Positions 1-64,000 of a DNA stretch of 64,000 bases are shown here, in pieces. Each line of letters starts with the position of its first letter. The first letter of the stretch is position 1. The notes below the pieces were generated by a model. It had not been told where the DNA came from, searched no databases, and saw only the letters and a list, made by a program, of their open reading frames with translations. The position numbers were made by a program, and so were the translations under genes. Source of the stretch: Paramoeba atlantica (lineage: Eukaryota > Protista > Discosea); the NCBI GenBank assembly GCA_977017575.1, contig CDRNVI010000003.1, positions 558,001 to 622,000 on the forward strand. The letters are read 5' to 3'.

Positions 1-732
1 CCGACGCGTAGGCACCGCGCTGTATCGTGGGGGTAAGCCCAGCATCTCACGTCTGCGGCGAACCATGGCTTGTAAATCAAGCATTCGTTGCCGGGCGTAG
101 GCCTCTCGTGAGGCTCGATATTTATTATGGTCCTGTCGCAACTGCGGTCTCTCCGCGGAGGGGTCACTGTGCTCGTAGCGTCGAGCCGCCTCTCGTCGAG
201 AGAACTCCGTAACTCGTTTTTTTACAGGAAGCATAGCGAGCTGGGATTTGTGTCGCAGATCTATAGATTTGAGATTGAGGCTCTGTGCGGATAGCAGCCA
301 TTTGAGACTAGGGGAGGGAAGTTGATGAACCCAAAGGGGGTAAAGTTGTTTCTGTGTTCCGAGCATAAAGGCCTCCCGGCGATCCTCATAACGAATCCCG
401 TGTGAGTCTTCTAGGCGTCTCAAAATCAGCTCCCTGTCCTTTTGTACTGTGTTGTTTTTTAATGGATTTGGGCTAGGAGACTGACCTTTTTGAGAAAAAT
501 CTTCCTTATTATTGGTTGAGGACTCGGAGGTAACGCTAGGTGAAGGTGTTGTCGCACCAACAGCAGATATTGTATTTTTCTTTAGATTGCCGTTACCGTA
601 ATGATCTTGTGATCGATTCCACAATTTAGAAATAGATGGAAATGGAGAGCTGGCATGAGACTTCGAGAACGAGTAGTACAGTCCTCGAGGCGTAAGTGGA
701 TGCACACCTTCTAAAAGGCAAACTCGTTGCAT
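1..732 (-). CDS. Hypothetical protein, 3'-truncated by the window edge (>=244 aa; absent from the ORF track)
   Basis: Manual translation: ATG at 732-730, no stop down to base 1 (MQRVCLLEG...LYPLWVHQLPSPSLKWLL...HNKYRASREAYARQRMLDLQAMVRRRREMLGLPP...). Same strand as all host genes. Confidence 0.55.
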   Translation of the reverse strand, partial: MQRVCLLEGVHPLTPRGLYYSFSKSHASSPFPSISKLWNRSQDHYGNGNLKKNTISAVGATTPSPSVTSESSTNNKEDFSQKGQSPSPNPLKNNTVQKDRELILRRLEDSHGIRYEDRREAFMLGTQKQLYPLWVHQLPSPSLKWLLSAQSLNLKSIDLRHKSQLAMLPVKKRVTEFSRREAARRYEHSDPSAERPQLRQDHNKYRASREAYARQRMLDLQAMVRRRREMLGLPPRYSAVPTRR

Positions 733-921
733 TCCTTATTGACAATTTAGTATCTCCTTCGATAAGTTATTGTTTTGTTCTTTACATGTAGAAAGTTAAT
801 CAAGGTAAGTAGGAGTTAAAATTCGTATTATGTAAAGCTACAGATCGCTTGTTTGGCTCTGGCGGCATCCCACCTCTTAAATACACTGTAACTTCGAACA
901 GGTTTGATATAGTGTTATTTG

Positions 922-1572
922 TCAAAATCTAAAATCGACTAATGATGGAACACTTGATGTTGCATAAACCTGGTTGCCTCGTAGCTCGATATGTTTTATT
1001 GAATCCGGAAGTTTTGAAAAATCGACTGGACCTACAAAACGATTATTACTTAGAGATAGATAACCCAAGCTTGTAGGGAGTGACGTAAGATCTAGTGTTC
1101 CGCTGAATTGGTTTTCCTGAATTCTCAAATCCTGTATTTCGGGCGGTAGCATCGTCAAGTCGACAGAACCAAAATGCTTGCCACGTGCAATGCTTAAATT
1201 GATCAGTGATGCAGGTAGATACGCAATGGGCAAGGTTCCCGTAAGTAGTCGCTGAAAAGCCGTCGTACAATTCAGAGTAGTGTCCGGCATGTATCGCCAC
1301 AATAAATTACCCGCGAGGCCGGCTGGACCACCAGAAAAAGGGGGATTTGCGAAAGCGATCACCGAAACGCGATAATCGGAATCACAACGTACATATTCCC
1401 AGTCGCATGCAGGTCTTTTGTCTGTCCATGAGTAATGCGGATGGGAAATGTTAGACACGAATTGGGCGAGTCGGTATTCCTGAGGGAGGTGTGCAGCTCG
1501 AACTTTTCCAAGTCTACTGGGCTCTGCATCGCGAAACAGCAAATGGACAATTGTATTTCGACAGCAAAACAT
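922..1572 (-). CDS. Short leucine-rich-repeat protein, copy 1
   Basis: LRR units (LPPEIQDLRIQENQFSGTLDLTSLPTSLGYLSLSNNRFVG) after an N-cap (WTDKRPACDW). First ATG at 1572. Paralog at 4301-4984. Confidence 0.85.
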   Translation of the reverse strand: MFCCRNTIVHLLFRDAEPSRLGKVRAAHLPQEYRLAQFVSNISHPHYSWTDKRPACDWEYVRCDSDYRVSVIAFANPPFSGGPAGLAGNLLWRYMPDTTLNCTTAFQRLLTGTLPIAYLPASLINLSIARGKHFGSVDLTMLPPEIQDLRIQENQFSGTLDLTSLPTSLGYLSLSNNRFVGPVDFSKLPDSIKHIELRGNQVYATSSVPSLVDFRF

Positions 1573-2208
1573 GCAAAATGAAGCACCAACAAAAAGCAAG
1601 AATCACAAATAGGGAAAGACGTAAACTAAGAGTTATAAACTACAATTCCCATATACTGTATGAAAATAAAATTACGCCTCAACGTCAATGCACGATATGT
1701 TATCTGGGGTGTAGTTCGTAAGTATAAAGTAGAAAAGCAAAAAAAAGACAGCAAAATCGATAAAGAATTAAAAAATCGGAAATAACTCGAATGAGGAAAT
1801 GGTATTTCTCCTCAGAATTCTATTTCTCCCCGCTAATCGCGTGGTGCACTCATAAAGGTTTTCTAAAACCTTTAAAGCTCTGTCTACAAAGTATGTTTAG
1901 TCTACCACTTCATTTCATGCAGCAAGTTTCTACGCTGCACCCGATCCATCATGACCGTTGAATATTCCTCAAAATTAGGACAACTTCAAAATGGGAACTT
2001 ACAAAGGGAATTTTAAATCATGTGTTGACCTTACGGAACAACACGAAGTAAAGTCACATATTTAAAATACCGCTCCGTATAGTAACAGTGCATTGAATCG
2101 TCAAGGGTGCCGACTACGTTGCACAAAGCTCCTCAGGAATGCTGAAAAGACATCGGAGCACCGTCCGCGATTGCTTTCACTGGTCTCTCAACTTTAAAAC
2201 GCGTTTCA

Positions 2209-3384
2209 TCACTTCTCACCTAATTGCCAATAACTAATATCCACTACTTTTCGCTGCTTCCTTCTTGGTCGGGACGTAATCGGAAGCCGCCTGAAAAGTG
2301 CAATGTTCGCTTTTTTCTCTAGCTCATCCAATGACACCACATAGTCCCACACCTCCTTTGCCGTCACTGGCTCATTCGGAATCTTAAACCCAATCGCCTC
2401 CCCTGTGGCATAGCAAAACACCGCAAAAAAGAACCCGTGCGGGGTCCCAATCTCATTCGTCTTCTCCACATTCCGTTTCGCCCACAACGGCCCCACCGCA
2501 ATCGCATGTTTCCCCCGTCTCAACACCCACCGCCGCACATAACTCTCCAACGACTTCCACCCCTGTCGATTCAACTCCGGGTGTTGCAAACACACATTCG
2601 TTAACAGCATCGTCTGCTGACGACTGCGGTGGGAGAACGTGATGGTCCCCGCGGGGGCGAGATGGCCCCGGTCATACCCCGTCCTCAGGTAATCCCCCGG
2701 ACTCGCCCTAAACCCCTCCGGGACCTCCGGGTCCGGGACGAACGCCTCCCGCTCCCCCCCGTCGAGCTCCACCCCGAGGGAGCCCGCACAGGCGATGTAG
2801 GACACCCACAGGGGGCTTCGTAGGGGGTAGCTGTACCCCACACAGTACCCGTCGCGGTGGAGGACCAGGTCCGACTTCACGCAGTACCCCGCGCGCCAGT
2901 GTCGTCGGAAGGCGCGGGTGTAGAGCCAGACGTAGGAGAGGTGGCGGTTGGGCCACAGCGCTCGCAGCCACAGTGTGGTGAGGGCAGTGCCGAGGAGGAG
3001 ACCGGAGAGCAGGGAGGGGGGGTCCCAGGGGTGGGAGAGGGCAGTGGGGGAGAGGGCGGGGAGAGCAGGGAGGGGAAAGGAGGGGAGACCGGTGGGTTGG
3101 AGAAGGGAGGGGTACCCTCGGTGGTAGGCGGTGGACAGGAGGTGGTGGGTGTGGGTGAGGGTGGTGTGGTAGAGGGTGGAGAGGTTGTGGAGGTTTTGTT
3201 GGAGGTTTTGTTGGAGGGTTTGTTGGGTTTTTTGCCATGGGGTGAGGGGTGGGGGTGGGGGTTTTCTCCAGAAGTAGAGGCGTTGGAGAGGGGAGGGTTT
3301 GGGAGGGGGTTCTGCGTAGCCTAGGAGGTTGTCGAGGAGAGAACCTGGAGTGGAAGAGGTGAGGTGTGAGTGGTCTCCAAACAT
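2209..3384 (-). CDS. ENDOG: DNA/RNA non-specific endonuclease (EndoG/Nuc1 family)
   Basis: Catalytic motif YDRGHLAPAG, followed by NVCLQHPELNRQGWKSLESYVR and IPNEP. N-terminal Pro-rich region and a hydrophobic segment. Start placed at ATG 3384 (the ORF-track start is a non-ATG extension). Confidence 0.88.
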   Translation of the reverse strand: MFGDHSHLTSSTPGSLLDNLLGYAEPPPKPSPLQRLYFWRKPPPPPLTPWQKTQQTLQQNLQQNLHNLSTLYHTTLTHTHHLLSTAYHRGYPSLLQPTGLPSFPLPALPALSPTALSHPWDPPSLLSGLLLGTALTTLWLRALWPNRHLSYVWLYTRAFRRHWRAGYCVKSDLVLHRDGYCVGYSYPLRSPLWVSYIACAGSLGVELDGGEREAFVPDPEVPEGFRASPGDYLRTGYDRGHLAPAGTITFSHRSRQQTMLLTNVCLQHPELNRQGWKSLESYVRRWVLRRGKHAIAVGPLWAKRNVEKTNEIGTPHGFFFAVFCYATGEAIGFKIPNEPVTAKEVWDYVVSLDELEKKANIALFRRLPITSRPRRKQRKVVDISYWQLGEK

Positions 3385-4300
3385 GCGATAGGGTGTTTGA
3401 AATGCATAAAGTAGTACAAGCGCAAAGAAAGGGAACCTATTCCATGTATAGCTAAAGTGTAGATTATGAATACGTGAGATATAAACTTTACTTTGCATTT
3501 GTTGTATGTTGGTTACAGCATTCGTCAAATTTTAAGTGTGTTATCCGATTTTGATAAAAACGGGGACCTACAATGTTTCTATACGTTATAAGCTTCTGTG
3601 CGTTATTTTATTACATGCACGTAATTAGCCCCCCCCCCCTCAATAGAGTATTTTGCCGAAAACCGTATTAGAAGCATACGTTATAAGTTTCTGTGCGTTA
3701 TTTTATTACCGCCCCCCCTATTTAGTGTTTAGTAAAATTGGGCAAAATTAAACACTTAGTAGGGGAGAGGAATGATCAATATAAAAAAACGTGAAAAATA
3801 GATAGAAAATGAAAAAAATGAAGGGGAAAAATATTGATGGCGGAACTACAGAGGGCGCCTTTTCAGTTGTCTATAAACAAATTACATGCTGGGAAATTAA
3901 GAAATCTATTTAAAAACTATCGCAAAAGACTTCAATTGGTGATAGAAAAGAAAAGGTATCATACTGGATATTGAATACGTATCTAGCGTCATTCTTACGT
4001 CCTCTACACACGATTAATACTTTCAAAAACATAAAAAATTCAAAAATATGGAAAACAATTAAAAAAGTGTACACCCTCAAACATTGTCTGGTCATTTTAG
4101 TAATTTTTTTTATTCCAATCATGAAAAGGACAGCGGATTCGAAACGATTGGGTCGAAAAACAGTCCCATGCCAACTATTTCCAAAATCGAACAAGATACA
4201 AGACCTGTAGGGGGTACATGAAGCTGGACAGGGGTGTATGTACATACATGTACATGTTTTTATATTCCGAACATTTAGGTGATAGCATTGCCATGTATAT

Positions 4301-4984
4301 TTATCTAAAATCGACAAATCTAAAATCGACAAATGACGGAACACTTGATATTGCATAAACTTGATTTCCTCGTAGCTCGATATCTTTTACTGAATCCGGA
4401 AGTTTCGAAAAGTCGACTGGACCCTCGAAAAAATTATTGCTCAGAGCTAGATATTCCAAGTTTGTAGGGAGTGACGTAAGATCTAATGCTCCGCTGAATT
4501 GGTTTTCCTGAATTCTCAAATCTTGTATTTCGGGTGGTAATACCGTTAAGTCGGCAGAACCAGAGTGCATGCAACGTGCAATGTTTAAACTAATCAGTGA
4601 TGCAGGTAGATACGCAATGGGCAAGGTTCCCTTAAGTAGCGGCTGAGACTTTGTCGTACACTTCACAGTAGTGTCCGGCATGTATCGCCACAATAAATTA
4701 CCCGCGAGGTGCGCCGGACCACCAGAAAAGTGGTGCGTTGAGCCACGAAAGTCGGCTTCCATAAAATGGATTTCCGAAACGTGATGTTTTGAATCACAAC
4801 ATATATATTTCCAGTCGCAGGCAGGCCTTTTGTCTGTCCATGAGTAATGCGGATTGGAAATGTTAGACACGAATTGGGCGAGTCGGTATTCCTGAGGGAG
4901 GTGTGCAGCTCGAACTTTTCCAAGTCTACTGGGCTCTGCATCGCGAAACAGAAAATGGACAATTGTACTTCGACAGTAAAACAT
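4301..4984 (-). CDS. Short leucine-rich-repeat protein, copy 2
   Basis: Collinear and highly similar to 922-1572 (DAEPSRLGKVRAAHLPQEYRLAQFVSNIS...); similarity continues ~130 bp upstream of the ATG. Confidence 0.85.
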   Translation of the reverse strand: MFYCRSTIVHFLFRDAEPSRLGKVRAAHLPQEYRLAQFVSNISNPHYSWTDKRPACDWKYICCDSKHHVSEIHFMEADFRGSTHHFSGGPAHLAGNLLWRYMPDTTVKCTTKSQPLLKGTLPIAYLPASLISLNIARCMHSGSADLTVLPPEIQDLRIQENQFSGALDLTSLPTNLEYLALSNNFFEGPVDFSKLPDSVKDIELRGNQVYAISSVPSFVDFRFVDFR

Positions 4985-5415
4985 GCGAACTGAAGTTCTG
5001 CCAAAAAGAAGAATATCGAATTGGGAAAGACGCGAACAGGGCGTTATAAACTACAATTCCTGAATACAGTAGGAATCTAAAATAATATGTAATCGTGAAT
5101 CTATGATATTGATATCAGGGGTGGGGTGCTTATGTCAGTCTGATAAAGAGGAGTAATACAGTAAAAGTCACTCTTCTGAGGATGGACAGTTGCACATTGC
5201 CGCGTAAAAAAGCCTTTTTTCGTGAATTTTCGTCGCTATTCTCAGAATTGACGTTGGCAGCAGCTTTTTCAGAAAAAATTGAACCATTCTCATTTTTCCT
5301 TATCATCCTTTTTTCGAATGAAAATAGTTGCAAAAAACAACCTTTTGTCTTTATTATTTAAAATATAACATCACCAGAGAATTTCAACATAGTCTTGACC
5401 AATGGGTTACGCCAA

Positions 5416-7070
5416 TGAGAAAAAGTGTAAAGTCTTGAAGGTCGTAAGGGATAGCCCTGGCGAAACTCTGACAACTAAGATGGAACACGCGCGGTCAGAA
5501 GTCAAGGTCAATGTTCCATCGAAAACCATTTATTGATGGCTTCAAGATTCAGATGCAATCTTCGCCGCCGCTCCAAAGAGCAAACATGCCCGAGTTTCCC
5601 ACCACAAGAACCAGATGACGCTTGAGGCTGGTGTATTTTCTTGTATGGACGAAAAGCAACAGTTCACCACGCATCAACTAGAGTCCTACATCCGTAGCAT
5701 CACTGGAAGTAAGTTTGATGGTAAGAAAAGCGCTTTGCAATCTTGGATTCAGCGAGTACTTAAAAAACGATTATACACATTGAATTGCTGAAGAGAAGAA
5801 ATCATTGCCCTTTTCTTGGGATGAGGATGTAATAAGTTTTGTTCAGAAAGTGCGCTTTCACGCCGAGGCGTATGGTGAAACTCGGGTGTGTAAACTCGGG
5901 TGCCGGTAGATGAGACCGGGCTATTTATTTCACACGGTTCAAAGTACGTTTGAAGAAGAAGGGGTTCTTTAGCTCCAGAAGCGATCTCTAATGTAAACTC
6001 AAAATGTCGAGTCTCGATATTCATTGGCACCTCTACAACAATGTATGATCGGAGAAAAGTTGCCCGTCTCATTTGTATTAAAAGGTGAGCTCGATCCCAA
6101 GTCCCGAAACTCAAGAAATCTAGCGAATCGCTACCGGGACGACGCATGTGTTCGCATTAAACGAAACGCATGGGCGGACGCACAAATTTGTTCTGCTGTG
6201 TTCAAAAAAATGACACAATTAATGCCCGGAAAAATATTATGGCTATTGGACCGTTTTAAAGGATATCGGCATCTTCCCGACATGTTGAAGCAGCGGAACG
6301 AATTCTCCTATCAAGGCGGGTCGGTTCTTTTCGGACTTGCGGGCATGATTCACTTGTGGCAACCGGCCGATCTAGGTATCATAAAAATGTTCAAAGGTCG
6401 ATACCAGAACCTTGTCCAAGAAGAAGCTGAGAATACCGAGGCCTCTTCCAACTACACTTCTTTAGACGTAATGTTGCATCTTGTGCGACGCGCGTGGGAT
6501 TCCTGTCCTATCGAAAGCATTCGGTCGTGTTGGGCAAGTGGGGGATGTATCCCCAATCGAGGAACCTTGGTAGGGAAAAAAACTTTCACTCCAACCTGGA
6601 CCCAGATACCCCTCTCCAGCAACACGCTCCCATCGATGTTGACCACTCTACATCGGAGGCTTGCGAAGCTGACAAAGAACTCTCGTTGGGAAGTGGTACC
6701 AGTGAAGAAGAAGTGGACGACGACGAAGAAGAAGACGTTTTCAAGTCAATCGGAAATATGGCTATCACTCAACCGTAATTTAAGGTACACAGAGGAAGCG
6801 TAAAAGAAAGAAATAACTTTTTTAAGTATTCTCATTTTTCGTGTTCAAAACGAGTAATGGCGCCACAACATAAACGAGCGAGAAGGGGGGCATGCAAAGG
6901 CACTGCGTGGTGCAACGACTATTTGCTGCGGACGGCACGAAATGGCACAGGATAGCGCATGATAAATGCAAAATAAAATCACTGCCGCCTCCATAAAACA
7001 CATATGAGCTTCCTCAAAAAGTATGCTTAAAAGGGGCCTTCACCGGTGCGCTTAAACGGGGGGGACAATA
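5416..7070 (+). mobile_element. Degenerate pogo/Tigger-type (DDE_1) transposon
   Basis: GEKLPVSFVLKG, LWLLDRFKGY and WQPADLGIIKMFKGRY motifs in ORF 6024-6803. Interrupted N-terminal reading upstream. Right end GTGCGCTTAAACGGGGGGGACAA|TA (7046-7070) matches the MITE end at 41367. Left end not identified. Confidence 0.75.
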
Positions 7071-7487
7071 GATTAAAATCACCCGTGATAGGAAGAAAAA
7101 GCAGACCGTCCCCCCTTTTGTTGCACCCGAAATATTGTTAAATACAAAATGCATTGTATTGCAAATGAAGCACATGATCGCAAAATAAAAAGACGTACAT
7201 TAAAAACCTCACATCGCCAATTAATGTATTCGTCAAAAATAACAATCGAGCCCGAAACAAAGGGCGAAGAGCACTGCCCTTTATTATAGAACGCAGCATA
7301 CAATGGGCTCCACAGGGGGTACATGTACATGTACCCGTTACATGTACATGTACATGACATTTATATGAACATGTATGTACATTTGCGCTGTATCCGATAG
7401 AATATGCTCAATAAACTTTTCTGTTTTCTGCACAAAATACGCCCTACACACTTTATGACGACAATAACAGGAGATACGGATCTTGAA

Positions 7488-8771
7488 CTAACGGCCCATA
7501 TGCAAGGCATCACTCCACACCGGTACACCTCGATCCACAATACGTGACCTCCAATAGCCCTCACTGTGCATCAATCGAGGACCAAAATGAATCCCTAGGG
7601 CTTCATTACAAGGATCGTCATCTTCAATAACCGCCACTCCATTCCATCCGATCGCCAGACACGCATGGAAGTCACTCATTAGGTGATCCCCCAAGTACGT
7701 TACGTTCTTCGGATGCGTTACTCGATGAAACACTGCCGCGCTCCCGCCGAGATAGACCTTTCGTCCATCCAGCTCCACATCCTTTACTGCCACCTCCGGG
7801 GTTTTCTCCAGCGCCTCCCAGTACTCGAATCCTTTTTCAGCGTACTCACTTCGGTCAATCTCCCGCGTGGCTCGGGAACTGTCCAAGAAGAACCCCGGCT
7901 TGCAGGAGTAGGTGAAGCTTACGTCAAACAGATTCCACCAGTGCAGCGGGTCCTCCTTCTCCGAGGGCACATGCAGCGCCTCGCGAAGCACCGCGGGGGA
8001 ATCTCGCGTGTCGTCCTCCCCCCTCTCCGGGGACGGGGACAGCAGAAACCGCAACAAAAAGTTACAGTAATCAAAATGGGAGTTGGTACACAGAAACAAC
8101 TTCTTGCCTTGTTTTCGCAGGTTGTGGAGATACGGCACGAACTCCGGGCGGTGATAAATATATTTCCCCGGATCACGAAGAATGTGAGGGTAATAAGACC
8201 CACGCAGCGCGGAAAGGTTGGTCCAATCAAACGAGCCCTGGTAGTACTCCGTGGCGACGTGGCCAATCGCGGCGTAGTCCCGCAGCACGGGGTGATCCTT
8301 TGTGGCATCCACGAAATCCACACACAGGATGATACCGTAGAGCGTGCCGAGGCCGAAGGCTTCACTAAACACCAGAAAATCTTCCCGTTTCTGGCTGCTC
8401 TCGAGAAACCCAAACCCACGCCAGGGGGTGTCTGTGGTGTACAGCGCGGCAATCTGCTCCGGGGTTCGTCTCGTGCGTCCGTGGAAGGCCACGAGGACTT
8501 GGCCTTGCTTGCCAAGCGACAGCAGGTCCCCGGTGTGGAGATCAAACACAACCCCGCGTCGGCAATAGCCCATATCGAAGGGGAGCTCCTCGATGGTCTT
8601 GCCCTCAAAGCAGGACCAGGTGGTGGTGTAGCGCTCGGTGAGTTTTTGGAACAGGAAGGAACGAAACCCGCGATCGATCATCGAGAGAAGGGGTTGGAGA
8701 CGGTAGCGTACCAGGGTGTGGTCGAGGTCAAACCCCACCCATTGCTCCGAGGAGGATAGGGACGCGGACAT
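7488..8771 (-). CDS. HAD-superfamily 5'-nucleotidase (NT5DC/cN-II-like)
   Basis: All four HAD motifs: GFDLDHTLVRY, FLCTNSH, KPGFF, YLGDHLMSD. Confidence 0.9.
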   Translation of the reverse strand: MSASLSSSEQWVGFDLDHTLVRYRLQPLLSMIDRGFRSFLFQKLTERYTTTWSCFEGKTIEELPFDMGYCRRGVVFDLHTGDLLSLGKQGQVLVAFHGRTRRTPEQIAALYTTDTPWRGFGFLESSQKREDFLVFSEAFGLGTLYGIILCVDFVDATKDHPVLRDYAAIGHVATEYYQGSFDWTNLSALRGSYYPHILRDPGKYIYHRPEFVPYLHNLRKQGKKLFLCTNSHFDYCNFLLRFLLSPSPERGEDDTRDSPAVLREALHVPSEKEDPLHWWNLFDVSFTYSCKPGFFLDSSRATREIDRSEYAEKGFEYWEALEKTPEVAVKDVELDGRKVYLGGSAAVFHRVTHPKNVTYLGDHLMSDFHACLAIGWNGVAVIEDDDPCNEALGIHFGPRLMHSEGYWRSRIVDRGVPVWSDALHMGR

Positions 8772-9072
8772 GGTTTGGGGGGGGGGGTGAAGGTGTATGT
8801 GGATGAGTAGTCGCCAAAGGATAATGTGTAGCGCAGGGTCGTGGTGAAGTTCTTTAGATTTTCAAAAGAAGAGATGCTAATATTCATCTAGCAACTTAAA
8901 ACCTTGATTATTTTCTCATTATTCGTTTTTATTGTTGAATTACTCCTCGCGCACAATACAAAAATAAGAATTGTAAGTTTCGTGTTACACTGTATTTCGA
9001 GGGCCGTGTAACGTGTGAGCTACAGCAAAAGCGTTTTAAACAAAATGCCACCTGCAGTTTAATTCGTACCAT

Positions 9073-9540
9073 TTAGGACTTCGGTTTTGCATGTTTTAGT
9101 GTGTGTTCTTGTGCCTTCCTTCGAAACTGCGTAGGCTTGGACTGGAGCTCATGCGCGATATCTAGCTCTAGGGCACTATTCGGGTTTGGCTCATTTAGGA
9201 GTGCAAGGATGGAGAGCAACACCTTTGCCACATTCAATGCAGGAGACCATGTATTCCCTGTGGTTCCATGCTTCAGAATGTCAAGACAAATATCTCCGTT
9301 CTTGTTAATGTTCGGATGATAAATAGGGGTGGTAAATTTCACATGAGGAGGTCGAAATGGATAATCTGTTGGAAAGCGAAGCGTTAAGTTAAAAATTCCT
9401 CCAGCGTATGGTGTGTCCTCCGGTCCCGTAATGGTTGCTTTCCAACGATAAAGATCATTTTGCAGCGGAGCCGCAGTTACATTTTGCGGAGCATCGCGTT
9501 GCATGTCGCGCAATTCCTTCTGCAATCGCTGTGTAGCCAT
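9073..9540 (-). CDS. UBC4: Ubiquitin-conjugating enzyme E2, UBC4/5 (UBE2D)-like
   Basis: MATQRLQKEL, GPEDTPYAGG, FPTDYPFRPP and HPNINKNGDICLDILK (catalytic Cys); short insertion HGTTGN. Confidence 0.93.
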   Translation of the reverse strand: MATQRLQKELRDMQRDAPQNVTAAPLQNDLYRWKATITGPEDTPYAGGIFNLTLRFPTDYPFRPPHVKFTTPIYHPNINKNGDICLDILKHGTTGNTWSPALNVAKVLLSILALLNEPNPNSALELDIAHELQSKPTQFRRKAQEHTLKHAKPKS

Positions 9541-10654
9541 ATTCGTTTAAAATCTCTACAAAATTCTAGTCGTTAAATTCATTCTTTTATAGAACATAGG
9601 TTACATCGCAAAAAGATAATGTTATTGCAAAAAGTAGTTTATTTCCAGAAAAAAAACTTTTGTGGGAATAAGCACGGAAATAGTTTCATCAACTTTAAGA
9701 GGTGTATAGAAAGTGCAGCATAAAAATCTATTTGTTCATAAACGCTTTTAACCGTATTTACATATGGCTGAAAAATGATATGCGAAAACTCTTCTTCCAA
9801 ATAGCATGTCAAGTATGCTAAATACCCAAAGAAATTTCCTCCCCTTCGTATAACCTAGTGGTCGATTTCATGAATAAGACTATCAGGCACTCTGATAGTT
9901 TTACAGATCTGAGATCAGCGCGTTTCACATGAAAAACTACAGCTGTCCCTAACTTGCAACTAAGGGTTGATACTTTAGAAAATATTTTTGTTAAAATTTA
10001 ATTAAATTGTTAAAAGAATGAATTGAAAGGTTATCTGGTTAACAACTTGTGATGCTTCTACAGCTTTGTGTTTTTCACGTTGGGCTCCGACACCATCGAA
10101 GCAACCACTCAAAAAACGAACGTCCCTGTGTATCCATTGAAAAATAAATTTTCAAGTGTTCGACAATGAATAGTCATCAATCGAAAATGCCCCACGAATC
10201 TACATAGAATACGACGAAATAGGATTCATATGCATACAATTCAGGAATCGAGGGTAGACCGGAGTAGTTTTTCAAGCACAGCGATAAGCTAAACTACACA
10301 ACCAGGTGAACATGTACTACAATAAATCGTACCAGTTTCGAATTGCACATTCATTCAAAACAACAAGCATAGTTTTGCAATGCACTTCATTCCCATAAAG
10401 TCCAAAACTAGATCGCGCCAACCATATATTTATGCACAATGTGGTAAACGTGCAACAAAGATTTCCGATTTCAGTAAATATTCTTTTCATGCAAATCCAC
10501 CATTTCAAGGGACAAATTCAAAAACTTTACACTAACGCAAAACAAAATGTACGTCACGGCAATAACAATACAGCAAAGCAAAACTTCCATTCCAAAGGCA
10601 CACGCACCTGAACTCAACGTAGGCCCCAATAACCTTTAACAACGCCAATCATTT

Positions 10655-11242
10655 CTATTTGAACCGGGATTCACGGGGAGGTCGCTCCTCTCGGGTGTCC
10701 TGGCGAAATCGACGACGCTGCAGCTCATCACTACGGCGCCCGCGGATATCCTCCTCACGACGATCACGGAGGGAATGTGGCACTCGGCGGGACGCGGGGT
10801 GGCGATAGCTGCGAGTGTACTGAGGGGCGTTTTCGGAAACTCGGGAGCGGGGACGCACCTCCTCGTACCGATGTGTGCGTCGGTGACCATACCCAACGGG
10901 GTCTCGGCGTGAACTCCAGCGGTCCTGATGGAAGGCATTTAGTTGCACCTCACGCTCATGGTTACTGCCCCCACCACGACCAAAGCGGCGTGTGATGGGT
11001 GCTCCCCGACCGCCTCGTTGTGCCGAATGATGACTTTGGTGGTACCCCTCCGGAACGCGATGGTGAACTTCATGGTAGGGTCGAGCGTTGTTGTACGGTA
11101 GGGCGCCGTGCGGACGTGTGCCGTAGGAGCCTTGTCGGGGGTAACGTCGCTGTCCGATCTGACGCCCACGCTGCGGTTTCGAGCGTTGTATCTCCTTCAC
11201 AAGGTCGTCCAAGGGTCGGTTGAGATCGACTTCAAGATCCAT
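10655..11242 (-). CDS. Arg/Gly-rich low-complexity protein, copy 1 (N-terminus resembles the ALYREF/Yra1 'LDxSLDDI' motif)
   Basis: MDLEVDLNRPLDDLVKE followed by RGG/RS-rich sequence. Near-identical copy at 14252-14839. Confidence 0.7.
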   Translation of the reverse strand: MDLEVDLNRPLDDLVKEIQRSKPQRGRQIGQRRYPRQGSYGTRPHGALPYNNARPYHEVHHRVPEGYHQSHHSAQRGGRGAPITRRFGRGGGSNHEREVQLNAFHQDRWSSRRDPVGYGHRRTHRYEEVRPRSRVSENAPQYTRSYRHPASRRVPHSLRDRREEDIRGRRSDELQRRRFRQDTREERPPRESRFK

Positions 11243-12647
11243 TGAGTTTGTGCTTCGGAAAGTCTTCTAAAATAATCAGATCACTAGGATAGTAGAAATG
11301 GTTTCGCTTGTGTTTTATTGTGGGACGGATGCTCAAATCATATTAATTTACCGTGCTACGTACGTGTTTAATTCCAGTTAGTTCGATTAATTCACCAAGC
11401 CGTCAAGGACAACATAATCTATTCTTAGAAAAACCGAATTTTCGGCACCGTTCACGAAGATATCCCATATTTAAGGCAACTCAGTGAGTGGCGCCAAATT
11501 TCCAGGAATCATTTATCGTGGAAAAGTGCTGCGGGATACAGAAATACATTTTGTACTTCCTTTACCACGACTTTCCATTCAAGTGAACTCTCCTTTTATG
11601 CCTCCCTATTTGGTTAACTGTTTTTAGTATCATTAAACTTTAGAAATGTGTATAAAATCAAAGGTACTATGGAAGAAGAATATCACGAGTGGTCGTTTCA
11701 ATATACCTTGAGAACTTGAACCTTGAAAAGTTTGAACATTTTGGAAAATAAAGTCATAAAATGGGGAGGTATTTTCAAGCAATTTACCATTGGTGTGCAA
11801 CACGTACGAGGAAGCGAGATTTTCAGAGTATTCTCGCTGTTGCAATAGAGCACTCTTGCTGAATGTGAATTACCTCTCAAATGGAAGTGTATCTGGATTT
11901 CTAGTGCCGCGATTCAAGATCGTAACCTTAGGCTCCTTATATCACGCGGTATAAATGTAAATAGTGCATGGAGGCAGATTACAATAGTAATGCCACTACA
12001 TTCTTGCGAAAACAACAGCGTGGAAAGCTAGTATAGGTCCCAAACTCTCAAAATACGATAGGGAAATGAATTTTGAAAAAATATTTTTTTTTCACGAGAT
12101 ACTCCTTCTTGAAGCCGTGACACACCTCCCAAAATGACGCCCCAAGAAATAGGTGTCCTGGCAAAACCAGGCAAAAGTTAACAGGTTTCAACTCCCTTAA
12201 TATACGCTTTTGGTACTCGAAATACTGGTCAAAAATGGCATTTTCCAATGTACAGTCCAATTCCCTCCTTTTTTTCATTCACAATTGCTTTCTAGAATAA
12301 ATGTTTAGGATACTTTAGGAGTAAGTACGCCACTTATCCAAAGAAAAAAAAGATTTTGGACCAAAAATGACAGATAACCAAGGGGGGGGTGACAGTATTC
12401 ATCGAAATCTAACACAATTGCATAATTTTTAACAAGGTAAGTTCTGTGCATGTAAATTTAATTTTTTTTGCGAAACAAATCTATTAGTAAATGATAATGA
12501 TCCTATATGTGCATTTGCAGCGCGAATACATTTACAAAAAAAAGTTAGAATAGTAATAATGATATTCATTTTAGTATTTGTTTTATAATACTTCTACTTT
12601 ATCAACTATATTTAAAAAACATTTTACCTTCGAATGAATCGACACGC

Positions 12648-13154
12648 TTACTTTTTCTTCTTTACCAGCGTTTCAATAAATGTCTTGCCCTTCTTACGGA
12701 GTCGTGCTGCTTCATATGAAAGAGCTTTGCGTTCAGCGGCTGACAGCTTCTTATACTTGGCAGATACCCTCTTTACCACCGCTCGGAAACAAGCCTTACG
12801 ATTCTTGTGGTTTCCCTTCTCTGCCTTGTATATCGCCGGCACGGTACGCTTCGAGAACAAGGCATAAGGAACGTAGCGTGCGCTTTTCACTTGTTCTCTG
12901 AGCGCTTTCTTCTGTTTCATATTCTGGGCAGCAATCTTACTCAAGGACTGGACTTGAGCCGGAGATAATTTTTTAAAAGCGGCATGTCCTGCGGCGAGAC
13001 TTCGTTTAGCCTTTTTAACTCGGAAAAACTTTGACATGAATACACGTAGCGCACATGTCGGTCCTGAGTTTCCATCCCACGGCTTCTTGATCACTTTGCG
13101 ACGAAGCTTTGCGATGTCCTTTGGAAGCAGGTTTGGAAGCACACGAGAAAACAT
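12648..13154 (-). CDS. Basic Lys/Ala-rich kinetoplast-associated-protein (KAP/HMG-box-like) protein
   Basis: Mitochondrial-type N-terminus MFSRVL; two HMG-like halves (ALRVFMSKFF...FKKLSPAQVQSL; PYALFSK...SAKYKKLSAAERKAL). Confidence 0.7.
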   Translation of the reverse strand: MFSRVLPNLLPKDIAKLRRKVIKKPWDGNSGPTCALRVFMSKFFRVKKAKRSLAAGHAAFKKLSPAQVQSLSKIAAQNMKQKKALREQVKSARYVPYALFSKRTVPAIYKAEKGNHKNRKACFRAVVKRVSAKYKKLSAAERKALSYEAARLRKKGKTFIETLVKKKK

Positions 13155-13290
13155 TACAAGTAGAAAGACAGGGAAAAAGAGAGAGCTGCGTTCAACAAAG
13201 AAGACACAAAATGTACAAGAAAGCCCAGCAAATCAGAAAGAAATTATAGGTGAAAACGGGGAGCTTTGCCCCTAAATGACATTATCACGG

Positions 13291-13358
13291 ACTTCATAAA
13301 CACGCTTGTTACCGGTCCCGGCGTCGTCGCGAGTTGCGACGAAGTGTGAGGGAGAAGT
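13291..13358 (+). ncRNA. Twister ribozyme-like sequence (type P5), probably inactivated by a 6-nt deletion
   Basis: P1 ACTTC/GAAGT, TAA, P2 ACAC/GTGT, GC, CCGG-TCCC-GG (AAGCCC missing relative to the 41.7 kb copy), P5 hairpin TCGTCGC/GCGACGA, GAGGG. Confidence 0.75.
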
Positions 13359-14251
13359 ATTCACCACGTAGATGACATGTATTGTATAACAAGGTAACCT
13401 TCTTATAAATAAAACTGTTGGAGAAACGATCGAACAATGCAGACGAAGAGGAAAGTCTCTCCCATGATCTGGAATGCTCTGGCGAAGATGAAGAAAGGTC
13501 AGTTGACGAAGAAAGTTCTGAAAGTGATGAAGATAAACGTGATAAACAAATCGATGTACTCTTTACTTCACGCGGGTGTATTTCAACTGGCACGGAGCGA
13601 CATCTCAAATATTTCGTTGCCCAACACGATGACCATTCCATTTATCATTTCAACAATAAAATGTAATAAGCTGTTATCTGCAATGCATGACATGTTATAT
13701 ATCATATCATCTTACTTTCTTGCGCAACGTTGATGCATTGAACTTCATCCGTAGATCACGATCCACCAAAATAGGGCGCCTCAATGACCTGCATTCGATT
13801 AACGTCCCCAACAATAATCTGGCAATCCAATTGTACATAGCTAGACAACGATTCAAATCCGGACAAGGCGTAGTTACTGCAGTAGTGTACACCAGTACTG
13901 GTAGTACAACTACTACAGTACTTTTTTGCCCTTCTTGATAGTTTTCTTCAATGATCGAGGGCAGAACGGTAGTTGGGTAAATTCCGAAATTATGCGTTTC
14001 TAAACGCAACGTGTTTTTATATGCATCTACATGTATAACTAGTTTACAAATATGCATGGTCTGTACAAATAGTATACATGATCTGTTGAATGGACTAAAA
14101 CTAAAGTATGTGACGTCGAGAATTGACGCCAATCTGAATGAAACGTATAATGTCACATTTTTCATGTACTCTCTTATTTAATCCGTAATAGAGAAAACAC
14201 AGACAATTCGTTATTTTAAGGGTTAGGGCTGATTCGAATCGTCAGGTATTT

Positions 14252-14839
14252 CTATATGAACCGGGATTCACGGGGAGGTCGCTCCTCTCGTGTGTCCTGG
14301 CGAAATCGACGACGCTGCAGCTCATCACTACGGCGCCCGCGGATATCCTCCTCACGACGATCACGGAGGGAATGTGGCACTCGGCGGGACGCGGGGTGGC
14401 GATAGCTGCGAGTGTACTGAGGGGCGTTTTCGGAAACTCGGGAGCGGGGACGCACCTCCTCGTACCGATGTGTGCGTCGGTGACCATACCCAACGGGGTC
14501 TCGGCGTGAACTCCAGCGGTCCTGATGGAAGGCATTTAGTTGCACCTCACGCTCATGGTTACTGCCCCCACCACGACCAAAGCGGCGTGTGATGGGTGCT
14601 CCCCGACCGCCTCGTTGTGCCGAATGATGACTTTGGTGGTACCCCTCCGGAACGCGATGGTGAACTTCATGGTAGGGTCGAGCGTTGTTGTACGGTAGGG
14701 CGCCGTACGGACGTGTGCCGTAGGAGCCTTGTCGGGGGTAACGTCGCTGTCCGATCTGACGCCCACGCTGCGGTTTCGAGCGTTGTATCTCCTTCACAAG
14801 GTCGTCCAAGGGTCGGTTGAGATCGACTTCAAGATCCAT
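14252..14839 (-). CDS. Arg/Gly-rich low-complexity protein, copy 2
   Basis: Differs from 10655-11242 at only about three visible positions (e.g. PHGA/PYGA, terminal K/I). Confidence 0.7.
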   Translation of the reverse strand: MDLEVDLNRPLDDLVKEIQRSKPQRGRQIGQRRYPRQGSYGTRPYGALPYNNARPYHEVHHRVPEGYHQSHHSAQRGGRGAPITRRFGRGGGSNHEREVQLNAFHQDRWSSRRDPVGYGHRRTHRYEEVRPRSRVSENAPQYTRSYRHPASRRVPHSLRDRREEDIRGRRSDELQRRRFRQDTREERPPRESRFI

Positions 14840-15375
14840 TGAGTTAGAAAAGGAAAGTAAAGTTGGAATGTCGTAGGGGATTGGATGTGTTTGTTTTACG
14901 ATTTTTTATAAGCCTAGTTTCACGGAGCCCAATTTCATATTTGTTGCCGGATGTCAGCGTATTGAATATGAATTTAGCGGGGTTCCAGTTGGAGCTCATT
15001 TCTGTATTAAAGCCCGTCCAATCGCCCACAGCTGTCTTGTAGACTTTCTTGCTTTTTTTTTAAATGCCTTGTTGTGCAGATCTCTGTGGATCGTTCTTAT
15101 TTAAAATTTAAGATTCATGACACACCTGCTTTCGATACTATACACAAGTGTGTAACCTGTGCATATTGCATACATGGAGGTTGAGCTAGTTGCTCTCTGA
15201 TGAGCAATGCTTCTGCATTAAATTATAAAAAAAGTAAAAAAATACATTTATAAAATATTTGCGATGATTGTCCACTTAGAAAACAAATGGAAAGAATTCG
15301 TATGCTTGACGTGATATGTGGTGCATTGACACATCCATAGATGAGTGTTCCGGATACAGTACACATGCACAGATA

Positions 15376-15551
15376 CCGTTCCCCCCCTTTAATATGGGCA
15401 GGGACTATACCGTCCTCTCTTCTCTTATTGACTTCGGTTTCACCTTTGCCACACTATGACTGAAAACGGCGCCACGACGGGGCGCCATCTTTTTTTAGTC
15501 AGTTTCATCACCCTCCCAAAGCCGAAAAACTTTTAATAATATAGGGGGTCA
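15376..15551. mobile_element. Small MITE with imperfect C-run TIRs (pogo/Tc-like)
   Basis: TA|CCGTTCCCCCCCTTTAATAT ... ATATAGGGGGTCACAG. Related ends (CYGT(G/C)ACCCCC) at ~12390, 21778, 23335, 30600 and 53011. Confidence 0.5.
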
Positions 15552-16084
15552 CAGTTAGTGATACATACACAGAGACATACTGTGTACATGCAGAGAGACA
15601 ATCACGTGTACAGTAAGTATGAAGCATGTTTCTTATGTTTCTATACGCATGTTGTTGTGTTCTAATATACACGCGTTCTAATGTTTTACACATGTTCTAA
15701 TGTGTACGCGTATATTGTGTATTACAGTAAAGTCCTTTGATTTTATTCGAAAGCAAGAAATTCTATTGGTAAAATAAAGTAAACAGAGACGAAATAAAGT
15801 AAACATCTCCACGCCTTAGAGCGCTTCCTGGCAAAGGGAGCAAGGTTATGCCACAAAAGGGCTAACGGCGAAAAGTGAACGTACGTATAGAATACCAGAA
15901 TATTCATATTTATGGGCTTTATAGAAATTATTAAAAATTATCATATACGGTCGCGGATTATGATAAACAGAAAGGACCGTATTTTTGTGCAAGGAAAACT
16001 AAATAAAGTAAGCGCATTTTTTGTAAGCAATTTCTTTGTCTGACACAATATAATAGCTAGTATGTGTGAACAATTTTAGAAGGT

Positions 16085-17077
16085 TCACATTGCATAGTCA
16101 ATTAAAGCTGGAGACGCCTCCAGGTAGAAAGTCTCGATTTTAGAGCATAAGAGTTCAAGTTGATACTTGAGTGGCATTTTGTCGGGTACAATTTCGCCTA
16201 GCTGTTCATGAGGACCACAGTAGCAAAGTGCACGGCTAGAAATATTGACTAGCTCAACGCAGAATTGCGTAGTCTTTTCTACAGCTTCGCGCATATCATC
16301 TAAAAGGTTTTGCAATCGTTCGTTTTCTGAATTTTCTGTTGTTTGGTCAGTATCAGTAGGCGCTTCCGTGCGCATTGTAGCTGGTGGAAAATTCTTCATT
16401 TCCTCTTTCAGCGAACGAATAATGTCTTCGACTTTTTTACGCAAAGGAAAACTGGACTTATCAGAAGAGGTAATTCCTTTCGACGCAACACTCGAGTCTC
16501 TGGCCTGCATCGTGCTATTAATTGCCGTTGAGGACATTGGTGCCGCTAAATTGGCTTGTGACGAGTAAGTCCGCAAGGTTGGTGAGCGACAATCCGTTCC
16601 TACTGTATCGGATTTCGTCGCTTTCTGGATGTCTGACAAGGAGGTTTCTGTGGCTTTAAACTCGCAGCTTTTCGTAGCAGATGGCATGGGCATTTCCGTG
16701 TCTCGTCCCTGTGACACAGTATCCAACGTGTTCTCCGGAGCTGGTTCAGACAATTCAGATAAAGGATTCACAGACCTCTGCCCGGGCGGCGAAAACGGCC
16801 AAGAAGTTGGCCTCTCTTTCTTTACTTCTGGCAATGCTGTATCTTCCACTGATCCCGACGTGTGGCCTGGCGTGGCCGCAAACAAGTCGGAGGGGTCAAA
16901 CGTATCCGTAACAAGGTCAGCACCCGGGTTCGCAAGATTACTTGAAGATATGATCGGGTTTGTGTTTACTTCACCGTCTTGTGCTGCAGACAAAGAGGTT
17001 AAATCAAGCCCGGCTGCTAGCCAGTCGAATCCCTGAACACTGGATTTCTCTAGGTCAGTGCAAGTTACGGGTTCCAT
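16085..17077 (-). CDS. Hypothetical protein (330 aa, Ser/Thr-rich, C-terminal coiled coil)
   Basis: Long ATG-initiated ORF on the gene strand; helical C-terminus with LCYCGPH; no recognised family. Confidence 0.7.
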   Translation of the reverse strand: MEPVTCTDLEKSSVQGFDWLAAGLDLTSLSAAQDGEVNTNPIISSSNLANPGADLVTDTFDPSDLFAATPGHTSGSVEDTALPEVKKERPTSWPFSPPGQRSVNPLSELSEPAPENTLDTVSQGRDTEMPMPSATKSCEFKATETSLSDIQKATKSDTVGTDCRSPTLRTYSSQANLAAPMSSTAINSTMQARDSSVASKGITSSDKSSFPLRKKVEDIIRSLKEEMKNFPPATMRTEAPTDTDQTTENSENERLQNLLDDMREAVEKTTQFCVELVNISSRALCYCGPHEQLGEIVPDKMPLKYQLELLCSKIETFYLEASPALIDYAM

Positions 17078-17289
17078 TTACAATAGATCGGACTAAGATG
17101 TAGAAAAAGAGATAGTACACCTTGATGTGAAATGCGAATGAAACCATATCATCTTTTTTTCGTATTCAAAAGCGTATCGTTGCACAAATTAAGTATCCCA
17201 CATGTGTTTCCGATACCATCTTGTGGGTCTACCAATGCCAATTCAGTAATGTACAAAAGAGAGGGGAAACCCCCCATCTCTCCATTCCC

Positions 17290-17964
17290 CTAAAACTTAA
17301 CGATCGGCCGATAACGATACGGTCGGGACCACGTCCCGGGCACCGCATTCATTAACCGGGTATGCACCATTTGCTCATCCTCTGCGGTGATCTCATCCTC
17401 ATTCCAGTCCCTTGGCCTCTCCTCCGGCGTATGCTCCACCGCGGAATTCGCCTCAATCGCATCCACCACATGGTCCTTTCCGGAATCCGACGTCCCCAGC
17501 AGCCCCGCCTGCTCTAATGTCGCATCCAAATCCAACGCCCTCCCCTCTTTTGCTAGGGTAATGTTATGCAGCTCCGCCCACGGGGCATGGTTGCTCGCGA
17601 CCGTGTAATGCAGCAACTGTCGTACCGTACTCCCCTGGGGGATACGTACCGTCTGGTAATGTAGCCTTTTCTCCCACCGAGAGGCAACCCAGACATTGGA
17701 ACTGAACCGCACATGGAACGTAACCTGTGCGGAGCTCACGGGGTCATCCACGACGGGACGCCAGTAGTGACGCTCCGAATCGGGCAAGATCTCACGTCGA
17801 GGGATTTTACTGTAGTAACACTGGACGGGTCCGGGGGTTGCGGCCTTGATGGGGCCGGGGTAGGTACGGGAGGCCCGGAGACGACGCTCAGCTTCGTACA
17901 TTTGTTGCGCGTAGTAGGGGAGTTGACGCTCGTGGAGGCGGAGCGGGGAGGTGCGGAGGAGCAT
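17290..17964 (-). CDS. Probable mitochondrial protein with a ubiquitin-like (beta-grasp) region
   Basis: MLLRTSPLR targeting-like start (ATG 17964); YEAERRLRASRTYPGPIKAATPG, which I recall from kinetoplastid proteins (not verified); VRIPQGSTVRQL...LDLDATLEQAGL resembles a ubiquitin-like fold. Confidence 0.7.
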   Translation of the reverse strand: MLLRTSPLRLHERQLPYYAQQMYEAERRLRASRTYPGPIKAATPGPVQCYYSKIPRREILPDSERHYWRPVVDDPVSSAQVTFHVRFSSNVWVASRWEKRLHYQTVRIPQGSTVRQLLHYTVASNHAPWAELHNITLAKEGRALDLDATLEQAGLLGTSDSGKDHVVDAIEANSAVEHTPEERPRDWNEDEITAEDEQMVHTRLMNAVPGTWSRPYRYRPIVKF

Positions 17965-18133
17965 GGGGAAGGAAAGGGAAAAAAGGAGGGGGAAGAAATT
18001 TTTGGAGAGTCGGATGGTGTGTCGAAAACAGTAACGGACGAAACATGTAAAACCAGCTCCTGTATGGGTTCTTTTGCAAAGAAATCCATTCTTCTTTTTC
18101 AAGCCAACAAAACATCCCCCCTCCCCCCCTCCC

Positions 18134-18838
18134 TCACCCCCCTCCCTCCCCCTTTCCCCCCCACATCTCCGCCTCCATCATCTTCATCTCCTCCTTTGTC
18201 CTCCCCTCCACCACCTCCTCCACACTCAACCTCCTCCCTCCCCACATCCCCACCGCCGCCTCCCCACCACCCCCCTCCGCCCCCTCACAATAGTTAATCC
18301 CGTACTGCCGAAACGACGGCACCTCCGCGGCCCGTTCCACCGCCCCCCACAGCACCTCCACCAGCCTCCCCCACCCCTCCCCCCCCTCCCCCCCGACCAC
18401 CACCGTCTCGTCCACCAGCACGTCAAACGTGGTGTGCACAACGGCGTACCGCCCGTGGGGCCCCGGTTGATGTCTCCGCGTGTCCCGTGGCCTCGGGGCG
18501 GGCCGGGGGAACAGCTGCAGGGGGCCGTGGCCCTGGGGGGGGCGCATGCCGCGCAGGAGCCCGAGGCGGGTGGCGTGGGGGGGGAGGCGGAGCAGGGCGG
18601 TGAGGGCGCGCTGCAGGGGGAGGCGGCAGGGGAGGAGACGGGAGCGGGGGGTGGCGGAGCCGAGGGTGAGGAGGGGGCGGTGGGAGGGGGTGTGGGGGGA
18701 GAGGAGGAGGGCGGTCCAGGTGGCGGCGCGGGCGGCGGGGTTGGCGTGGGAGGCGAAGCGGGGGGTGGGGGTGCCGGGGGGGACGAGGTCGTCGGGGACG
18801 TCGTGGTGGTAGGGGGTGAGGAGGGTGGGGTGGAGCAT
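18134..18838 (-). CDS. Hypothetical protein (234 aa)
   Basis: Strong codon-position signal in this frame (almost all NNC in the 5' half, NNG in the 3' half); middle region not low-complexity (ALLRLPPHATRLGLLRG...YAVVHTTFDVLVDE). Confidence 0.65.
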   Translation of the reverse strand: MLHPTLLTPYHHDVPDDLVPPGTPTPRFASHANPAARAATWTALLLSPHTPSHRPLLTLGSATPRSRLLPCRLPLQRALTALLRLPPHATRLGLLRGMRPPQGHGPLQLFPRPAPRPRDTRRHQPGPHGRYAVVHTTFDVLVDETVVVGGEGGEGWGRLVEVLWGAVERAAEVPSFRQYGINYCEGAEGGGGEAAVGMWGGRRLSVEEVVEGRTKEEMKMMEAEMWGGKGEGGG

Positions 18839-19350
18839 GGGGGGTGTGCAGATGGGTTGTGGGAGTTTGAGAATGTTTTTTGGTCAAAAAGGTATATTTT
18901 TGTACCAATGTTTTTTTCAATGAAATTTCTCTCCGAGGAGTAGAAAAAAGTTATTAAACTTGCCTAAGCATTTTGTCGTTCCTCATTAATACTGTACATA
19001 AATATTACAAATGCTTGTATTACGGGATTGCAATCCCCTTTCATTTTTGCAATGCGCAAAAGAGTGTTTAGAAATTCTAGGAAGGAATGTTCATCCCGTA
19101 AGTCAATGGTAGGATTTTACTCACTGAAATAAATTGAGTTTATAGTATTGTATCACTCCCTTAGCAATAGAAGCTCATAGCGAAATAGAATTTTAAGGGT
19201 AATGGTGCTAGAAGGAGCCACTGCTGCGCGCTTCGCGTTGAAAACTACCTCCGCGTTTAACGAAGCGACTAAAAAAGAAAAATTGACAAAAAATCATGAA
19301 TGATATATTTTTTAGGTGAAAACGCCCGATTTTTGGGCCTTTGCCAACGT

Positions 19351-20795
19351 TGTGGATTGTCAATGTCAGTGCAACAATTTGTCATACTTAGTGCAACAAA
19401 TTAATAATAATTGTCATACTCAGCGCAACAAAAGGTTAATTTCTACATAATACACTTCATATACTAATTTCTACATAATTCAGTTCATTCATGCCAAAGT
19501 ACAGAAGATTATCTGAAAACAATCGCAAAGATATTCAAACGATGTTTGAAAGTGGCGCCACGAGGAGGGAAATTGCCCGATCGATTGATAAGTCCCCAAG
19601 TACGGTATGTCGTGAGCTGGCACGCAACAGGAAAAGAGGTGGGCAATACCGTTCCAGCCGTGCCCATCGTGTTGCCAAGAGACGACTGGTTAATAAAGGA
19701 ACCAGACCACGTCTAATTCGAGCCAGTCTTGAAAAAAGTGTAAAGACCCGTCTCCGAAAGCTTCACAGCCCGGAGCAGGTTGCTAATACACTTGTTGTCG
19801 GCTCACAAGGTTCACCATCCACTTCCACAATCTATCGATTTGTTCGTCGAGACAAAGACAATGGGGGGAAGATTCATAGGTGCCTACGGATCCGCGGAAG
19901 GCGGCCTTATGTTCGACGCATTCATGGTCGAAGTACCATTCCAAACCGGGTTTCTATCGATCATCGTCCCCAAATAGTAAACACACGACGTCGGTATGGT
20001 GATTGGGAGGCCGATTTAATTGAGGGAGCAAAGAAAAGTGGGTATTTCATCCTGACTCTTTGTGAACGAAAGAGTAGGTTTGTTGTCCTTCGTGTATTTC
20101 AATCCAAGCAGTCAAAAGAAGTTGAAACACAGGTGCTGAAAGCCTTAAAGAAATACAAAGTGCATACCATAACGTATGACAATGGAACTGAAAACACCAA
20201 ACATGAAGCCATCAACAAGAAGTTAGGATGCAAATCTTACTTTTGTCATCCTTACCATTCATGGGAAAAGGGGGCCGTTGAAAACATGAATGGTCTGGTC
20301 CGTCAGTATCACACCAAGTCAGATACTTTTGAGGAGTTGACACAGCGCGAAGTTAGTAAGACGGCCAACAAACTGAACAAACGGCCACGAAAGTGCTTGA
20401 AATGGTTCTCCCCAAAGAGCTTGGAAGGCCAAATTTTACTATAAAGAGACGGTACTATACATGAAAGCAGTAAGTTGTATAGCCGTAAGTTGTAAAGCAG
20501 TAAAGGTAAAAAGTTTATCTCTTTACTAAAGAAACGCGTTATGTTGCTCCGTCAATATCGATTATCCAGGTACTCCTTTTTTCTTCTCCTTACATAATTT
20601 TTTTTTCTTAATCCATTGTTTCTTTCTTAACATGGCTCATACAATCCCGCGTCCGTTTGTGGTGCTGTCCGACCGAAAAAACAGTGTTGCACTGAGTATG
20701 CGAAAATCCTGACATCCGGAACACACCCATATTTTTCTCATTTTTGTTGCACTGAGTATGACAAAAAGGTGTTGCACTGAGTATGACAATCCACA
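19351..20795 (+). mobile_element. IS30-family insertion sequence, 1445 bp, apparently intact
   Basis: 26-bp TIRs TGTGGATTGTCA(ATG/TAC)TCAGTGCAACA (23/26 identical); flanks AACGT|...|ACGTT consistent with a duplicated palindromic target; encloses a full IS30 transposase. Confidence 0.93.
19491..20444 (+). CDS. IS30-family DDE transposase
   Basis: N-terminal HTH (YRRLSENNRKDI...REIARSIDKSPSTVCRELARN), WEADLIEG (D), TITYDNGTE (D), HPYHSWEKGAVENMNGLVRQY (E), LNKRPRKCL. Confidence 0.95.
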   Translation: MPKYRRLSENNRKDIQTMFESGATRREIARSIDKSPSTVCRELARNRKRGGQYRSSRAHRVAKRRLVNKGTRPRLIRASLEKSVKTRLRKLHSPEQVANTLVVGSQGSPSTSTIYRFVRRDKDNGGKIHRCLRIRGRRPYVRRIHGRSTIPNRVSIDHRPQIVNTRRRYGDWEADLIEGAKKSGYFILTLCERKSRFVVLRVFQSKQSKEVETQVLKALKKYKVHTITYDNGTENTKHEAINKKLGCKSYFCHPYHSWEKGAVENMNGLVRQYHTKSDTFEELTQREVSKTANKLNKRPRKCLKWFSPKSLEGQILL

Positions 20796-21172
20796 ACGTT
20801 AACTCAAATTTTGGCCGTATTTGATGCTTTACCAGTAGGGGCAAGAGGCGTCTCAAGAAAAACGTCGTAGAATGGTAGCTGAGGTCGCAAGCTCCCAAAA
20901 TACCGTATTTTAGGGGCTGCAGCTATTGACTTACGGGATGAACACTATTTAAATTTATTCAAATATTACAAAAATCGTTTTCACTCAGTCGGAAGAGTCG
21001 GTACAAAAACATGCCCGTTTCACCTGTTTTTTTTTGTTTTCACATGCTTTTGGAGAAAAGGGGATGGTGGAAAAAAAAGTGGTGGGAGTGTGTAGAAAAA
21101 TAATAATGTTTGGAGAAGTAGAGAGATGTCTGAGCAAACTACATGTTTTTATGTAGAATTTGCCACAGGAAG

Positions 21173-21682
21173 TCAGACCTCGGCTACTTCCTTAGTATTT
21201 TCATCGTCGCTCGACTCCAACTCCCGTCTACGCTTGGAGACGTCCATGCCCCTGGGAGGTTGGATATGACCCTGCTTTTTTATCATGCGCTTCGGTTTCT
21301 CAACTTTGCTGGGCTTGGTGTCGTTTTCACCCCGCTTGTTTTCGCCAGGAAGTTGTGTTGGACTTGTAATAGAGGAAGTCCCCACTCGGTTATAAGTCGG
21401 CATTTTCGCTGTAGTGTTTCGTAATCTTTGAATGGTCTCTGCACTGGGCTGCCAGTATTTCGAATCACGCGGAATTAAAAAGAAAGGGTCCCTACTGATA
21501 GGGTCAAACGTGTTCGGCTCTCCGTCAGAATTCTCCGTGTCCTCTTGAATTTTCTTAGAAGCAAGAAGGGGGATATTCTTCTTAAAGGTCTCTGTTTTGC
21601 TTCGTAAGGGTCGTCCAGTGGCATAACTGCGACGCTGCTTTTGTTGTGTTGTCTTCTTCCACGCTCCTTCGTTGATTACCAT
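21173..21682 (-). CDS. Hypothetical basic/low-complexity protein
   Basis: ORF on the gene strand, first ATG 21682; no recognised domain. Confidence 0.5.
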   Translation of the reverse strand: MVINEGAWKKTTQQKQRRSYATGRPLRSKTETFKKNIPLLASKKIQEDTENSDGEPNTFDPISRDPFFLIPRDSKYWQPSAETIQRLRNTTAKMPTYNRVGTSSITSPTQLPGENKRGENDTKPSKVEKPKRMIKKQGHIQPPRGMDVSKRRRELESSDDENTKEVAEV

Positions 21683-23493
21683 AATGTTCCAATGGTGCAA
21701 TAAGATCGAAAATCGAAATCAAAATTTGAACATACAGTGAAATCTGAACAACATAAAATTACAATGCTTTGCGTGTACCGTCACCCCCTTCACGTACATC
21801 TTCGAAAAAGTGGGAAAAGACTAAAATCAAAAGCGCTGTTACTACGGTAGCACAATACGCCCCCCCCACTCAAAAATCATGAAAACAGTAAGAGAAAGGG
21901 CCAGTAAGAGAATGGGATTTGGGTCAAAATGACCAAATCTCTCTTACTGGGGGGGCATGCTTTTTCGGGGGGAAATCTGGACCATTCATCCTAACTTGGG
22001 CTTTTGCACAGAATTGTTTCTAGAGGCGAGATTACGAGGCCGTAAGAAAGGTTTAAAAAAATCATTTTTTCACTTACCCGTGTTCCTAAATATTTATTTG
22101 CTATAAAATAGTCGGTAGCAAAAAAGGCTAACACTCCGTGGTACAAAGTCTATTTTCCTGCTGGATACATAGAACTCCAGCCCCTCCGTCTCTTATCCTT
22201 CCGGTATCTCTCCGTTCTTCCCCGTCTTCCTCTTCCTCTTCTTCCCGCTCTGCCTCCCCCCTCCTCTCTTTCTCTTCCTTCTTCCTCTTCTGCCTCTTTC
22301 TCTTCTTCACATTTTGTCTCTTCCCTTTCTCTCTCCACCTCCTTCCCCTTCTTTGCTTTTCTCTGCTATCCGTTCCAGCTTCTTATTATGGCACAAGCGT
22401 GATTCCCCGCAATGGAGCGATGCAGGGACACTGTCCGCATAAGGGATGCAACTAACAGCGTCATATGCGCAAGTTAGTTACATCCTAAAAATACTCTATC
22501 TTAAATGGTATGATATCATCATGCTATTTAAATTTCTTACTTAAAATGTATTTCCATGACGCGACACTTTCCCCGACGAACTCATGCCAATGCCCCGCAG
22601 GACTTCACAAGAGAACCACGCGGCGTTCCTACGCGAAACACTACCACATGTGACCATGTAAGCCTCTACTCCGAGCAGAAGATCTCGTCTCTAATGCCCG
22701 CATCACCACTCCACGACATCAAAGGTGCCACAATTTCCGGAAATGACGGCAACACTGTCCGTCACAGACGCCCCCTGCAAACACAAATGTTTGAACCAGA
22801 ACACGTGCCTTCATAAGTGTTGCAAAAGATATATGATTAACACGTATGACATAAAAACGAAAAGCTTCCTCGATTGTATGCAAGCAACAGTAGTAGTCTC
22901 GGGCGATTTGATCGGCCTTGTAGGAAAGGATAGGATCTCAGTCGGGGGAACGTGGGGGAGCTGGATTTTCATTGTTCCATCAAAAGATGCCAGACATGCG
23001 TTCGCCCGAACGGAATTCCGTCTCCTGCGCCAGTGGTGAATCTAGAGGGGTTATGCGGGCTTCATGTTGTGCATAATCTGTGTTTGTTTCCGTTCCCTAG
23101 CGGCATAGAGAACAGACTCACGAGGAAAAACTTTTACAAGACTTATTATCCGCGTGGTTCATAGATTCTGCCTCCTAGCCTGCACCGTCTTCCTTGCTTC
23201 CACAGCAAGGTAGCGACATAAAAGTGGTGGAAAGTAGTGGGGAAGATGAGCATTACGAAACAGTCAACCAACTCGTCAAAGACAGTGATATAGCAGGTGA
23301 AACAACACATGGATGGGAAGAACATACATGTATACTGTGACCCCCTTTAATGTCGACGCAAATTCGTTTCCCGTCTCTACTCCCAGGTCTCCTTTGATCG
23401 TAACACGTGAGAGACAATGCTTCCTATGAGAGATTCCGGTAGGAGACAAAATTCTGATAAGGCCAAGAAGCAGCACCATTTTATTACGCCGTC

Positions 23494-24024
23494 CTATCGT
23501 TCGTCATGTTGCTTGGCTAATGAAACCGTAAAGGGGGTTATTTTTTCCTTTCTGTGCGTCAAGAAAATTGGAGGAGTTGAAAAATATCCCGCCGTCTCAT
23601 GATTCTTGTACTGCAATTTTGCTTCTGCGAAGCTTAGCGGTTTTCCTTCAGTCCCGTTCTTTTCAGAAACGTTTTGTTCATTATTGCTTACAGTGAAAAT
23701 GGCATTCTCTTCTTCGGGTAAATTGTAGGCATCACCAGCGTCGGAAAAATCGTCGCCGCTTAACCGGGCGAGAAAACGGTCCTTTGCGCTCTTTCGAGTG
23801 TCTTCTACGCTCTGCCACTTTAACCTATTAATCCACGAGGACGCGGCTTGAGGTGACATTGTGGCTTGAGAATCGGTTGTTGACGCACGATCTTTTGATG
23901 ATTCAGCAACTCTCGAAGCTTCCCCTTCCGTCGGGTTTTCCGCTTGTTCCTTTATGGATCTTTCTTCATACCGCGTTCTGAACTTTTCTAGCATTGCTAG
24001 AGTCCGTGCTCTGTGCTCTTGCAT
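23494..24024 (-). CDS. Hypothetical protein (176 aa)
   Basis: ATG-initiated ORF on the gene strand, protein-like composition; no recognised domain. Confidence 0.6.
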   Translation of the reverse strand: MQEHRARTLAMLEKFRTRYEERSIKEQAENPTEGEASRVAESSKDRASTTDSQATMSPQAASSWINRLKWQSVEDTRKSAKDRFLARLSGDDFSDAGDAYNLPEEENAIFTVSNNEQNVSEKNGTEGKPLSFAEAKLQYKNHETAGYFSTPPIFLTHRKEKITPFTVSLAKQHDER

Positions 24025-24297
24025 TAGACATACGTAATAGTAAGTATGGTGATCCGGCAGAATCTACAACTAACTGCAACTTCAACACTTTATAACTGCA
24101 ACTCAATTTTCAATTGCTACAAAATATGAAAACCTAATCTATGAAAGAATCTTTTGGGATTGGAACAAAGTGTAACTATTCTGCTTTTGATGAACGAAAA
24201 CCATGTTCTCCAAGTAAACTCGTAAACAAGGAGAAATAGAAGTGAAGCAGCACACGAAAGGGTGCTTTGATGCTCGCACAAATTAGAAACGCAGCAA

Positions 24298-26622
24298 TTA
24301 TGCCGCATTGTTAGTCAAAATCTCCTCCAACTTTTGCAAAAATGTCTCAGTGTATGTATTTGATGCACGTATTTTTGTTGTCCATGGGTATTTCTGCACA
24401 ATATTCTGCACCCAATTTTGATGTTCTTCAGAACAATGCGAAAGTTTTGTTCCTGCTGTAGTGTAGAGCATGGACTTGCACACGAGACTTTGATGTATTT
24501 CCACCAGTTGAGCTACTATTTCTGAGCTAGTTTCCTCAACGAACAAAGTTGACTTCGACCGCCAAAGATCTAGATAGTGCAGCGTGGCCATTAAAGTGCT
24601 GTCAAGTTCAGTTTTTGAACTTTCCCATGCAAAACCCCTTTTCAACTTGAAGTATTCCCCTATCGGTCGACGAGACAGGGATTGTGATATGCCCGTTGTG
24701 TCTGAGTTTCGATAAAAGAGTTTAAGTTCTGCATCTTTCGCCACTGTGGCCAGTGATTCAGCGTAGGAATACCACATCATCGTTTCATACTCTGTCGCTT
24801 CTGATTCACATGATACCAAATCCTCATTCGCGTTCTTTTCGCGTAACAAGAAGAAGGGTCTACCAAGTGCTCCATTTAAAATGAACCTTGCATCATTCAA
24901 TTCTTCCTGTAACTGTCCTATTCGAACAATAGCCTCTCGCAGTCTGCTCAGCATTACTCGTAACGTTGCCTCACAGTTTCTAAGATTGCACCCAAGAAAG
25001 ACCCAAAAATAAGAACGTGTAAATAATTGTAGTTCTGTAACCTGGGATTCATTGGCGATGTGGTATTCTACAGTCTTGGTTATTTTCTCGGCCAAGACTG
25101 GAGCGTGCAACATCTCTTCACGATCCCATGAAGAATTTTGATAGCGGGTGTGCGTTAAACAATCGAACACGCTAAACATGTGCGCAAGCAGTGGTTCCAG
25201 CCGATCGCTCGGCATTGAATTGTTCCCCGCTGTGTGCGCCTCAATGAAATATTCTACAAGATGCTCATCACGAGCTGTATCACTCTGTATGTCACATAAT
25301 AAGTATAAAGGGGCTTCGAAAAGTCGTTCTGCGTCGCCTTCCCGGGCTTTATTTGCTTCCTTACAGTAGGCGGCTGATGCAACCTGCATAAGTGTCGAAT
25401 AGCCCTTATGTTGTGAAATGTCAAAAGGAAAACTATGCCCCATAAAGCTCATGTGCAAAACAGAAAACAAATGGGCCAAAAAAATTGTATCAAAAGCAGT
25501 CTGGTGAGTTATACCTACCGTGAGAGCTTCATGAATCCATTCTTTCTCGTTACATAACATGCCGCCCAAAAGCTTCACCATAAGCTGATCCCTTGGATTC
25601 TCATCCTTAGCATTTTCTATGCAACTGTGGACATCCCTAACGAGCCCTTCCTCCGCTTTCTCGAGCCATGATTCGATCCCACTATCGGACCACGATCCGA
25701 CCTTGTGAGCGGCGGACTTTTCACAATGGAGTTTACTGGAAACCTGTGTCTGTATATGAATAAGATGACATCGTAAAATTGCCCACAAACGGTCATACCA
25801 GAAATGAAACACCCCTTCCGTTGCGGCTATCTCCCCGCTGAGTAAACCACTTACACAACGATTTAAACGCTGTGTTGCCGCGGAGGTTTCCTCTGATCCT
25901 CTCATGTTCTGTGCGCCACGGGATTTTAACTCCTTCATGGTCCCCAGCGTTCGTACACGCTGAGCGTCATCCATCACTGTGCTGTTAAGCTCTTGGGTGG
26001 GATCCGTGGCGTATTCCCCGAACAGAGGAATCAGGGAGGCATTGGGGAACCATTTCGACAAGCCTGGGACGCGGCTGGGCTGTGCACACGTGAACACTGC
26101 CCCTCGCCATGCCGCTCCCTCCTCGGTACATTGTCTCGCGGCCCCTTGGAGATTTCCTTTTCGAATGTGCGAAATGACCGCATAGAGCAGCTGCTCTTCC
26201 TTTTCGTACCCTAGCCAGTTATTGTTCTTTAGGAATTGGGCCATAGAGGCCTTTTCTTTTTCCCGCAGTGATTTTGTGAACGCGGAGTCTTCGTGAGCTT
26301 CGTACCGAAAGAAGAGTTCCAGCCACCGACAGGCTAAAATCGCCCGTCGAAGGAAGGGACGTGTTTGGGCGAGATGTTGAAGCAAGACGATGTGCGGTAT
26401 AGTACGGGAACTGGCACTTGATGAGGATAGAGTAGGACTCCCCTTGTACATCTCTTCCTTTGTATTTTCCGCGTCATTTACAAAGAGGTACACCATATTC
26501 CAAATTATTTGAGCGAATTTATCCTGCTTCACATTAAGTAGGCGCTGCAGTGGCTTGGTGAGAGATGTCGTGACGAGTTTTGGTTCAAATCCATGCAAGG
26601 CGTGTGCGTATTCCAGGTTCAT
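24298..26622 (-). CDS. NUP107: Nucleoporin Nup107/Nup84 family
   Basis: HIRKGNLQGAARQCTEEGAAWRGAVF and FWYDRLWAILRCHL match conserved Nup84/107 blocks; 774-aa helical protein. Confidence 0.8.
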   Translation of the reverse strand: MNLEYAHALHGFEPKLVTTSLTKPLQRLLNVKQDKFAQIIWNMVYLFVNDAENTKEEMYKGSPTLSSSSASSRTIPHIVLLQHLAQTRPFLRRAILACRWLELFFRYEAHEDSAFTKSLREKEKASMAQFLKNNNWLGYEKEEQLLYAVISHIRKGNLQGAARQCTEEGAAWRGAVFTCAQPSRVPGLSKWFPNASLIPLFGEYATDPTQELNSTVMDDAQRVRTLGTMKELKSRGAQNMRGSEETSAATQRLNRCVSGLLSGEIAATEGVFHFWYDRLWAILRCHLIHIQTQVSSKLHCEKSAAHKVGSWSDSGIESWLEKAEEGLVRDVHSCIENAKDENPRDQLMVKLLGGMLCNEKEWIHEALTVGITHQTAFDTIFLAHLFSVLHMSFMGHSFPFDISQHKGYSTLMQVASAAYCKEANKAREGDAERLFEAPLYLLCDIQSDTARDEHLVEYFIEAHTAGNNSMPSDRLEPLLAHMFSVFDCLTHTRYQNSSWDREEMLHAPVLAEKITKTVEYHIANESQVTELQLFTRSYFWVFLGCNLRNCEATLRVMLSRLREAIVRIGQLQEELNDARFILNGALGRPFFLLREKNANEDLVSCESEATEYETMMWYSYAESLATVAKDAELKLFYRNSDTTGISQSLSRRPIGEYFKLKRGFAWESSKTELDSTLMATLHYLDLWRSKSTLFVEETSSEIVAQLVEIHQSLVCKSMLYTTAGTKLSHCSEEHQNWVQNIVQKYPWTTKIRASNTYTETFLQKLEEILTNNAA

Positions 26623-26793
26623 TTGGATATTGAAAATGCTATATGATATAATAAGTCAAATTTATCAGAGTTAGTCTGTTAAAAAATTCATATCCTGAAT
26701 TTACAAGCGATACAAATGAAACATGCTGGTATTCTTTGTCCTTTCGTATTCAAAGTTCGTATGGAGTTGTCATATACATGCTACAAGAATTTT

Positions 26794-28347
26794 TCATGTG
26801 CTAGCTTCCGAGGCGGTTTCAGCTTTCAAGGGGTTTTCTGGTGAAGCAAAGTAAAAGTTGTGAACTGCGTGTATTGCGGCCTCTTGCATTGATTCCTGAA
26901 GATCATATCCCTCACCAATTCCTAAGACATGTTCCCCAAACAGGAGTTCAGTTGCCATTAGTTTTTCACGTTGCGGTTGTTGTTCGGTCGTGTAATCCTG
27001 TGGAGGGTCATCATCCGCCGTGACGTACGCGGGACGAAACGATATTGGTTGTCCCTCTATCGACGCGGGTGCCAAGCCCGAGTACTTCACGATGAACTGT
27101 ATTTCCTTCAACGCGTTCGGCGGATCAACAATCTCAACCAGCACATCCGGAACATCCGGGAATCGCGCCTTACGCTTTACCATTTTTGAGCTCGTAAACA
27201 GCCGGGTGGAGGGCATACCCCCTGCGGAGCGCTCCGCTCTCCGTGCCACCTCGCGCTTCCTCTCCAACGGGTGTCTCCCGTCCTTTCCCCCTTTCCTCGC
27301 GACGGGAAACATCAACTTTCTCACCAACGCCCGCGCAAACACCTCTCCACGGATCAGGTACACATACCCCACCCACGCCCACACATGGTTACACAACCAC
27401 CTCACCCTTGGCAACAAATCCGGCAACTGCGCGGGGGACCGCCTCCGCAACTGCCGCGTGGCCGCGCCCAGCGCCCTTCGATAATGAAAAATCCTCTCCC
27501 CCACATTCCCCGACAGCACCTTATCCTGGGCCCTCCCCAGGGCCTGCCGCAGCCTTGCGCGTCGCAGCTGCAGCACCTGGAGCTCGCGCCACAGCCCCAC
27601 CTCGGTGGCCAGGCCCAGCACGCGGGCCATCCCGAGGCGCCCCGCGCAGCCCACCACGGGGGTGAGCCCACACACGGCCGCGGTGAGGGCCTCGAGGTGC
27701 GGCGCGCGCAGCCGTGGGAAGTGCCCCAGGAAGGTCTCGTGGAGGAACTCCTGGACGCGGCTGGAGCCGAGGAGGGTGAGGGGGCCGAGCGGGGGGTCAC
27801 GGAGGGTACGGCAGGTGAGGGCCTGGTACGTGCGGTAGGTGAGGGGGGTGTAGTGGGCGGGAGGGGTCGGGGAGGGGGGGTTGCGTAAGGGGTCAGAGGA
27901 GGAGGAGGGAGTAGTAGGAGTAGGTGTATCGGGGCGATGGCTACTCTTCGTACCGTTGCTGGTAGGATGTAGAGGCGTGGTTGTTAGGGTTGTGGTGCGA
28001 AGTAGGGGGTACCGGGCCTCACAGACGCGTAGGCAGTAGGCGTAGAGTGCGGACTGGGGGTGACGACTAGGGGTGCCTTTACGGGGGACGGGGTGCTGGG
28101 TGGCGTGTCGGGTGTCGTGGTAGCGTTGGTTGGAGGCGTCGACCCAGGGGACTCCGGTTTGGGTGGAGGGGGGACGGAGGAGGTCACGGTGAAGGGGGAG
28201 TAGGGTGCGTTTGTGTCGGACGTGGGGGTGGTAGGGGTGGCGGATACCGTGGGCTCGCTCGGCGCGGGTGCTGTACGGGCGTGGTCGGGATGAAGAGGAG
28301 TAGGGGAGGAGGGGTAGCAGAGGTGAGATCCGCCGTGTAGCGGACAT
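26794..28347 (-). CDS. Degenerate RNase III + dsRBD protein, likely mitoribosomal mL44-like
   Basis: Mitochondrial-type start MSATRRISPLL (ATG 28347); LGSSRVQEFLHETFLGHFPRL...LTAAVCG resembles the RNase III-like part; C-terminal VLGIGEGYDLQESMQEAAIHAVHNFY resembles the mL44 dsRBD end. Confidence 0.7.
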   Translation of the reverse strand: MSATRRISPLLPLLPYSSSSRPRPYSTRAERAHGIRHPYHPHVRHKRTLLPLHRDLLRPPSTQTGVPWVDASNQRYHDTRHATQHPVPRKGTPSRHPQSALYAYCLRVCEARYPLLRTTTLTTTPLHPTSNGTKSSHRPDTPTPTTPSSSSDPLRNPPSPTPPAHYTPLTYRTYQALTCRTLRDPPLGPLTLLGSSRVQEFLHETFLGHFPRLRAPHLEALTAAVCGLTPVVGCAGRLGMARVLGLATEVGLWRELQVLQLRRARLRQALGRAQDKVLSGNVGERIFHYRRALGAATRQLRRRSPAQLPDLLPRVRWLCNHVWAWVGYVYLIRGEVFARALVRKLMFPVARKGGKDGRHPLERKREVARRAERSAGGMPSTRLFTSSKMVKRKARFPDVPDVLVEIVDPPNALKEIQFIVKYSGLAPASIEGQPISFRPAYVTADDDPPQDYTTEQQPQREKLMATELLFGEHVLGIGEGYDLQESMQEAAIHAVHNFYFASPENPLKAETASEAST

Positions 28348-28759
28348 GCAGGAGAAAGGGAAGTGAGTGCTGGGAAGGTGGACGAGAAAGGTCAAGGAGC
28401 TCAAGTATTAGTTAGGTGTTCGAAGGGAACAGCTCATAAGATGAAAAATGATAATGAGCGAAAGTATGCTGAATAGCATCAAAGATACATATAAACACCT
28501 CGACAAGAATAAGGCACCCCCCCTTGATTTTCGCAAGCGGGGACCCATGGGGGTTGTAGCACCACTTTTTGGTTCCAAATTTTGAGATCTGTGTTCCCGG
28601 GGTTTTTAGCCTGTTTTAAGACTTTGAAAAAAAACGTTTGAGAAAATAATTTTTGAGAACTGGTTTTGTAAAATTATGGTAAAATCCAAGTACCGTACAC
28701 CATGGGGAGGGATGACACCCTGGGGAAAATATTATTGTGCACAAGTATAGTATGGTCAT

Positions 28760-29170
28760 AGTATTACTATGACAAAAGGTAAAAGAAATAAGTTGCTCCG
28801 CGTATGTTGGAGAAGGAATGGAAACGCAAAGTGTCGAAAGCGATTAAGCAGTTTGGCTCCTTATTTTTCGGCTAAGCAAAAGATGTCAAAGATGAAATTC
28901 ATGTTCTGGATTAAGCTATGTCAGAGGGTCGAAATGTCTAGTATAGCTTCCCAGTGTATGGTCAGCCGGGTGACTGCTTTTAATGGAAACGTCAACTTCT
29001 AAGATGGGTGTCGAAGGCCGTTGAAGAACGCAACAAGACTATACGGTTTTCGAACTCCTTCGGTTGATACTTGTTTGATCGATTTATACTTCTAAAATAT
29101 AATATAAATAGAAAGAACTGTGCCGTGGACGAAACCTTTCTGGCAGCAAGCAACGCTTCCGGGCGCTTTT
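28760..29170 (+). pseudogene. Merlin/IS1595(ISXO2)-like transposase remnant
   Basis: Frameshifted reading CWRRNGNAKCRKRLS...SIASQC...NCAVDETF, homologous to 48299-48840. Confidence 0.65.
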
Positions 29171-29719
29171 GCTGTCCCTTAAATCTGTTAAGAAAGAAAT
29201 TATTTTGACAGAAGGTGAGGAATCTTGTTCTGATTCATCTGAAGGAGAAGAAGCAGAAGATAACGAAGGTGAAGGAGATGACACGTGGAACAGAATAAAC
29301 GATTCATGTCGTAAAGCGGAAGCGAGTGTTCAAGATGAAAGCAATGTATTCTTTTAAAAAGTGGTTCAAAAATATTATGTTTGAAAGTGGGTAAAATATA
29401 AGTTGTCTGCACCCGGAAATGTATATCGAGCGCACTACATACTACAGTACACAACATGCGACGGTAGTTACGCCTCAAGATCATATTATATTGGATTGAA
29501 ACGTTTATGAAACTCTAGGAATAGTGATTCGGCGGTGTGAGTGTTAATTGGAATTCCCAAAAGCGAAGAATGCTTTAGCAGGGAATTGTACTCTAGTACT
29601 AAACGGTTCACACCTAAAAAAGATATTTAAAAAAGGGTTTTATAGAATCTTTGTGCGTGTAATTGTATTTGAAATTTTATGCCTTCACAAACTCCTCCAC
29701 CGGATTTTTATCACTTGGG

Positions 29720-30110
29720 AACACGGAGGCGAGGTTAGCGAGGGACGTGGTTAAAATCGGTCGGCAAATACTGACGCCTCGCGAATGTACTCGCATTTAT
29801 GCTTCTCTCCACTATGAGTATCACTATGTACTCACAGAAGTCCGGGGCCACATTATCGCCGTACATGACAGTCAGCGCTTACACGCGCCTGCTGCTGCTG
29901 CAAAGGCGAATGTAGATCGTTTAAAAAAATGTCTCATGAAGGTTCTGCTGGTAGATCGTCCCAATACGTACTCACTAGTATACACTAGTATACTCACTAG
30001 TATTTTGCTTGTCTACAACAGGAATCCGGGATCAAAGATTGTGCCCTACATGTCATCAACAATCTAAATAATGCTGTGCGTGATACGAAAAGTATTGTGA
30101 TCACTCGCAA
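29720..30110 (+). pseudogene. Ulp1/SENP-like cysteine protease remnant
   Basis: HYVLTEVRGHIIAVHDS (His, Asp) and, after a frameshift at a TACTCACTAGTA microduplication, CLQQESGIKDCALHVINNL (Gln, Cys). Confidence 0.55.
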
Positions 30111-30638
30111 TTTGTCCCTAACATTGACTAAAATGCTTGATGGAAATAAGTTTGGATCGCAGCAGATGACCCAATCCCAGCGGATACAACAATAAACCTT
30201 GGAGTCATTCAAATTAGAGCACCAGAAATTGGAGGTGAGCCAATTACTTGGAAGAAATGGATGCGTAACATTCTGAGAACCCACTTAGATGCGTACTTTA
30301 CATTACAAAATCATCCCACCTTCAACTCACCCATTAGTCGTTCGCACATTATTGCTTCAGCTATATTAACGCGTACCTTTATGGCCATGCACTCCAGGAC
30401 TAGATGGATAGCACGAAACACACAACGTCAAATTGCTACTGATCTTTCTAAAGAATGGTTTCCTCGAAAACAATAGTTTTGTTAAAAACTTGAACAAAAT
30501 ATTTTAAAAGGATATTGCTCATGCAGTATGTTTTTATGCTAGTATGTTTTTATGCCCCCCCTTTATACTTCCAATGGTACTGAAACCGGCAGAAGTATAA
30601 AGGGGGGGTGACAGTATACTATACATATATGATATATA

Positions 30639-31379
30639 CAGGGGTGTAAATTTGGATGTGGGGGGGTATAAAGTTTGTAAAACTTGGCCAATTTTGGAAA
30701 ATTATAGCGCATTCGAGAGCTCTCGAACTGGGCTCATGAACGTGCATGTACGGCATCTGCGTTAATTAGAATTTCGAGTGCACGTAAAAAAAATTAGTTT
30801 TTTTGGGAGGTAAAATTTTGCATTTTTCACAGTTTTTCTGATTTCTCCCCTGATTAATGCTACAAAGATGGGGTTGTGGGCCATCACCCGAACACAAAGA
30901 CTACGAAAGGGTTTATTCTTCGCCTGGACACGTAAAAGCAAGCTGGTGCATGGTTCTTGTTGCGGATTACGAAACAACACAATCTTTTTCGCGCTAAAAA
31001 ATCATGTTCCATAGTGGGCGACTCCAAAAATGGTTGAGCCCCTCGGAATAGTGCAGATTTGATTATTGCGATCGAAGCAGCGTTTCAAGGCCCATGAAAA
31101 TGCCATGAAGAGCTTTCGAAAGCGATGCTGTATTGTGATTGGGATTAATCGACGATAATAGCAATTATAATTTTTTTTTTCGATATTTGCTATTGTTTTA
31201 GAAAGTTGCAAATAGCTTTTGGGGGCGCTTTGTCTAGGGGGCAATACCCCCTTGTGCATAGTTCGGCCTTGTTACGTTCATGAGCCCTGTTCGGGAGCTC
31301 TCGAATGCGCTATTATTTTCCAAAATTGGCTAAGTTTTACAAATTTTAGACCCCCCCCACATCCAAATTTACACCCCTG
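30639..31379 (+). mobile_element. Tc1-like non-autonomous element with ~100-bp TIRs and TA duplication
   Basis: TA|CAGGGGTGTAAATTTGGATGTGGGGGGG...GGGCTCATGAACGT mirrored at 31274-31379|TA; internal broken Tc1 C-terminal reading (APRNSADLIIAIEAAF, NAMKSFRKR). Confidence 0.85.
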
Positions 31380-31470
31380 TACTATACATATATGATATAT
31401 ACTATACATATATATACTGTATATTAGTCTAGTAATAAACATATTACATGGAGAAGCAGTCGATAAATAT

Positions 31471-32340
31471 TTGGGTTCAGTGGGTTCAATGAACCACGAA
31501 ATAGGGTTCACTGAACAACTAGGTATGGAAATACGGAGCGTTCGAACCCTTGCTACCGGCCCACGGAAAACTGACACCAAAGGAAGTACTTCAAATGTTA
31601 TAAGGATTGGCATGCGCCATTTCGCAAGCGTATTCAGAGAGAAACGAGTCCATCGACGTACAGTAGACAGGTTTACCCAAACATTTGAACACCTAATGGC
31701 CTCTGTACACGATTTAAGTTTTGAAAAAATCCAAAGGCACTGTGGTGTACCTTCAAAAGGACGAGACCTTTGTCTCAAAGATCAAGATTAGCAGACACAA
31801 TAAGAGTAAGAGGGTCCGCAAAGGGGGTTCTACTGTGTATCACGTTCTTGTGAATTGTCATCGCATAGTAGACACTGAAGGAAGTATTCATCAGCCAATG
31901 CTCGATATCTTCGTTCGTGGCCTGCCCCAAAGAGATGGTCAAACGATGTTACAAGACGTGGAGCACTTGGCCAAGAACAAGCGAACCATCGTAAGTAACG
32001 ACGCACATCGTGCTAGCTTTGTGGTTGGTCGAAAATTTCAGAAAGATGGGGCGGGTGCACACTACGGCCAAAAATACGAAAACCTATCTTTTCGCTTCAA
32101 AAATTGAATACATAACTAATTGGCCGGCTAATTCTCCCGGCCTTAATCCTATTGAAAACGTGTGGGAAATGATTCAACAGTGTAAATGAAATGAATCCGT
32201 CTTGTACTATTTTTCTAGTTAAGTGCGTAAAGAAAGCTTTTGAGAATATTGGTGAATCTGAGCTTGACCGTACTGTTTTAAGTTTCGACAAAAGGCTGGA
32301 ATCTTGCAAAAAAATGGTGGCGAAAAAGTGAAAAAATAGT
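31471..32340 (+). pseudogene. Merlin-like remnant joined to a Tc1/IS630 C-terminal remnant
   Basis: LQKDETFVSK...PQRDGQTMLQDVEHL...TIVSNDAH (Merlin-like), then FQKDGAGAH and, after a frameshift, NWPANSPGLNPIENVW (Tc1). Confidence 0.7.
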
Positions 32341-32963
32341 AATACTAAATTCAACTTTTTTTGCATTTTATTTTCTCTATGATATGCGAAAACAAGCGTC
32401 ACCGAGATCTGCAAAATGCAACAAAAAATAGCCCAAACGAAGACTCTACGCAAAGCACTATTCGTTTGCTTTCTTTACTGTTTATCGCGTTTTTTCGATT
32501 CTATGATTTTTACTGGTGATATTATTAACCCCAACTGATAACTTTTAATGATAATCACGTTTTTAACATTTTAGCCAAATAACTTATCATACCTGTGACC
32601 TGCTACCATAACTGTGACCTCGTACCGGGGGGATATGCTAAACCGGACCCGTTTACAAAGAAATTTGCATCAAAAAAAATCAGATGAAATGCGCCACCTG
32701 CCGCCATCACTGAATCTACGCGGACTAGTTGAGGGTGGCATAGTTTGATGGGACGAAAAGTTTTCTTTTATGTCTGCAGTGATAAATGGTGACTAAATGT
32801 TGATTTGTTTTCATGGTGACGGTAACCCCTTTCGGTGTCTGAGTGAAAAGCTTGAATAGAGTACATACTATGCACTCGAGTCAAGGATAGAAGTTTCATC
32901 ACCTACATGAGATGGTAAAAATTGATGGTGAGAATTGGTAAATTTCTCCTTTTTTTACCTCTA

Positions 32964-33866
32964 CTATCTTAGAAAAACTGGAAGCATGCATTTCTCGATC
33001 ACCGCTCTAGACAGGAAATCCGAGGAAGAGGACGGAAAAGACACACTGGCCATACCTTTTTGATTCCACTGAACCACGAGACAGTTACCTTCACCGAAGG
33101 TGCTCTTATTGCCACAGCCAAACAACATGGCACAGTGACCCATGAGGTACTCATGGTACACGTCGGAATCTCCAAACAGCTCCAGAGTAGAGCCAGAGGA
33201 GCACTGTAAGGAGATCGTGAGGCTACCATAAACTCCCCCGAGGCCCTTAAACGTAACCACTTCACTTTCCCTATGCAACGAAACGCCAATGTGTGTACAG
33301 GTGTACGACATGAAGCTCTGGACCACCTCCCGCATTAAAGCGATCTCACACTCCAAGTGTGCCACCACGTGAAAGGAGGAGAAGCTCATGTTAAGGGGCT
33401 CCGCTAAGTCGGTTTTTACAAAGAGGACGGTTTCAATTTCCGCCTCTATGGTGCGTTCGGGGGATACAAGAACGGTAAGGCCGTGGCTCACGGCGCCGTC
33501 GTAGTCAAAAGTAACCGTGCGCAAGTTCTCACCCACTCCTTCCTCCCCGAGAGCTTCATTCGAACACGAACGATTGGTCTTACCGAGCTGGAGGGCAAAA
33601 ATAAGAGCGTTGAGCTCCACAGAAAGTCGCATGGGTGTGGTCACGGAAAACGAGGAGAACCAATCCTTCGGGATGTGGAGACTTGCCTCCACGGACAAGT
33701 CGTCCGACTCCGTGCGTATTAGCAAAGGGGTTTCCTGGGAAAGCACCAGTGTAACCCACTGTTGCTGTCGCTCCCTACTTTGTAAAGAATAGAGCGCGTT
33801 ACAGAGATGGGGAGGAGAGGCTCGGAGCTGTGCGGAGAACACGGATTGTCCCGTTGCGGAAGCCAT
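32964..33866 (-). CDS. RAD1: 9-1-1 checkpoint clamp subunit Rad1/Rec1 (PCNA-like fold)
   Basis: FSAQL...LCNAL...LIRTESDDLSVEASLHIPKDWFSSF...SVELNALIFAL and FKGLGGVYGSLTI fit the Rad1 pattern; 300 aa. Confidence 0.72.
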   Translation of the reverse strand: MASATGQSVFSAQLRASPPHLCNALYSLQSRERQQQWVTLVLSQETPLLIRTESDDLSVEASLHIPKDWFSSFSVTTPMRLSVELNALIFALQLGKTNRSCSNEALGEEGVGENLRTVTFDYDGAVSHGLTVLVSPERTIEAEIETVLFVKTDLAEPLNMSFSSFHVVAHLECEIALMREVVQSFMSYTCTHIGVSLHRESEVVTFKGLGGVYGSLTISLQCSSGSTLELFGDSDVYHEYLMGHCAMLFGCGNKSTFGEGNCLVVQWNQKGMASVSFPSSSSDFLSRAVIEKCMLPVFLR

Positions 33867-34109
33867 TCCTAAAATGAAATCGGTGTAGATGCACGAGAAT
33901 GTTTCTAGTTTCTATTTCCCTGAAATTCGTTTGCTGTTTTTATAATCATGTCATAAAAACTTTCACTACATCGTCCTGGCGCGTACGTATAATCTTGTAT
34001 ATCTTTGGACATACATGTAATTGGGGCTCCAAACCTATGAAAATAAGAAGACTCCAATGAAACGAACTTACATCATTGAATCGTACTCTGAAAATATAGT
34101 CCAAAAGTA

Positions 34110-35765
34110 TCACACAGAAGCCACTGCCTCATCTTTGGTCGTGTGACAGGTGTGGCACCATGGCCTCCACGAGTAATTAAAACTTCCACACGTGGAACAC
34201 ATAAATTGTCCCGGCTGTAGCGGCTCCGTGTCACCCTCGATCATCGCCCTGCGTGTTCCACAAAAGAGACAAAGCATACGAGCCCCATAGTTCACCTCGC
34301 TACAGCACTCACACACGAAATTCCCCCTCCGAGAGAAGCTCCTCACCACGGAGCAGGTCGCGTCCCGGGCCGCACCGCATACCCAACACATTTTCCTCTT
34401 GTTCGGGTTGATCGTTGCGCACTGGCCACACTTCCAGTCCCCGAGCGAGGCACTCTCCCACGAGCGGCTCTCCGCCACTTTGTGTACGTGATGCGGGTCC
34501 GTGTATACCGTGCTACAGTGCGCACACACCTGGGTCTCCTCCCGAAAGTTAATCCGCTCACATTTCACACACAACCAGTCCCCCGGCACAGCCTCCGCGA
34601 GCGTCCTCCCGAGGTTATACGGTATCCTCGGCGTGTCCTCCCCCCGCTCTTTCGCACACATAAAACACTTTCTCCTTTGCCGGTAATTCGCCACCCCACA
34701 CCCCTCACAACACCAGTCCCCCGGCCACGCCTCAAACCCCTCCCCCAACCCCACCACCACCTCTTTCCCTCCCCCCTCCCCCCTCCCTTTCCCACACCTC
34801 ACACACCCCTTCCGCTGCCCCCCCACATTATTCCACCCACACCCCCCACAGTTCCAGTCCCCCCCCCTCGGCCCCCCCTCCCTCCCCTCCACCATCTCCA
34901 CCCGCTCACTCACCCCACTCCCACACCGCACACAGCCCACCCGGTACCCATAATTCCACACCTCACACTGCTCACACCTCCAATCCCCCCGCCTACTCCC
35001 CGCCCGCACGTGCGCCGGTCCCGCCCCCTCCGGCCGCCCCGCCTCACACTTAATGCAACACACCCGCATGCTGAAGTTCAGCACCCCGCACTGGGGGCAG
35101 TAGAACTCCCCCTCCTTCAGCTCGGGCAGCGGGATCACCCTACTCCCCACGACCGCCCCCTCCCCCCCCCTCTCCCGCGGGGCCTCACACCGGTAGCACC
35201 CCCCCCGCGCCTTGAAGTTCCACAGCGCGCAGTGGGTGCACTGCCAGTCCCCGGGGCGGGGGGCCATCGCCGCCGCGGGGCGCCACGGGGAGCCGTCGGG
35301 GTGGGCCCAGCGCAGGCAGCCCGGGGCGAGGGGGGTGGCGCACACGTAGCACGCCGTGCGGGTCTTGAAGTTCGACCCCTCGCAGACGGGGCAGAGCCAG
35401 TCCCCGGGGAGCCGCGGGGGGTCGCGGTCGGGGGGGGGCCGGGAGGGGGGGCCACCACGACGCCGGCGGGTCCCGCGGAGGCGACCGGGGGGGTGGTGGG
35501 GCTGGAGCTCACCGAATTCATCGAATTGGGGACGACGGCGGGGGGAGGGACGGAAGGGGGAGGGGGGGTAGGGGTTGCGGTTGGAGGCGTCGTCATCGTA
35601 GGTGGGGGGGTGGTGGTGGTGATAGGGGGAGGGGGGTGGGGGGGTGGAGGGGGAGGAAGAGGGGTTGGTGGAGGGGGAGAATTGTACCATGGGGGTACGG
35701 TAGAGAGAGGGGAGAGGGCATGGGGGGGAGGGGGGGAGACGAAAGGTGCGAAAGAGGATACGCAT
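34110..35765 (-). CDS. RanBP2-type zinc-finger array protein (10 fingers)
   Basis: Ten GDWxCxxCxxxNxxxRxxCxxC units counted by eye; Pro/Arg-rich N-terminus. Confidence 0.9.
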   Translation of the reverse strand: MRILFRTFRLPPSPPCPLPSLYRTPMVQFSPSTNPSSSPSTPPPPSPYHHHHPPTYDDDASNRNPYPPSPFRPSPRRRPQFDEFGELQPHHPPGRLRGTRRRRGGPPSRPPPDRDPPRLPGDWLCPVCEGSNFKTRTACYVCATPLAPGCLRWAHPDGSPWRPAAAMAPRPGDWQCTHCALWNFKARGGCYRCEAPRERGGEGAVVGSRVIPLPELKEGEFYCPQCGVLNFSMRVCCIKCEAGRPEGAGPAHVRAGSRRGDWRCEQCEVWNYGYRVGCVRCGSGVSERVEMVEGREGGPRGGDWNCGGCGWNNVGGQRKGCVRCGKGRGEGGGKEVVVGLGEGFEAWPGDWCCEGCGVANYRQRRKCFMCAKERGEDTPRIPYNLGRTLAEAVPGDWLCVKCERINFREETQVCAHCSTVYTDPHHVHKVAESRSWESASLGDWKCGQCATINPNKRKMCWVCGAARDATCSVVRSFSRRGNFVCECCSEVNYGARMLCLFCGTRRAMIEGDTEPLQPGQFMCSTCGSFNYSWRPWCHTCHTTKDEAVASV

Positions 35766-36244
35766 GGAGGAAGTGAACGGTGGGTTGGGGATGGTGGGGG
35801 GGTTAGGGGATCGGCATGTCCCGAGGCAAGTCGTTAAGAGATGAAAATAGAATAAAGAGGCTCAATGGATAAAGAAAATTCATTTGGGTCGGGTGGCTAT
35901 AAAGTTCTTATACTAAGCTTTTATACGATTTGTATAATGTCCGATGGTAGATTACATGTTTGAGGGCTTTACATGAATGATGGCTTTACTGTAGGATGGA
36001 AAGTTATGGAAGGAAACTTGCTACAAGCGACAGAGCAAAGTAGTGAGAATGAAGGGACTTGTTATACATGGATAAAGAAGTTGTGCTCTACCAAATATAT
36101 TTTTTCTGACCTCCTTTTAATTCCATAAATTCTTTAAAGTTTCAACATTAACGCTGTACAAGTAATGGATTTGTCAATCCATAATGAGATTTATAAATCA
36201 TCCTTCCCATTAGTTTTCTAAAGAATGACGTACTCTAATCATCG

Positions 36245-39200
36245 TTATGCAGCAATGGTCACTGAAGTGGGATCGGCGTCACTCGAACTGCATACTTCAG
36301 TTGGAGCCTCACCATCTTCGTTCCAAAACTCGGAGCTTGGTTGGCTTTGTGCTTCCTCTCCCCATCGATTGTGGCATACGTAGCAGTAGGTTCTCCAAGA
36401 ATAGTTCAGCGTACCACAGAGATGGCATGGAACGGGCTTCTTCTTTACGGTGGATTCGTACAAGGATGTTTTGGGTTTGGGGGATGTACGACGCATGTGG
36501 CAGCTCATACATATGGTGCGGTAGGCGTAGTTCTCCGCATCACACTTTGCACAATGCCAATCTGAATTATGGGGGTACATTCGCGACACAGATGAGGTGC
36601 TGCACGCGTTACATGTAGTGGTTTCATTTTTATTGATAGTCCCACATTTACATAGCCAACTGTTCGAGTCGCTGGACTTCACATCCGGAACAATCATCGC
36701 TGTATGGTCCTTTTCTTTTGTACACGAGTGACACTTCTTGTCGTCTTTTTTATTGTAATTTCGACACGAGAGGCATTTCCAGTCACCCGGAACGAAGTTC
36801 AGTGACCCCGTCGGGTTAAGTTTCAAGTCGCAGGCATCACAATAGGGGTGGTGACGAAAATTTGTTGCCTCACAAGCGACACATTTCCAGTGATCAGCTG
36901 GATGTACGATATTCACCTCTTTCTTCTTGTTACCGCAGCGCACGCAATCGTTTCGTTTCGAAAAGTTCATAACGTTGCATTCTGCACAAATCCATTCCTT
37001 ATTCCGAAGCGCCAAATTGATAATCTCACAATGCTCTGTTTTTTTAGCGCTGCAACGATAGCACGACGACCGGACACGAAAATTTATTGTAAGGCATTCG
37101 CCACACTTCCAATCGCCGTTCAGAATTTTAAACTCAACAAGTTGACACTTGTCATCAAGTGCACGTTGACACCACACGCATACGGCTGACTTGGCATGAT
37201 TCATTTTATCGCAGCCCGCACATTTCCAGTCTCCATAAAAGCTATCCTCCCAACTTAAAGGGGGGACAACGTAGCATTCGTTCGTTTGGCTGGAACTACA
37301 AGAAACACAAAGAGATCTCGCTCGAAAGTTGAGCTTCCTGCAATTCTGACAATACCAATCTCCAGGGGCCTCGACTTTCTTGAATTCGTTTTCCTCCGCA
37401 CCTTGGACGACTAGACACGTATCAGTTTTGCCAGATTGGCATTGAATGCACTTAATTCTTTTAGAAAAGTTTAAAGTTGAGCATTTTTCACAGGTCCAGT
37501 TGCCTACTTTCCAACGTGATTCTGGGATAGAAGCACATTCTGGGCTTCTAGGGGCTTGACAGCCAAAACAGTTTTCCCTATTTCCGTAGTTTGCGCAGCG
37601 GCACTGTGAACAAAACCAATCTCCATGCCTTCTAGGAGTTTCATTTATTTCTTCGCACTCCGAATTTTTTTCAGACTTGCAGTTATAGCAGGTGGATCTA
37701 CTCCGAAGATTCATCATCTTGCAGACTGCACATTTCCAGTCGCCTTGCATTGCTTCAATTTCTACAATTTGAGAATCCGGGCTTTTGACTTTGTTACACC
37801 ATTGACAGGAAGCATCCCATGATAAGTTCATAAGTTGACAGGAATTGCACTTCCAATCTCCGAAAAAGCTATCTTCCCATAGTCTTGCAGGTACAATCGC
37901 ACATTCAAGGTTTTTCTTTTCTTTGCATTTGACACAAGAACTACGTTCCCGCTTGTTATGGCTCTGACACTGCCTACATATCCAGTCTCCTGGAAGTAAA
38001 ATACCGCTGTAGACTTCTCTCATTTTTCTCATTCCAAAAGCGATAGGGCAGTGAGCAGTTCTCGCACTTCTGCACTGCATACAAAGTTGTCTGTGCGCGA
38101 AATTTAACTTTGAACAATGCTGACAAAGCCAATCACCAATCTGGGAGAGAGCAGGAATCTCTGTTTTCGCTGTATCGTCTTTTGGCTTTTTACACTGCGC
38201 ACATTCGTTCGACATGTGAAAAAAATAATTCAGGGCATGACAATAACCACAGGTCCAGTCTCCAGGCTTATACTCACCTTTCATTTCATGGCATGAAGCA
38301 TCTTTTGGAGAAGAACAGGTAACACAAGCACTGTTGCACCGGTAGTTATATGCTTTGCATTGACTGCACTTCCAATCCCCTTGTAAGACCTGTACTTCAA
38401 CGATTTGGCAATCTGTTTTCTTCGCTTCGGAACACCACACACACATAGTACGTTGTAAAGGGTTCATTTGGTCACACGCCCGACAGTGCCAGTCGCCATA
38501 TCGACTCTCCTCCCATGATTTGGCAGGGATAACGGTGCAATCTGGAAGGCGAGGGACATCACAACTTCTACAGCTCACAAAGGAGGGTGACGACGTCTTC
38601 TCGCATGTTTTACATACCCAATCACCGGGTAGCGCTCCATTATCTCCTACTGATCTTGGAACTCTGCCTTCCGTCCGTAAAGTTTGACAAGAGCTGTCCT
38701 TTGTGTACAGACAACGAAGGCATTCCATTCGAGCGCCAAAGTTAACGATTTTGCATTTTGAGCAAACCCAATCACCAGGAAAAAGAACTTTGGGATTAGA
38801 GACATCATTTTGCGCACAGGAAGGGTCTTTTTCTTTTCCACATTTCGTGCATTTCGTTTCGGTACCAAAATTAATGCGTTCACACGAGCATTGCCAATCT
38901 CCCGGTCGTCCCTCCTGAAGAGATCGAGGAAGAATGCTTTCACAATGGGGTGATTTGGCTTCTGAGCAACGAATGCAAATGTCTCTTGACGAAAAATTAA
39001 TCTCTTTACAGTGAACACAAATCCAATCCCCACGTTTAGCCTCAGTGGAAGATATGGCACGCAGAGGTCGTACCGTGGGGGCCAGTTCGGTCAATATTCT
39101 GGCTTCATCGGACTTCGAAGAAAGACACCTGATACAGGACGTTCGCCGCGCATTGTTTGCTTCCTTGCAAGTAGTACATTCCCAATCTCCAAGGCGCGAT

Positions 39201-41263
39201 AGCTCAAAAGGTCTTCGAGGAGGTCCGTACTCCTTGACGCGACAGTCATCCGTTTTTTCTTTCTGGCATTCCGTACACTTTTCGGTACTGCGGAAATTGA
39301 CCGCTTGGCAGGAAGCACATTCCCAGTCGCCTCCTCTTGCGTGTATCACGAATTCGCGCTTGATAATACGACACGTATCCGTCTTCTTAAAGGTACAACC
39401 AAAACATGTCTCGCGACTGCGACGGTTGCATGTGAAACATGTGCAACAAATCCAGTCCCCAGGCATCTCCTGTAGACGCTTTCGTGGCGTCAAAATATCT
39501 GCTGTTGCCTCAGTTATGACTTCACAGGTCTCACTACGAGGTTCTCTGCAGCCAAAGCAGGTTATCATCTGAGAGGAAAAGTTTAACAGAGAACATTTTG
39601 AACAGATCCAATCTCCAACTCTGGTTTTTCCTGGAGGACTCGTCGCTCCTTCAATCGTTATACATTCGTCTGTTTTCGTTGTTGTGCATTTAATACACGA
39701 CGTGCGAACTGCAAAATTACTTAGTCCGCAACTTTGGCAGATCCAATCACCGGGAGATGCTGCGACAACATCCTTGTAAGGGACCGTCTCGACCTCTATA
39801 CCTTTCGCTGCGTAGCACTTGATACAATTAGGACGATTGCGATAATTCAAAGTGGTGCAAGTTGCACAGCGCCAATCCCCCGCCCGAAGACGTTTCCTGC
39901 CAAGCGGCTGTCCAAGAACTGCAGGACGAATTTCTTTACAGCCAAAGCACTCCGTGCGCTCTGAAAAATTTACTGTCTCACACTTCGGACAAACATATTG
40001 CCCAGGTCGCAAAGCAACTACTTCACAATCCGATGATTTGGTTTCGTTACACGCTACGCATGTTTCTCGAGCTTTGAAATTCATTGACCCGCATTTGTTA
40101 CATTTCCAGTCACCGTATCTGTAGCGAATCGCGCGCTTCACGATGATGATGCAATTTTCTGTGTGTTCCGCATTGCAGTTGACGCACAAATTCTTGTCGT
40201 GTGGATTCACAAATTTGCACGACTCGCAAATCCAGTCGTTTGCAGCACAATCTGCGTCCGTTATAGTTTTGCAGGTTTCGTCACGTGTGTACTCGCATTT
40301 AATACATATAGCTCGGCTTCGAAAATTCAAAGTTTCACACTGGGAGCAATTCCAATCGCCGGGACTGCCTTTACGCTGGGGTACGTCCGACACAATCTCG
40401 CATGACTCATCTCGGGGTCGCGAACATGACTCACACTGCTCAGCGCGCATTCTGTTTATAAACTTACAATCAGAGCAGTACCAATCACCAGGGCGTGCTC
40501 TTCGAGGAACAACTGGACCCGCAGAGCTTGGACGTGGCTCACTGCATCGCCTGCATTGCTCATACTCACCGAAGTTGAACGACTTACAGTTTTCGCAGAC
40601 GAATTGTCCTTTTTTCAAAAAGCTCGGTTGAATTTTTGCTGCATCGATTGTCCAGGGCGCAGTGCAGCGCACGCATAAATCCCGTGAGGCCCAATTCTCG
40701 AACTGACATTGTACACAAGTCCAGTCACCAGGAACTGGTCGACGCTCCGCCGGTGGCTTCCACGGAGTTCCATCCGGATGACTCCAACGCGGCGCGTCCT
40801 CGGCTATTGGAGCAAAGCACTGCTTACATTCCATGTTTCTGCAAAAATTTACCATTTCACACTGTTGACACAACCAGTCTCCCGGTTTGGGCTCCGGGGC
40901 AAGCCGCTGCATTCGTCCCCGACCACGTCCTCTGCCACGTCCCCGACCTCCGCGCCCTCGACCGCCCGACCTTCTGCTTAAACTTTCACCAAACTCATCG
41001 TACGTTCGATTTGCACCCCGGCCGCGCCGTCTATCGTACGTAGTGGAAGCGTACTGATCATTTTCTCCTTGAGAAGAATTGTCCTGGTAATAACTCCGAC
41101 CTGAAAAGTGGTATACAGCGACAGTATCCGCTTGCAAGCACGTCTCGTGCAGTTGCTTTCTCGAGAAACTGAAAGTAGGAGGCGATGCTTTTCCAATGTG
41201 ATATTGGAACAAGTCGCGTGAAGCGCCTTTTTGCTTCAACAACACTGCGTAAAAACGGTGCAT
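36245..41263 (-). CDS. Giant RanBP2-type zinc-finger array protein (36 fingers, 1672 aa) with RGG segment
   Basis: 36 W-x-C-x2-C-x3-N-x5-C-x2-C-like units counted by eye; RGRGG stretch; shares DEFGE and W-x-HPDG-x-PW motifs and a terminal NYSWR finger with 34110-35765. Confidence 0.92.
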   Translation of the reverse strand: MHRFYAVLLKQKGASRDLFQYHIGKASPPTFSFSRKQLHETCLQADTVAVYHFSGRSYYQDNSSQGENDQYASTTYDRRRGRGANRTYDEFGESLSRRSGGRGRGGRGRGRGRGRGRMQRLAPEPKPGDWLCQQCEMVNFCRNMECKQCFAPIAEDAPRWSHPDGTPWKPPAERRPVPGDWTCVQCQFENWASRDLCVRCTAPWTIDAAKIQPSFLKKGQFVCENCKSFNFGEYEQCRRCSEPRPSSAGPVVPRRARPGDWYCSDCKFINRMRAEQCESCSRPRDESCEIVSDVPQRKGSPGDWNCSQCETLNFRSRAICIKCEYTRDETCKTITDADCAANDWICESCKFVNPHDKNLCVNCNAEHTENCIIIVKRAIRYRYGDWKCNKCGSMNFKARETCVACNETKSSDCEVVALRPGQYVCPKCETVNFSERTECFGCKEIRPAVLGQPLGRKRLRAGDWRCATCTTLNYRNRPNCIKCYAAKGIEVETVPYKDVVAASPGDWICQSCGLSNFAVRTSCIKCTTTKTDECITIEGATSPPGKTRVGDWICSKCSLLNFSSQMITCFGCREPRSETCEVITEATADILTPRKRLQEMPGDWICCTCFTCNRRSRETCFGCTFKKTDTCRIIKREFVIHARGGDWECASCQAVNFRSTEKCTECQKEKTDDCRVKEYGPPRRPFELSRLGDWECTTCKEANNARRTSCIRCLSSKSDEARILTELAPTVRPLRAISSTEAKRGDWICVHCKEINFSSRDICIRCSEAKSPHCESILPRSLQEGRPGDWQCSCERINFGTETKCTKCGKEKDPSCAQNDVSNPKVLFPGDWVCSKCKIVNFGARMECLRCLYTKDSSCQTLRTEGRVPRSVGDNGALPGDWVCKTCEKTSSPSFVSCRSCDVPRLPDCTVIPAKSWEESRYGDWHCRACDQMNPLQRTMCVWCSEAKKTDCQIVEVQVLQGDWKCSQCKAYNYRCNSACVTCSSPKDASCHEMKGEYKPGDWTCGYCHALNYFFHMSNECAQCKKPKDDTAKTEIPALSQIGDWLCQHCSKLNFAHRQLCMQCRSARTAHCPIAFGMRKMREVYSGILLPGDWICRQCQSHNKRERSSCVKCKEKKNLECAIVPARLWEDSFFGDWKCNSCQLMNLSWDASCQWCNKVKSPDSQIVEIEAMQGDWKCAVCKMMNLRSRSTCYNCKSEKNSECEEINETPRRHGDWFCSQCRCANYGNRENCFGCQAPRSPECASIPESRWKVGNWTCEKCSTLNFSKRIKCIQCQSGKTDTCLVVQGAEENEFKKVEAPGDWYCQNCRKLNFRARSLCVSCSSSQTNECYVVPPLSWEDSFYGDWKCAGCDKMNHAKSAVCVWCQRALDDKCQLVEFKILNGDWKCGECLTINFRVRSSCYRCSAKKTEHCEIINLALRNKEWICAECNVMNFSKRNDCVRCGNKKKEVNIVHPADHWKCVACEATNFRHHPYCDACDLKLNPTGSLNFVPGDWKCLSCRNYNKKDDKKCHSCTKEKDHTAMIVPDVKSSDSNSWLCKCGTINKNETTTCNACSTSSVSRMYPHNSDWHCAKCDAENYAYRTICMSCHMRRTSPKPKTSLYESTVKKKPVPCHLCGTLNYSWRTYCYVCHNRWGEEAQSQPSSEFWNEDGEAPTEVCSSSDADPTSVTIAA

Positions 41264-41366
41264 TTGGGTAGAAAGTTACAATATTTCACTAGAATACTTC
41301 ACTCAGGGGGGAAATAAGGTGTGATAGTTTGCGATTGTAGATGTGTACTAATGTTGTTGTATAATA

Positions 41367-41548
41367 TTGTACCCCCCGTTTAAGCGCACCTCGTTTTTCG
41401 TGAAAAGTGCGCTTAAACGGGGGTCTGAATCAGTACACAAAAAAAACATTGGCGCCGCTTAGCGGCGCCGGAGACTTCACCTCAACTCTGTGTGCGCTTA
41501 AACGGGGGGTCTGACCTTACGGGTGCACTTAAGGGGAGGGGGGGACGG
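41367..41548. mobile_element. pogo-related MITE
   Basis: TA|TTGTACCCCCCGTTTAAGCGCAC ... GTGCACTTAAGGGGAGGGGGGGACGG|TA; internal GTGCGCTTAAACGGGG repeats; matches the pogo end at 7046-7070. Confidence 0.65.
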
Positions 41549-41716
41549 TACATTAAAAATAAAATGTGATTATTCTTTTTAATTTCTTTTTAATTTTGGA
41601 CCACCGTAGCCCCCTTCTATATCCTTTTCTTCTAATATAAACCCTCCGTCACGAATAAGTGACCACAGGCTAAAATCTGTGTTGAGGGGGGTATGGGGGT
41701 ATACCACATTATCACT

Positions 41717-41787
41717 TCTTCGTAAACACGCTTGTTACCAGTCCCAAGCCCGGCACCGCCATATTCGGCGGAGTGTGAGGGTAAAGA
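41717..41787 (+). ncRNA. Twister ribozyme-like sequence (type P5), near-intact
   Basis: TAA 41723-25, P2 ACAC/GTGT, GC 41730-31, P4 CCAG/CCGG, loop TCCCAAGC 41742-49, P5 CCGCC/GGCGG, GAGGG 41777-81. The core GTCCCAAGCCCGG matches the rice twister core as I recall it. Confidence 0.85.
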
Positions 41788-41959
41788 TTTCAATACATCT
41801 ATAGCACGATTATAAACTTAAGAATATAATTGAACTACTTCTTTCTAGTATCCAGTAGAACTACTACATTTAGCTCCATTTAACTAAACAATCTTACACG
41901 CCTGCAAATGTCAGGCATCAATTGAATTCACTTGGTCCCGGCCTGGCAATGCCCATTCT

Positions 41960-43348
41960 CTGTAACGAGGCCCATGGGCTCCGTACCCTTCGGGGTACCA
42001 CCGCCCCAGCATTCGTGCTGGGAGGCCCATGGGCTCCGTGTCCTTCGGGGCACACTTGCCGTTGCATTTATTCATCCTCTGTAACGAGGCCCATGGGCTC
42101 CGTACCCTTCGGCGTACAACCGCCCCAGCATTCGTGCTGAGAGGCCCATGGGCTCCGTACCCTTCGGGGTACCACCGCCCCAGCATTCGTGCTGGGAGGC
42201 CCATGGGCTCCGTACCCTTCGGGGCACACTTGCCGTTGCGTTTATATATTCATCCTCTGTAACGAGGCCCATGGGTTCCGTACCCTTCGGGGTACCACCG
42301 CTCCAGCATACGTGCCCCAGCATTCGTTGCGTTTATTCATCCTCTGTAACGAGGCTCATGGGCTCCGTACCCTTCGGGGTACCACCGCCCCAGCATTCGT
42401 GCTGAGAGGCCCATGGGCTCCGTACCCTTCGGGGTACCACCGCCCCAGCATTCGTGCTGGGAGGCCCATGGGCTCCGTACCCTTCGGGGCACACTTGCCG
42501 TTGCGTTTATATATTCATCCTCTGTAACGAGGCCCATGAGCTCCGTACCCTTCGGGGTACCACCGCCCCAGCATTCGTGCTGAGAGGCCCATGGGCTCCG
42601 TACCCTTCGGGGTACCACCGCCCCAGCATTCGTGCTGGGAGGCCCATGGGCTCCGTGTCCTTCGGGGCACGCTTGCCGTTGCGTTTATATATTCATCCTC
42701 TGTAACGAGGCCCATGGGCTCCGTACCCTTCGGGGTACCACCGCCCCAGCATTCGTGCTGGGGGGCCCATGTGCTCCGTGTCCTTCAGGGCACACTTGCC
42801 GTTGCGTTTATATATTCATCCTCTGTAACGAGGCCCATGGGCTCCGTACCCTTCGGGGTACCACCGCCCCAGCATTCGTGCTGGGGGGCCCATGTGCTCC
42901 GTGTCCTTCGGGGCACACTTGCCGTTGCATTTATTCATCCTCTGTAACGAGGCCCATGGGCTCCGTACCCTTCGGGGTACCACCGCCCCAGCATTCGTGC
43001 CCCAGCATTCGTTGCGTTTATTCATTCTCTGTAACGAGGCCCATGGGCTCCGTACCCTTCGGGGCACACTTGCCGTTGCGTTTATATATTCATCCTCTGT
43101 AACGAGGCCCATGGGTTCCGTACCCTTCGGGGTACCACCGCCCCAGCATACGTGCCCCAGCATTCGTTGCGTTTATTCATCCTCTGTAACGAGGCCCATG
43201 GGCTCCGTACCCTTCGGGGTACCACCGCCCCAGCATTCGTGCTGAGAGGCCCATGGGCTCCGTACCCTTCGGGGTACCACCGCCCCAGCATTCGTGCTGG
43301 GAGGCCCATGGGCTCCGCGTCCTTCGGGGCACACTTGCCGTTGCATTT
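41960..43348 (+). repeat. Mosaic tandem array: 22 copies of a ~29-bp hairpin core with three alternative spacer types
   Basis: Core GAGGCCCATGGGCTCCGT(AC/GT)CCTTCGGGG at 41967, 42022, 42086, 42141, 42196, 42264, 42351, 42406, 42461, 42529, 42584, 42639, 42707, 42762, 42830, 42885, 42949, 43036, 43104, 43191, 43246 and 43301; periods 55, 64/68 and 87 bp. Confidence 0.95.
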
Positions 43349-44070
43349 GCGCTATACATCTTCCTCTCCAGCATGTTTTTTCAATGAAGTGAAAACAGAA
43401 TAAAAACAGAAGGGAGAGGGTGGGAAGTTGTGAGCTGGGAAGTTGTGTGTGCTATGACATGCCTGGCACCGGTCAAAGTAAAAGACTTTTGCAGAAGTCC
43501 TTTTTTGACCACCAACCTCTTAATATCCATTCGTTGATTCCGAACGGGAGTTAGTTATCACCAATAACGTTAGTTATCACCAATTTACAGATCCATGATC
43601 ACACTACCTAAATACCCCCTATTTCGCGTGCTCGTATACAATGTCCGACAGGACCAACGACCGAATATTTCACAAAAAAATTGACTTTGGTGAATCTTGG
43701 TTATATATTGCCGTTGTACTGCATGGTAAGTTGAAGACCTTGTGCACGAAGGCTAGATAACGGCTAAATATGGTCCTATGTACAACCTTAACCTCGGAAC
43801 AACCGTTTCAGTATAAAGGGTGACCCCTTAAAAACGCCAAAAAACGACGATTTCTGGTGTTTTTTGGGGTAAATTGTATTTTTGCGCCTTTTTCGGTCGT
43901 TTTTTATCGGGGTAACTCCTTATACCAAAATAGAGATTCTTGAAAATGTATGCTGCTGAATCACACTTTCTATACTTCACTGCCATTACATCCACTCACG
44001 AGTGACCTCAGGTGCGGGGCTTGCTTGTAACATAAAAAATGAAAATTGAAAAAAATGGTTAGGTGTTCCA

Positions 44071-44420
44071 CAAAAGTCCTTGACTTATGCAAAAGTCCTT
44101 GACTTATGCAATAGTCCTTGACTTGCAGGTCCTTATCCCAGGACAGCGGTACCTAGTTTAGGTGTCTGGAGGCAAGGCCCAACTGCGAGCGAAGCCCACG
44201 TCTGGAGGCAAAAGCCCCCGTTTGCGAGCAAGGCCCAACTGTGAGCGAAGCCCTGGGACAGAATTATATTTTTTAGCGACCCGCACGCTCCAGTCAGGAA
44301 CCACTGAAATTTAAGCCCTAATTGCACTTCTGTCTTGCACCCGGTGAGGCCTCGGAGCTGGGAGAGGCCCCATACCCCACAACTCCCTCATTTTCGGCAT
44401 AGCAACTCCCTCATTTTCGT
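44071..44420. repeat. Short tandem and interleaved direct repeats
   Basis: 19-bp CAAAAGTCCTTGACTTATG x3 (44071, 44090, 44109); GTCTGGAGGCAA x2; GCAAGGCCCAACTGYGAGCGAAGCCC x2; CAACTCCCTCATTTTCG x2. Confidence 0.85.
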
Positions 44421-44730
44421 GTAGAATTTCTCGTTCTGCACTTTCCGCTATTATTTTCTGTCTTAGAGAAACTAGATTTTTCAAAAAATTAAAAATAACG
44501 ATTTTTTGAAAAACGCTTTTTTATGAGGATAAAACTCTCCCTACCTAAAGGGGGTTTGACGCTAGCAGGGAAGCTTATAGTCCCCCTCTCATTAATCATT
44601 ACAAACCTGCAAAAATCGTTAAAGGGATTGTTTATAGAAATTTAATGAGATTATAATTCTGAGTCTCACTTTTATAATTATAAACCTCAAGTTCTTCATT
44701 TTTTATCTAGAAAGACACCTGTACCACATA

Positions 44731-45104
44731 CAGGGGGGTGCACGAAAACAAAGGGCAACGTAGGGGAAGTGTTGCGTTTAGGTGATCCATTACGGCGATA
44801 CTGTCCATCATAAAGGCAGGGGTGATCACAGGGTTGGAGCGACTAGTTGGGGTCCTTGAAACATCACCCGTTTCCTCGTGACGTTGAACCCAACGACAAA
44901 CTGTACAGCTAGTCACATTGTAGTGGCGTGCAGTGGCTCGGATCGATCCCACGCGATAATAGTGTTCAACGAGGAGCATACGATGGGTTAACTTGACCTG
45001 TCCAGCTCTGTAAGAGAGGGGGGGGGGCACGCGGCTACAACGGGAGCACGTGTTAATCCCAGAAATTAACACGACTTTTGTTGACATAACTTAATTTCCC
45101 CCCT
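44731..45104 (-). mobile_element. Tc1/IS630-like remnant (N-terminal HTH only)
   Basis: VEHYYRVGSIRATARHYNVTSCTVCRWVQRHEETG; ends TA|CAGGGGGG and CCCCCCTG|TA. The left end also matches a TIR-like end near 60826. Confidence 0.6.
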
Positions 45105-45624
45105 GTATCCATTGCGTAAAGAATGCATGGAGCAAGATTCCCACTGGGGTTATGGATCATAGTATGGTTCTTAGCTTCAATAAGCGGCTGAAAGCTTCTA
45201 TTGAGAAAAATGGCGAAAAGGCGAAAAAATGGTAGGCGACCCCCCCCTAGGTGTAGGTGTTCAGAATTTGTACCAAGTGTGTGACCCCAAGATATTAGGG
45301 CCTGAGACCTGCAAATTGCAACAAGAATTAGCTAAAACGGCTTTATATACCATAAGTTAGCGTATTTTGTAAAGGTGAATAAATTCTTGTCTAATAAAGT
45401 TTCATACTCAAATTTTACACTTGTACTACTCTGGGTAAGTTTTTATGTTGAAAGGAAAAAGGAACGATGTTCAACTATCGTGAGGCGCAGAAAAAAATGA
45501 CGATCGACTATGGTGAAAAAAGTGGTGCGCTGGAGTTGACAATGGGGTGGTGCACTGGAGTTGAATATCCGGGTGTTCCTCATTGTTCACTTTTTTTCAA
45601 TAATCGAGGGTAGAGCGGTAGTTA

Positions 45625-46538
45625 TAAACCCCGCCCAACGAATAAGTCACCCCCCACTTTTTTTACACGTGAGGGCCTATGGGGGCTCATGCACCACTTT
45701 ATCGTTCAGAATTTCGAGATCTGCACGTTCCCACTATTTCTAGCTCATTTCAAAATGTTAAAAAATTAATTAAAAAATGTAATTGTTTTTTTTCGAAAAA
45801 ATGCCTAAATCCGCATACCGACTGCCAAAAGGGGGGCTTACGCATAGCGGGAAGGTTCTTTTGACGATGAGAAACGGGCAGGGAGTCTCAAAAAAGCATA
45901 AATATGTGGGTAGCACCCGGTCAAACAGCGGCCCCACGTCAAAAAGTACGATGGGCGCCGAAATGTCAAGTTTGGGGGGCTATAGGTGTAGGTTGGAGAC
46001 ACCTAGTTGTTCTCGATAAGGACTCGTCCATCACGAGCATATCTTATGTAAAGACGTTGAAGAAAGTACAATTTCCACAGAATTGTACCTTTCAACAAGA
46101 TGAGGCTACAGCCTCTATGGAGTACATTACGGGTAGAATGAGTGATGTACTTAAAAATTGGCCCCCCAATTCACCTGACCTTTCCCCCATGGAAAACGTT
46201 TGGTCGATGGTCCAGGATGCGGTGGACGAAAAGACTCCATCGGATAAACCTTCACTTATCCGATGTATACGCAAAGCGTGGTCTCGTTTGCCAAAAAAGG
46301 TGATCGATAAAACTGTTTTGAGTTTTGATGCTCGCCTTAGGAAGTGTATAGAACTCAAAGGCGAAAAAGTGACAAAATGATAATTGTAATCTAGAAACGC
46401 TAGTTGTTCTTTGTTTCAGCCCACTCTTAGGTGCGCAAAGTTCCTATGGTGAGATCTGCAAAATGCAACAAAAATGAGCTCAAACGGCCACTCGGCCGAA
46501 AAAAAAGTAGGGGGTGACTTTTCGTTGGGCGGGGTTTA
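45625..46538 (+). mobile_element. Tc1-like element, internally deleted
   Basis: ~40-bp TIRs TAAACCCCGCCCAACGAA(T)AAGTCACCCCC with TA flanks; DDE remnant VWGAIG...FQQDEA...WPPNSPDLSPMENVW...FDARLRKCIELKG. Confidence 0.88.
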
Positions 46539-46783
46539 TAACCATTAGTATAAAGAAACATGCTTCGTTGTATAATTTATGAAAACATTTTCAAATTTGC
46601 ATACCTTTTTTCATCAAAGTGGTCGAAAGCGGCATTCCGAAAGTATTGAGAATGCTGATGGTTTCACCATCGTTGGGAAATGTAGGGGATTGTGGTGACG
46701 TCAACCGGTACCTCCGCAAATAATTTGTATACCGTTACCCCCCCTAGATATCCCGCATTCCGACTCCGAAATGGACGGTTTGA

Positions 46784-46835
46784 GGATAAGTAACGTACTA
46801 GGATAAGTAGCATACTAGGATAAGTAGCGTACTAG
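46784..46835. repeat. 17-bp tandem repeat x3
   Basis: GGATAAGTA(A/G)(C)(G/A)TACTA at 46784, 46801 and 46818. Confidence 0.85.
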
Positions 46836-47164
46836 AAGAAGTTCGAGTGACCTTTGTGCCAAAAGTTGTTTTTAGCATGATACAACCGCGTCGAAAGTAT
46901 TCGCCGATGTGTTCTTTTCGTTGGAGTTGCACGCTGTCCAAGTGAGGCATCAAAATCAAAGTTAAAAATTATGTGATGGCTGTGATAAAGGAGATATGCT
47001 ATGTAAATAATGTGTTGTATACGAAAAAAGATACGTAAGCATTTTGCTTTCAAACATACACTGTGCCACTTGAAGGAAGAAGCGCGCGGAAATTGGAATA
47101 CCTATAGAAGATTTACAAGACACTAAGCAAAACCACAGAAAAACTTAGATATGACTAGTAAAAA

Positions 47165-48097
47165 TAAACCCCCACAGCGAAAAGTCACCCCCCTCTAACT
47201 TTTCAGCCAAGTGTCCGTTTGAGCTCATTTTTGTTGCATTTTGCTGTTCCCAACACAAAGAATTTGCGCGTTACAGCATGGAACCAAAACTCTCAAATGC
47301 GTGCATCCGATAGATGGATTATCACTTTCTTCACATTTTTCAAGAGACCAATTTCTCACACTTTAACAAATTAAATCTTCTCCTCCCATGAGAAATTCAA
47401 TTATTTTTGTCCGTTTTTGCTGATTTTTGTTGCAAACGAGAGATCTCGTTCTCCTATCAAAGATCTTTGCTGTTATTTTTTAATATTGGCCCACTTGTGC
47501 CCCCTGGCCGCGGAATGTTTGTTTGCTCAAATTAGTGTGGTATGACGATGCAAAAAAAATAAAACCTAAAAACAATTTTCTTTTTCGGTTTCTAAAATGA
47601 TCTAAAAATGGTGGGAACGTGTAGATCTCAGAATTTTGTACGAGAAAATGATATCTTAACCCCCTTAAGGACCCTTCAAGCAAAACGTAAAGGGGACAGC
47701 TTAAAAAAGTTGATTTATCACCGTTTCAAGAAAGCACCAACCAAAGACAAATATTCCACCACGTGACAAATTGAATGTTTGTTATCTGTTTTTGATCATT
47801 TTTGTCGCAATTGAGAGATCTCGTTCCCCTAGCGAAGATCTGTGGCACTATTTTCATGTTGACCCCCTCCTCCCCCCCCCCTGCTCGAGGAGCATGAGAT
47901 TTTTCAGGTAATATTGGCATGATTATGTAAAAACGTCATTAAAAAAATGAGTTTAAATTTGTTATCTGTGAAGAGGTCTAAAAACAGCGGGAACGTGCAG
48001 ATCTCGAAATTTTGAACGAAAAAGTGGTGCCGCAACCCCCCTAAGCCTCGTTGTACAAAAAAAAGAGGGGGGTGACTTATTCGTTGTGGGGGGTTTA
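47165..48097 (-). mobile_element. Non-autonomous relative of the 45625-46538 Tc1 element, opposite orientation
   Basis: Ends TAAACCCCCACAGCGAAAAGTCACCCCC and GGGGGTGACTTATTCGTTGTGGGGGGTTTA; subterminal blocks match the reverse complements of the 45.6 and 46.45 kb ends. Confidence 0.75.
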
Positions 48098-48298
48098 TAA
48101 TATGAAAAACGTTGCTGTGGACGTAGCTCGGGAAGGCGGGGAGCGCTAAACCCCAACGTTGGGTTAAAGACTAGTTATATTGTAGTCAAAAAAACCAATT
48201 TTCCACATTTTGCATATCAATTGTGTTTGATGTATTCTACCGTTACGCGGGCTTATTTGTACCACTTTAGAATACTAAGCGCTGCTTTACTTACATAA

Positions 48299-48840
48299 AT
48301 GTCAAATTGTTCATGCTGCGACCTCAGTTGCGTCCTCACATGGCGCAACGACAGCCACATTCCTAAGGATTTCGCCACTTTTTTGAGGACCCACGGAATC
48401 GTGAAAGACGAAGTACGCCCTCTACACGAAAAGACCGGTACACCTCACAAGACAAATTCTCTTCTAAGCGTATGCTGGAGTCGAGTGGGAAAGGGAAGTT
48501 GCCGAAAGAGGCTTTCAAAATTATGGCCGTATTTTTCAGTAAAACAAAAGAACGCATCCTCTAAGTTCCTCTTTCTAATAAAATTTTGCCAGCGAATCGA
48601 AAACCAGGTCATTGCCTCCCAATGCAGTATCAACAAAAACACAGTGGTCAAGTGGAAAAAGGAGATTTTGCAGGTGGTGGCTAACTACATATGTGTGTAT
48701 GTAAAGGATCGAAACGAAAAAACTACTTTTCTGAAGTGTGCTGTTGATGAAACGTACATTTTCACACGAAAATATAATTATGGAAGAAGGAGGCGACAAA
48801 AGCCTTTCTGGATGGCAACAGTGACAGGAATCAGCAGAGA
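48299..48840 (+). pseudogene. Merlin/IS1595-like transposase remnant
   Basis: CRKRLS...IASQCSINKNTVVKWKK...CAVDETYIFTRKYNYGRRRRQKPFWM (DET and RKYNxGR signature), truncated. Confidence 0.78.
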
Positions 48841-49100
48841 TGGAAGCACTCCTGATGATGGATCAAGCACTCCTGATAGCCCTGAAGGAAGCGAAAGATT
48901 TGGATTTGACAGAAGTTGAAATGTCAAGCGATGAAGAACCAGATTCTGAGCTTATTGTTGGGCAACGCAGCGCCCACAGCATGGAGGTTGACGACAATGA
49001 ATTCTCAAGCGGGTATGAAAGTGAAATGATTACTCTAATTGAACGTTTGTTAGACACTTCTCTTTAAAAGCTTGTGATAGATAGGAAGGATGAAGGCATA

Positions 49101-49882
49101 CAGTCCAGGTACTGGTTTCCCCCCCAGGCTCCTGAGCACACCGTAAGAGCTTTTGACCTAATTCCTTCGGCATTCAACAGATCTCGAAAAAGTAGAGCGT
49201 TTCCCGTCGTTTTTTTGCCCATCACCCCCCCTGGGTCAAAAATATTTTGAAAACACACGAAAAAATAGCATAATTTTAACAAAAAAAATCCAATATTTCA
49301 AAAAATTAGGAGTTTTTTATCAAATATGGTTTCTTATTCTATGAATTTGAGGGATACCCCCGTTAAATCTACTAAAGGTCAGTACTCCAACTCGCCGAAA
49401 AACAAGACACCCCCTACTACCCATAAAACTTCGCGATGTGCACTCCCAGAGCGCATTGAAATTGTCCGCCAATATAGAAAAGAAATTCTGAAGCCAGAGA
49501 CTGAAACACAGCTCCGGAAGGCAATAAAGAAAGCCTTCATGATGCTTGAGCGTCATCCTTATCGACGCCAAGTTTTAAATTGCATAAATTCAGTACCTAA
49601 ACGCTTGCGAATTGTGCAGAGCGTTCAAGGAGACCATTGTGGGTATTAATATAGGAATTCATACACCTTTTTTGTCATTTTTTATCCCCCTTCAAAAATA
49701 TTTTTATTTTTGAAATTTGTCATCTTTGATCACGCCCACCCAGAACCCAGGGGGGGTGATGGGCAAACAAACGGCGGGAAACGCTCTACTTTTTCGAGAT
49801 CCGTTGAATGCCGAAGGAATTAGGTCAAAAGCTCTTACGGTGTGCTCAGGAGCCTGGGGGGGGGAAACCAATACCTGGACTG
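49101..49882 (+). mobile_element. Tc1-like deletion derivative with ~135-bp TIRs and TA duplication
   Basis: TA|CAGTCCAGGTA(C/T)TGGTTTCCCCCC... mirrored at the right end; mini-ORF 49326-49649 joins N-terminal LPERIEIVRQY to the Tc1 C-terminus (INSVPKRLRIVQSVQGDHCGY). Confidence 0.85.
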
Positions 49883-50178
49883 TAGATGGTGAAAGCGTAA
49901 AAGATACAAATAAGTTTATTGAACTGATGGTACAGGCGCCGACTGAATACCGTTCCTAACTACTCTTTATATTATACACATTACTTGGCGCTACCTTTGT
50001 TAATGTCGAAATAGAACTAAAATAAAACAGATTTTTTGACTACAATATAATTAGTCTGCATCCCAACATTGTCAAAAAAGAAAATAGGCAATGCCCCTGA
50101 CCTATAGCCTTGAACCCACCTCGAAAATAATGATACAAGAATTGTTAAAATGTATGCCGCGCACATACAAGATGATTT

Positions 50179-50952
50179 TCAGTAGTATACTTCAATAATC
50201 AAAATTAGCCTAGGAAATAACCTCATTTCCACATTTTTTGCACACATATTTGCACACATTTGAAAAATGACAAAAGCGTAGCCAAAACTTTGCCATACTA
50301 CGTCTTTGCCATACTCAGACAAGCCCCAAAAGTGAGCTGAGTTACCAGAGAAAAACGAAAACATCATTGTCTTCGTAACTCCAGTGAGAGCTTCCCGCAG
50401 AGTTTGCAGCATGTTGGCTCCGGCCTCATATAGTGAGGCATTCGGGCGCGGAGGTTGATACTGGTTCATAGAACCGCAGCCACGGCGCACCAAACGGTCC
50501 CACTTTTGCTTTCTTTTATAAACCATGTTCCAGGATACTATCCTGGACTCAAGGTGATACTCTTGAGCAACCTGTCGTTCTGTTTTTCCTGCATCCAGAG
50601 ACGCGCAGATGTTGCGTTTCGTAAGCTCTACTCGAGACTTGCGCTCACGCTCGCTTTCCACATGCTGCTCCGTGAGAAGCTGAGATGTCGGAAGGATGTT
50701 GGTAATGTTCTCTGGAGCAGTGACAACAACGACAGGGTCTCGAGGCATTAGAGCACCCCTAACCTGATTCGCGCTACAAATGAGTGATGGCAATGGTTGA
50801 CGCATTTGGTAGTAAATAAGTTTTAGTATGCAGTGTAGAAATAGTATAGAATAACGATAGAATGAAACCTTTTTGATAATTTTTGAGCAATTTGCAGTCC
50901 GAGGTAAAAATCTTTTTTCAATTATCATTATTAATGAAAGGGGGTGTAACAA
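50179..50952 (-). pseudogene. pogo/CENP-B-like transposase N-terminal remnant
   Basis: KRNICASLDAGKTERQVAQEYHL HTH-like block and LYEAGANMLQTLREA second HTH-like block; TIR-like end TA|TTGTTACACCCCC at ~50952; no DDE. Confidence 0.55.
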
Positions 50953-51109
50953 TAAACGAGTCCCCTTTTAATTCTTTTCTAATTCTTGTCCACGTTCAAC
51001 GGCCAATCAATTTTAAAATGTATGTCGTAATTTTCTGTATGTCTAATATCAAAGATGGAGTGTATCTCCAAAAAATGTACTACCTAACTACTGGCGTATG
51101 ACTAGCACA

Positions 51110-52933
51110 TCATGATGTGTTTTGCTTAATAATTTCATTTGTTGTTTCGTCCTTCTGTACAGGTGGAATATCTCGCGTAATCCATAGATCACGCGATTTA
51201 CGAAATGCGATTACGCGTAATGCGCATTTCGCTTCTCTAAAGCTACATTGGCCGGGATACGCTTTCAGAAACTCGTGAACCATAATCTCCGTAGTGAACC
51301 CGTGGCGTGCGTGCGCTTCAACGTAGCGAAGGAGTCCGTTGATCAGCTCTTTGCGTATGGGAATGTCCGGAGTAAAATTTGATATTTGTCCGGCATCATG
51401 ATAATCTTCTTGAAATACTTTATCACTTTTTCCGATACAGATTTCAATCTGTTTTTCAATAGTAGTTTTATCAACGCGTGGAATTTCAAGAAATTTTCTG
51501 TAAATAACGGGTGTGACATTCGTGATCAAATTTGGATACGTTTGTATATCATAAGTAGGCGGAAGAACTGGTGACTTTGTAAAATCGAAGAGAGGATTTT
51601 TAAATCCGTCAAGGGCTTGAAAGGGTAATAGACCCGTAACTTCACCAAGTTGATTCTCCAGATCGTCGTACAGGACTTGAGCTTGATAAAGCTCCTTACA
51701 GAATTGTGAACAGAAATCTAGTCTGTTCTTTCTCTCCTGTGTTTCCATTCCATGTTTTTTATTTTCGTCTTCTAAAAGGTCGAATATTTCGTCACGATCA
51801 AGAAAGTCTTCCAACTCCTCTGTATCAGTTGTGTCGTCCTCCGATCGACTTTTTGTTGTGCAAGATTCTGCATCGCTGGGTTCGCTTTCCCACTCATCTG
51901 CGGAATTTTCGAATGGTTCTCCAATATCACGAGAGTCCCTTAGCAAACTAATTTCGTGATCGGAAAACTTAAAGATTCCTTGTAGAGGCACCGTATATGA
52001 ACCCCAATAGGCAGGTCTGGGCTCAAGTTCCTCGAGACCTTCAGCGCACCAATGGGCTAGCACGCTCTCCATACCTTCTGAAGTTCCAATGAATGAATCT
52101 GCTTGCTGCCACTTTGTGAGAGCTCCCGCAGTTGCATTGGCGCAAAAGCTATTTAATGGAAAAGCATTCCACGCCGACGGGACAGTATTTTTAACCTCTG
52201 TGGATAGGAAATCAGTTGTTTTTTGGCGCCGGATAGAGCGCCACAGCGTGGCGAAAAGCCGAGTGTCGTCATTGTCTTCTATATCATGAAAGACATAACA
52301 TTTCGCACTTCTGATCTCTGCTGTTGCTTGAGAACGTTGCTTCATCACAAAGCCAAAGGCTGATAAAGAACGATACGAAACTGAGTTCGTAACATCAGGA
52401 TCCTTGAGTTTTATAGCATCGGAACATTGAATATTATTCATGCACGTCAATGGTTTATTGTTACTACTGATGTCGCTCAAATGCGTTCCCGCTTCAAAAT
52501 CTAGAATTCTCTTTCTGCGGCCCGGTAAGCGGTGTATTGGTTTTTTGTGTGGTAACCCATCGACCGGGCAGAAAGGCAAATGGCGTAGGCGACAATTTCG
52601 ACAGTCTAGATTCACAGCGTCAATCTGAGTTTGAGAAGGGGACAGTGCGCACTCCTTTGATAAAAGCAAAGAATCTCCAGCATCTTTGAAAGTATGAGAA
52701 TCTCCTGCATCAGATGCGGTCGCAATGATTTTTTGGTGCACCGTTGATACACTACCCACATCTTTGAAATGAGAATAATAATTTTCGCGTATATTTCTCA
52801 TTGCTAAAAATATATTGCTTTGGATCTCTGTCAACTGTTCGGAAGTAATCTCAAACGGAGATATTGCAGGCAAGACGACGCAGGCCACGGCTCGAAGCTG
52901 AAGGTCACTCAAACGCTCAAAAGAAGAATACAT
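51110..52933 (-). CDS. Hypothetical protein (607 aa) with a CxxC...FCPVDGLPH motif
   Basis: Long intact ORF on the gene strand; CRNCRLRHLPFCPVDGLPH Cys/His cluster; acidic central region. Confidence 0.8.
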   Translation of the reverse strand: MYSSFERLSDLQLRAVACVVLPAISPFEITSEQLTEIQSNIFLAMRNIRENYYSHFKDVGSVSTVHQKIIATASDAGDSHTFKDAGDSLLLSKECALSPSQTQIDAVNLDCRNCRLRHLPFCPVDGLPHKKPIHRLPGRRKRILDFEAGTHLSDISSNNKPLTCMNNIQCSDAIKLKDPDVTNSVSYRSLSAFGFVMKQRSQATAEIRSAKCYVFHDIEDNDDTRLFATLWRSIRRQKTTDFLSTEVKNTVPSAWNAFPLNSFCANATAGALTKWQQADSFIGTSEGMESVLAHWCAEGLEELEPRPAYWGSYTVPLQGIFKFSDHEISLLRDSRDIGEPFENSADEWESEPSDAESCTTKSRSEDDTTDTEELEDFLDRDEIFDLLEDENKKHGMETQERKNRLDFCSQFCKELYQAQVLYDDLENQLGEVTGLLPFQALDGFKNPLFDFTKSPVLPPTYDIQTYPNLITNVTPVIYRKFLEIPRVDKTTIEKQIEICIGKSDKVFQEDYHDAGQISNFTPDIPIRKELINGLLRYVEAHARHGFTTEIMVHEFLKAYPGQCSFREAKCALRVIAFRKSRDLWITRDIPPVQKDETTNEIIKQNTS

Positions 52934-53738
52934 GAAATGTAAGCTTAAGTAATAGGTTGTCGAAGAAAAGTAACTTATTAGTGGCAGTACCAGTCTCTCT
53001 CATAGCCGTTACTGTGACCCCCCTTTTAATATACACCCCTTTCCCTCTCCCCCTAATCTGCACAAATTACAACTTGAACTTTCAGAGCGTTTTTCGACAG
53101 CAGATGTTTTACTTATTTTCAGGATTCGCGGAGACTATAATACAACTATAATATTATATTGCGGTGGTTGTATAACTACCGTTCTATCCTCGATTAATGA
53201 AAAAAAAGAGAACAAAAACAGTGAAAATATAAAGAGGAACACAGTAATATAATAGAAGAAAAAAATATAAAAGGGGGCCCCGGTCCTCCAAAACAGAAAC
53301 ATTTTTTTCTAGGGAGGCTAGAAAACGGTTTTCCCCGTTCGTTAGTTCCGTAGTGTTTGTGTATGAGGCTATTATGAAGGACATACAGTATAGTGCGAAA
53401 TATTTTTAGATTGAAATACTACATTCATATGAAGAGTCATTATACGGATATTATCTAGGTTAGGTTAGGGAATTTATATACTGTTATATACGTAGTAGAA
53501 TACCGAAAGTCTTATTGATATTCTTACTAAATTACATGCAATGATACCATGCACCAATTATAAAATACGCCGGTGTCCTCCGTTTGCTGAATCCTCTTGC
53601 TACTCATAAAGGTCAATATTTCCTTCAATCGGACACACGATCGAATAGAAAACAAATCCCCCCCCTCTAATTTTAATGAGGTCACATTCAGGGTCGCTAT
53701 GGACAACTTCTCCTTCACAGCCGAACCATTTTGGTTCT

Positions 53739-53971
53739 CCCGCCGCCGTTCCCGCCGCCATTCCCGCCGCCGTTCCCGCCGCCATTCCCGCCGCCATTCC
53801 CGCCGCCGTTCCCGCCGCTCTTCCCGTTTTCCCCATCGCTCTCTCCCTCCGCTGCGCTATTTACTGCGCTCCCCGCCCCGCTCCCTCTCACCGGCCCCTT
53901 CCTTGTCTCACTGTCCCATGTTGTGGAGCTACCCGGCGTCAGTAAAACAAGACGTCAAAAAACTAGGGTAG
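53739..53971 (+). repeat. C-rich 12-mer tandem tract followed by a stem-bulge-stem module
   Basis: CCCGCCGCC(G/A)TT repeats at 53739-53820; module CTACCC-GGCGTC...GACGTC-AAAAAACTA-GGGTAG at 53929-53971. Same arrangement at 56370->56000 (minus) and 57040-57380 (plus). Confidence 0.8.
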
Positions 53972-54110
53972 TATCCACGCAACAATTCAAATTTAGGCAG
54001 GGTCGTGGATTAACTTGTTAAACCACGCTGGGGAGTAGCGAACCCCTCCTACCCTGGAGCTGTTAATTATTGGCTTCCTTCATTGGAGGATAATATCGGA
54101 AAACTAATTC

Positions 54111-54231
54111 CTCTCCAAGCGGAGGTCAGCCATAGCTTGCTATGGCTGGCTCTCCGGATACGTCGCAAGACGTATTCGGACTGCCCGTTTGGGGAGTTGA
54201 GGGGCCATAACTTTTCGGAGTCAAAAGGCCC
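54111..54231 (+). ncRNA. Putative structured RNA domain (three-way junction + UUCG hairpin)
   Basis: P1 54111-22/54185-96; P2 54124-36/54139-51; P3 54153-64/54169-80 with GCAA loop. Near-identical inverted copy at ~59450-59571. Confidence 0.6.
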
Positions 54232-54234
54232 AAA

Positions 54235-54511
54235 TCATCATCATCATCATGAAGTTAATAGAGCAGAGGCCAGAGCGGTACGTCTAGCTTTTGAAAGATT
54301 CGTACACCATTTTCACCACGACACGTGTATTGACCTGTACGTAGACAACACATCATGTGTTGCAGCTATCAACCGAAAAATGTCTAAATCCGATGGAATA
54401 ACGACTGAATTGGGAGGACTTTTGCGATACTTGAAAAAGAATGGAGTGTTAGTGCAAGCTCAATACATTTGTTCTAAACAAAACCCAGCAGATCCTATAA
54501 GCAGAATGTAG
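54235..54511 (+). pseudogene. DIRS/VIPER/TATE-type RNase H remnant
   Basis: HEVNRAEARAVRLAF...LYVDNTSCVAAINRK...QYICSKQNPADPISR. Confidence 0.85.
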
Positions 54512-55249
54512 CAACGAAGCTATTAGTATCAAATTGTGTAAAAATCAAATTCAAAAAAAAATTCAATAGAACATTACACCGGAACATACAATGTATCTTA
54601 CAAAAGTTGCAGGAGCAGTGCTGAGTTGGGAGTAGGCGCCTAACTTGGCACGAAACATGCGATCGGGAGTGATGAAGCGAAGTAGTGTACGAGCGATTGG
54701 GTGGTCCCCGCGTGACACCCGTTCGCAAGAGAGTAGATATGCAGATGACATACATGTATATATTTTAGGACGTCCTTATTTTGTTTCAGATTTGTGTTTT
54801 ATATTCATTAGTACGATGCTTATTGAGCTCAAAGTTTTGATTATGTTGTACATAAACATCGTAAAATCATCTATGACAAAACTTGATTTTCTACATCTTA
54901 TACGTGTTCGTATTTCGATGAACAATTCTCAAAGTTTACGGAGAGAATTGGGCGAGAAAGAAGAACCTTATTTATTACCTATACGTGATTGGCCCGGCGG
55001 GCATTGTGCGTGGATTTCCGTTTTGATTCAAACTTTACAGGGATAAATAAATATATTCATGATTTATATTAAAAATTGTTTTTGAACATATATTTTGAAA
55101 GAGCGAACTCAATAACTTTCTATCTTTAGTGTTATTTATCTGCGAACCACGAACGAAAAAATTTACCACGACATCCAAACGAGAATGGAGCGGAAACAGT
55201 AAATCAAATTCGACAGCTGCAAGTACCAAGGCTACTTCCAGGGCACGTA

Positions 55250-55896
55250 ATGCTACGAAAGTACCAGGAGTGGAAGGATCAAGCACATTTCCTACTTCGG
55301 GCAGTGCTACGAATTACGGACCATTCGATGAGGGAAGCTCTTCTAAACCTATGGGGACCGCGAACCTTGGAGACACGGACCAGACTGATAAAGGGCCTAT
55401 CACAAAAAGGTTTTCCACTCAACGAAACCGGTATCGTCTCGTATATGCGACAAATCTCGGTGTCGCTCCAAACAAAAAGAATATACCTAAGTCATTTGAT
55501 TGCAGTCCTAAAAGCGTTAAATCAGTCGACACTGAAAGCGGAAATGTACTCTCATGTCTTGGTAAGGGAGGGCGCGACAGCGCCGTTGCATCAGGCCACA
55601 CCGGTCACGCCGGAACAGCTGCGGCGCGTAATAAGTCACATGACTCAGGATATGGCGGTGGTCACCATGATCGCCTACAAAACGGCCTCCCGCGCCGGCG
55701 AAGTAGCCAACCTTATACGAGCCGATTTCATAATGAATACCCCTTCTCGCGTAATAATATATTGAGGAAGGAAAACCAAGGCAATGAAGGCACAACCTTA
55801 CCGACCGGACAGTTTCTCCGTCATAGAAGGGACTTATACTCCAAGAATTTGTCAGTACGTCGAAACCCTGCGACCACGACAACAGATTATCCCTGA
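55250..55896 (+). pseudogene. Tyrosine recombinase remnant of a VIPER/TATE/DIRS-like retroelement
   Basis: LHQATPVTPEQL...MIAYKTASRAGEVANL (catalytic Arg box); continues past an in-frame TGA as GRKTKAMKAQPYRPDSF, then truncated. Confidence 0.75.
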
Positions 55897-56002
55897 TCCT
55901 GTAATTTTGCACTATACCTTATAAGAATACGAGAAACCTAGAAAAAACCGCATTTAAAAAGCTCATTTTATGCTTTCTAAAAGTTTGTTGCAAGGATTCG
56001 AA

Positions 56003-56370
56003 ATGGGACTGTATATGATACCGGGCGGTGCCACCCATTCCGGCGAAAATGGGGCGCGGCGAAGAGCGAAAGGGTGGCGGAGAGCGCAGCGGAGCGATAG
56101 CGTGGTGGGGAGAACGGCGGGGACACCATGGGCGCGGCGGAGAGCGAGGAGGGGAGCGTGGCGTGGAGTGCAGCCGGTGCCACGGCGGGTGGCGCGGCGG
56201 GTGGCGCGGTGGGTGGCGCGGCGGGTGGCGAGAGCGGGGAGCGCGGGTGGGGAGCTCAGCGGGGAGGGATGCGGGGAGCACGGCGGGGAGAGCGGCGGGT
56301 GGCGCGGCGGAAGCGCGGCAGATAGCACGGTGGGTGGTCAGAGGGAGGGGTGAAGGGGGTCATGGGGGAA
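56003..56370 (-). repeat. Inverted copy of the C-rich 12-mer tract + partial module
   Basis: GCGGGTGGCGCG-type repeats on plus; AATGGGTGGCACCGCCCGGTATC on minus at ~56010-56040. Confidence 0.75.
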
Positions 56371-56409
56371 AAAAACAAAAAAAAAGCAACAAGGTAAAAC
56401 GCTTACTCG

Positions 56410-56530
56410 CTCTTAGCTTTTGCAGATGATGTTGTACTCTGGGCTCAAAACGAAAAACACCATCAACGGGTACTTCAGTGTACTCTACGTCCCCTTAAGT
56501 CGGGAGGCTGCCTGTATGGTCGAGAGCTCT
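56410..56530 (+). pseudogene. Reverse-transcriptase fragment (FADD motif)
   Basis: Manual translation LAFADDVVLWAQNEKHHQRVL. Confidence 0.5.
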
Positions 56531-56647
56531 GCTCTCTCGTGTTGGCAGTGATGCATAGATCATCAACCCCCGCACAGCGACCTACGCTGGAAGTAGGAGA
56601 CCACATCTTTACGGAGACAAATGGTCTGAATTTCTATCTATCTATCT

Positions 56648-56880
56648 TGCCGGAGCGTAAAGGGGTTATCCGCGCTCATCAACAAACCTCCGAGACAAGA
56701 AGTCTCACTTCCCGCCACTCCAGAATACACAATCTCATCACGTGCCCGTTGAAAGTATTCCGCAGCACTCTCCATCTTTCCAGTTTGCCGGAGCGTAAAT
56801 GGGTTAACCGTGCTCATCAACAAACCTTCCAGATGAAAAGTATCACTTCGTACTTTCAACAAGCACGCGACGTTATTGCA
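56648..56880. repeat. Diverged ~138-bp direct duplication
   Basis: TTGCCGGAGCGTAAA(G/T)GGGTTA...GCTCATCAACAAACCT occurs twice. Confidence 0.7.
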
Positions 56881-57039
56881 GACGCGCGTCACACTCGATT
56901 CCTTTTCTCTTCGACGGCCAATTGCCTTGAATCGCGGACGAAAACGCGAATCTTCCGACGATGTGGCATTTAAAAAGATCATGGTAAGAATAGGAAAAAA
57001 AATTCAACAAGGTACAGGACTTCTACTTGCGCTGCTGCT

Positions 57040-57380
57040 GCGCTCCCCGCCGCGCTCTCCCGCCGCCCTCCCGCCGCGCTCTCCCGCCGCCCTCCTGCCG
57101 CGCTCTCCCACCGTGCTCCCCGCCACGCTCCGGCCGCGCCACCCGCCGCGCTCCCCGCCGCGCTCCCCGCCCCCCCTCCTCGACTCCTCCTTAGCCCTTC
57201 TTGGGCGCTGTCCTCCTCGCCGCCCCCGTGTCCCCCCCTGTGCACCCCGTGCCGCCTCTATTACTTGAATGGCACTACCCGGTGTCAAGAAAACAAGACA
57301 CCAAGAAACTAGGGTAGCTGTCCTGCAGAATGGGTGGCACCTCCCGGTATCAAATATAACAAGATACCAAATAATTAGCT
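57040..57380 (+). repeat. C-rich 12-mer tract followed by two stem-bulge-stem modules
   Basis: CCCGCCGCGCTC-type repeats; modules at 57275-57317 and 57338-57378. Confidence 0.8.
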
Positions 57381-57449
57381 TAAGCCGAATGCCCTGACTG
57401 GGCATAGCTCACCCTCTTCTCCCCGCCCACGTACGTTGCCCAGGATGTC

Positions 57450-58518
57450 ACCTAACCCTAGCATCGGATGACGCCATTACACATATTTCCGGCTGAGTGA
57501 CATGTCACGGAAACAACGCCACAATGAAACACCACAGAATGGTAAGACGCATTTATGAACTTTGCCTTAAGGGAGGAATCCCGTGCGAGCTGGAACCCCG
57601 TAATCTGTCGTCCTACAAGTGCACTGTATGTGGTGAATCAATACAAGCCGAAAGACGCCACGAGCATCAACGCACGTGTGGTACCGGTGCCTTGATTCGT
57701 TCGGGTCCAGACATTGTGATACACTGGGCCTCGGGTGACGTTTACTACGACTTCACTATTGTACACGAACTTTCGCCCTCAAACATCGGCAGAAAAGGTA
57801 CACATTGAAGGATGCAATTGGACGCAAAATTAAAACGTACGTGACAACAGAGCTCATCCCATCCAATCAGTTTGTGTGCATCCCCGTCCTGTCCGGCGGG
57901 GCGATGCACGCGAACACGAAGCTCCTGCTGAACACTCTCGCAGACATGTCGGGCGCGGAGCGTGAGACCGTGCTTGAGGACTTTGCTCTCCAACTTCAAG
58001 AATTGAATGGAGACGTAGTGTATTCTCAGCTGAAACAGTTTCTTGCTCCAGCAACAGGATTTGAGAGGCTCACCAGGCCAGGCGATGTGTTTCTCCCCAC
58101 GTATTCCAAGGCTAAAGGCATGGTCCTTGATTTTGCAGTTACCCACGCTCAGCAAACTAAATACAGGGACAAAGTTCGTAACGCTAGCTGGGTAGCTGCA
58201 GGATCATTCGCCGAGCACTACGCCACGGAAAAAAGGGTGTACCAACGGTTGGAGGCTGAGCAGCCATGGATTCACAGCAGGCATGAATTCACAGCCATGG
58301 TGGTAGAGAGCTAGGGCTCCTGGAGCGTGAGCGCAACGTCCGTTCTAAAGGGAGTCGGAAAGAGGCGGGCACAGGCCTCAAATGGGACCCTTACGGAAGA
58401 GCAGGCTACAAATAAATTGTATGCCGAATTGAATGTGACCCTCATGCGAGCACAAGCTCGTATGATGGTTACACGCATGGCTGTGCCCGACCCGAACGAG
58501 CCCATCACGAAAGGATAG
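57450..58518 (+). pseudogene. CRE/SLACS-like non-LTR retrotransposon C-terminal remnants (restriction-like endonuclease domains)
   Basis: CH...KHHRMVRRIYELC...ELEPR...GPDIVI...YDFTIVH...KIKTY; then RPGDVFLP...LDFAVTH...KRVY...FTAMVVES*GSW...LNVTLMRAQARM. One frameshift and one in-frame stop. Confidence 0.82.
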
Positions 58519-59582
58519 TGTCGGACCCAACGGATCCTATGGTGGTGACATAGGCCACGGGTGCTGGTCGGGTCGACAGAGTCTATGCTCACGCCTAGCC
58601 CGCGAGGGCTAGGTACCCCAAGTGAGGTAGTACACGGGCAGTGAATCTCCTCCCCGTCGGCCAGCATCCTGTTTCGCGACCGTGTCGCTGTCGACACAGG
58701 CCCGCGCCTGCGCCCTCCTGTATAACAAGGGAAGGGTTCACAAGTCAGGCCGTGGAGTGGTCGAAAGACCCGGTCCGGAACGCGCGAATGGTTGGGGAGC
58801 CACCTGCAGTCCGGGTGAAACGAAGCTGAGGGAGACCTTACCCTCCCTGAAAAGTTGAAAAGTTGGGTAGGGGAAAGTAGGAAAGTAAGGAGAAAGGTGG
58901 GGAAAAGTATGTCAAGAGGTGAGAAAGTGAGAGAGAAAGGTGAGAAAGAGAGTGAAAAATTTTCTATGTCAAGAGGTGAGAAAGTGAGACAGAAAGAGGA
59001 GAAAAAAAAATTGCTTGTTTTCAATTCATATACCCACCCCAATGGACCTACTTGGTTCGTCTACTGGGTCAAAAGATAGAGGCAATGCCGCGATTCATAC
59101 TTCTCCCCCCTTATTAATTGAAATAAAAATAAAAAATTCTTGGAAATCCGCGCCTTCAAAGAAGGTGGTGCAAGAAAGGAAAAAAAGGGGGGACGGGGGA
59201 CGACGGCGAGGATGGCAGGCGATGTTGTTGTTTTCTTTTCTCTTAAAAGTTGAAACCTAAATGACTACGGGGGGAACGCGCCCCATCGTTCGAAAGAGGA
59301 GAAAGGAAAACAGGTGTTCGTGCATTCTACAGGCGAGGTCTCCTCACATCCACCGGCAAAGTCTCATTGCGTGCGATCGTTGGCATCTTGATTCTAGCTA
59401 ACTCACCCGGCGTCGCACAACAAACTGCTACATGATGAGAAGATGTATTGTGCCTTTTGACTCCGAAGAGTTATGGCCCCTCAACTCCCCAAACGGGCAG
59501 TCCGAATACGTCTTGCGACGTATCCGGAGAGCCAGCCATAGCAAGCTACGGCTGACCTCCGCTTGGAGAGGAGTTAGGTTAC

Positions 59583-60378
59583 AGCTAGGGAGGTGGGGTG
59601 TGCTATACCCCTGCGCCTTAGGTAATGCAAATAAGGCGCCCCTTGACCAAAAAAACCACTCTATCTTTTGAGGGTGGATAAAAAAAACACATCACACATT
59701 CCAAAAAATTTCCCGAATGGCACCCACCCTAGTTTCTTAGTACCTTGTTATATTCGGTACCGGGAGGTGCCACCCATTCTGCATTGTCGGAATGGCATCT
59801 ACCCTAACTATTTAGTGCCTCGGTTTGCTGGCACCGGGCAGTGTCGTCCATATTGTTTTCATTGTGCTCACCCTAGCTATTTAGCGCCTTGTTATGCGAC
59901 GCCGGGTGAGTTAGCTCGGGAGGCTGGGATCGCTAAGTCCCATCATCCGACATACAACGTAAGCCGGACGCTACATACCTAGGGTCTAGGTCAGGGCATT
60001 CGACTTTTGGTCGGATGATGGGGCGTAGCGACCCTAGCTTCCCTAGCTAACTCACCCGGCGTCGCATAACAAGACGCTAAATAACTAGGGTGAGCACGAT
60101 GAAAACAATATGGACGACACTACCCGGTGCCAGCAAAACAAGGCACTAAATAATTAGGGTAGATGCCATTCCGACAATGCAGAATGGGTGGCACCGCCCG
60201 GTACCGAATATAACAAGGTACTAAGAAACTAGGGTGGGTGCCATTCGGGCTAATTTTTGGAATGTGTGTGTGTGTTTTTTACCCACCCTCAAAAGATAGA
60301 GTGGTTTTTTTTGGTCAAGGGGCACCTTATTTGCATTACCTAAGGTGCAGGGGTATAGCGCACCCCACCTCCCTAGCT
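59583..60378. repeat. Large inverted repeat: ~368-bp arms (59583-59950 / 60011-60378), 60-bp spacer, three modules per arm
   Basis: Arms can be aligned by eye end to end with scattered substitutions. Confidence 0.92.
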
Positions 60379-61139
60379 TAGGCGCACGACTGACAACCCT
60401 TGCTGCGATGATCTGCTCTCGCGCGGGTTGAGCGCCGAGAGGCACCTCAGCTCTAATCTGGGGAAACCATAGCCCTCGTTGGCCAAACGGTTTTAATAAC
60501 AATAACAAAAATAACTAGGGTAGGTGTCACTCGGAGGATTGCTTTGTTAACATCAGGGAGTGCGGGTCTGTACCACTGCGGTGGGCGGCCGGATGGGTAC
60601 AGCGCTTGCAACCGAGGAAGTCGCGTCCTCGGGCGTCTCCCAGCGAGAAGAGTCACCTTGCTGCTGCGGAGTGGCGAAATGCCTACCGCGCGCAAGGTCC
60701 TGTCTAGGAAAGATTATTTCTTTCCTAGCAGTGGCACGACCCATCAGGCCAACCATAGGCCAAAATTGGATCAGGACAACCATAGGCCAAAATTGGCGGG
60801 TGTAACAGTTTTCGTGCTCCCCCCTGTATATAAATTTATTTAATATATAAATTTATTTTATATACATGTATATAAAACATGTGTTATATACATGTATATA
60901 TATATATAGATTTATTTGTTGTTATATACATGTATATATATATATAGATTTATTTATTTTTATTTTTTTTTCACTTGAACGTTCGGCCTGTTCGCGAAGC
61001 TGTGAACGGGTCAGAACCATAAAAAACTTTTTACTATGGAAATAGTGGATTAACGTCCTAGATAATAAAATAAATATATATATATAAGTAATATTCTGTT
61101 GTTGTTTGTGATATTATATACGCGCCGATTACTATCACT

Positions 61140-61300
61140 CATTCCAATTTCAATAATTGGTTGTAAAAAGGCGCAAAAGTATACTGTTGAGAGAGTGGAA
61201 CCTTGACGTACACCGTTTGTACTCGAAAGAACCCCGGTGAGTTGACCCCATCGATCCGTAATAGCACAGCTCCGACGCCTCCGAGTACTCTGCATAGAAG
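61140..61300 (-). pseudogene. CRE/SLACS-like reverse-transcriptase fragment
   Basis: LSSTNGVRQGSTLSTVYFCAFLQPIIE (GVRQG motif). Confidence 0.75.
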
Positions 61301-61893
61301 AAGCGATGAAAGGGCTTCAAAGTGGCTAACCCAAAAACTGCTTTGGCTATCTTCGTGCGCGAAGGGGAATTGAATGCGTTTTTGACGTCAATGGATACAA
61401 TGTTTGAGCCAGCAAGATACAGATCATTTAGGGTGTGTACTACCCGTTCGCTCTAAAGTAATGCCTCGGCTTGGAATCTCACATCCGAAAATCGCACAGA
61501 ATTTATTGTGTCCCGGGTGTCGGAAAATACTGGACGGACGAAGCGCCCTGATACATACAGGGGCGGTTGTTGATCTTGCCCCCTCCTGGGAAATTTTAAT
61601 TTTTTTTATCCGTTTTTGCTCATCTTTGCAGCATTGAAGAGATCTCGTTCCCCTAGCGAAGAGCTTTGCCGCCTTTTTTATATAGAGACCCCCTGGTGCC
61701 CCCTGGGTCCAAAAAACACTGTTTTTTTGGACGTGTTCTGTGTACACAACCATTTTTTCCCGATAATTTCATGTTTTTGTGGTTTATTTGAATGTGTGTA
61801 AGCTTAAATAGTCTTCTAATTTCTTTATGCTCAAGCAATGTTTCTGTAGAAACATCAACAGCTATTTAATAGAGTTTTTCAAACCTCAACAAC

Positions 61894-62045
61894 ATGAATA
61901 CAAGACCGACTAACCCTAAAAGTGGTGAATATGTAGAAGGGTGGAAAGATAATAGGCAAAACTACCTCCCAATATCGCACAAAGGCACTATAGGAGTGTC
62001 TCTTTCAGAGCGTCTCGAAATAATAAAACAATACAAGAATCATAG
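61894..62045 (+). pseudogene. Tc1-like transposase N-terminal remnant
   Basis: MNTRPT...SLSERLEIIKQYK is similar to the start of 49326-49649; breaks off at ~62045. Confidence 0.5.
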
Positions 62046-62051
62046 CTGTCA

Positions 62052-62126
62052 TTCGACGTCGAAAATTGCAATTCGACGTCTTCGAATGCCTTTCGACGTC
62101 GAAAAAATGGGTCTTTCGACGTCGAA
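62052..62126. repeat. Four phased copies of the palindrome TTCGACGTCGAA
   Basis: Copies at 62052, 62072 (imperfect), 62092 and 62115. Confidence 0.9.
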
Positions 62127-62722
62127 CGAAGGAAAAAAATGGGGGATTCTTGTGTTCATGTGCAGCACTTGAAAAAATGTTTCGATCGACGGATTCTTTT
62201 CACTACAGTAATTTGCTATGGTATTCGGACGAATAGATGACTACCAGAGAATAAGAAAGTAGCAACGTATGGTTGTCGTCAGATTGTTCGTCAGACCGCT
62301 AGGAAGTTCTAACCGTGTTAAATGCGTCACCTTTTATTTGAAACATGTTCAAATACGTAATTAATGAAGTTTAATAAAAAGATACGGAAAATTATGACTG
62401 TACTAGTCATTATCATAGTATAAGCTTATGACGTTTACTGTTGCCGTATAGCTAAGCACAAAATATCTCGCGTTGCAATAATACAAGAAAAATTTAAGTG
62501 TGGGGAAAAAGTTTAGCCTTAATGGTCCTGAAGTATGAGACAAAACATGGAAAAAACCCCAGAAAATACCAGTTTCCGAACAATACATGAAACATCCATA
62601 CATAAATAATTATACAGTAATACAATATAACAATATTATAATGGGTTATGAATTTATGACGTATCAGAAAAAAAGCAGACTCGCATCAGGAGCCATTAAG
62701 TAATTCGGAAGCTTGAAAGAAG

Positions 62723-64000
62723 TTACACCGAATCCCCATTTCCCGCTGATCCTAACTGTTCCAAATTGTCAAGATACCCGAGTTTGTCGTAGTTCCCCCG
62801 TAACAGCATAGAGTTTTGTACTGTTTGAGTGCCCATGGATGATTGACGGGAGTTGTACTTGGTGTTCATAACCGACATCCAAGAATCACATTTCGTCACT
62901 AAAGGGGGTACCCATAAATAATGTATCGCCGCTTGATGTATACCTGGGTATTTGTAGACTCCAACTGTTTGCCACCAATGCAATTCGCACTTGTGCACTC
63001 GCGAATCCCATTCGTAGTCGACGCAATTCACATATTCATTCCATTCATTTTCCGTAATTTGAAAAATGGGAGAACCGCCTCGAAAAAGGTCGTTAGCACG
63101 ACTGAAATGAATTGGTTCGAGACCGGCTTTCCGGGCGCGTAGTGCAATGAAATCCGGTGCAAACCACATGACGTCTTCCCAATATTTCATATTGTGATGA
63201 ACTGAAAGTCGATTTATGTGATGCTTGAGGGCACATTCAAAAGCTTCACTGCAGCTTCCCACCCGACTAGCCTTCCGTAATCTTTCTAAAGTTGGCCAAA
63301 CTCCCGTTGCTAAAGGCGTACCGTCTAAATCCGAAAATTTTTGTAACGCTTTCTGGATAGGAGCTAGTTCTTCAAGAAAATATTTTGCGGAAGTCGCCAG
63401 GTTATCTACCCCTTCCCGAGCAATAAGATCCGCACACTTACGTACAGACTGACAAACTCGGGGGTTTTCCAGTTCTTGCTTCAGGAACGCGACAACAGTA
63501 GGTAACTGAGTAGAAAAGAAGGAAATGCTGCTGAACTTATCATGGCACCAGCGAGTAACTCCCCCTAACTTAGGAGCCGTAATGCCGTGTACATCCTTTG
63601 CTCTACGAACAGCTTCAATTACTTGAGGTCCATACAATGAAAGTGCGTTACGACAGCGAGGAATATTTTCATGCTGAGCGTTCAGTTCCGCCAAAATTAT
63701 ATCAGCTTCATCGGGCGCATATTGTTTCAAAATTTGTACGCTGCTGCGAAGCTGACACACCAGCTCTGTCTGATATTCATCGTCCAGTTTATTGCTAGAC
63801 AGCCCCCCATACCATTGAGTGAAAAATTGTTCCGCTTTGTTAGTTTCTTCGTCGAAAGATCCAAGAAGAACGTCTAGGGCCACACCACGATACCGCCCCT
63901 TCTTCGTACAGATCTTGTCATGTCCATAAAATGTTTGTCTGAAGAGCTTTTTAAGTTCAAAAAGGGGTGTTTCCTGAAAGGGTTTCATCGCATCCATCGC
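62723..64000 (-). CDS. hAT-transposase-related protein (probably 5'-truncated by the window edge)
   Basis: GVTRW, LHWWQ...YPGIHQAAIHYLWVPP...MSVMNTKYNSRQSSM...QNSMLLRGN resemble the hAT C-terminal dimerisation region; frame is open to base 64000. Confidence 0.65.
   Translation of the reverse strand, partial: AMDAMKPFQETPLFELKKLFRQTFYGHDKICTKKGRYRGVALDVLLGSFDEETNKAEQFFTQWYGGLSSNKLDDEYQTELVCQLRSSVQILKQYAPDEADIILAELNAQHENIPRCRNALSLYGPQVIEAVRRAKDVHGITAPKLGGVTRWCHDKFSSISFFSTQLPTVVAFLKQELENPRVCQSVRKCADLIAREGVDNLATSAKYFLEELAPIQKALQKFSDLDGTPLATGVWPTLERLRKASRVGSCSEAFECALKHHINRLSVHHNMKYWEDVMWFAPDFIALRARKAGLEPIHFSRANDLFRGGSPIFQITENEWNEYVNCVDYEWDSRVHKCELHWWQTVGVYKYPGIHQAAIHYLWVPPLVTKCDSWMSVMNTKYNSRQSSMGTQTVQNSMLLRGNYDKLGYLDNLEQLGSAGNGDSV

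Follow-up and report, generated by a model that had tools for sequence, protein, structure and literature searches.

How does an uninterrupted insertion sequence of a bacterial type come to lie between the genes of a protist chromosome? IS30 ranks among the large IS families of bacteria, and the first-pass annotation of the window (the entire 64,000-nucleotide stretch of DNA analyzed here) described an IS30 element in it as a horizontally acquired IS that had transposed in this nucleus, possibly representing a new eukaryotic lineage. The answer that is very likely to be correct is that the nuclear genome of a kinetoplastid-like (euglenozoan) protist harbors a DNA transposon family derived from bacterial IS30, and that this element is one of its copies, autonomous in appearance. 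Horizontal acquisition is supported, with a refinement: the evidence speaks for a family that is old and diversified, with most copies decayed, rather than for a fresh bacterial import.

An intact IS30-family transposase between IS30-like ends

Between its 26-bp inverted ends, which resemble those of IS30, the element carries the gene for an intact DDE transposase of the IS30 family (Table 1); present-day activity is not established. The transposase matches the NCBIfam profile NF033563 (‘IS30 family transposase') with 250.7 bits, the cut-off being 80 bits, all profile positions (1-267/267) are covered, and the alignment with the E. coli IS30 transposase is gap-free across the D..E region, with 33 residues between the second aspartate and the glutamate. 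The protein meets three tests of family membership, namely, the match to the IS30 profile, the order of a helix-turn-helix (HTH) domain followed by the DDE core, and the D, D, E residues with the 33-residue spacing. It falls far under the cut-offs of the IS481 and IS21 profiles, and retroviral integrase cores match it weakly. The initial claim of an uninterrupted transposase of 317 amino acids with the complete DDE set accordingly held at the level of the ORF, Pfam, NF033563 and the alignment.

The element ends were set in two ways, by comparison with five other copies and by homology to the ends of E. coli IS30. The left and right inverted ends match at 23 of the 26 bases, and so pass a further membership test, the presence of IS30-like terminal inverted repeats of ∼20-30 bp; as the flanks are palindromic, the inverted repeat can be followed out to 31 nt, at 90%. 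The repeats had been described as IS30-like in length and end motifs, which held when they were compared directly with E. coli IS30A. A motif of ∼20 bp, TTGTCATACTNAGTGCAACA, is present three times at each end, copy 1 coinciding with the inner portion of the inverted end. These motifs can be inferred to be candidate transposase-binding sites, in the absence of binding data.

The element is preceded by AACGT and followed by ACGTT. The duplication at this copy measures 4 bp (ACGT), which may also be read as 3 bp with an additional base, the sister copies having 3 bp, and the pre-insertion site AACGTT comes out identical under the 2-, 4- or 6-bp readings. The readings with 2 bp (CG) and 6 bp (AACGTT) were rejected, as the termini would then clash with those of the other copies and of IS30. 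Of the earlier description of a duplicated palindromic target, the flanks held, and 4-bp ACGT is preferred over the alternative of 2-bp CG.

No purine-rich Shine-Dalgarno motif precedes the ATG of the transposase, in agreement with the original observation, and a scan of the element for sigma-70 promoters and terminators gave matches no more frequent than in shuffled sequences. A check for transcripts, also proposed at first pass, found none of the ORF words in the sole RNA-labelled run of the organism, that is, no sign of transcription. The GC content of the element (45%; 43% in third positions) is close to the window average of 46%; GC was discarded as a discriminator, given that third-position GC of the host genes spans 38-69%.

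Table 1. Features of the window and copies of the IS30-type family elsewhere in the genome
Feature	Position or locus	Strand	Basis or remark
5'-nucleotidase gene	7.5-8.8 kb of window	-	Pfam
20-bp inverted pair, left arm	19088..19107	+	Perfect match
Host repeat core receiving the element	19209..19338	none	Repeated elsewhere
Left ACGT direct repeat (target-site duplication)	19347..19350	none	
Complete IS30-type element, subfamily 1	19351..20795	+	1445 bp
Left terminal inverted repeat, 26 bp	19351..19376	+	TGTGGATTGTCAATGTCAGTGCAACA
Three direct copies of ∼20-bp motif, left end (span 19357..19432)	19357-19378, 19379-19400, 19411-19432	+	Repeat analysis
Transposase gene, 317 aa, intact	19491..20444	+	ORF analysis, profile searches
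HTH_38, aa 3-46	19497-19628	+	Pfam, 2e-13
rve core, aa 168-257	19992-20261	+	Pfam, 5e-9
Catalytic residues D175, D230, E264	20013, 20178, 20280	+	
Three inverted copies of the same ∼20-bp motif, right end (span 20685..20790)	20685-20705, 20743-20765, 20770-20790	-	
Right terminal inverted repeat, 26 bp	20770..20795	-	
Right ACGT direct repeat (target-site duplication)	20796..20799	none	
20-bp inverted pair, right arm	20925..20944	-	Perfect match, brackets the insertion
Nup84/107 gene	24.3-26.6 kb of window	-	Pfam
Rad1 gene	33 kb of window	-	Pfam
Subfamily 2 remnant, 3'-terminal	45364..45573	+	In window, 86% identical to L003
Subfamily 1 copy	L001		97.6%, full length; target duplication ACT
Subfamily 1 copy	L002		94.5%, with deletions; imperfect duplication CCA/CCT
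Subfamily 1 copy	L005		98-99%, interrupted and truncated
Subfamily 1 copy	L030		96.3%, full length; target duplication TCA
Subfamily 1 copy	L006		Fragment
Subfamily 2 full copies	L003, L006, L007		96.5-98.1% identical (L006, L007 each vs L003); target duplications CCT, GAT, TTT
Subfamilies 3-5	L004, L029, L032		L004 beside ubiquitin and reverse transcriptase; L032 between kinesin/PIG-P and HSP90

The host locus, the insertion site and the junctions

The element is flanked by eukaryotic genes on both sides, as had been noted, and lies in a repeat-rich intergenic stretch, with the transposase ORF antisense to the four neighbouring genes with Pfam matches, all on the minus strand. The Atlas clusters of the 5'-nucleotidase are 99-100% Eukaryota, and the best Atlas cluster of Nup84/107 is from Euglenozoa; the assignment of the host nucleus to a euglenozoan (kinetoplastid-like) protist is an inference from this one cluster. 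An Rfam search over the whole window gave nothing at the gathering score, and no spliced-leader gene.

The insertion was initially placed inside a host MITE, and this held only in part. The 20-bp inverted pair that brackets the element is real (a perfect pair has a chance expectation of 0.01), but the identity of the host repeat as a MITE is unproven: the pair does not occur a second time in the ∼170 kb of the organism's DNA that were compared, no flanking duplication is visible around it, only the inner core is repeated, and the MITE membership test is not met. Word depth in the bin 19070-19256, which takes in the left part of the core, is ∼220-fold relative to the unique flank, and the uninterrupted paralogue of the core (L001:4048-4300) is only 77% identical. 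A joint skipping positions 19253-20858 was considered as an empty allele of the site and rejected; it has 27 letters on the shorter side and probably stems from another copy of the repeat, and the L001 paralogue was taken instead as the stand-in for an empty site.

The same locus is found in assembly contig ctg3939l at 99.95%, so two assemblies agree. Short-read unitigs in X1 and X2 cross the right junction without mismatches, at depths of 3.7 versus 3.5 and 40.5 versus 44, which is the single-copy depth of the host; these unitigs reach only 28-29 letters into the element, under the tool threshold of 31. The left junction is bridged by none of the short-read pieces examined. The element itself has a short-read depth ∼5-7 times that of the unique flank, and no end-to-end element junctions, joined-end or circular, are among the short-read joints. 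A chimera or contamination, which had been named as the outcome that would refute the annotation, is disfavoured by ctg3939l, the right-junction unitigs and the eukaryotic context of the close relatives.

Copies, phylogeny and alternative explanations

The window element belongs to a family that consists of several subfamilies, with many copies at different chromosomal sites. Subfamily 1 has at least five further copies at other loci of the same long-read assembly, 92-99% identical and all broken, so that at least six loci are known including the window, and the window ORF is the only intact one among the copies examined; the transposase ORFs of L001 and L030 carry frameshifts and stop codons, with a nonsynonymous/synonymous ratio of ∼0.6. 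Subfamilies 2-5 are found in eukaryotic contexts as well, and protein identity between subfamilies is 44-63%. Inverted ends were looked for in subfamily 3 (L004), and none were found. At least 11 loci in eukaryotic context harbor IS30-type elements, on contigs that also encode Nup84/107, Rad1, kinesin, HSP90, Piwi/PAZ and ubiquitin, and the neighbouring eukaryotic transposons are Tc1-like, Merlin-like and reverse transcriptase elements.

Perfect 3-bp target duplications flank five of the six complete copies, and the flanks differ between loci. Because the complete copies are flanked in this manner, the elements inserted by staggered cuts within this genome, and most of them have since decayed. 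Transposition in this nucleus, as originally proposed, is supported by these duplications together with the six or more loci of subfamily 1 and the three full copies of subfamily 2. All close relatives come from assembly ERZ24900291, and all DNA runs from one study; therefore, the support is not independent.

The five subfamilies form a single clade within the bacterial IS30 diversity, with a support of 97/96, which is present in 98% of the bootstrap trees, and the clade of subfamilies 1-3 is supported at 99 and 100/100 in two trees. A tree of 60 sequences leaves subfamilies 4 and 5 in an unresolved polytomy apart from 1-3. A single origin was testable in two trees and unresolved in one, and that tree preceded the recognition of P0132 as belonging to the same genome. 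Among the groups neighbouring the clade, there is a member in a bacterial operon context. A search of 1.84 billion representatives and 5.8 billion clusters, with possibly poor coverage of eukaryotes, yielded no relatives with more than 51% identity outside ERZ24900291, and no relative above this level was found in a bacterial context. The suggestion of a separate eukaryotic lineage is supported by the clade and by this gap.

Under the proposed mechanism, the N-terminal HTH would bind the ∼20-bp motif present three times per end, and the DDE core would cut at the TGT/GGT termini and join them to a target cut with a 3-bp stagger, as inferred from the bacterial IS30 family. Bacterial elements of this family move via a joined-ends or circular intermediate. 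A single transfer from a bacterium may have brought the ancestor into the eukaryotic lineage, and subsequent diversification would have included the gain of ∼350-400 bp of non-coding sequence and the multiplication of the end motifs.

A bolder reading, to which the evidence inclines by a narrow margin, is that the window element is the founding example of an undescribed eukaryotic superfamily, ‘IS30EU', that goes back to one IS30 transfer into a euglenozoan and comprises at least five subfamilies, with architectures from the IS-like window copy to long arrays of end motifs, the intact copy being the candidate for a still-active master element. Three of the criteria that apply to such superfamilies are met, namely, residence on nuclear chromosomes, multiple copies with target duplications, and a clade of the eukaryotic copies apart from the prokaryotic ones (97/96). 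The fourth, presence in more than one eukaryotic species, is not met in the searched libraries.

Among the alternatives, several independent transfers of different IS30 elements from bacteria to the eukaryote survive best but still appear unlikely. The polytomy of the 60-sequence tree is compatible with such transfers, and a bacterivorous host would, by inference, meet many IS30 elements. Against this stand the single clade of the five labelled subfamilies and the long non-coding regions and tripled motifs that subfamilies 1 and 2 share and that are missing from the nearest bacterial element.

An assembly artefact, in which a contig of the eukaryote received an IS from a bacterium of the same culture, or a chimeric contig otherwise, is very unlikely. 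In its favor, the names of the contigs point to long reads from a mixed culture that were assembled in the manner of a metagenome, and the left junction is unbridged by the short-read pieces examined. Against it are the presence of the element at no fewer than 11 loci in eukaryotic context, with copies in decay and with target duplications, the nesting of copies among eukaryotic transposons, the single-copy host depth at the right junction, the 51% ceiling on identity with relatives in bacterial context, and the agreement between the two assemblies, which strongly suggests real junctions.

There is similarly little room for a single bacterial IS that was dead on arrival and immobile in the eukaryote. 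The lack of evidence of transcription and the precedent of an IS5-like element in a rotifer (PMC3673617) favor this possibility, but copies at unrelated loci have their own 3-bp duplications and differing flanks, the five subfamilies stand at 44-63% identity, and the nearest bacterial protein is at most 51% identical. Domestication of the 317-aa ORF as a host gene that is no longer mobile, for which only its status as the sole intact ORF of subfamily 1 could be cited, is all but ruled out by the retention of both inverted ends, end motifs and the flanking duplication, by the antisense position in a repeat-rich intergenic stretch, and by the decay of its paralogues in the manner of transposon copies.

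Relationship to known elements of eukaryotes and bacteria

If the preferred reading, a diversified IS30 lineage transposing in a protist nucleus, is true, it connects the transposons of prokaryotes with those of eukaryotes by a new bridge. Such a lineage would also provide a tractable case of a bacterial IS adapting to a eukaryote with polycistronic transcription and without conventional gene promoters, the adaptations observed in the protist elements being an increase in the length of the untranslated parts and in the number of end motifs. In addition, the transposase, which is small and simple and has defined ends, would be a possible genetic tool for kinetoplastid-like organisms.

A close eukaryotic parallel is with IS481EU, IS3EU and ISL2EU, eukaryotic superfamilies whose names derive from those of IS families in prokaryotes (Kojima and Bao 2023, PMC10045372), among which IS30 does not figure; the term IS30 has 0 occurrences in that paper, and ‘IS30EU' is absent from the literature searched. 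These superfamilies resemble the protist family in being multi-copy clades resident in eukaryotes, with transposases that belong within a prokaryotic IS family (PMC10045372), but they come from other IS families, whereas the protist IS30 type was found in one organism only. The bdelloid rotifer Adineta vaga carries a single-copy, silent IS5-like element attributed to horizontal transfer (Gilbert and Cordaux 2013, PMC3673617). Horizontal transfer also applies to the IS607-like elements of eukaryotes, which are of bacterial type (PMC3673617) but differ from the protist elements in using a serine recombinase; a survey that used every IS family as a query against eukaryotic genomes recovered IS607 alone (PMC3673617). 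The literature searched for IS30 together with eukaryotes, kinetoplastids or Euglenozoa contained no linking paper and no described eukaryotic IS30 lineage, and nothing contrary to the first-pass statement that IS30 has no known eukaryotic counterpart.

On the bacterial side, E. coli IS30A (K-12, insI1) is likewise a one-gene element that encodes an HTH and DDE transposase with the same D-to-E spacing. Its right end and the left end of the window element, 26 nt each, are identical at 19 of 26 bases, including TGT.GATT and TGTCA.TGCAACA. The differences are the bacterial host, the length of 1221 bp, and the 383-aa protein with an extra N-terminal HTH and only 33% identity. Its target duplication is also short (AC, 2 bp), compared with 3 bp in the protist family; duplications of 2-3 bp are the ISfinder range for IS30-family elements. 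IS4351-type and other plasmid-borne members of the IS30 family, from bacterial plasmids, encode proteins of ∼310-320 aa that align over 97-98% of the query with ∼40-41% identity. The nearest bacterial or metagenomic relatives (a 1075-bp IS in the MAG contigs L009/L010, and P0005-P0120) show 46-51% full-length identity, and their transposases of 315-318 aa are similar in size to the window protein. The 1075-bp bacterial element has the terminal GGCGGATT in common with protist subfamily 2, but is compact, with the ORF taking up ∼88% of its length, and lacks repeated end motifs. In contrast, the protist elements span 1425-1445 bp, with 140-163 bp of non-coding sequence on the 5' side and 314-351 bp on the 3' side, and the long non-coding regions and tripled end motifs shared by subfamilies 1 and 2 jointly set them apart from their nearest bacterial relative.

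The element and its host DNA

The element at 19351-20795 of the window consists of an intact DDE transposase gene of the IS30 family and IS30-like ends. The curated NCBI model for this family matches the ORF with 250.7 bits (cut-off 80) and is covered end to end, and neither the IS481 nor the IS21 model comes near its own cut-off. The catalytic triad is D175, D230 and E264, with a spacing of 33 residues from the second aspartate to the glutamate, and this D-to-E stretch aligns without gaps to that of the Escherichia coli IS30 transposase. The left end of the window element and the right end of IS30A from E. coli K-12, whose ends are likewise 26 nt long, are identical at 19 of 26 bases, with TGT.GATT at the terminus and TGTCA.TGCAACA further in among the shared positions. 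The uninterrupted ORF, the DDE residues and the 26-bp IS30-like ends reported in the first-pass annotation, made from the sequence alone, thus held against profile, alignment and the real IS30A. By analogy with the IS30 family, the inner end motif would be bound by the HTH domain and the terminal TGT/GGT cut by the DDE core, and the joined ends would integrate at a short staggered cut in the target. A Shine-Dalgarno motif is absent, promoter-like signals do not exceed chance, and none of the words of the ORF, for which transcripts had been suggested as a check, occurs in the only RNA-labelled run of the organism.

The surrounding DNA belongs to a eukaryotic nuclear genome, and there is little doubt that an intact IS30-family element resides there. 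Relative to the four host genes listed in the table, the transposase ORF lies on the opposite strand. The nearest Atlas cluster of the nucleoporin is mostly from Euglenozoa, and the nearest clusters of the nucleotidase are 99-100% eukaryotic; a ‘kinetoplastid-like' affinity of the host is possible but only a lead. Just upstream of the insertion, a GC-rich low-complexity tract (18074-18943) contains long overlapping ORFs on both strands, with Pro/Gly/Glu-rich translations, that are probably non-coding.

Features of the window element, related copies in the long-read assembly ERZ24900291 (loci L001-L007, L029, L030, L032) and host genes
Feature	Location	Strand	Identity	Remarks
Transposase ORF	19491-20444	+		317 aa, uninterrupted
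HTH_38 domain	residues 3-46 of ORF			Pfam
rve integrase core	residues 168-257 of ORF			Pfam
Left 26-bp inverted end	19351-19376			flanks ORF
Right 26-bp inverted end	20770-20795			flanks ORF
End motif, three times, left	19357-19432			inner ~20 bp of inverted end; not in first-pass annotation
End motif, three times, right	20685-20790			inverted orientation; not in first-pass annotation
Subfamily 1	L001:6751-8193		97.6%	full length; one frameshift, one stop
Subfamily 1	L030:3861-5307		96.3%	full length, broken
Subfamily 1	L002:7440-8639		94.5%	internal deletions
Subfamily 1	L005		98-99%	566-bp insertion inside; truncated at the 3' end by another transposon
Subfamily 1	L006		91.8%	3' fragment
Subfamily 2	L003, L006, L007		57% (protein)	1425 bp each; ORF (315 aa) intact in two of the three
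Subfamily 2	window 45364-45573		86% to L003 right end	3'-terminal remnant
Subfamily 3	L004		63% (protein)	adjoins ubiquitin and reverse-transcriptase genes
Subfamily 4	L029		55% (protein)	partial ORF (239 aa), 5.6-kb contig
Subfamily 5	L032		44% (protein)	kinesin/PIG-P on one side, HSP90 on the other
Subfamily 5 ORF	L032:6001-6828			275 aa
Subfamily 5 inverted arrays	L032:5720-5972 and 7586-7800			~250 bp; ~19-bp units, GCACATTCACATGCATAA-like
Nup84/107 nucleoporin	24301-26622	-		same contig as element
Rad1	32967-33866	-		same contig as element
5'-nucleotidase, eukaryote-type		-		same contig as element
NS-type endonuclease		-		same contig as element

A mobile family and its insertion sites

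The window element is almost certainly one member of a diversified family rather than a lone insertion. All proteins more than 51% identical to its transposase, in libraries of 5.8 billion clusters and 1.84 billion representatives, come from ERZ24900291 only. The copy count in this assembly yielded subfamily 1, the window type, at several further loci and four other subfamilies, with no bacterial-looking contig among those bearing the copies. The subfamily 2 copies at L006 and L007 are 96.5-98.1% identical to that at L003. When the ORF of the window is compared with those of its broken paralogues, the nonsynonymous/synonymous ratio is ~0.6 (small counts), which together with frameshifts and stops is the pattern of post-insertion decay. 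The 566-bp insertion at L005:6619-7185, inside a subfamily 1 copy, and the truncation of the same copy at ~7770 beside a Tc1/mariner-type (DDE_3) ORF indicate nested transposons. The remnant in the window terminates in ...CCGGG, as L003 does, followed by TGT.

Integration in this genome was, for most complete copies, staggered by 3 bp. With the termini set by comparison of copies, IS30 homology and the GGCGGATT end of the closest bacterial element, perfect 3-bp direct repeats flank five of the six complete copies, the window copy not counted: ACT (L001) and TCA (L030) in subfamily 1, and CCT, GAT and TTT in subfamily 2; the flanks at L002 are imperfect (CCA/CCT). At a chance of 1/64 each, this is far past coincidence, so that the family has very likely been mobile within this genome, and the initial claim of transposition in the nucleus held. 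The window copy is an exception, with AACGT to the left and ACGTT to the right, that is, a 4-bp ACGT repeat with the same termini; alternatively, the duplication is 3 bp long and one end carries an additional base. The left-terminal T of the window copy is also present in L005. Because the target is palindromic, all readings give AACGTT as the pre-insertion site, which is consistent with an L001 paralogue of the surrounding repeat that is uninterrupted. The flanks agree with those first described, and the 4-bp reading keeps the termini of the other copies.

The element was inserted into a host repeat, as had been claimed. The highly repeated part is the inner core at 19209-19338, and the bin covering its left part (19070-19256) has ~220x the depth of the unique flank. 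The identification of this repeat as a MITE lacks support: a perfect 20-bp inverted pair does exist at 19088 and 20925, but it has no second occurrence in the available DNA of the organism and no visible flanking duplication. Within the repeat, loose ends at ~19222 and 19275-19283 delimit a short, very high-copy module (~19222-19280) with an internal stem, CGCTTCG...CGAAGCG; at L029:1775-1975, the same module is an 86-nt perfect foldback. Other repeats include two segments of window 47605-48103 that match, at 93-96%, both flanks of an IS1595/Merlin-type transposase ORF (L002:2252-3971) without the ORF itself, probably a deletion derivative of a Merlin-like transposon, and a 787-bp host repeat with short inverted duplicates at its edges (window 49097-49883, 97% identical to L002:10782-11569).

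Origin and rival explanations

In a 126-sequence tree, subfamilies 1-3 form one clade (SH-aLRT 99) on a long stem, adjoined by 116 metagenomic IS30 transposases, one of which sits beside dnaN and a cytochrome oxidase operon, a context implying that these neighbours are bacterial. In a 60-sequence tree, this clade is supported at 100/100, as is the pair of subfamily 4 and P0132, a transposase from the same eukaryotic assembly. With all five subfamilies labelled, they form a single clade (97/96) that leaves out E. coli IS30 and recurs in 98% of the bootstrap trees, so that one bacterial entry followed by diversification is the simplest reading. Two entries into the eukaryote remain possible. Among bacterial relatives derived from genomes, the nearest sit on short MAG contigs of Akkermansiaceae bins and a betaproteobacterial bin and share 46-48% identity over most of their length (one partial fragment, 56%); for IS4351-type and other IS30-family elements carried on plasmids, identity is 40-41%.

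That the element is an assembly chimera or a bacterial contaminant is very unlikely given its recurrence in a second assembly and right-junction unitigs at flank-like depth, although the short-read pieces examined do not bridge the left junction, where a very high-copy repeat adjoins the element. The exact transposase is recorded on contig ctg3939l of ENA assembly ERZ24900291, which aligns to 1950 bp of the window, both junctions included, with a single mismatch. Logan contigs of four DNA runs of the organism are supporting rather than independent evidence because all come from one study. The word depth of the unique flanks is 3.5 in run X1 and 39-44 in X2, and the right-junction unitigs, with 28-29 bases on the element side and 180 bases beyond its end, have zero mismatches at depths of 3.7 and 40.5; in run X4, a 197-nt piece spans this junction. 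The element-side overlap is just under the required 31 letters, as expected of k=31 unitigs at a repeat edge. The interior has ~5-7x the depth of the flanks, and loose ends exit at 20793-20795 into differing sequences, as expected with several genomic copies.

The proposed new eukaryotic IS30 lineage is supported by the clade and the lack, in the libraries searched, of outside relatives above 51% identity, and the family is apparently undescribed. In a survey of eukaryotic genomes with every IS family as query, Gilbert and Cordaux found only IS607 (PMC3673617). The eukaryotic superfamilies named after IS families are, according to Kojima and Bao, ISL2EU, IS3EU and IS481EU; their paper predicts further ones and does not mention IS30 (PMC10045372). 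The literature searched, with Repbase and Dfam outside its scope, contained no ‘IS30EU' and no link of IS30 to eukaryotic genomes, kinetoplastids or Euglenozoa.

Comparison with bacterial IS30 elements

Downstream of the subfamily 4 ORF, L029:2830-3400 is a tandem minisatellite with TTATATTTCCAGTTATCATATAATTACTTGTAAGTACATCAGAGAA-like units of ~45-90 bp. The inverted arrays give subfamily 5 a foldback-like architecture. The nearest bacterial element is 1075 bp long, with an ORF occupying ~88% of its length and no internal end repeats. In contrast, subfamilies 1 and 2 span 1445 and 1425 bp, with 140-163 bp 5' and 314-351 bp 3' of the ORF and tripled end motifs. Of this family, which has likely drifted towards eukaryote-style ends, the window copy is the member closest to an IS; mechanistically, it is probably an ordinary IS30-family element, unusual in its host domain and end architecture.

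Follow-up and report, generated by a model that had tools for sequence, protein, structure and literature searches.

The 64-kb stretch of protist DNA analysed here, called the window throughout, carries long intronless ORFs in same-strand runs. Two of them, at 36245–41263 (− strand, 1672 aa) and 34110–35765 (− strand, 551 aa), are made up for the most part of RanBP2-type zinc fingers, with twelve zinc-finger stretches in the larger one (E 1e-108). Positions 41360–41555 (+ strand) contain a distinct short repeat, in which GTGCGCTTAAACGGGGGGTCTGA motifs occur twice and which recurs at 88–91% identity at no fewer than 20 other loci. It lies just upstream of the subject of this study, a candidate twister ribozyme at 41716–41788 that stands at the head of a fragment of a repeated element (41706–43470). 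The fragment, which we call the window copy, lies between genes, on the other strand from the flanking long ORFs. Its parts are listed below.

41706–41715, + strand: first 10 nt of the element, ACATTATCAC
41716–41722 with 41782–41788, + strand: helix P1, whose 7-nt 5′ strand begins one base before the start given in the first-pass annotation
41716–41722, + strand: 5′ strand of P1, UUCUUCG (subfamily consensus UCCUUCG; 41717 is a copy-specific C-to-T change)
41723–41725, + strand: UAA, with the scissile bond predicted between U41723 and A41724 from the Rfam twister-P1 alignment of relatives
41726–41729 with 41773–41776, + strand: helix P2, ACAC with GUGU, all four pairs formed
41730–41731 with 41748–41749, + strand: T2 pseudoknot, G41730 C41731 with G41748 C41749, intact
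41738–41753, + strand: P4 stem-loop, CCAG (41738–41741) with CCGG (41750–41753), loop UCCCAAGC at 41742–41749
41743–41745 and 41748–41749, + strand: contributions of the P4 loop to T1 and T2, respectively
41756–41771, + strand: P5 hairpin, CCGCC-AUAUUC-GGCGG, closed by its loop
41777–41781, + strand: GAGGG, of which GGG (41779–41781) pairs with 41743–41745 to give T1
41782–41788, + strand: 3′ strand of P1, UAAAGAU (consensus UGAAGAU; A41783 is a copy-specific G-to-A change)
41789–41953, + strand: non-repetitive leader, ~92–95% identical to sister copies
41954–43348, + strand: tandem array of UUCG-capped hairpin units with periods of 55 to 265 nt, part of the element
43349–43470, + strand: final part of the element fragment, up to 43470, where resemblance to sister copies stops

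The letters of 41716–41788 are identical to those quoted in the first-pass annotation, which had proposed a near-intact twister at this site, and all the core elements it named are borne out, with the 5′ strand of P1 starting at 41716. Twister core letters are present at 41723–41725, 41730–41731, 41741–41750 (the GUCCCAAGCC loop) and 41777–41781. Both pseudoknots are intact: T1 between the CCC of the loop and GGG, and T2 between GC and GC. P2 is paired at 4/4 positions and P4 at 3/4; P1 has four Watson–Crick pairs, one G·U pair and one C·A mismatch. The two defects that had been pointed out at first reading, in P4 and P1, were confirmed as A41740·C41751, the result of a copy-specific G-to-A change at 41740, and C41721·A41783, the result of the change at 41783. 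The cut site proposed there, U41723/A41724, agrees with the bond predicted by homology with relatives.

Twisters of type P1 constitute Rfam family RF03160 in clan CL00120, with Osa-1-4 as structural reference. The window copy has in common with them the UAA, a 4-bp P2, the GC for T2, the GUCCCAAGCC loop closing P4, the GAGGG for T1 and ends that are open at P1. When intact relatives were aligned to the Rfam type-P1 model, 68/68 model positions were covered; in the same alignment the P3 stem is deleted and an inserted hairpin separates P4 from the 3′ strand of P2. The first-pass annotation had called the ribozyme type P5. However, since the RNA ends open at P1 and P5 (41756–41771) is closed by a loop, this type does not apply: the window copy is a predicted type-P1 twister with a P5 hairpin and without P3.

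A permissive Rfam scan of 501 nt returned Twister-P5 alone (RF02684; 17 bits, E 0.45). The alignment spans 41680–41753 and is permuted, with its GAGGG borrowed from 41680–41688; taken at face value, the site would be a permuted type-P5 twister using the upstream UGUUGAGGG (41680–41688) and a P1 hairpin at 41690–41705. We give this reading next to no credence. The E value of 0.45 was obtained in just 501 nt, and at least 68 genome sites score equally or higher, so that the match is at background level; its upstream part falls in non-conserved flank, outside the element and in no sister copy; and the supposed P1 would be 17 unpaired nt away from the UAA. The type-P5 permutation was rejected on grounds of conservation. 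Among known twisters P3 occurs in ~78% and P5 in ~1% (PMC6154101). The family in this genome differs from most of them in that P3 is absent and P5 always present, an architecture that is unusual yet still inside the twister class. One lineage also departs from the type-P1 twister in T1, where UCCAAAGC goes with GAUGG, a compensated change.

Scans with curated models gave little at the site itself. An Rfam scan of the whole 64-kb window at the gathering thresholds (67.2 bits for twister-P1 and 37.6 bits for Twister-P5) yielded no match. The Rfam twister-P1 model picks out 56 sites across the genome (45.7 Mb), with a top score of 39.1 bits (E 8.6e-6). No copy in the genome attains the gathering score of 67.2 bits, because P3 is missing and P5 is inserted. 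Intact members of the window subfamily reach ~18 bits with this model, and the closest intact homologue, on contig C19, reaches 37.4 bits with UAA, GC, CCGGUCCCAAGCCCGG and GAGGG all matched. The Rfam twister-P3 model found no match in the whole genome. Thus the covariance-model check that the first-pass annotation had proposed went against the window copy, which stays below significance with curated models and is rescued solely by family evidence.

The family set was assembled from the 56 twister-P1 sites and DNA-level relatives of the window copy, and its alignment holds 39 distinct copies. A covariance model built from all 39, window copy included (R1), identified at least 147 genome sites at E ≤ 0.01, with 150 of 9991 candidates scored. 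For model R2 we left out the subfamily of the window copy and used the remaining 34 copies: the window copy scored 59.5 bits (E 4.7e-16) and an intact sister 68.6 bits, and at E ≤ 1 the 64-kb window contains two sites. Standard pairs fill 87.9% of the pair cells of the 39 copies, as opposed to 38–51% when the partners are slid by 1–3 columns, and in 16 of the 23 pairs both sides have changed. For helices P1, P2 and P4 the figures are 13 pairs, 10 of them changed on both sides, with 86–99% of the cells paired. Compensatory changes are seen in P1, P2, P4, P5 and T1 across the 39 distinct copies: a variable P4 pair appears as GC in 25, AU in 12 and UA in one, and the third T1 pair as CG in 28 and AU in 11 and never unpaired, while T2 is invariant. 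The P5 stem is wholly different in sequence between subfamilies and retains its pairing. Three diverged lineages can be distinguished.

Lineage A: P2 ACAC/GUGU, P4 CCGG/CCGG, P5 hairpin present
Lineage B: P2 CUCC/GGAG, P4 CCAG/CUGG or CCUG/CAGG, P5 hairpin present
Lineage C: P2 CCCU/AGGU, loop UCCAAAGC paired with GAUGG, P5 hairpin present

Single-sequence folding of 41710–41795 was uninformative (z = −0.35), as the pseudoknots of the RNA would lead one to expect. A fortuitous match to the twister consensus would account for the curated Rfam thresholds not being reached, but it is hard to reconcile with 59.5 bits from an independent model, a family of at least 147 sites and compensation in every helix and in T1. 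We rejected it on the strength of that score, the family size and the covariation, and consider its probability negligible. On comparative grounds, 41716–41788 truly belongs to the twister family.

The window contains a second twister.

13290–13359, + strand: twister of lineage A, from another subfamily and with a different P5 (UCGUCGC-GAGU-UGCGACGA)

A clean deletion has removed 6 nt from its P4 loop, and it scores 52.7–55.5 bits with the two models built in this analysis. It has a duplicate at C30:1156894–1156963.

We searched at the DNA level with window positions 41300–44300. Many copies begin their similarity at 41706 and have unrelated flanks upstream; because similarity is lost there, we place the 5′ end of the element at 41706. 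The predicted cut site is thus found 18 nt inside this end, and the piece that predicted cleavage would remove is composed of the first 10 nt, the 5′ strand of P1 and U41723. Sister copies extend to ~2.7 kb (2.73 kb). The number of units in the hairpin array differs among copies, and coding-type relatives have another array in its place. Position 43470 is the point at which an internal complementary region starts in sister copies; in the window an unrelated repeat follows. The stretch 43471–44300 (+ strand) is made up of other repeat families, with matches on contigs C40 and C53 and many short 143-nt units at 92–95%, and may represent an insertion or rearrangement by which the element was truncated. 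We found in the window no inverted copy of the 5′ end within 3 mismatches and no remainder of the element beyond the equivalent of 43470. Since the complementary region and all later parts are absent from the window, the window copy is a 5′ fragment, with neither a coding part nor a complementary region. The first-pass annotation had envisaged an RNA running from the ribozyme into the hairpin array, and this half of its picture gains from the comparison: twister and array are consecutive parts of one repeated element. What did not survive is the notion of a stand-alone or host-built device, as the ribozyme is instead the head of a mobile-element fragment, one of ~150 such heads.

How much function is left in this particular head can be judged from its relatives. 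Compared with the majority of 13 subfamily rows, the 73-nt ribozyme of the window copy has three differences, all of them transitions (C41717T, G41740A and G41783A), and two of the three break pairs, in P4 and in P1. Four sister copies have zero differences from the subfamily majority in the ribozyme. Contigs of three DNA runs, in which the family is collapsed, have G at 41740 and 41783. A locus on contig C30 (C30:1184000–1189400) is 98.9% identical to window positions 40341–44175 with both flanks included and has a shorter hairpin array than the window. This duplicate or allelic locus has 41717T and 41740A in common with the window copy, a G at 41783 and a G-to-A change of its own at 41773, in P2. 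As it carries 41740A together with a different third change, the P4 defect is older than the duplication, after which one more stem change arose in each duplicate. These differing later changes point to neutral decay. The C30 locus also contains a lineage-C twister ~3.6 kb further on (5027–5102 of the extracted locus), without counterpart in the window; the two loci seem to differ here by an insertion.

Folding calculations point the same way for the window copy. The nested twister fold is computed at −10.2 kcal/mol in the window copy and at −20.9 kcal/mol in a sister copy (pseudoknots do not enter these figures); the two pair-breaking transitions thus cost the ribozyme fold about half of its computed stability. 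A competing fold reaches −18.1 kcal/mol in the window copy, whereas the twister fold of the sister is close to its minimum-energy fold. Across the subfamily, 2.6% of positions differ from the majority in the ribozyme, compared with 5.4% in the next 147 nt, which is mild evidence that working copies tend to keep the ribozyme intact.

According to the first-pass annotation, the window copy would still cut between U41723 and A41724 and thereby set the 5′ end of an antisense, plus-strand RNA that runs into the hairpin array. Every invariant core nucleotide and both pseudoknots are indeed in place, P2 and P5 are perfect, P4 keeps 3/4 pairs and P1 its four Watson–Crick pairs and the G·U, and the 59.5 bits were obtained with an independent family model. 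However, both pair-breaking changes are specific to this copy and absent from its sisters, the duplicate locus is gaining further stem changes as expected without selection, the twister fold is ~8 kcal/mol worse than its competitor and the element is truncated. We therefore regard continued activity as rather unlikely. The intergenic position, on the strand opposite to the flanking long ORFs, might also suggest that the host has taken over the ribozyme, for example for processing or terminating antisense transcripts between gene clusters. Such a role would be difficult to square with an element boundary that is independent of the flanks and the same as in ~150 other copies, with the lack of visible constraint (three transitions here, a different third one in the duplicate) and with the rest of the fragment being ordinary element leader; we rate it as very improbable. 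Most likely the window copy would cut poorly or not at all and have no host role. To call it inactive is a thermodynamic guess, and one A·C in a 4-bp P4 together with a weakened P1 need not abolish activity.

In the 2.73-kb sister copy, nothing lies between the reverse complement of nt 2–46 and that of the last 117 nt, and the same layout of the complementary region was found in three copies of 5.7–6.9 kb. Lineage-A elements of 5.7–6.9 kb have the order twister, hairpin array, complementary region and ORFs. The first ORF type, of 347 aa, has no Pfam match; we take it for Gag-like purely by its position. A 293-aa ORF matches Phage_int_SAM_4 and Phage_integrase below the cut-off (E 3e-4 to 9e-3, in two copies that are 60% identical), and its motifs ALRSCE, HTLRH and KHY correspond to the R, HxxR and Y residues of tyrosine recombinases. 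Another ORF, 585 aa long, matches RVT_1 (E 8e-5) and RVT_3, the RNase H profile (E 2e-3), both below the Pfam cut-off; reverse-transcriptase motifs A and B are present, and motif C reads IDN in the copy inspected. Searches of PDB sequences with the recombinase and reverse-transcriptase ORFs returned noise only. Both assignments are tentative, being suggested by weak profile matches and motifs. A copy on contig C2, whose head is 92% identical to that of the window copy, carries Gag-like and recombinase remnants, which ties the window's own subfamily to coding elements.

In sister and coding-type copies the complementary region (1063–1106 on the reverse strand of locus L089 and 1270–1314 in locus L098) matches nt 2–46, that is the whole 5′ half of the twister. 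It is complementary to P1, the cut site, P2, T2 and the 5′ strand of P4. Once transcribed, the region could compete with folding of the ribozyme, and a timing switch is possible.

Twisters were also observed next to ORFs of another kind. At C65:168100–178099, a lineage-C twister (~170–243 of this segment) precedes two ORFs, one of 200 aa and one of 1613 aa, the latter with RVT_1 and zf-RVT matches, a LINE-like layout; at C54:572900–582899, a lineage-A twister lies upstream of an RVT_1/zf-RVT ORF. These two loci had been the first candidates for autonomous partners of the twister element and were set aside: they carry LINE-like reverse-transcriptase ORFs. Twisters in this genome may adjoin non-LTR elements too, or the insertions may be nested. 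A first look at the genome gave 1851 reverse-transcriptase candidates, and all 150 that were listed are above the Pfam cut-off; matches in such numbers indicate a genome very rich in retroelements of several kinds.

Taken together, we estimate a probability of roughly 80% that the window copy is a genuine, mutated twister of type P1 at the head of a family of tyrosine-recombinase retrotransposons, preserved here as a dead-end 5′ fragment. The family displays twister anatomy with covariation, a fixed position of the ribozyme in the element, the complementary region, and recombinase and reverse-transcriptase motifs in relatives. We infer cleavage, co-transcription with host RNA and end repair, in the following order. 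An intact element would be transcribed, probably within a longer transcript. The twister would then fold and cut between U and A 17–18 nt inside the element, and the element RNA would be freed with a 5′-OH end. During cDNA synthesis, before recombinase-mediated integration, the lost terminal nucleotides would be restored with the internal segment as template, which carries, joined and in reverse complement, the last ~120 nt and the first ~45 nt of the element, as in the internal complementary region (ICR) of DIRS type. The end-repair role of this region is proposed by analogy with DIRS models. As a whole, the proposal that DIRS-type retrotransposons of this protist use a twister to free their RNA 17–18 nt inside the 5′ end and rebuild the loss from an internal mirror of the joined ends, with the window copy as a fossil, seems to us slightly better than an even bet.

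The point of interest is the family rather than the window copy. The site in the window is a decaying relic, and neither a host RNA gene nor an active ribozyme should be annotated there without a test. Canonical twisters are very widespread, and in the literature searched a function has been shown only for variants that head one schistosome LINE family. Here the twister class occurs at a fixed place in a different class of retroelement, and its helices have been kept by compensation across three diverged lineages; the fixed place and the compensatory changes are good evidence that the twister is used. If the proposal is true, these would be the first recombinase retrotransposons with ribozyme processing, and canonical twisters would acquire a biological role beyond schistosome LINEs for the first time, a second and independent role for the class. 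Cleavage combined with end repair, if both are true, would explain how promoterless recombinase retrotransposons escape from polycistronic host transcripts.

A precedent for the position of the ribozyme is found in Perere-3 LINEs of Schistosoma mansoni, where twister variants at the 5′ end have been shown to cleave (PMC8501958). As in Perere-3, the twister here stands at the very start of a retrotransposon and is presumed to free the RNA of the element from a longer one. The schistosome ribozyme is carried by a LINE of the RTE type, in which the 5′ strand of P1 comes from the target-site duplication. In the present family, by contrast, the 5′ strand of P1 and 10 more nucleotides lie inside the element, and the carrier in relatives has a putative tyrosine recombinase and an internal copy of the end that would be cut off.

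For the carrier, a close match is provided by DIRS elements, whose internal complementary region matches their joined ends (PMC6681497). The relatives described here resemble DIRS in their candidate Gag-like, recombinase and RT/RNase H ORFs and in an internal segment complementary to their joined 3′ and 5′ ends. Unlike DIRS, they have no long inverted terminal repeats: in self-comparisons of four elements, the ends are complementary to the internal region and not to each other. In the literature searched (mostly outside subscription journals), we found no description of a ribozyme at the head of DIRS elements and no relevant paper on a twister together with a tyrosine recombinase.

The first-pass annotation had considered the genome kinetoplastid-like and stated that it knew of no twister from kinetoplastids; in keeping with this, no paper linking twisters to kinetoplastids or euglenozoans turned up in a literature search that mostly covered journals without subscription. 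The 3′ half of the trypanosomatid spliced leader, searched as an approximate pattern, has no match in the whole genome. VIPER and TATE, the tyrosine-recombinase retroelements of kinetoplastids, belong to the same broad class as the elements described here (PMC6681497), and the hosts of both are presumed to be of one group. VIPER-like elements, compared by description only, differ from the present family in having split direct repeats and no internal complementary region (PMC6681497). A ribozyme is never mentioned in that paper on kinetoplastid recombinase retroelements (PMC6681497).

Small self-cleaving RNAs that act in 5′ processing of retroelement transcripts include the HDV-like ribozymes of R2 and L1Tc and the hammerheads of Penelope-like elements and retrozymes. 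Compared with these systems, the elements described here combine a different class of ribozyme, the twister, with a different class of element, the candidate tyrosine-recombinase retrotransposon.

Follow-up and report, generated by a model that had tools for sequence, protein, structure and literature searches.

The stretch of DNA analysed here (the window) comprises 64,000 nucleotides of Paramoeba atlantica contig CDRNVI010000003.1 (assembly GCA_977017575.1; positions 558,001 to 622,000, forward strand), and all positions are counted from its first letter. It contains, from 41707 to about 43470, a 3'-truncated, non-autonomous copy of a dispersed repeat family, designated F1, in which a twister ribozyme motif is followed by a tandem array of hairpins. 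The features of this copy and of the DNA adjoining it are listed below.

41707..41723, plus strand: initial 17 nt of the element, made up of CATTATCAC and P1's 5' strand and preceding the predicted twister cut T41723^A41724; start shared by 9 independent insertions
41716..41789, plus strand: type-P1 twister motif in which P3 is missing and a P5 hairpin (CCGCC-ATATTC-GGCGG) is added, a slightly decayed copy; box GTCCCAAGCCCGG at 41741-41753
41790..41969, plus strand: unique leader from the twister to the array; 89-98% identity in 15 loci
41970..43348, plus strand: 22-unit tandem hairpin array, from unit splitting at the palindrome and Tandem Repeats Finder
43349..43470, plus strand: remnant of the post-array tail, ending right after the second GCCTGGCACC box (43461-43470)
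43476..46000, no strand assigned: mosaic of other dispersed repeat families, outside the element and abutting its truncation point, from repeat comparison

Boundaries of the window copy

The left end was placed by alignment of 9 independent insertions with unlike upstream flanks, in which homology begins at (A)CATTATCAC; the loose ends of short contigs of undefined kind (X1-X3) at 41706 and 43476 confirm the repeat boundaries. In the single run that may be of RNA (X5) no match to the stretch was found. As the element starts at 41707 and the predicted cleavage site is T41723^A41724, the cut would fall after its first 17 nt. The unique leader contains a GCCTGGCA box at 41941-41948 which is kept in families F1 to F4, and its last 18 nt (TCATTCTCTGTAACGAG) reappear at the end of every B-type spacer of the array. 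Beyond the array approximately 122 nt are shared with the family, the homology of the tail to 12 other loci being limited to query positions 1-136. The tail stops a few nucleotides before the point where intact F1 copies begin their ICR, an internal region complementary to both termini, and in the alignments those copies extend some 1.8 kb past the truncation point; no other part of the window was found to contain the remainder of the element. The window copy is a dead fragment: it is cut off before the ICR, it has no ORFs, and its twister carries two destabilising substitutions. ORFs of 112-156 amino acids inside the array were rejected as coding sequence because they span units of 55, 64, 68 and 87 nt, so that the frame shifts from unit to unit.

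The twister ribozyme motif

The box GTCCCAAGCCCGG occurs 40 times in the genome (control, 0). Twenty of these sites were aligned and correspond to a type-P1 twister without P3, with a variable P5 hairpin and with ACATTATCAC located just 5' of P1. The core blocks of the Rfam twister-P1 alignment (the U^AA cleavage site, CGC, CCGGUCCCAAGCCCGG, AAG and GAGGG) all align in family members, and it is from this alignment that the cut T41723^A41724 is predicted. Inspection of the 20 loci, rather than a statistical test, indicated that the P1 pairs vary together (CUUC/GAAG, GCUC/GAGC, ACUUCA/UGAAGU, CCUUCU/AGAAGG), and on the same footing helices P1, P2 and P4 were counted as covariation-supported; by inspection also, the P5 stem covaries, its sequence being entirely different between families. 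The window twister reads ACCAGUCCCAAGCCCGG, with one G>A at 41740, and against the family it has A for G both there (A.C in P4) and at 41783 (C.A in P1).

With the Rfam twister-P1 model (RF03160, clan CL00120) the window copy scores 17 bits and the best of the intact relatives 33.4 bits (E 6.6e-6) and 37.8 bits (E 2.2e-6), all in permissive searches, the gathering threshold of the model being 67.2 bits; at that threshold Rfam gave no match in the window or in 9 related loci. The missing P3 and the inserted P5 hairpin account for these low scores. A weak Twister-P5 match in the window was rejected, as it uses the upstream GAGGG at 41684 in the wrong permutation. Each element has one sense-strand twister; other twister-like stretches are degenerate, and the copy within the ICR is inverted.

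Anatomy of the array

Tandem Repeats Finder returned overlapping arrays over 41954-43329 with periods of 55, 119, 123, 155, 178 and 265. Splitting at the palindrome gave exactly 22 units, the first at 41970, about 180 nt past the end of the twister, and reproduced the preliminary description of this DNA in its unit number, its three unit types, its hybrid stems at units 5, 9 and 18 and its distance from the twister. Every unit comprises a GAGG-CC-CAUG-GG-CUCC hairpin (the "palindrome") and a c(UUCG)g hairpin. Type A (12 units, 55 nt) reads GCCCATGGGC-TCC-GTACCC-TTCG-GGGTAC and continues with a second UUCG hairpin, CCCAGCA-TTCG-TGCTGGG or a variant thereof. Type B (seven units, 64 or 68 nt) carries GTGTCC-TTCG-GGGCAC and a T-rich spacer, the last B unit running into the tail, and type C (three units, 87 nt) is a hybrid of A and B with a disrupted hairpin 2. 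The hybrid stem GTACCC/GGGCAC of units 5, 9 and 18 is found in identical 68-nt copies inside higher-order repeats. It had been read as the trace of crossovers at the loop, and a crossover origin stands, though not as three separate events: since the three units are identical within higher-order repeats, they probably descend from a single crossover that was amplified afterwards.

Nearly all hairpins of this kind in the window belong to the array. Among TTCG-capped hairpins with a stem of at least 4, the 64 kb contain 32 on the plus strand, 28 of them in the array, and 5 on the minus strand, none of them in the array.

Family F1 and the class of element

A 30-nt core was found 216 times in the 45.7-Mb genome, compared with 0 for a reversed control. 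The array follows a twister at about 180 nt and in the same orientation in 15 of the 17 array loci examined, the other two being 5'-truncated, and the twister with the 266-nt leader of the window copy identified 15 loci (89-98% identity), in 15/15 of which the array lies at the same distance. This linkage upholds the part of the earlier proposal by which ribozyme and array belong to one unit on one strand. All arrays examined measure at most 2.8 kb, are dispersed and lie inside the element; a centromere or plain satellite, which had been named as an alternative, is therefore rejected. A host non-coding RNA gene was rejected also, the array being repeat-element content and not a free-standing RNA gene.

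The reference F1 copy (L055, contig C26) is 2730 nt long including an array of 12 units. The first part of its ICR (nt 1062-1105) is the reverse complement of nt 1-45 (89%), and the adjoining part (nt 1104-1220) that of nt 2614-2730, the last 117 nt (97%). After the ICR comes an internally deleted reverse transcriptase (RT) remnant with 46-49% amino-acid identity to the RT of L038, a member of a related autonomous family; neither gag nor recombinase was found in the reference copy. The question of what lies 3' of the array, which the preliminary description had posed, is answered by the intact copies, where the tail, the ICR and the RT remnant follow.

The autonomous family (L037/L038) possesses ORFs for a tyrosine recombinase and for RT/RNase H. 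The Pfam matches of L038 are sub-threshold (Phage_int_SAM_4, 7e-4; Phage_integrase, 9e-3; RVT_1, 8e-5; RVT_3, 2e-3). By Atlas features the ORFs score 0.98 with tyrosine recombinases and 0.94-0.96 with RVT_1/RT_RNaseH clusters; the nearest RT clusters there are from Euglenozoa. PDB sequence searches with the recombinase and RT ORFs gave no match. The insertion flanks are diverse, and a comparison of the flanks alone, for 9 insertions, revealed no obvious shared duplication. No autonomous partner with F1-type termini was found in a family survey which covered 28 of at least 40 twister loci and in which counts are inflated by tandem duplication and duplicate loci. On the basis of the ICR in intact members and of the recombinase and RT/RNase H in autonomous relatives, F1 is a non-autonomous member of a twister-headed, DIRS-like group of tyrosine-recombinase retroelements. 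An ICR matching the joined termini is present in the F1 reference and in an environmental relative described below (L061), and absent from the window copy, a 3'-truncated member of this DIRS-like group that breaks off at about 43470.

The preliminary description had placed ribozyme and array in the 5' region of a retroelement, for which SLACS/CZAR served as the model, or else in a retrozyme-like element. They do belong to a retroelement leader, though not to one of the SLACS/CZAR type, given the ICR, the RT remnant and the recombinase-bearing relatives. An element cut at both ends and circularised, or a non-LTR 5' UTR like that of SLACS/CZAR, would agree with F1 copies being non-coding and ribozyme-bearing, and a twister is found at the 5' end of a non-LTR element in Schistosoma (PMC8501958). 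With only one sense-strand twister per element, the ICR copy being inverted and degenerate, the retrozyme-like reading nevertheless lacks support; moreover the RT remnant is related to an RT that lies beside a tyrosine recombinase, and no circle-type joints were seen in contigs, which are of the DNA type only. We give either version hardly any credence.

Origin of the array and changes in its length

The B spacer is the start of the post-array tail (ACTTGCCGTTGCATTT...) fused to the end of the leader (...TTCATCCTCTGTAACGAG). This fusion identifies the repeating A+B dimer (119-123 nt) as the product of a tandem duplication reaching from the leader end to the tail start, with two copies of the core inside. 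The two-unit state persists in L041/L042. Elsewhere some loci have a regular succession of units (in L051, 1A 2B repeated six times), others a mosaic one.

The number of units per locus ranges from 2 to 45, and it is unequal in 5 of 7 locus pairs with common flanks, among them the window (22, versus 11 on contig C30) and pairs with 21 versus 12 and 24 versus 44. Head-to-tail units of 10-100 nt whose copy number varies between loci define a minisatellite, and such units are found here; the drift in unit number is minisatellite behaviour after insertion. Array length is likely unconstrained and would be altered via unequal crossing-over or slippage.

A purely neutral origin is a serious rival to any functional reading. 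A duplicated hairpin would have been present in the leader by chance and, as inverted repeats favour slippage and unequal exchange, arrays would have grown without any role in the RNA, while the compensated stems would derive from quasi-palindrome template switching and descent. The range from 2 to 45 units, with inequality even between duplicate loci, is in its favour, and several properties of the stems described in the next section count for it as well.

Pairing, covariation and strand

The main stem was tabulated over 220 F1 units. GUACCC/GGGUAC accounts for 76, GUGUCC/GGGCAC (one U.G pair) for 36 and the fully Watson-Crick GUGUCC/GGACAC for 54, so that two pairs have changed on both sides, A-U to G-C and, by way of a wobble intermediate, C-G to U.G to U-A. 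Of the stem cells 92.8% are paired, and the covariation score is 0.187 compared with 0.142 after shuffling (0 of 500 shuffles as high), a control which leaves the kinship of the units in. Compensatory changes in inverted repeats can come from template-switch mutation without selection. Stem-breaking variants are frequent in dead copies (GCACCC/GGGTAC 18 times, GTACCC/GGGCAC 14 times, and the C-type loss of hairpin 2); that mismatched variants are freely amplified and that C-type units break hairpin 2 is what a neutral minisatellite would lead one to expect. In 215 of the 220 units hairpin 1 shows, on the sense strand, a UUCG loop closed by C-G; hairpin 2 is closed by A-U.

It had been suggested that the wobble favours the plus strand. 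Within F1 it does not, for units with a plus-strand G.U number 39 and those with a plus-strand A.C, which is G.U on the minus strand, 38; it is the U.G pair common to F1b, F3 and F4 that favours the sense strand. The predicted RNA folding energy of units 1-5 is -141.2 kcal/mol (z -6.4) on the plus and -139.2 kcal/mol (z -3.85) on the minus strand, which makes any energy-based strand argument marginal. The equal frequency of the two intermediates and the equal minimum free energy of the two strands both accord with neutrality.

The near equality of the strands has also to be considered with regard to a role in DNA, in which the hairpins would form in single-stranded minus-strand cDNA, or would act as cruciforms or recombinase sites in the duplex. 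The palindrome GCCCATGGGC is strand-symmetric, and the complement cCGAAGg contains the d(C-GAA-G) mini-hairpin, d(GCGAAGC) being very stable. What takes the place of the F1 palindrome in other families is, however, a set of non-palindromic loops; the long-lived U.G of F1b, F3 and F4 would turn into a C.A mismatch if read on the minus strand; and no recombination junctions map to the units. We judge a DNA-level role to be very improbable.

Leader hairpins in other families and in environmental sequences

Within 1340 nt after the twister, 194 sense and 5 antisense TTCG-capped hairpins were counted over the 28 loci. Arrays of sense-strand UUCG hairpins occupy the interval between twister and ICR in 4 of 7 families, and no UUCG hairpins were found in families F6 and F7. 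At the corresponding position the autonomous family F2 carries a 78-nt tandem array in which each half-unit consists of the palindrome CCTCGAGG and GUCC-UUCG-GGAC or its compensated form GUUC-UUCG-GAAC; individual copies have between 4 and 23 hairpins. F3 and F4 have 124-nt arrays with GGUCUU-UUCG-AAGACU, GGUCA-UUCG-UGACU and GGUCA-UUCG-UGGCU.

Aligned with the F3/F4 unit, the head of the F1 unit matches the two leading hairpins of the former: GAGG, CTCC and GTGTCC...GCAC are common to them, and 96% of the cells in this alignment are paired. The U.G pair shared by F1b, F3 and F4 has become C-G or U-A in F1 variants. The loops on the same alignment are CAUG and UUCG in F1, UUCG and CGAG in F3, and UCUUGU and CGAG in F4. 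Other twister-headed families possess a homologue of the F1 unit in their leaders, a module of two hairpins (a GAGG...CUCC stem-bulge-stem, then GUGUCC...GGGCAC). Covariation of the second hairpin of the module (hairpin B) across families was not significant against shuffles, 88-115 of 500 being as high, which again suits the neutral reading.

What was first described as a palindrome is the F1 version of a hairpin of the form GAGG-inner stem-loop-inner stem-CU, and in F2, F5 and F6 its loops are non-palindromic. The inner stems are CC/GG, UCC/GGA, UUC/GAA, UCUU/AAGA, UCA/UGA and UCU/AGA, a list which describes the hairpin rather than tests it because it was collected with a filter that requires pairing. 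Counts of this hairpin in the leaders of seven family representatives are 43 in sense and 2 in antisense orientation, the background elsewhere in the window being about 0.2 per kb; the motif at 53929-60240 of the window does not share the hairpin. UUCG itself is not the conserved feature, since homologous hairpins elsewhere use CGAG, CAUG or UCUUGU loops. In every family the UUCG loops and the GAGG...CU hairpins lie on the strand of the twister.

An earlier pattern for metagenome contigs, which included CATTATCAC, had no match, and a further pattern scan yielded three contigs (L061-L063) with a P3-less twister. The order in L061 is 5' end, twister (37.8 bits), one GGUCG-UUCG-UGACU hairpin, an array, and an inverted copy of the 5' end (60 nt, 92%). 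Its array (23 nt x 11.8) consists of unrelated hairpins and lacks the GAGG motif. The layout of twister, array and ICR is thus conserved while the sequence of the array is not.

These comparisons weigh against a neutral minisatellite: arrays of local hairpins with different sequences stand at the same position in at least four families and, with an unrelated unit, in the environmental element; 194 hairpins in sense are opposed to 5 in antisense; and complementarity of the inner stems in the GAGG...CU hairpin is kept although their sequences vary from family to family. Serious as the neutral origin is, we consider it on balance unlikely. Since comparable arrays occupy the same place in related elements, it is probable that the hairpins are of consequence for the RNA of the element, even though the copy in the window is dead. 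New here are the account of how the array arose, the homology that links it to modules in the leaders of other families, and the finding that the twister-array-ICR layout is conserved, the environmental relative included.

The conserved flanks admit a second functional reading, in which the GAGG...CUCC and UUCG hairpins are putative multimerised binding sites for a Gag-like protein or the RT of the element through which they would contribute to packaging or to priming. A non-autonomous copy that carried more sites would then have the advantage in competing for trans-supplied proteins, and the non-coding F1 has indeed retained and expanded the module. The GAGG/CU flanks are kept across six families in which inner stem and loop vary, and a binding-site role fits them equally as well as a spacer role does. 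The array of the environmental relative, however, is without the GAGG motif, array length is unstable even after insertion, and an autonomous partner with F1-type termini did not come to light in the survey. A protein-binding platform seems to us quite unlikely, more so than the neutral origin.

A possible role for the array

The reading that we prefer, and think rather probable, is that the array in the window is the expanded leader repeat of a defective F1 copy, and that related hairpin arrays act as a functional spacer or cis-signal in a sense RNA made by host read-through. Under this reading read-through transcription from the host would produce the RNA of the element, and the twister would free its 5' end 17 nt inside the element. 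The ICR, being antisense to the first 45 nt including the 5' half of the twister, could later template the end that was lost, and it would also compete with folding of the ribozyme. An array of fast-folding, self-contained hairpins may serve as a structured spacer or cis-signal between the two. Since the ICR competes with the ribozyme fold, such hairpins could delay or insulate that competition during transcription and afterwards keep the partners close.

Folding of the 5'-most 1230 nt of the reference copy was predicted to pair nt 1-48 with the ICR and to enclose the array in the resulting loop; the centroid structure retains the UUCG hairpins. It is from position and thermodynamic prediction of this sort that we infer the spacer or insulator role. 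It would explain why position and hairpin character are conserved and why sequence, loop type and copy number are free. The proposed role cannot operate in the window copy, which has lost its entire 3' part, ICR included, and has a weakened twister.

A stronger version may be put forward as a speculation, more doubtful than the neutral origin and somewhat less so than the binding platform. The hairpin arrays would be a selected kinetic and structural insulator of an undescribed, ribozyme-headed recombinase class, allowing the twister to fold and cut before the ICR is made and afterwards keeping 5' end and ICR in contact while a template switch restores the lost 17 nt, with array length tuning the balance. 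If the arrays are functional, they would show how an element can carry both a ribozyme and its antisense, and would offer a natural case of hairpin insulation of a self-cleaving RNA. For annotation, a "structured RNA array" in this genome is repeat-element content, and such arrays are hypervariable markers in it.

Comparison with known systems

The c(UUCG)g hairpin is an extra-stable RNA tetraloop hairpin, and hairpin 1 of the F1 units is of this type on the sense strand; hairpin 2, in contrast, closes with A-U, and other families use other loops. Tandem repeats are common in the 5' parts of retroelements, as in the monomers of mouse L1, the VNTR of SVA and the 5' repeats of SLACS. The arrays here resemble them as a variable-number repeat in the 5' region whose copy number differs among insertions, and depart from them in that the units are short, covarying UUCG-capped hairpins at a fixed position relative to ribozyme and ICR rather than promoter monomers. 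With SLACS/CZAR only the 5' tandem repeats are shared, F1 having an ICR, a recombinase-linked RT relative and diverse insertion flanks.

Ribozyme-headed non-LTR retrotransposons are known: R2 and L1Tc have HDV-like ribozymes, and Perere-3 has twister variants. A twister-class ribozyme heads Perere-3, is co-transcribed with it and frees its 5' end (PMC8501958), as is proposed for the elements described here. Perere-3, however, moves by TPRT and its TSD forms part of P1, whereas the present elements are recombinase-based, the predicted cut lies 17 nt inside and a hairpin array comes next. Retrozymes are non-coding, ribozyme-bearing retroelements (PMC4918200), and F1 likewise is non-autonomous and non-coding and has a small ribozyme motif of the self-cleaving type. 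Retrozymes differ in having hammerheads in both LTRs and circular RNAs, F1 having a single twister.

The closest likeness is to DIRS1, Ngaro and the VIPER elements of trypanosomes, which combine a tyrosine recombinase with RT/RNase H as do the autonomous relatives of F1. A literature search revealed no paper pairing a twister with tyrosine-recombinase or DIRS elements or with kinetoplastids, nor were hairpin arrays found for the class. SIRE is a short non-coding derivative which coexists with VIPER, and here too a short non-coding derivative family stands alongside coding elements. As in DIRS-like elements the internal region of F1 members is complementary to both termini; the present elements differ in that they begin with a twister and have hairpin arrays between ribozyme and ICR, the window copy being one that has neither ICR nor ORFs.

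Twister architecture and the box flanking the array

The single Rfam twister match in the window is a Twister-P5 alignment of 17 bits at 41680-41753. This reading was rejected since the alignment recruits an upstream GAGGG at 41684; the true architecture is that of a type P1 twister, with the GAGGG at 41777-41781. In families F1-F4 of these twister-headed retroelements a GCCTGGCA(C) box sits before the hairpin array, and it is found again at both ends of the internal complementary region (loci L025, L038, L033 and L034). The copy in the window terminates immediately past its second box. Taken together, the box ahead of the array and its flanking sequence (CGCTTGGTCCCGGCCTGGCA) look like a direct copy of the twister core in shortened form.

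Features in and around the element (window coordinates)
36245-41263, minus strand: RanBP2 zinc-finger gene
41360-41560: dispersed MITE-like repeat (ca. 180 bp, containing an internal inverted repeat)
41941-41948: pre-array GCCTGGCA(C) box
43461-43470: second GCCTGGCA(C) box

Genomic setting and paired loci

Intergenic positions 41264-46000, which adjoin the 5' end of the zinc-finger gene, form a nest of repeats. The MITE-like repeat, of which there are at least 40 copies (83-91% identity), lies between the element and the start of this gene, and 43476-46000 consists of a mosaic to which at least four dispersed repeat families other than that of the element contribute. A second locus in the same genome (G000:C30:1184923-1187291) has both flanks in common with 41264-44390 at 95-99% identity; it carries 11 array units versus 22 in the window, and ca. 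14 kb of extra DNA farther along. Since many F1 loci are paired in this fashion, the assembly may contain both haplotypes or recent large duplications.

Related leaders and environmental relatives

Family F6 (L035) possesses repeats of ca. 100 nt holding hairpins of the GGUCC-UUYG-GACU type. The leader of twister family F7 (L036:400-1100; G000:C4:568000-577900) contains a 208-nt tandem repeat in at least four copies, and UUCG hairpins are absent from this repeat at L036:400-1100. Type P1 twisters lacking P3 and possessing P5 also occur in three metagenome contigs (L061, L062 and L063).

Metagenome contig Ga0169931_10319762 (L061)
112-644: twister, array and inverted copy

In L061 a hairpin array (23 nt x 11.8) follows the twister, and after it the 5' end recurs as an inverted copy of 60 nt; this contig therefore represents a relative of the element class from outside this genome.
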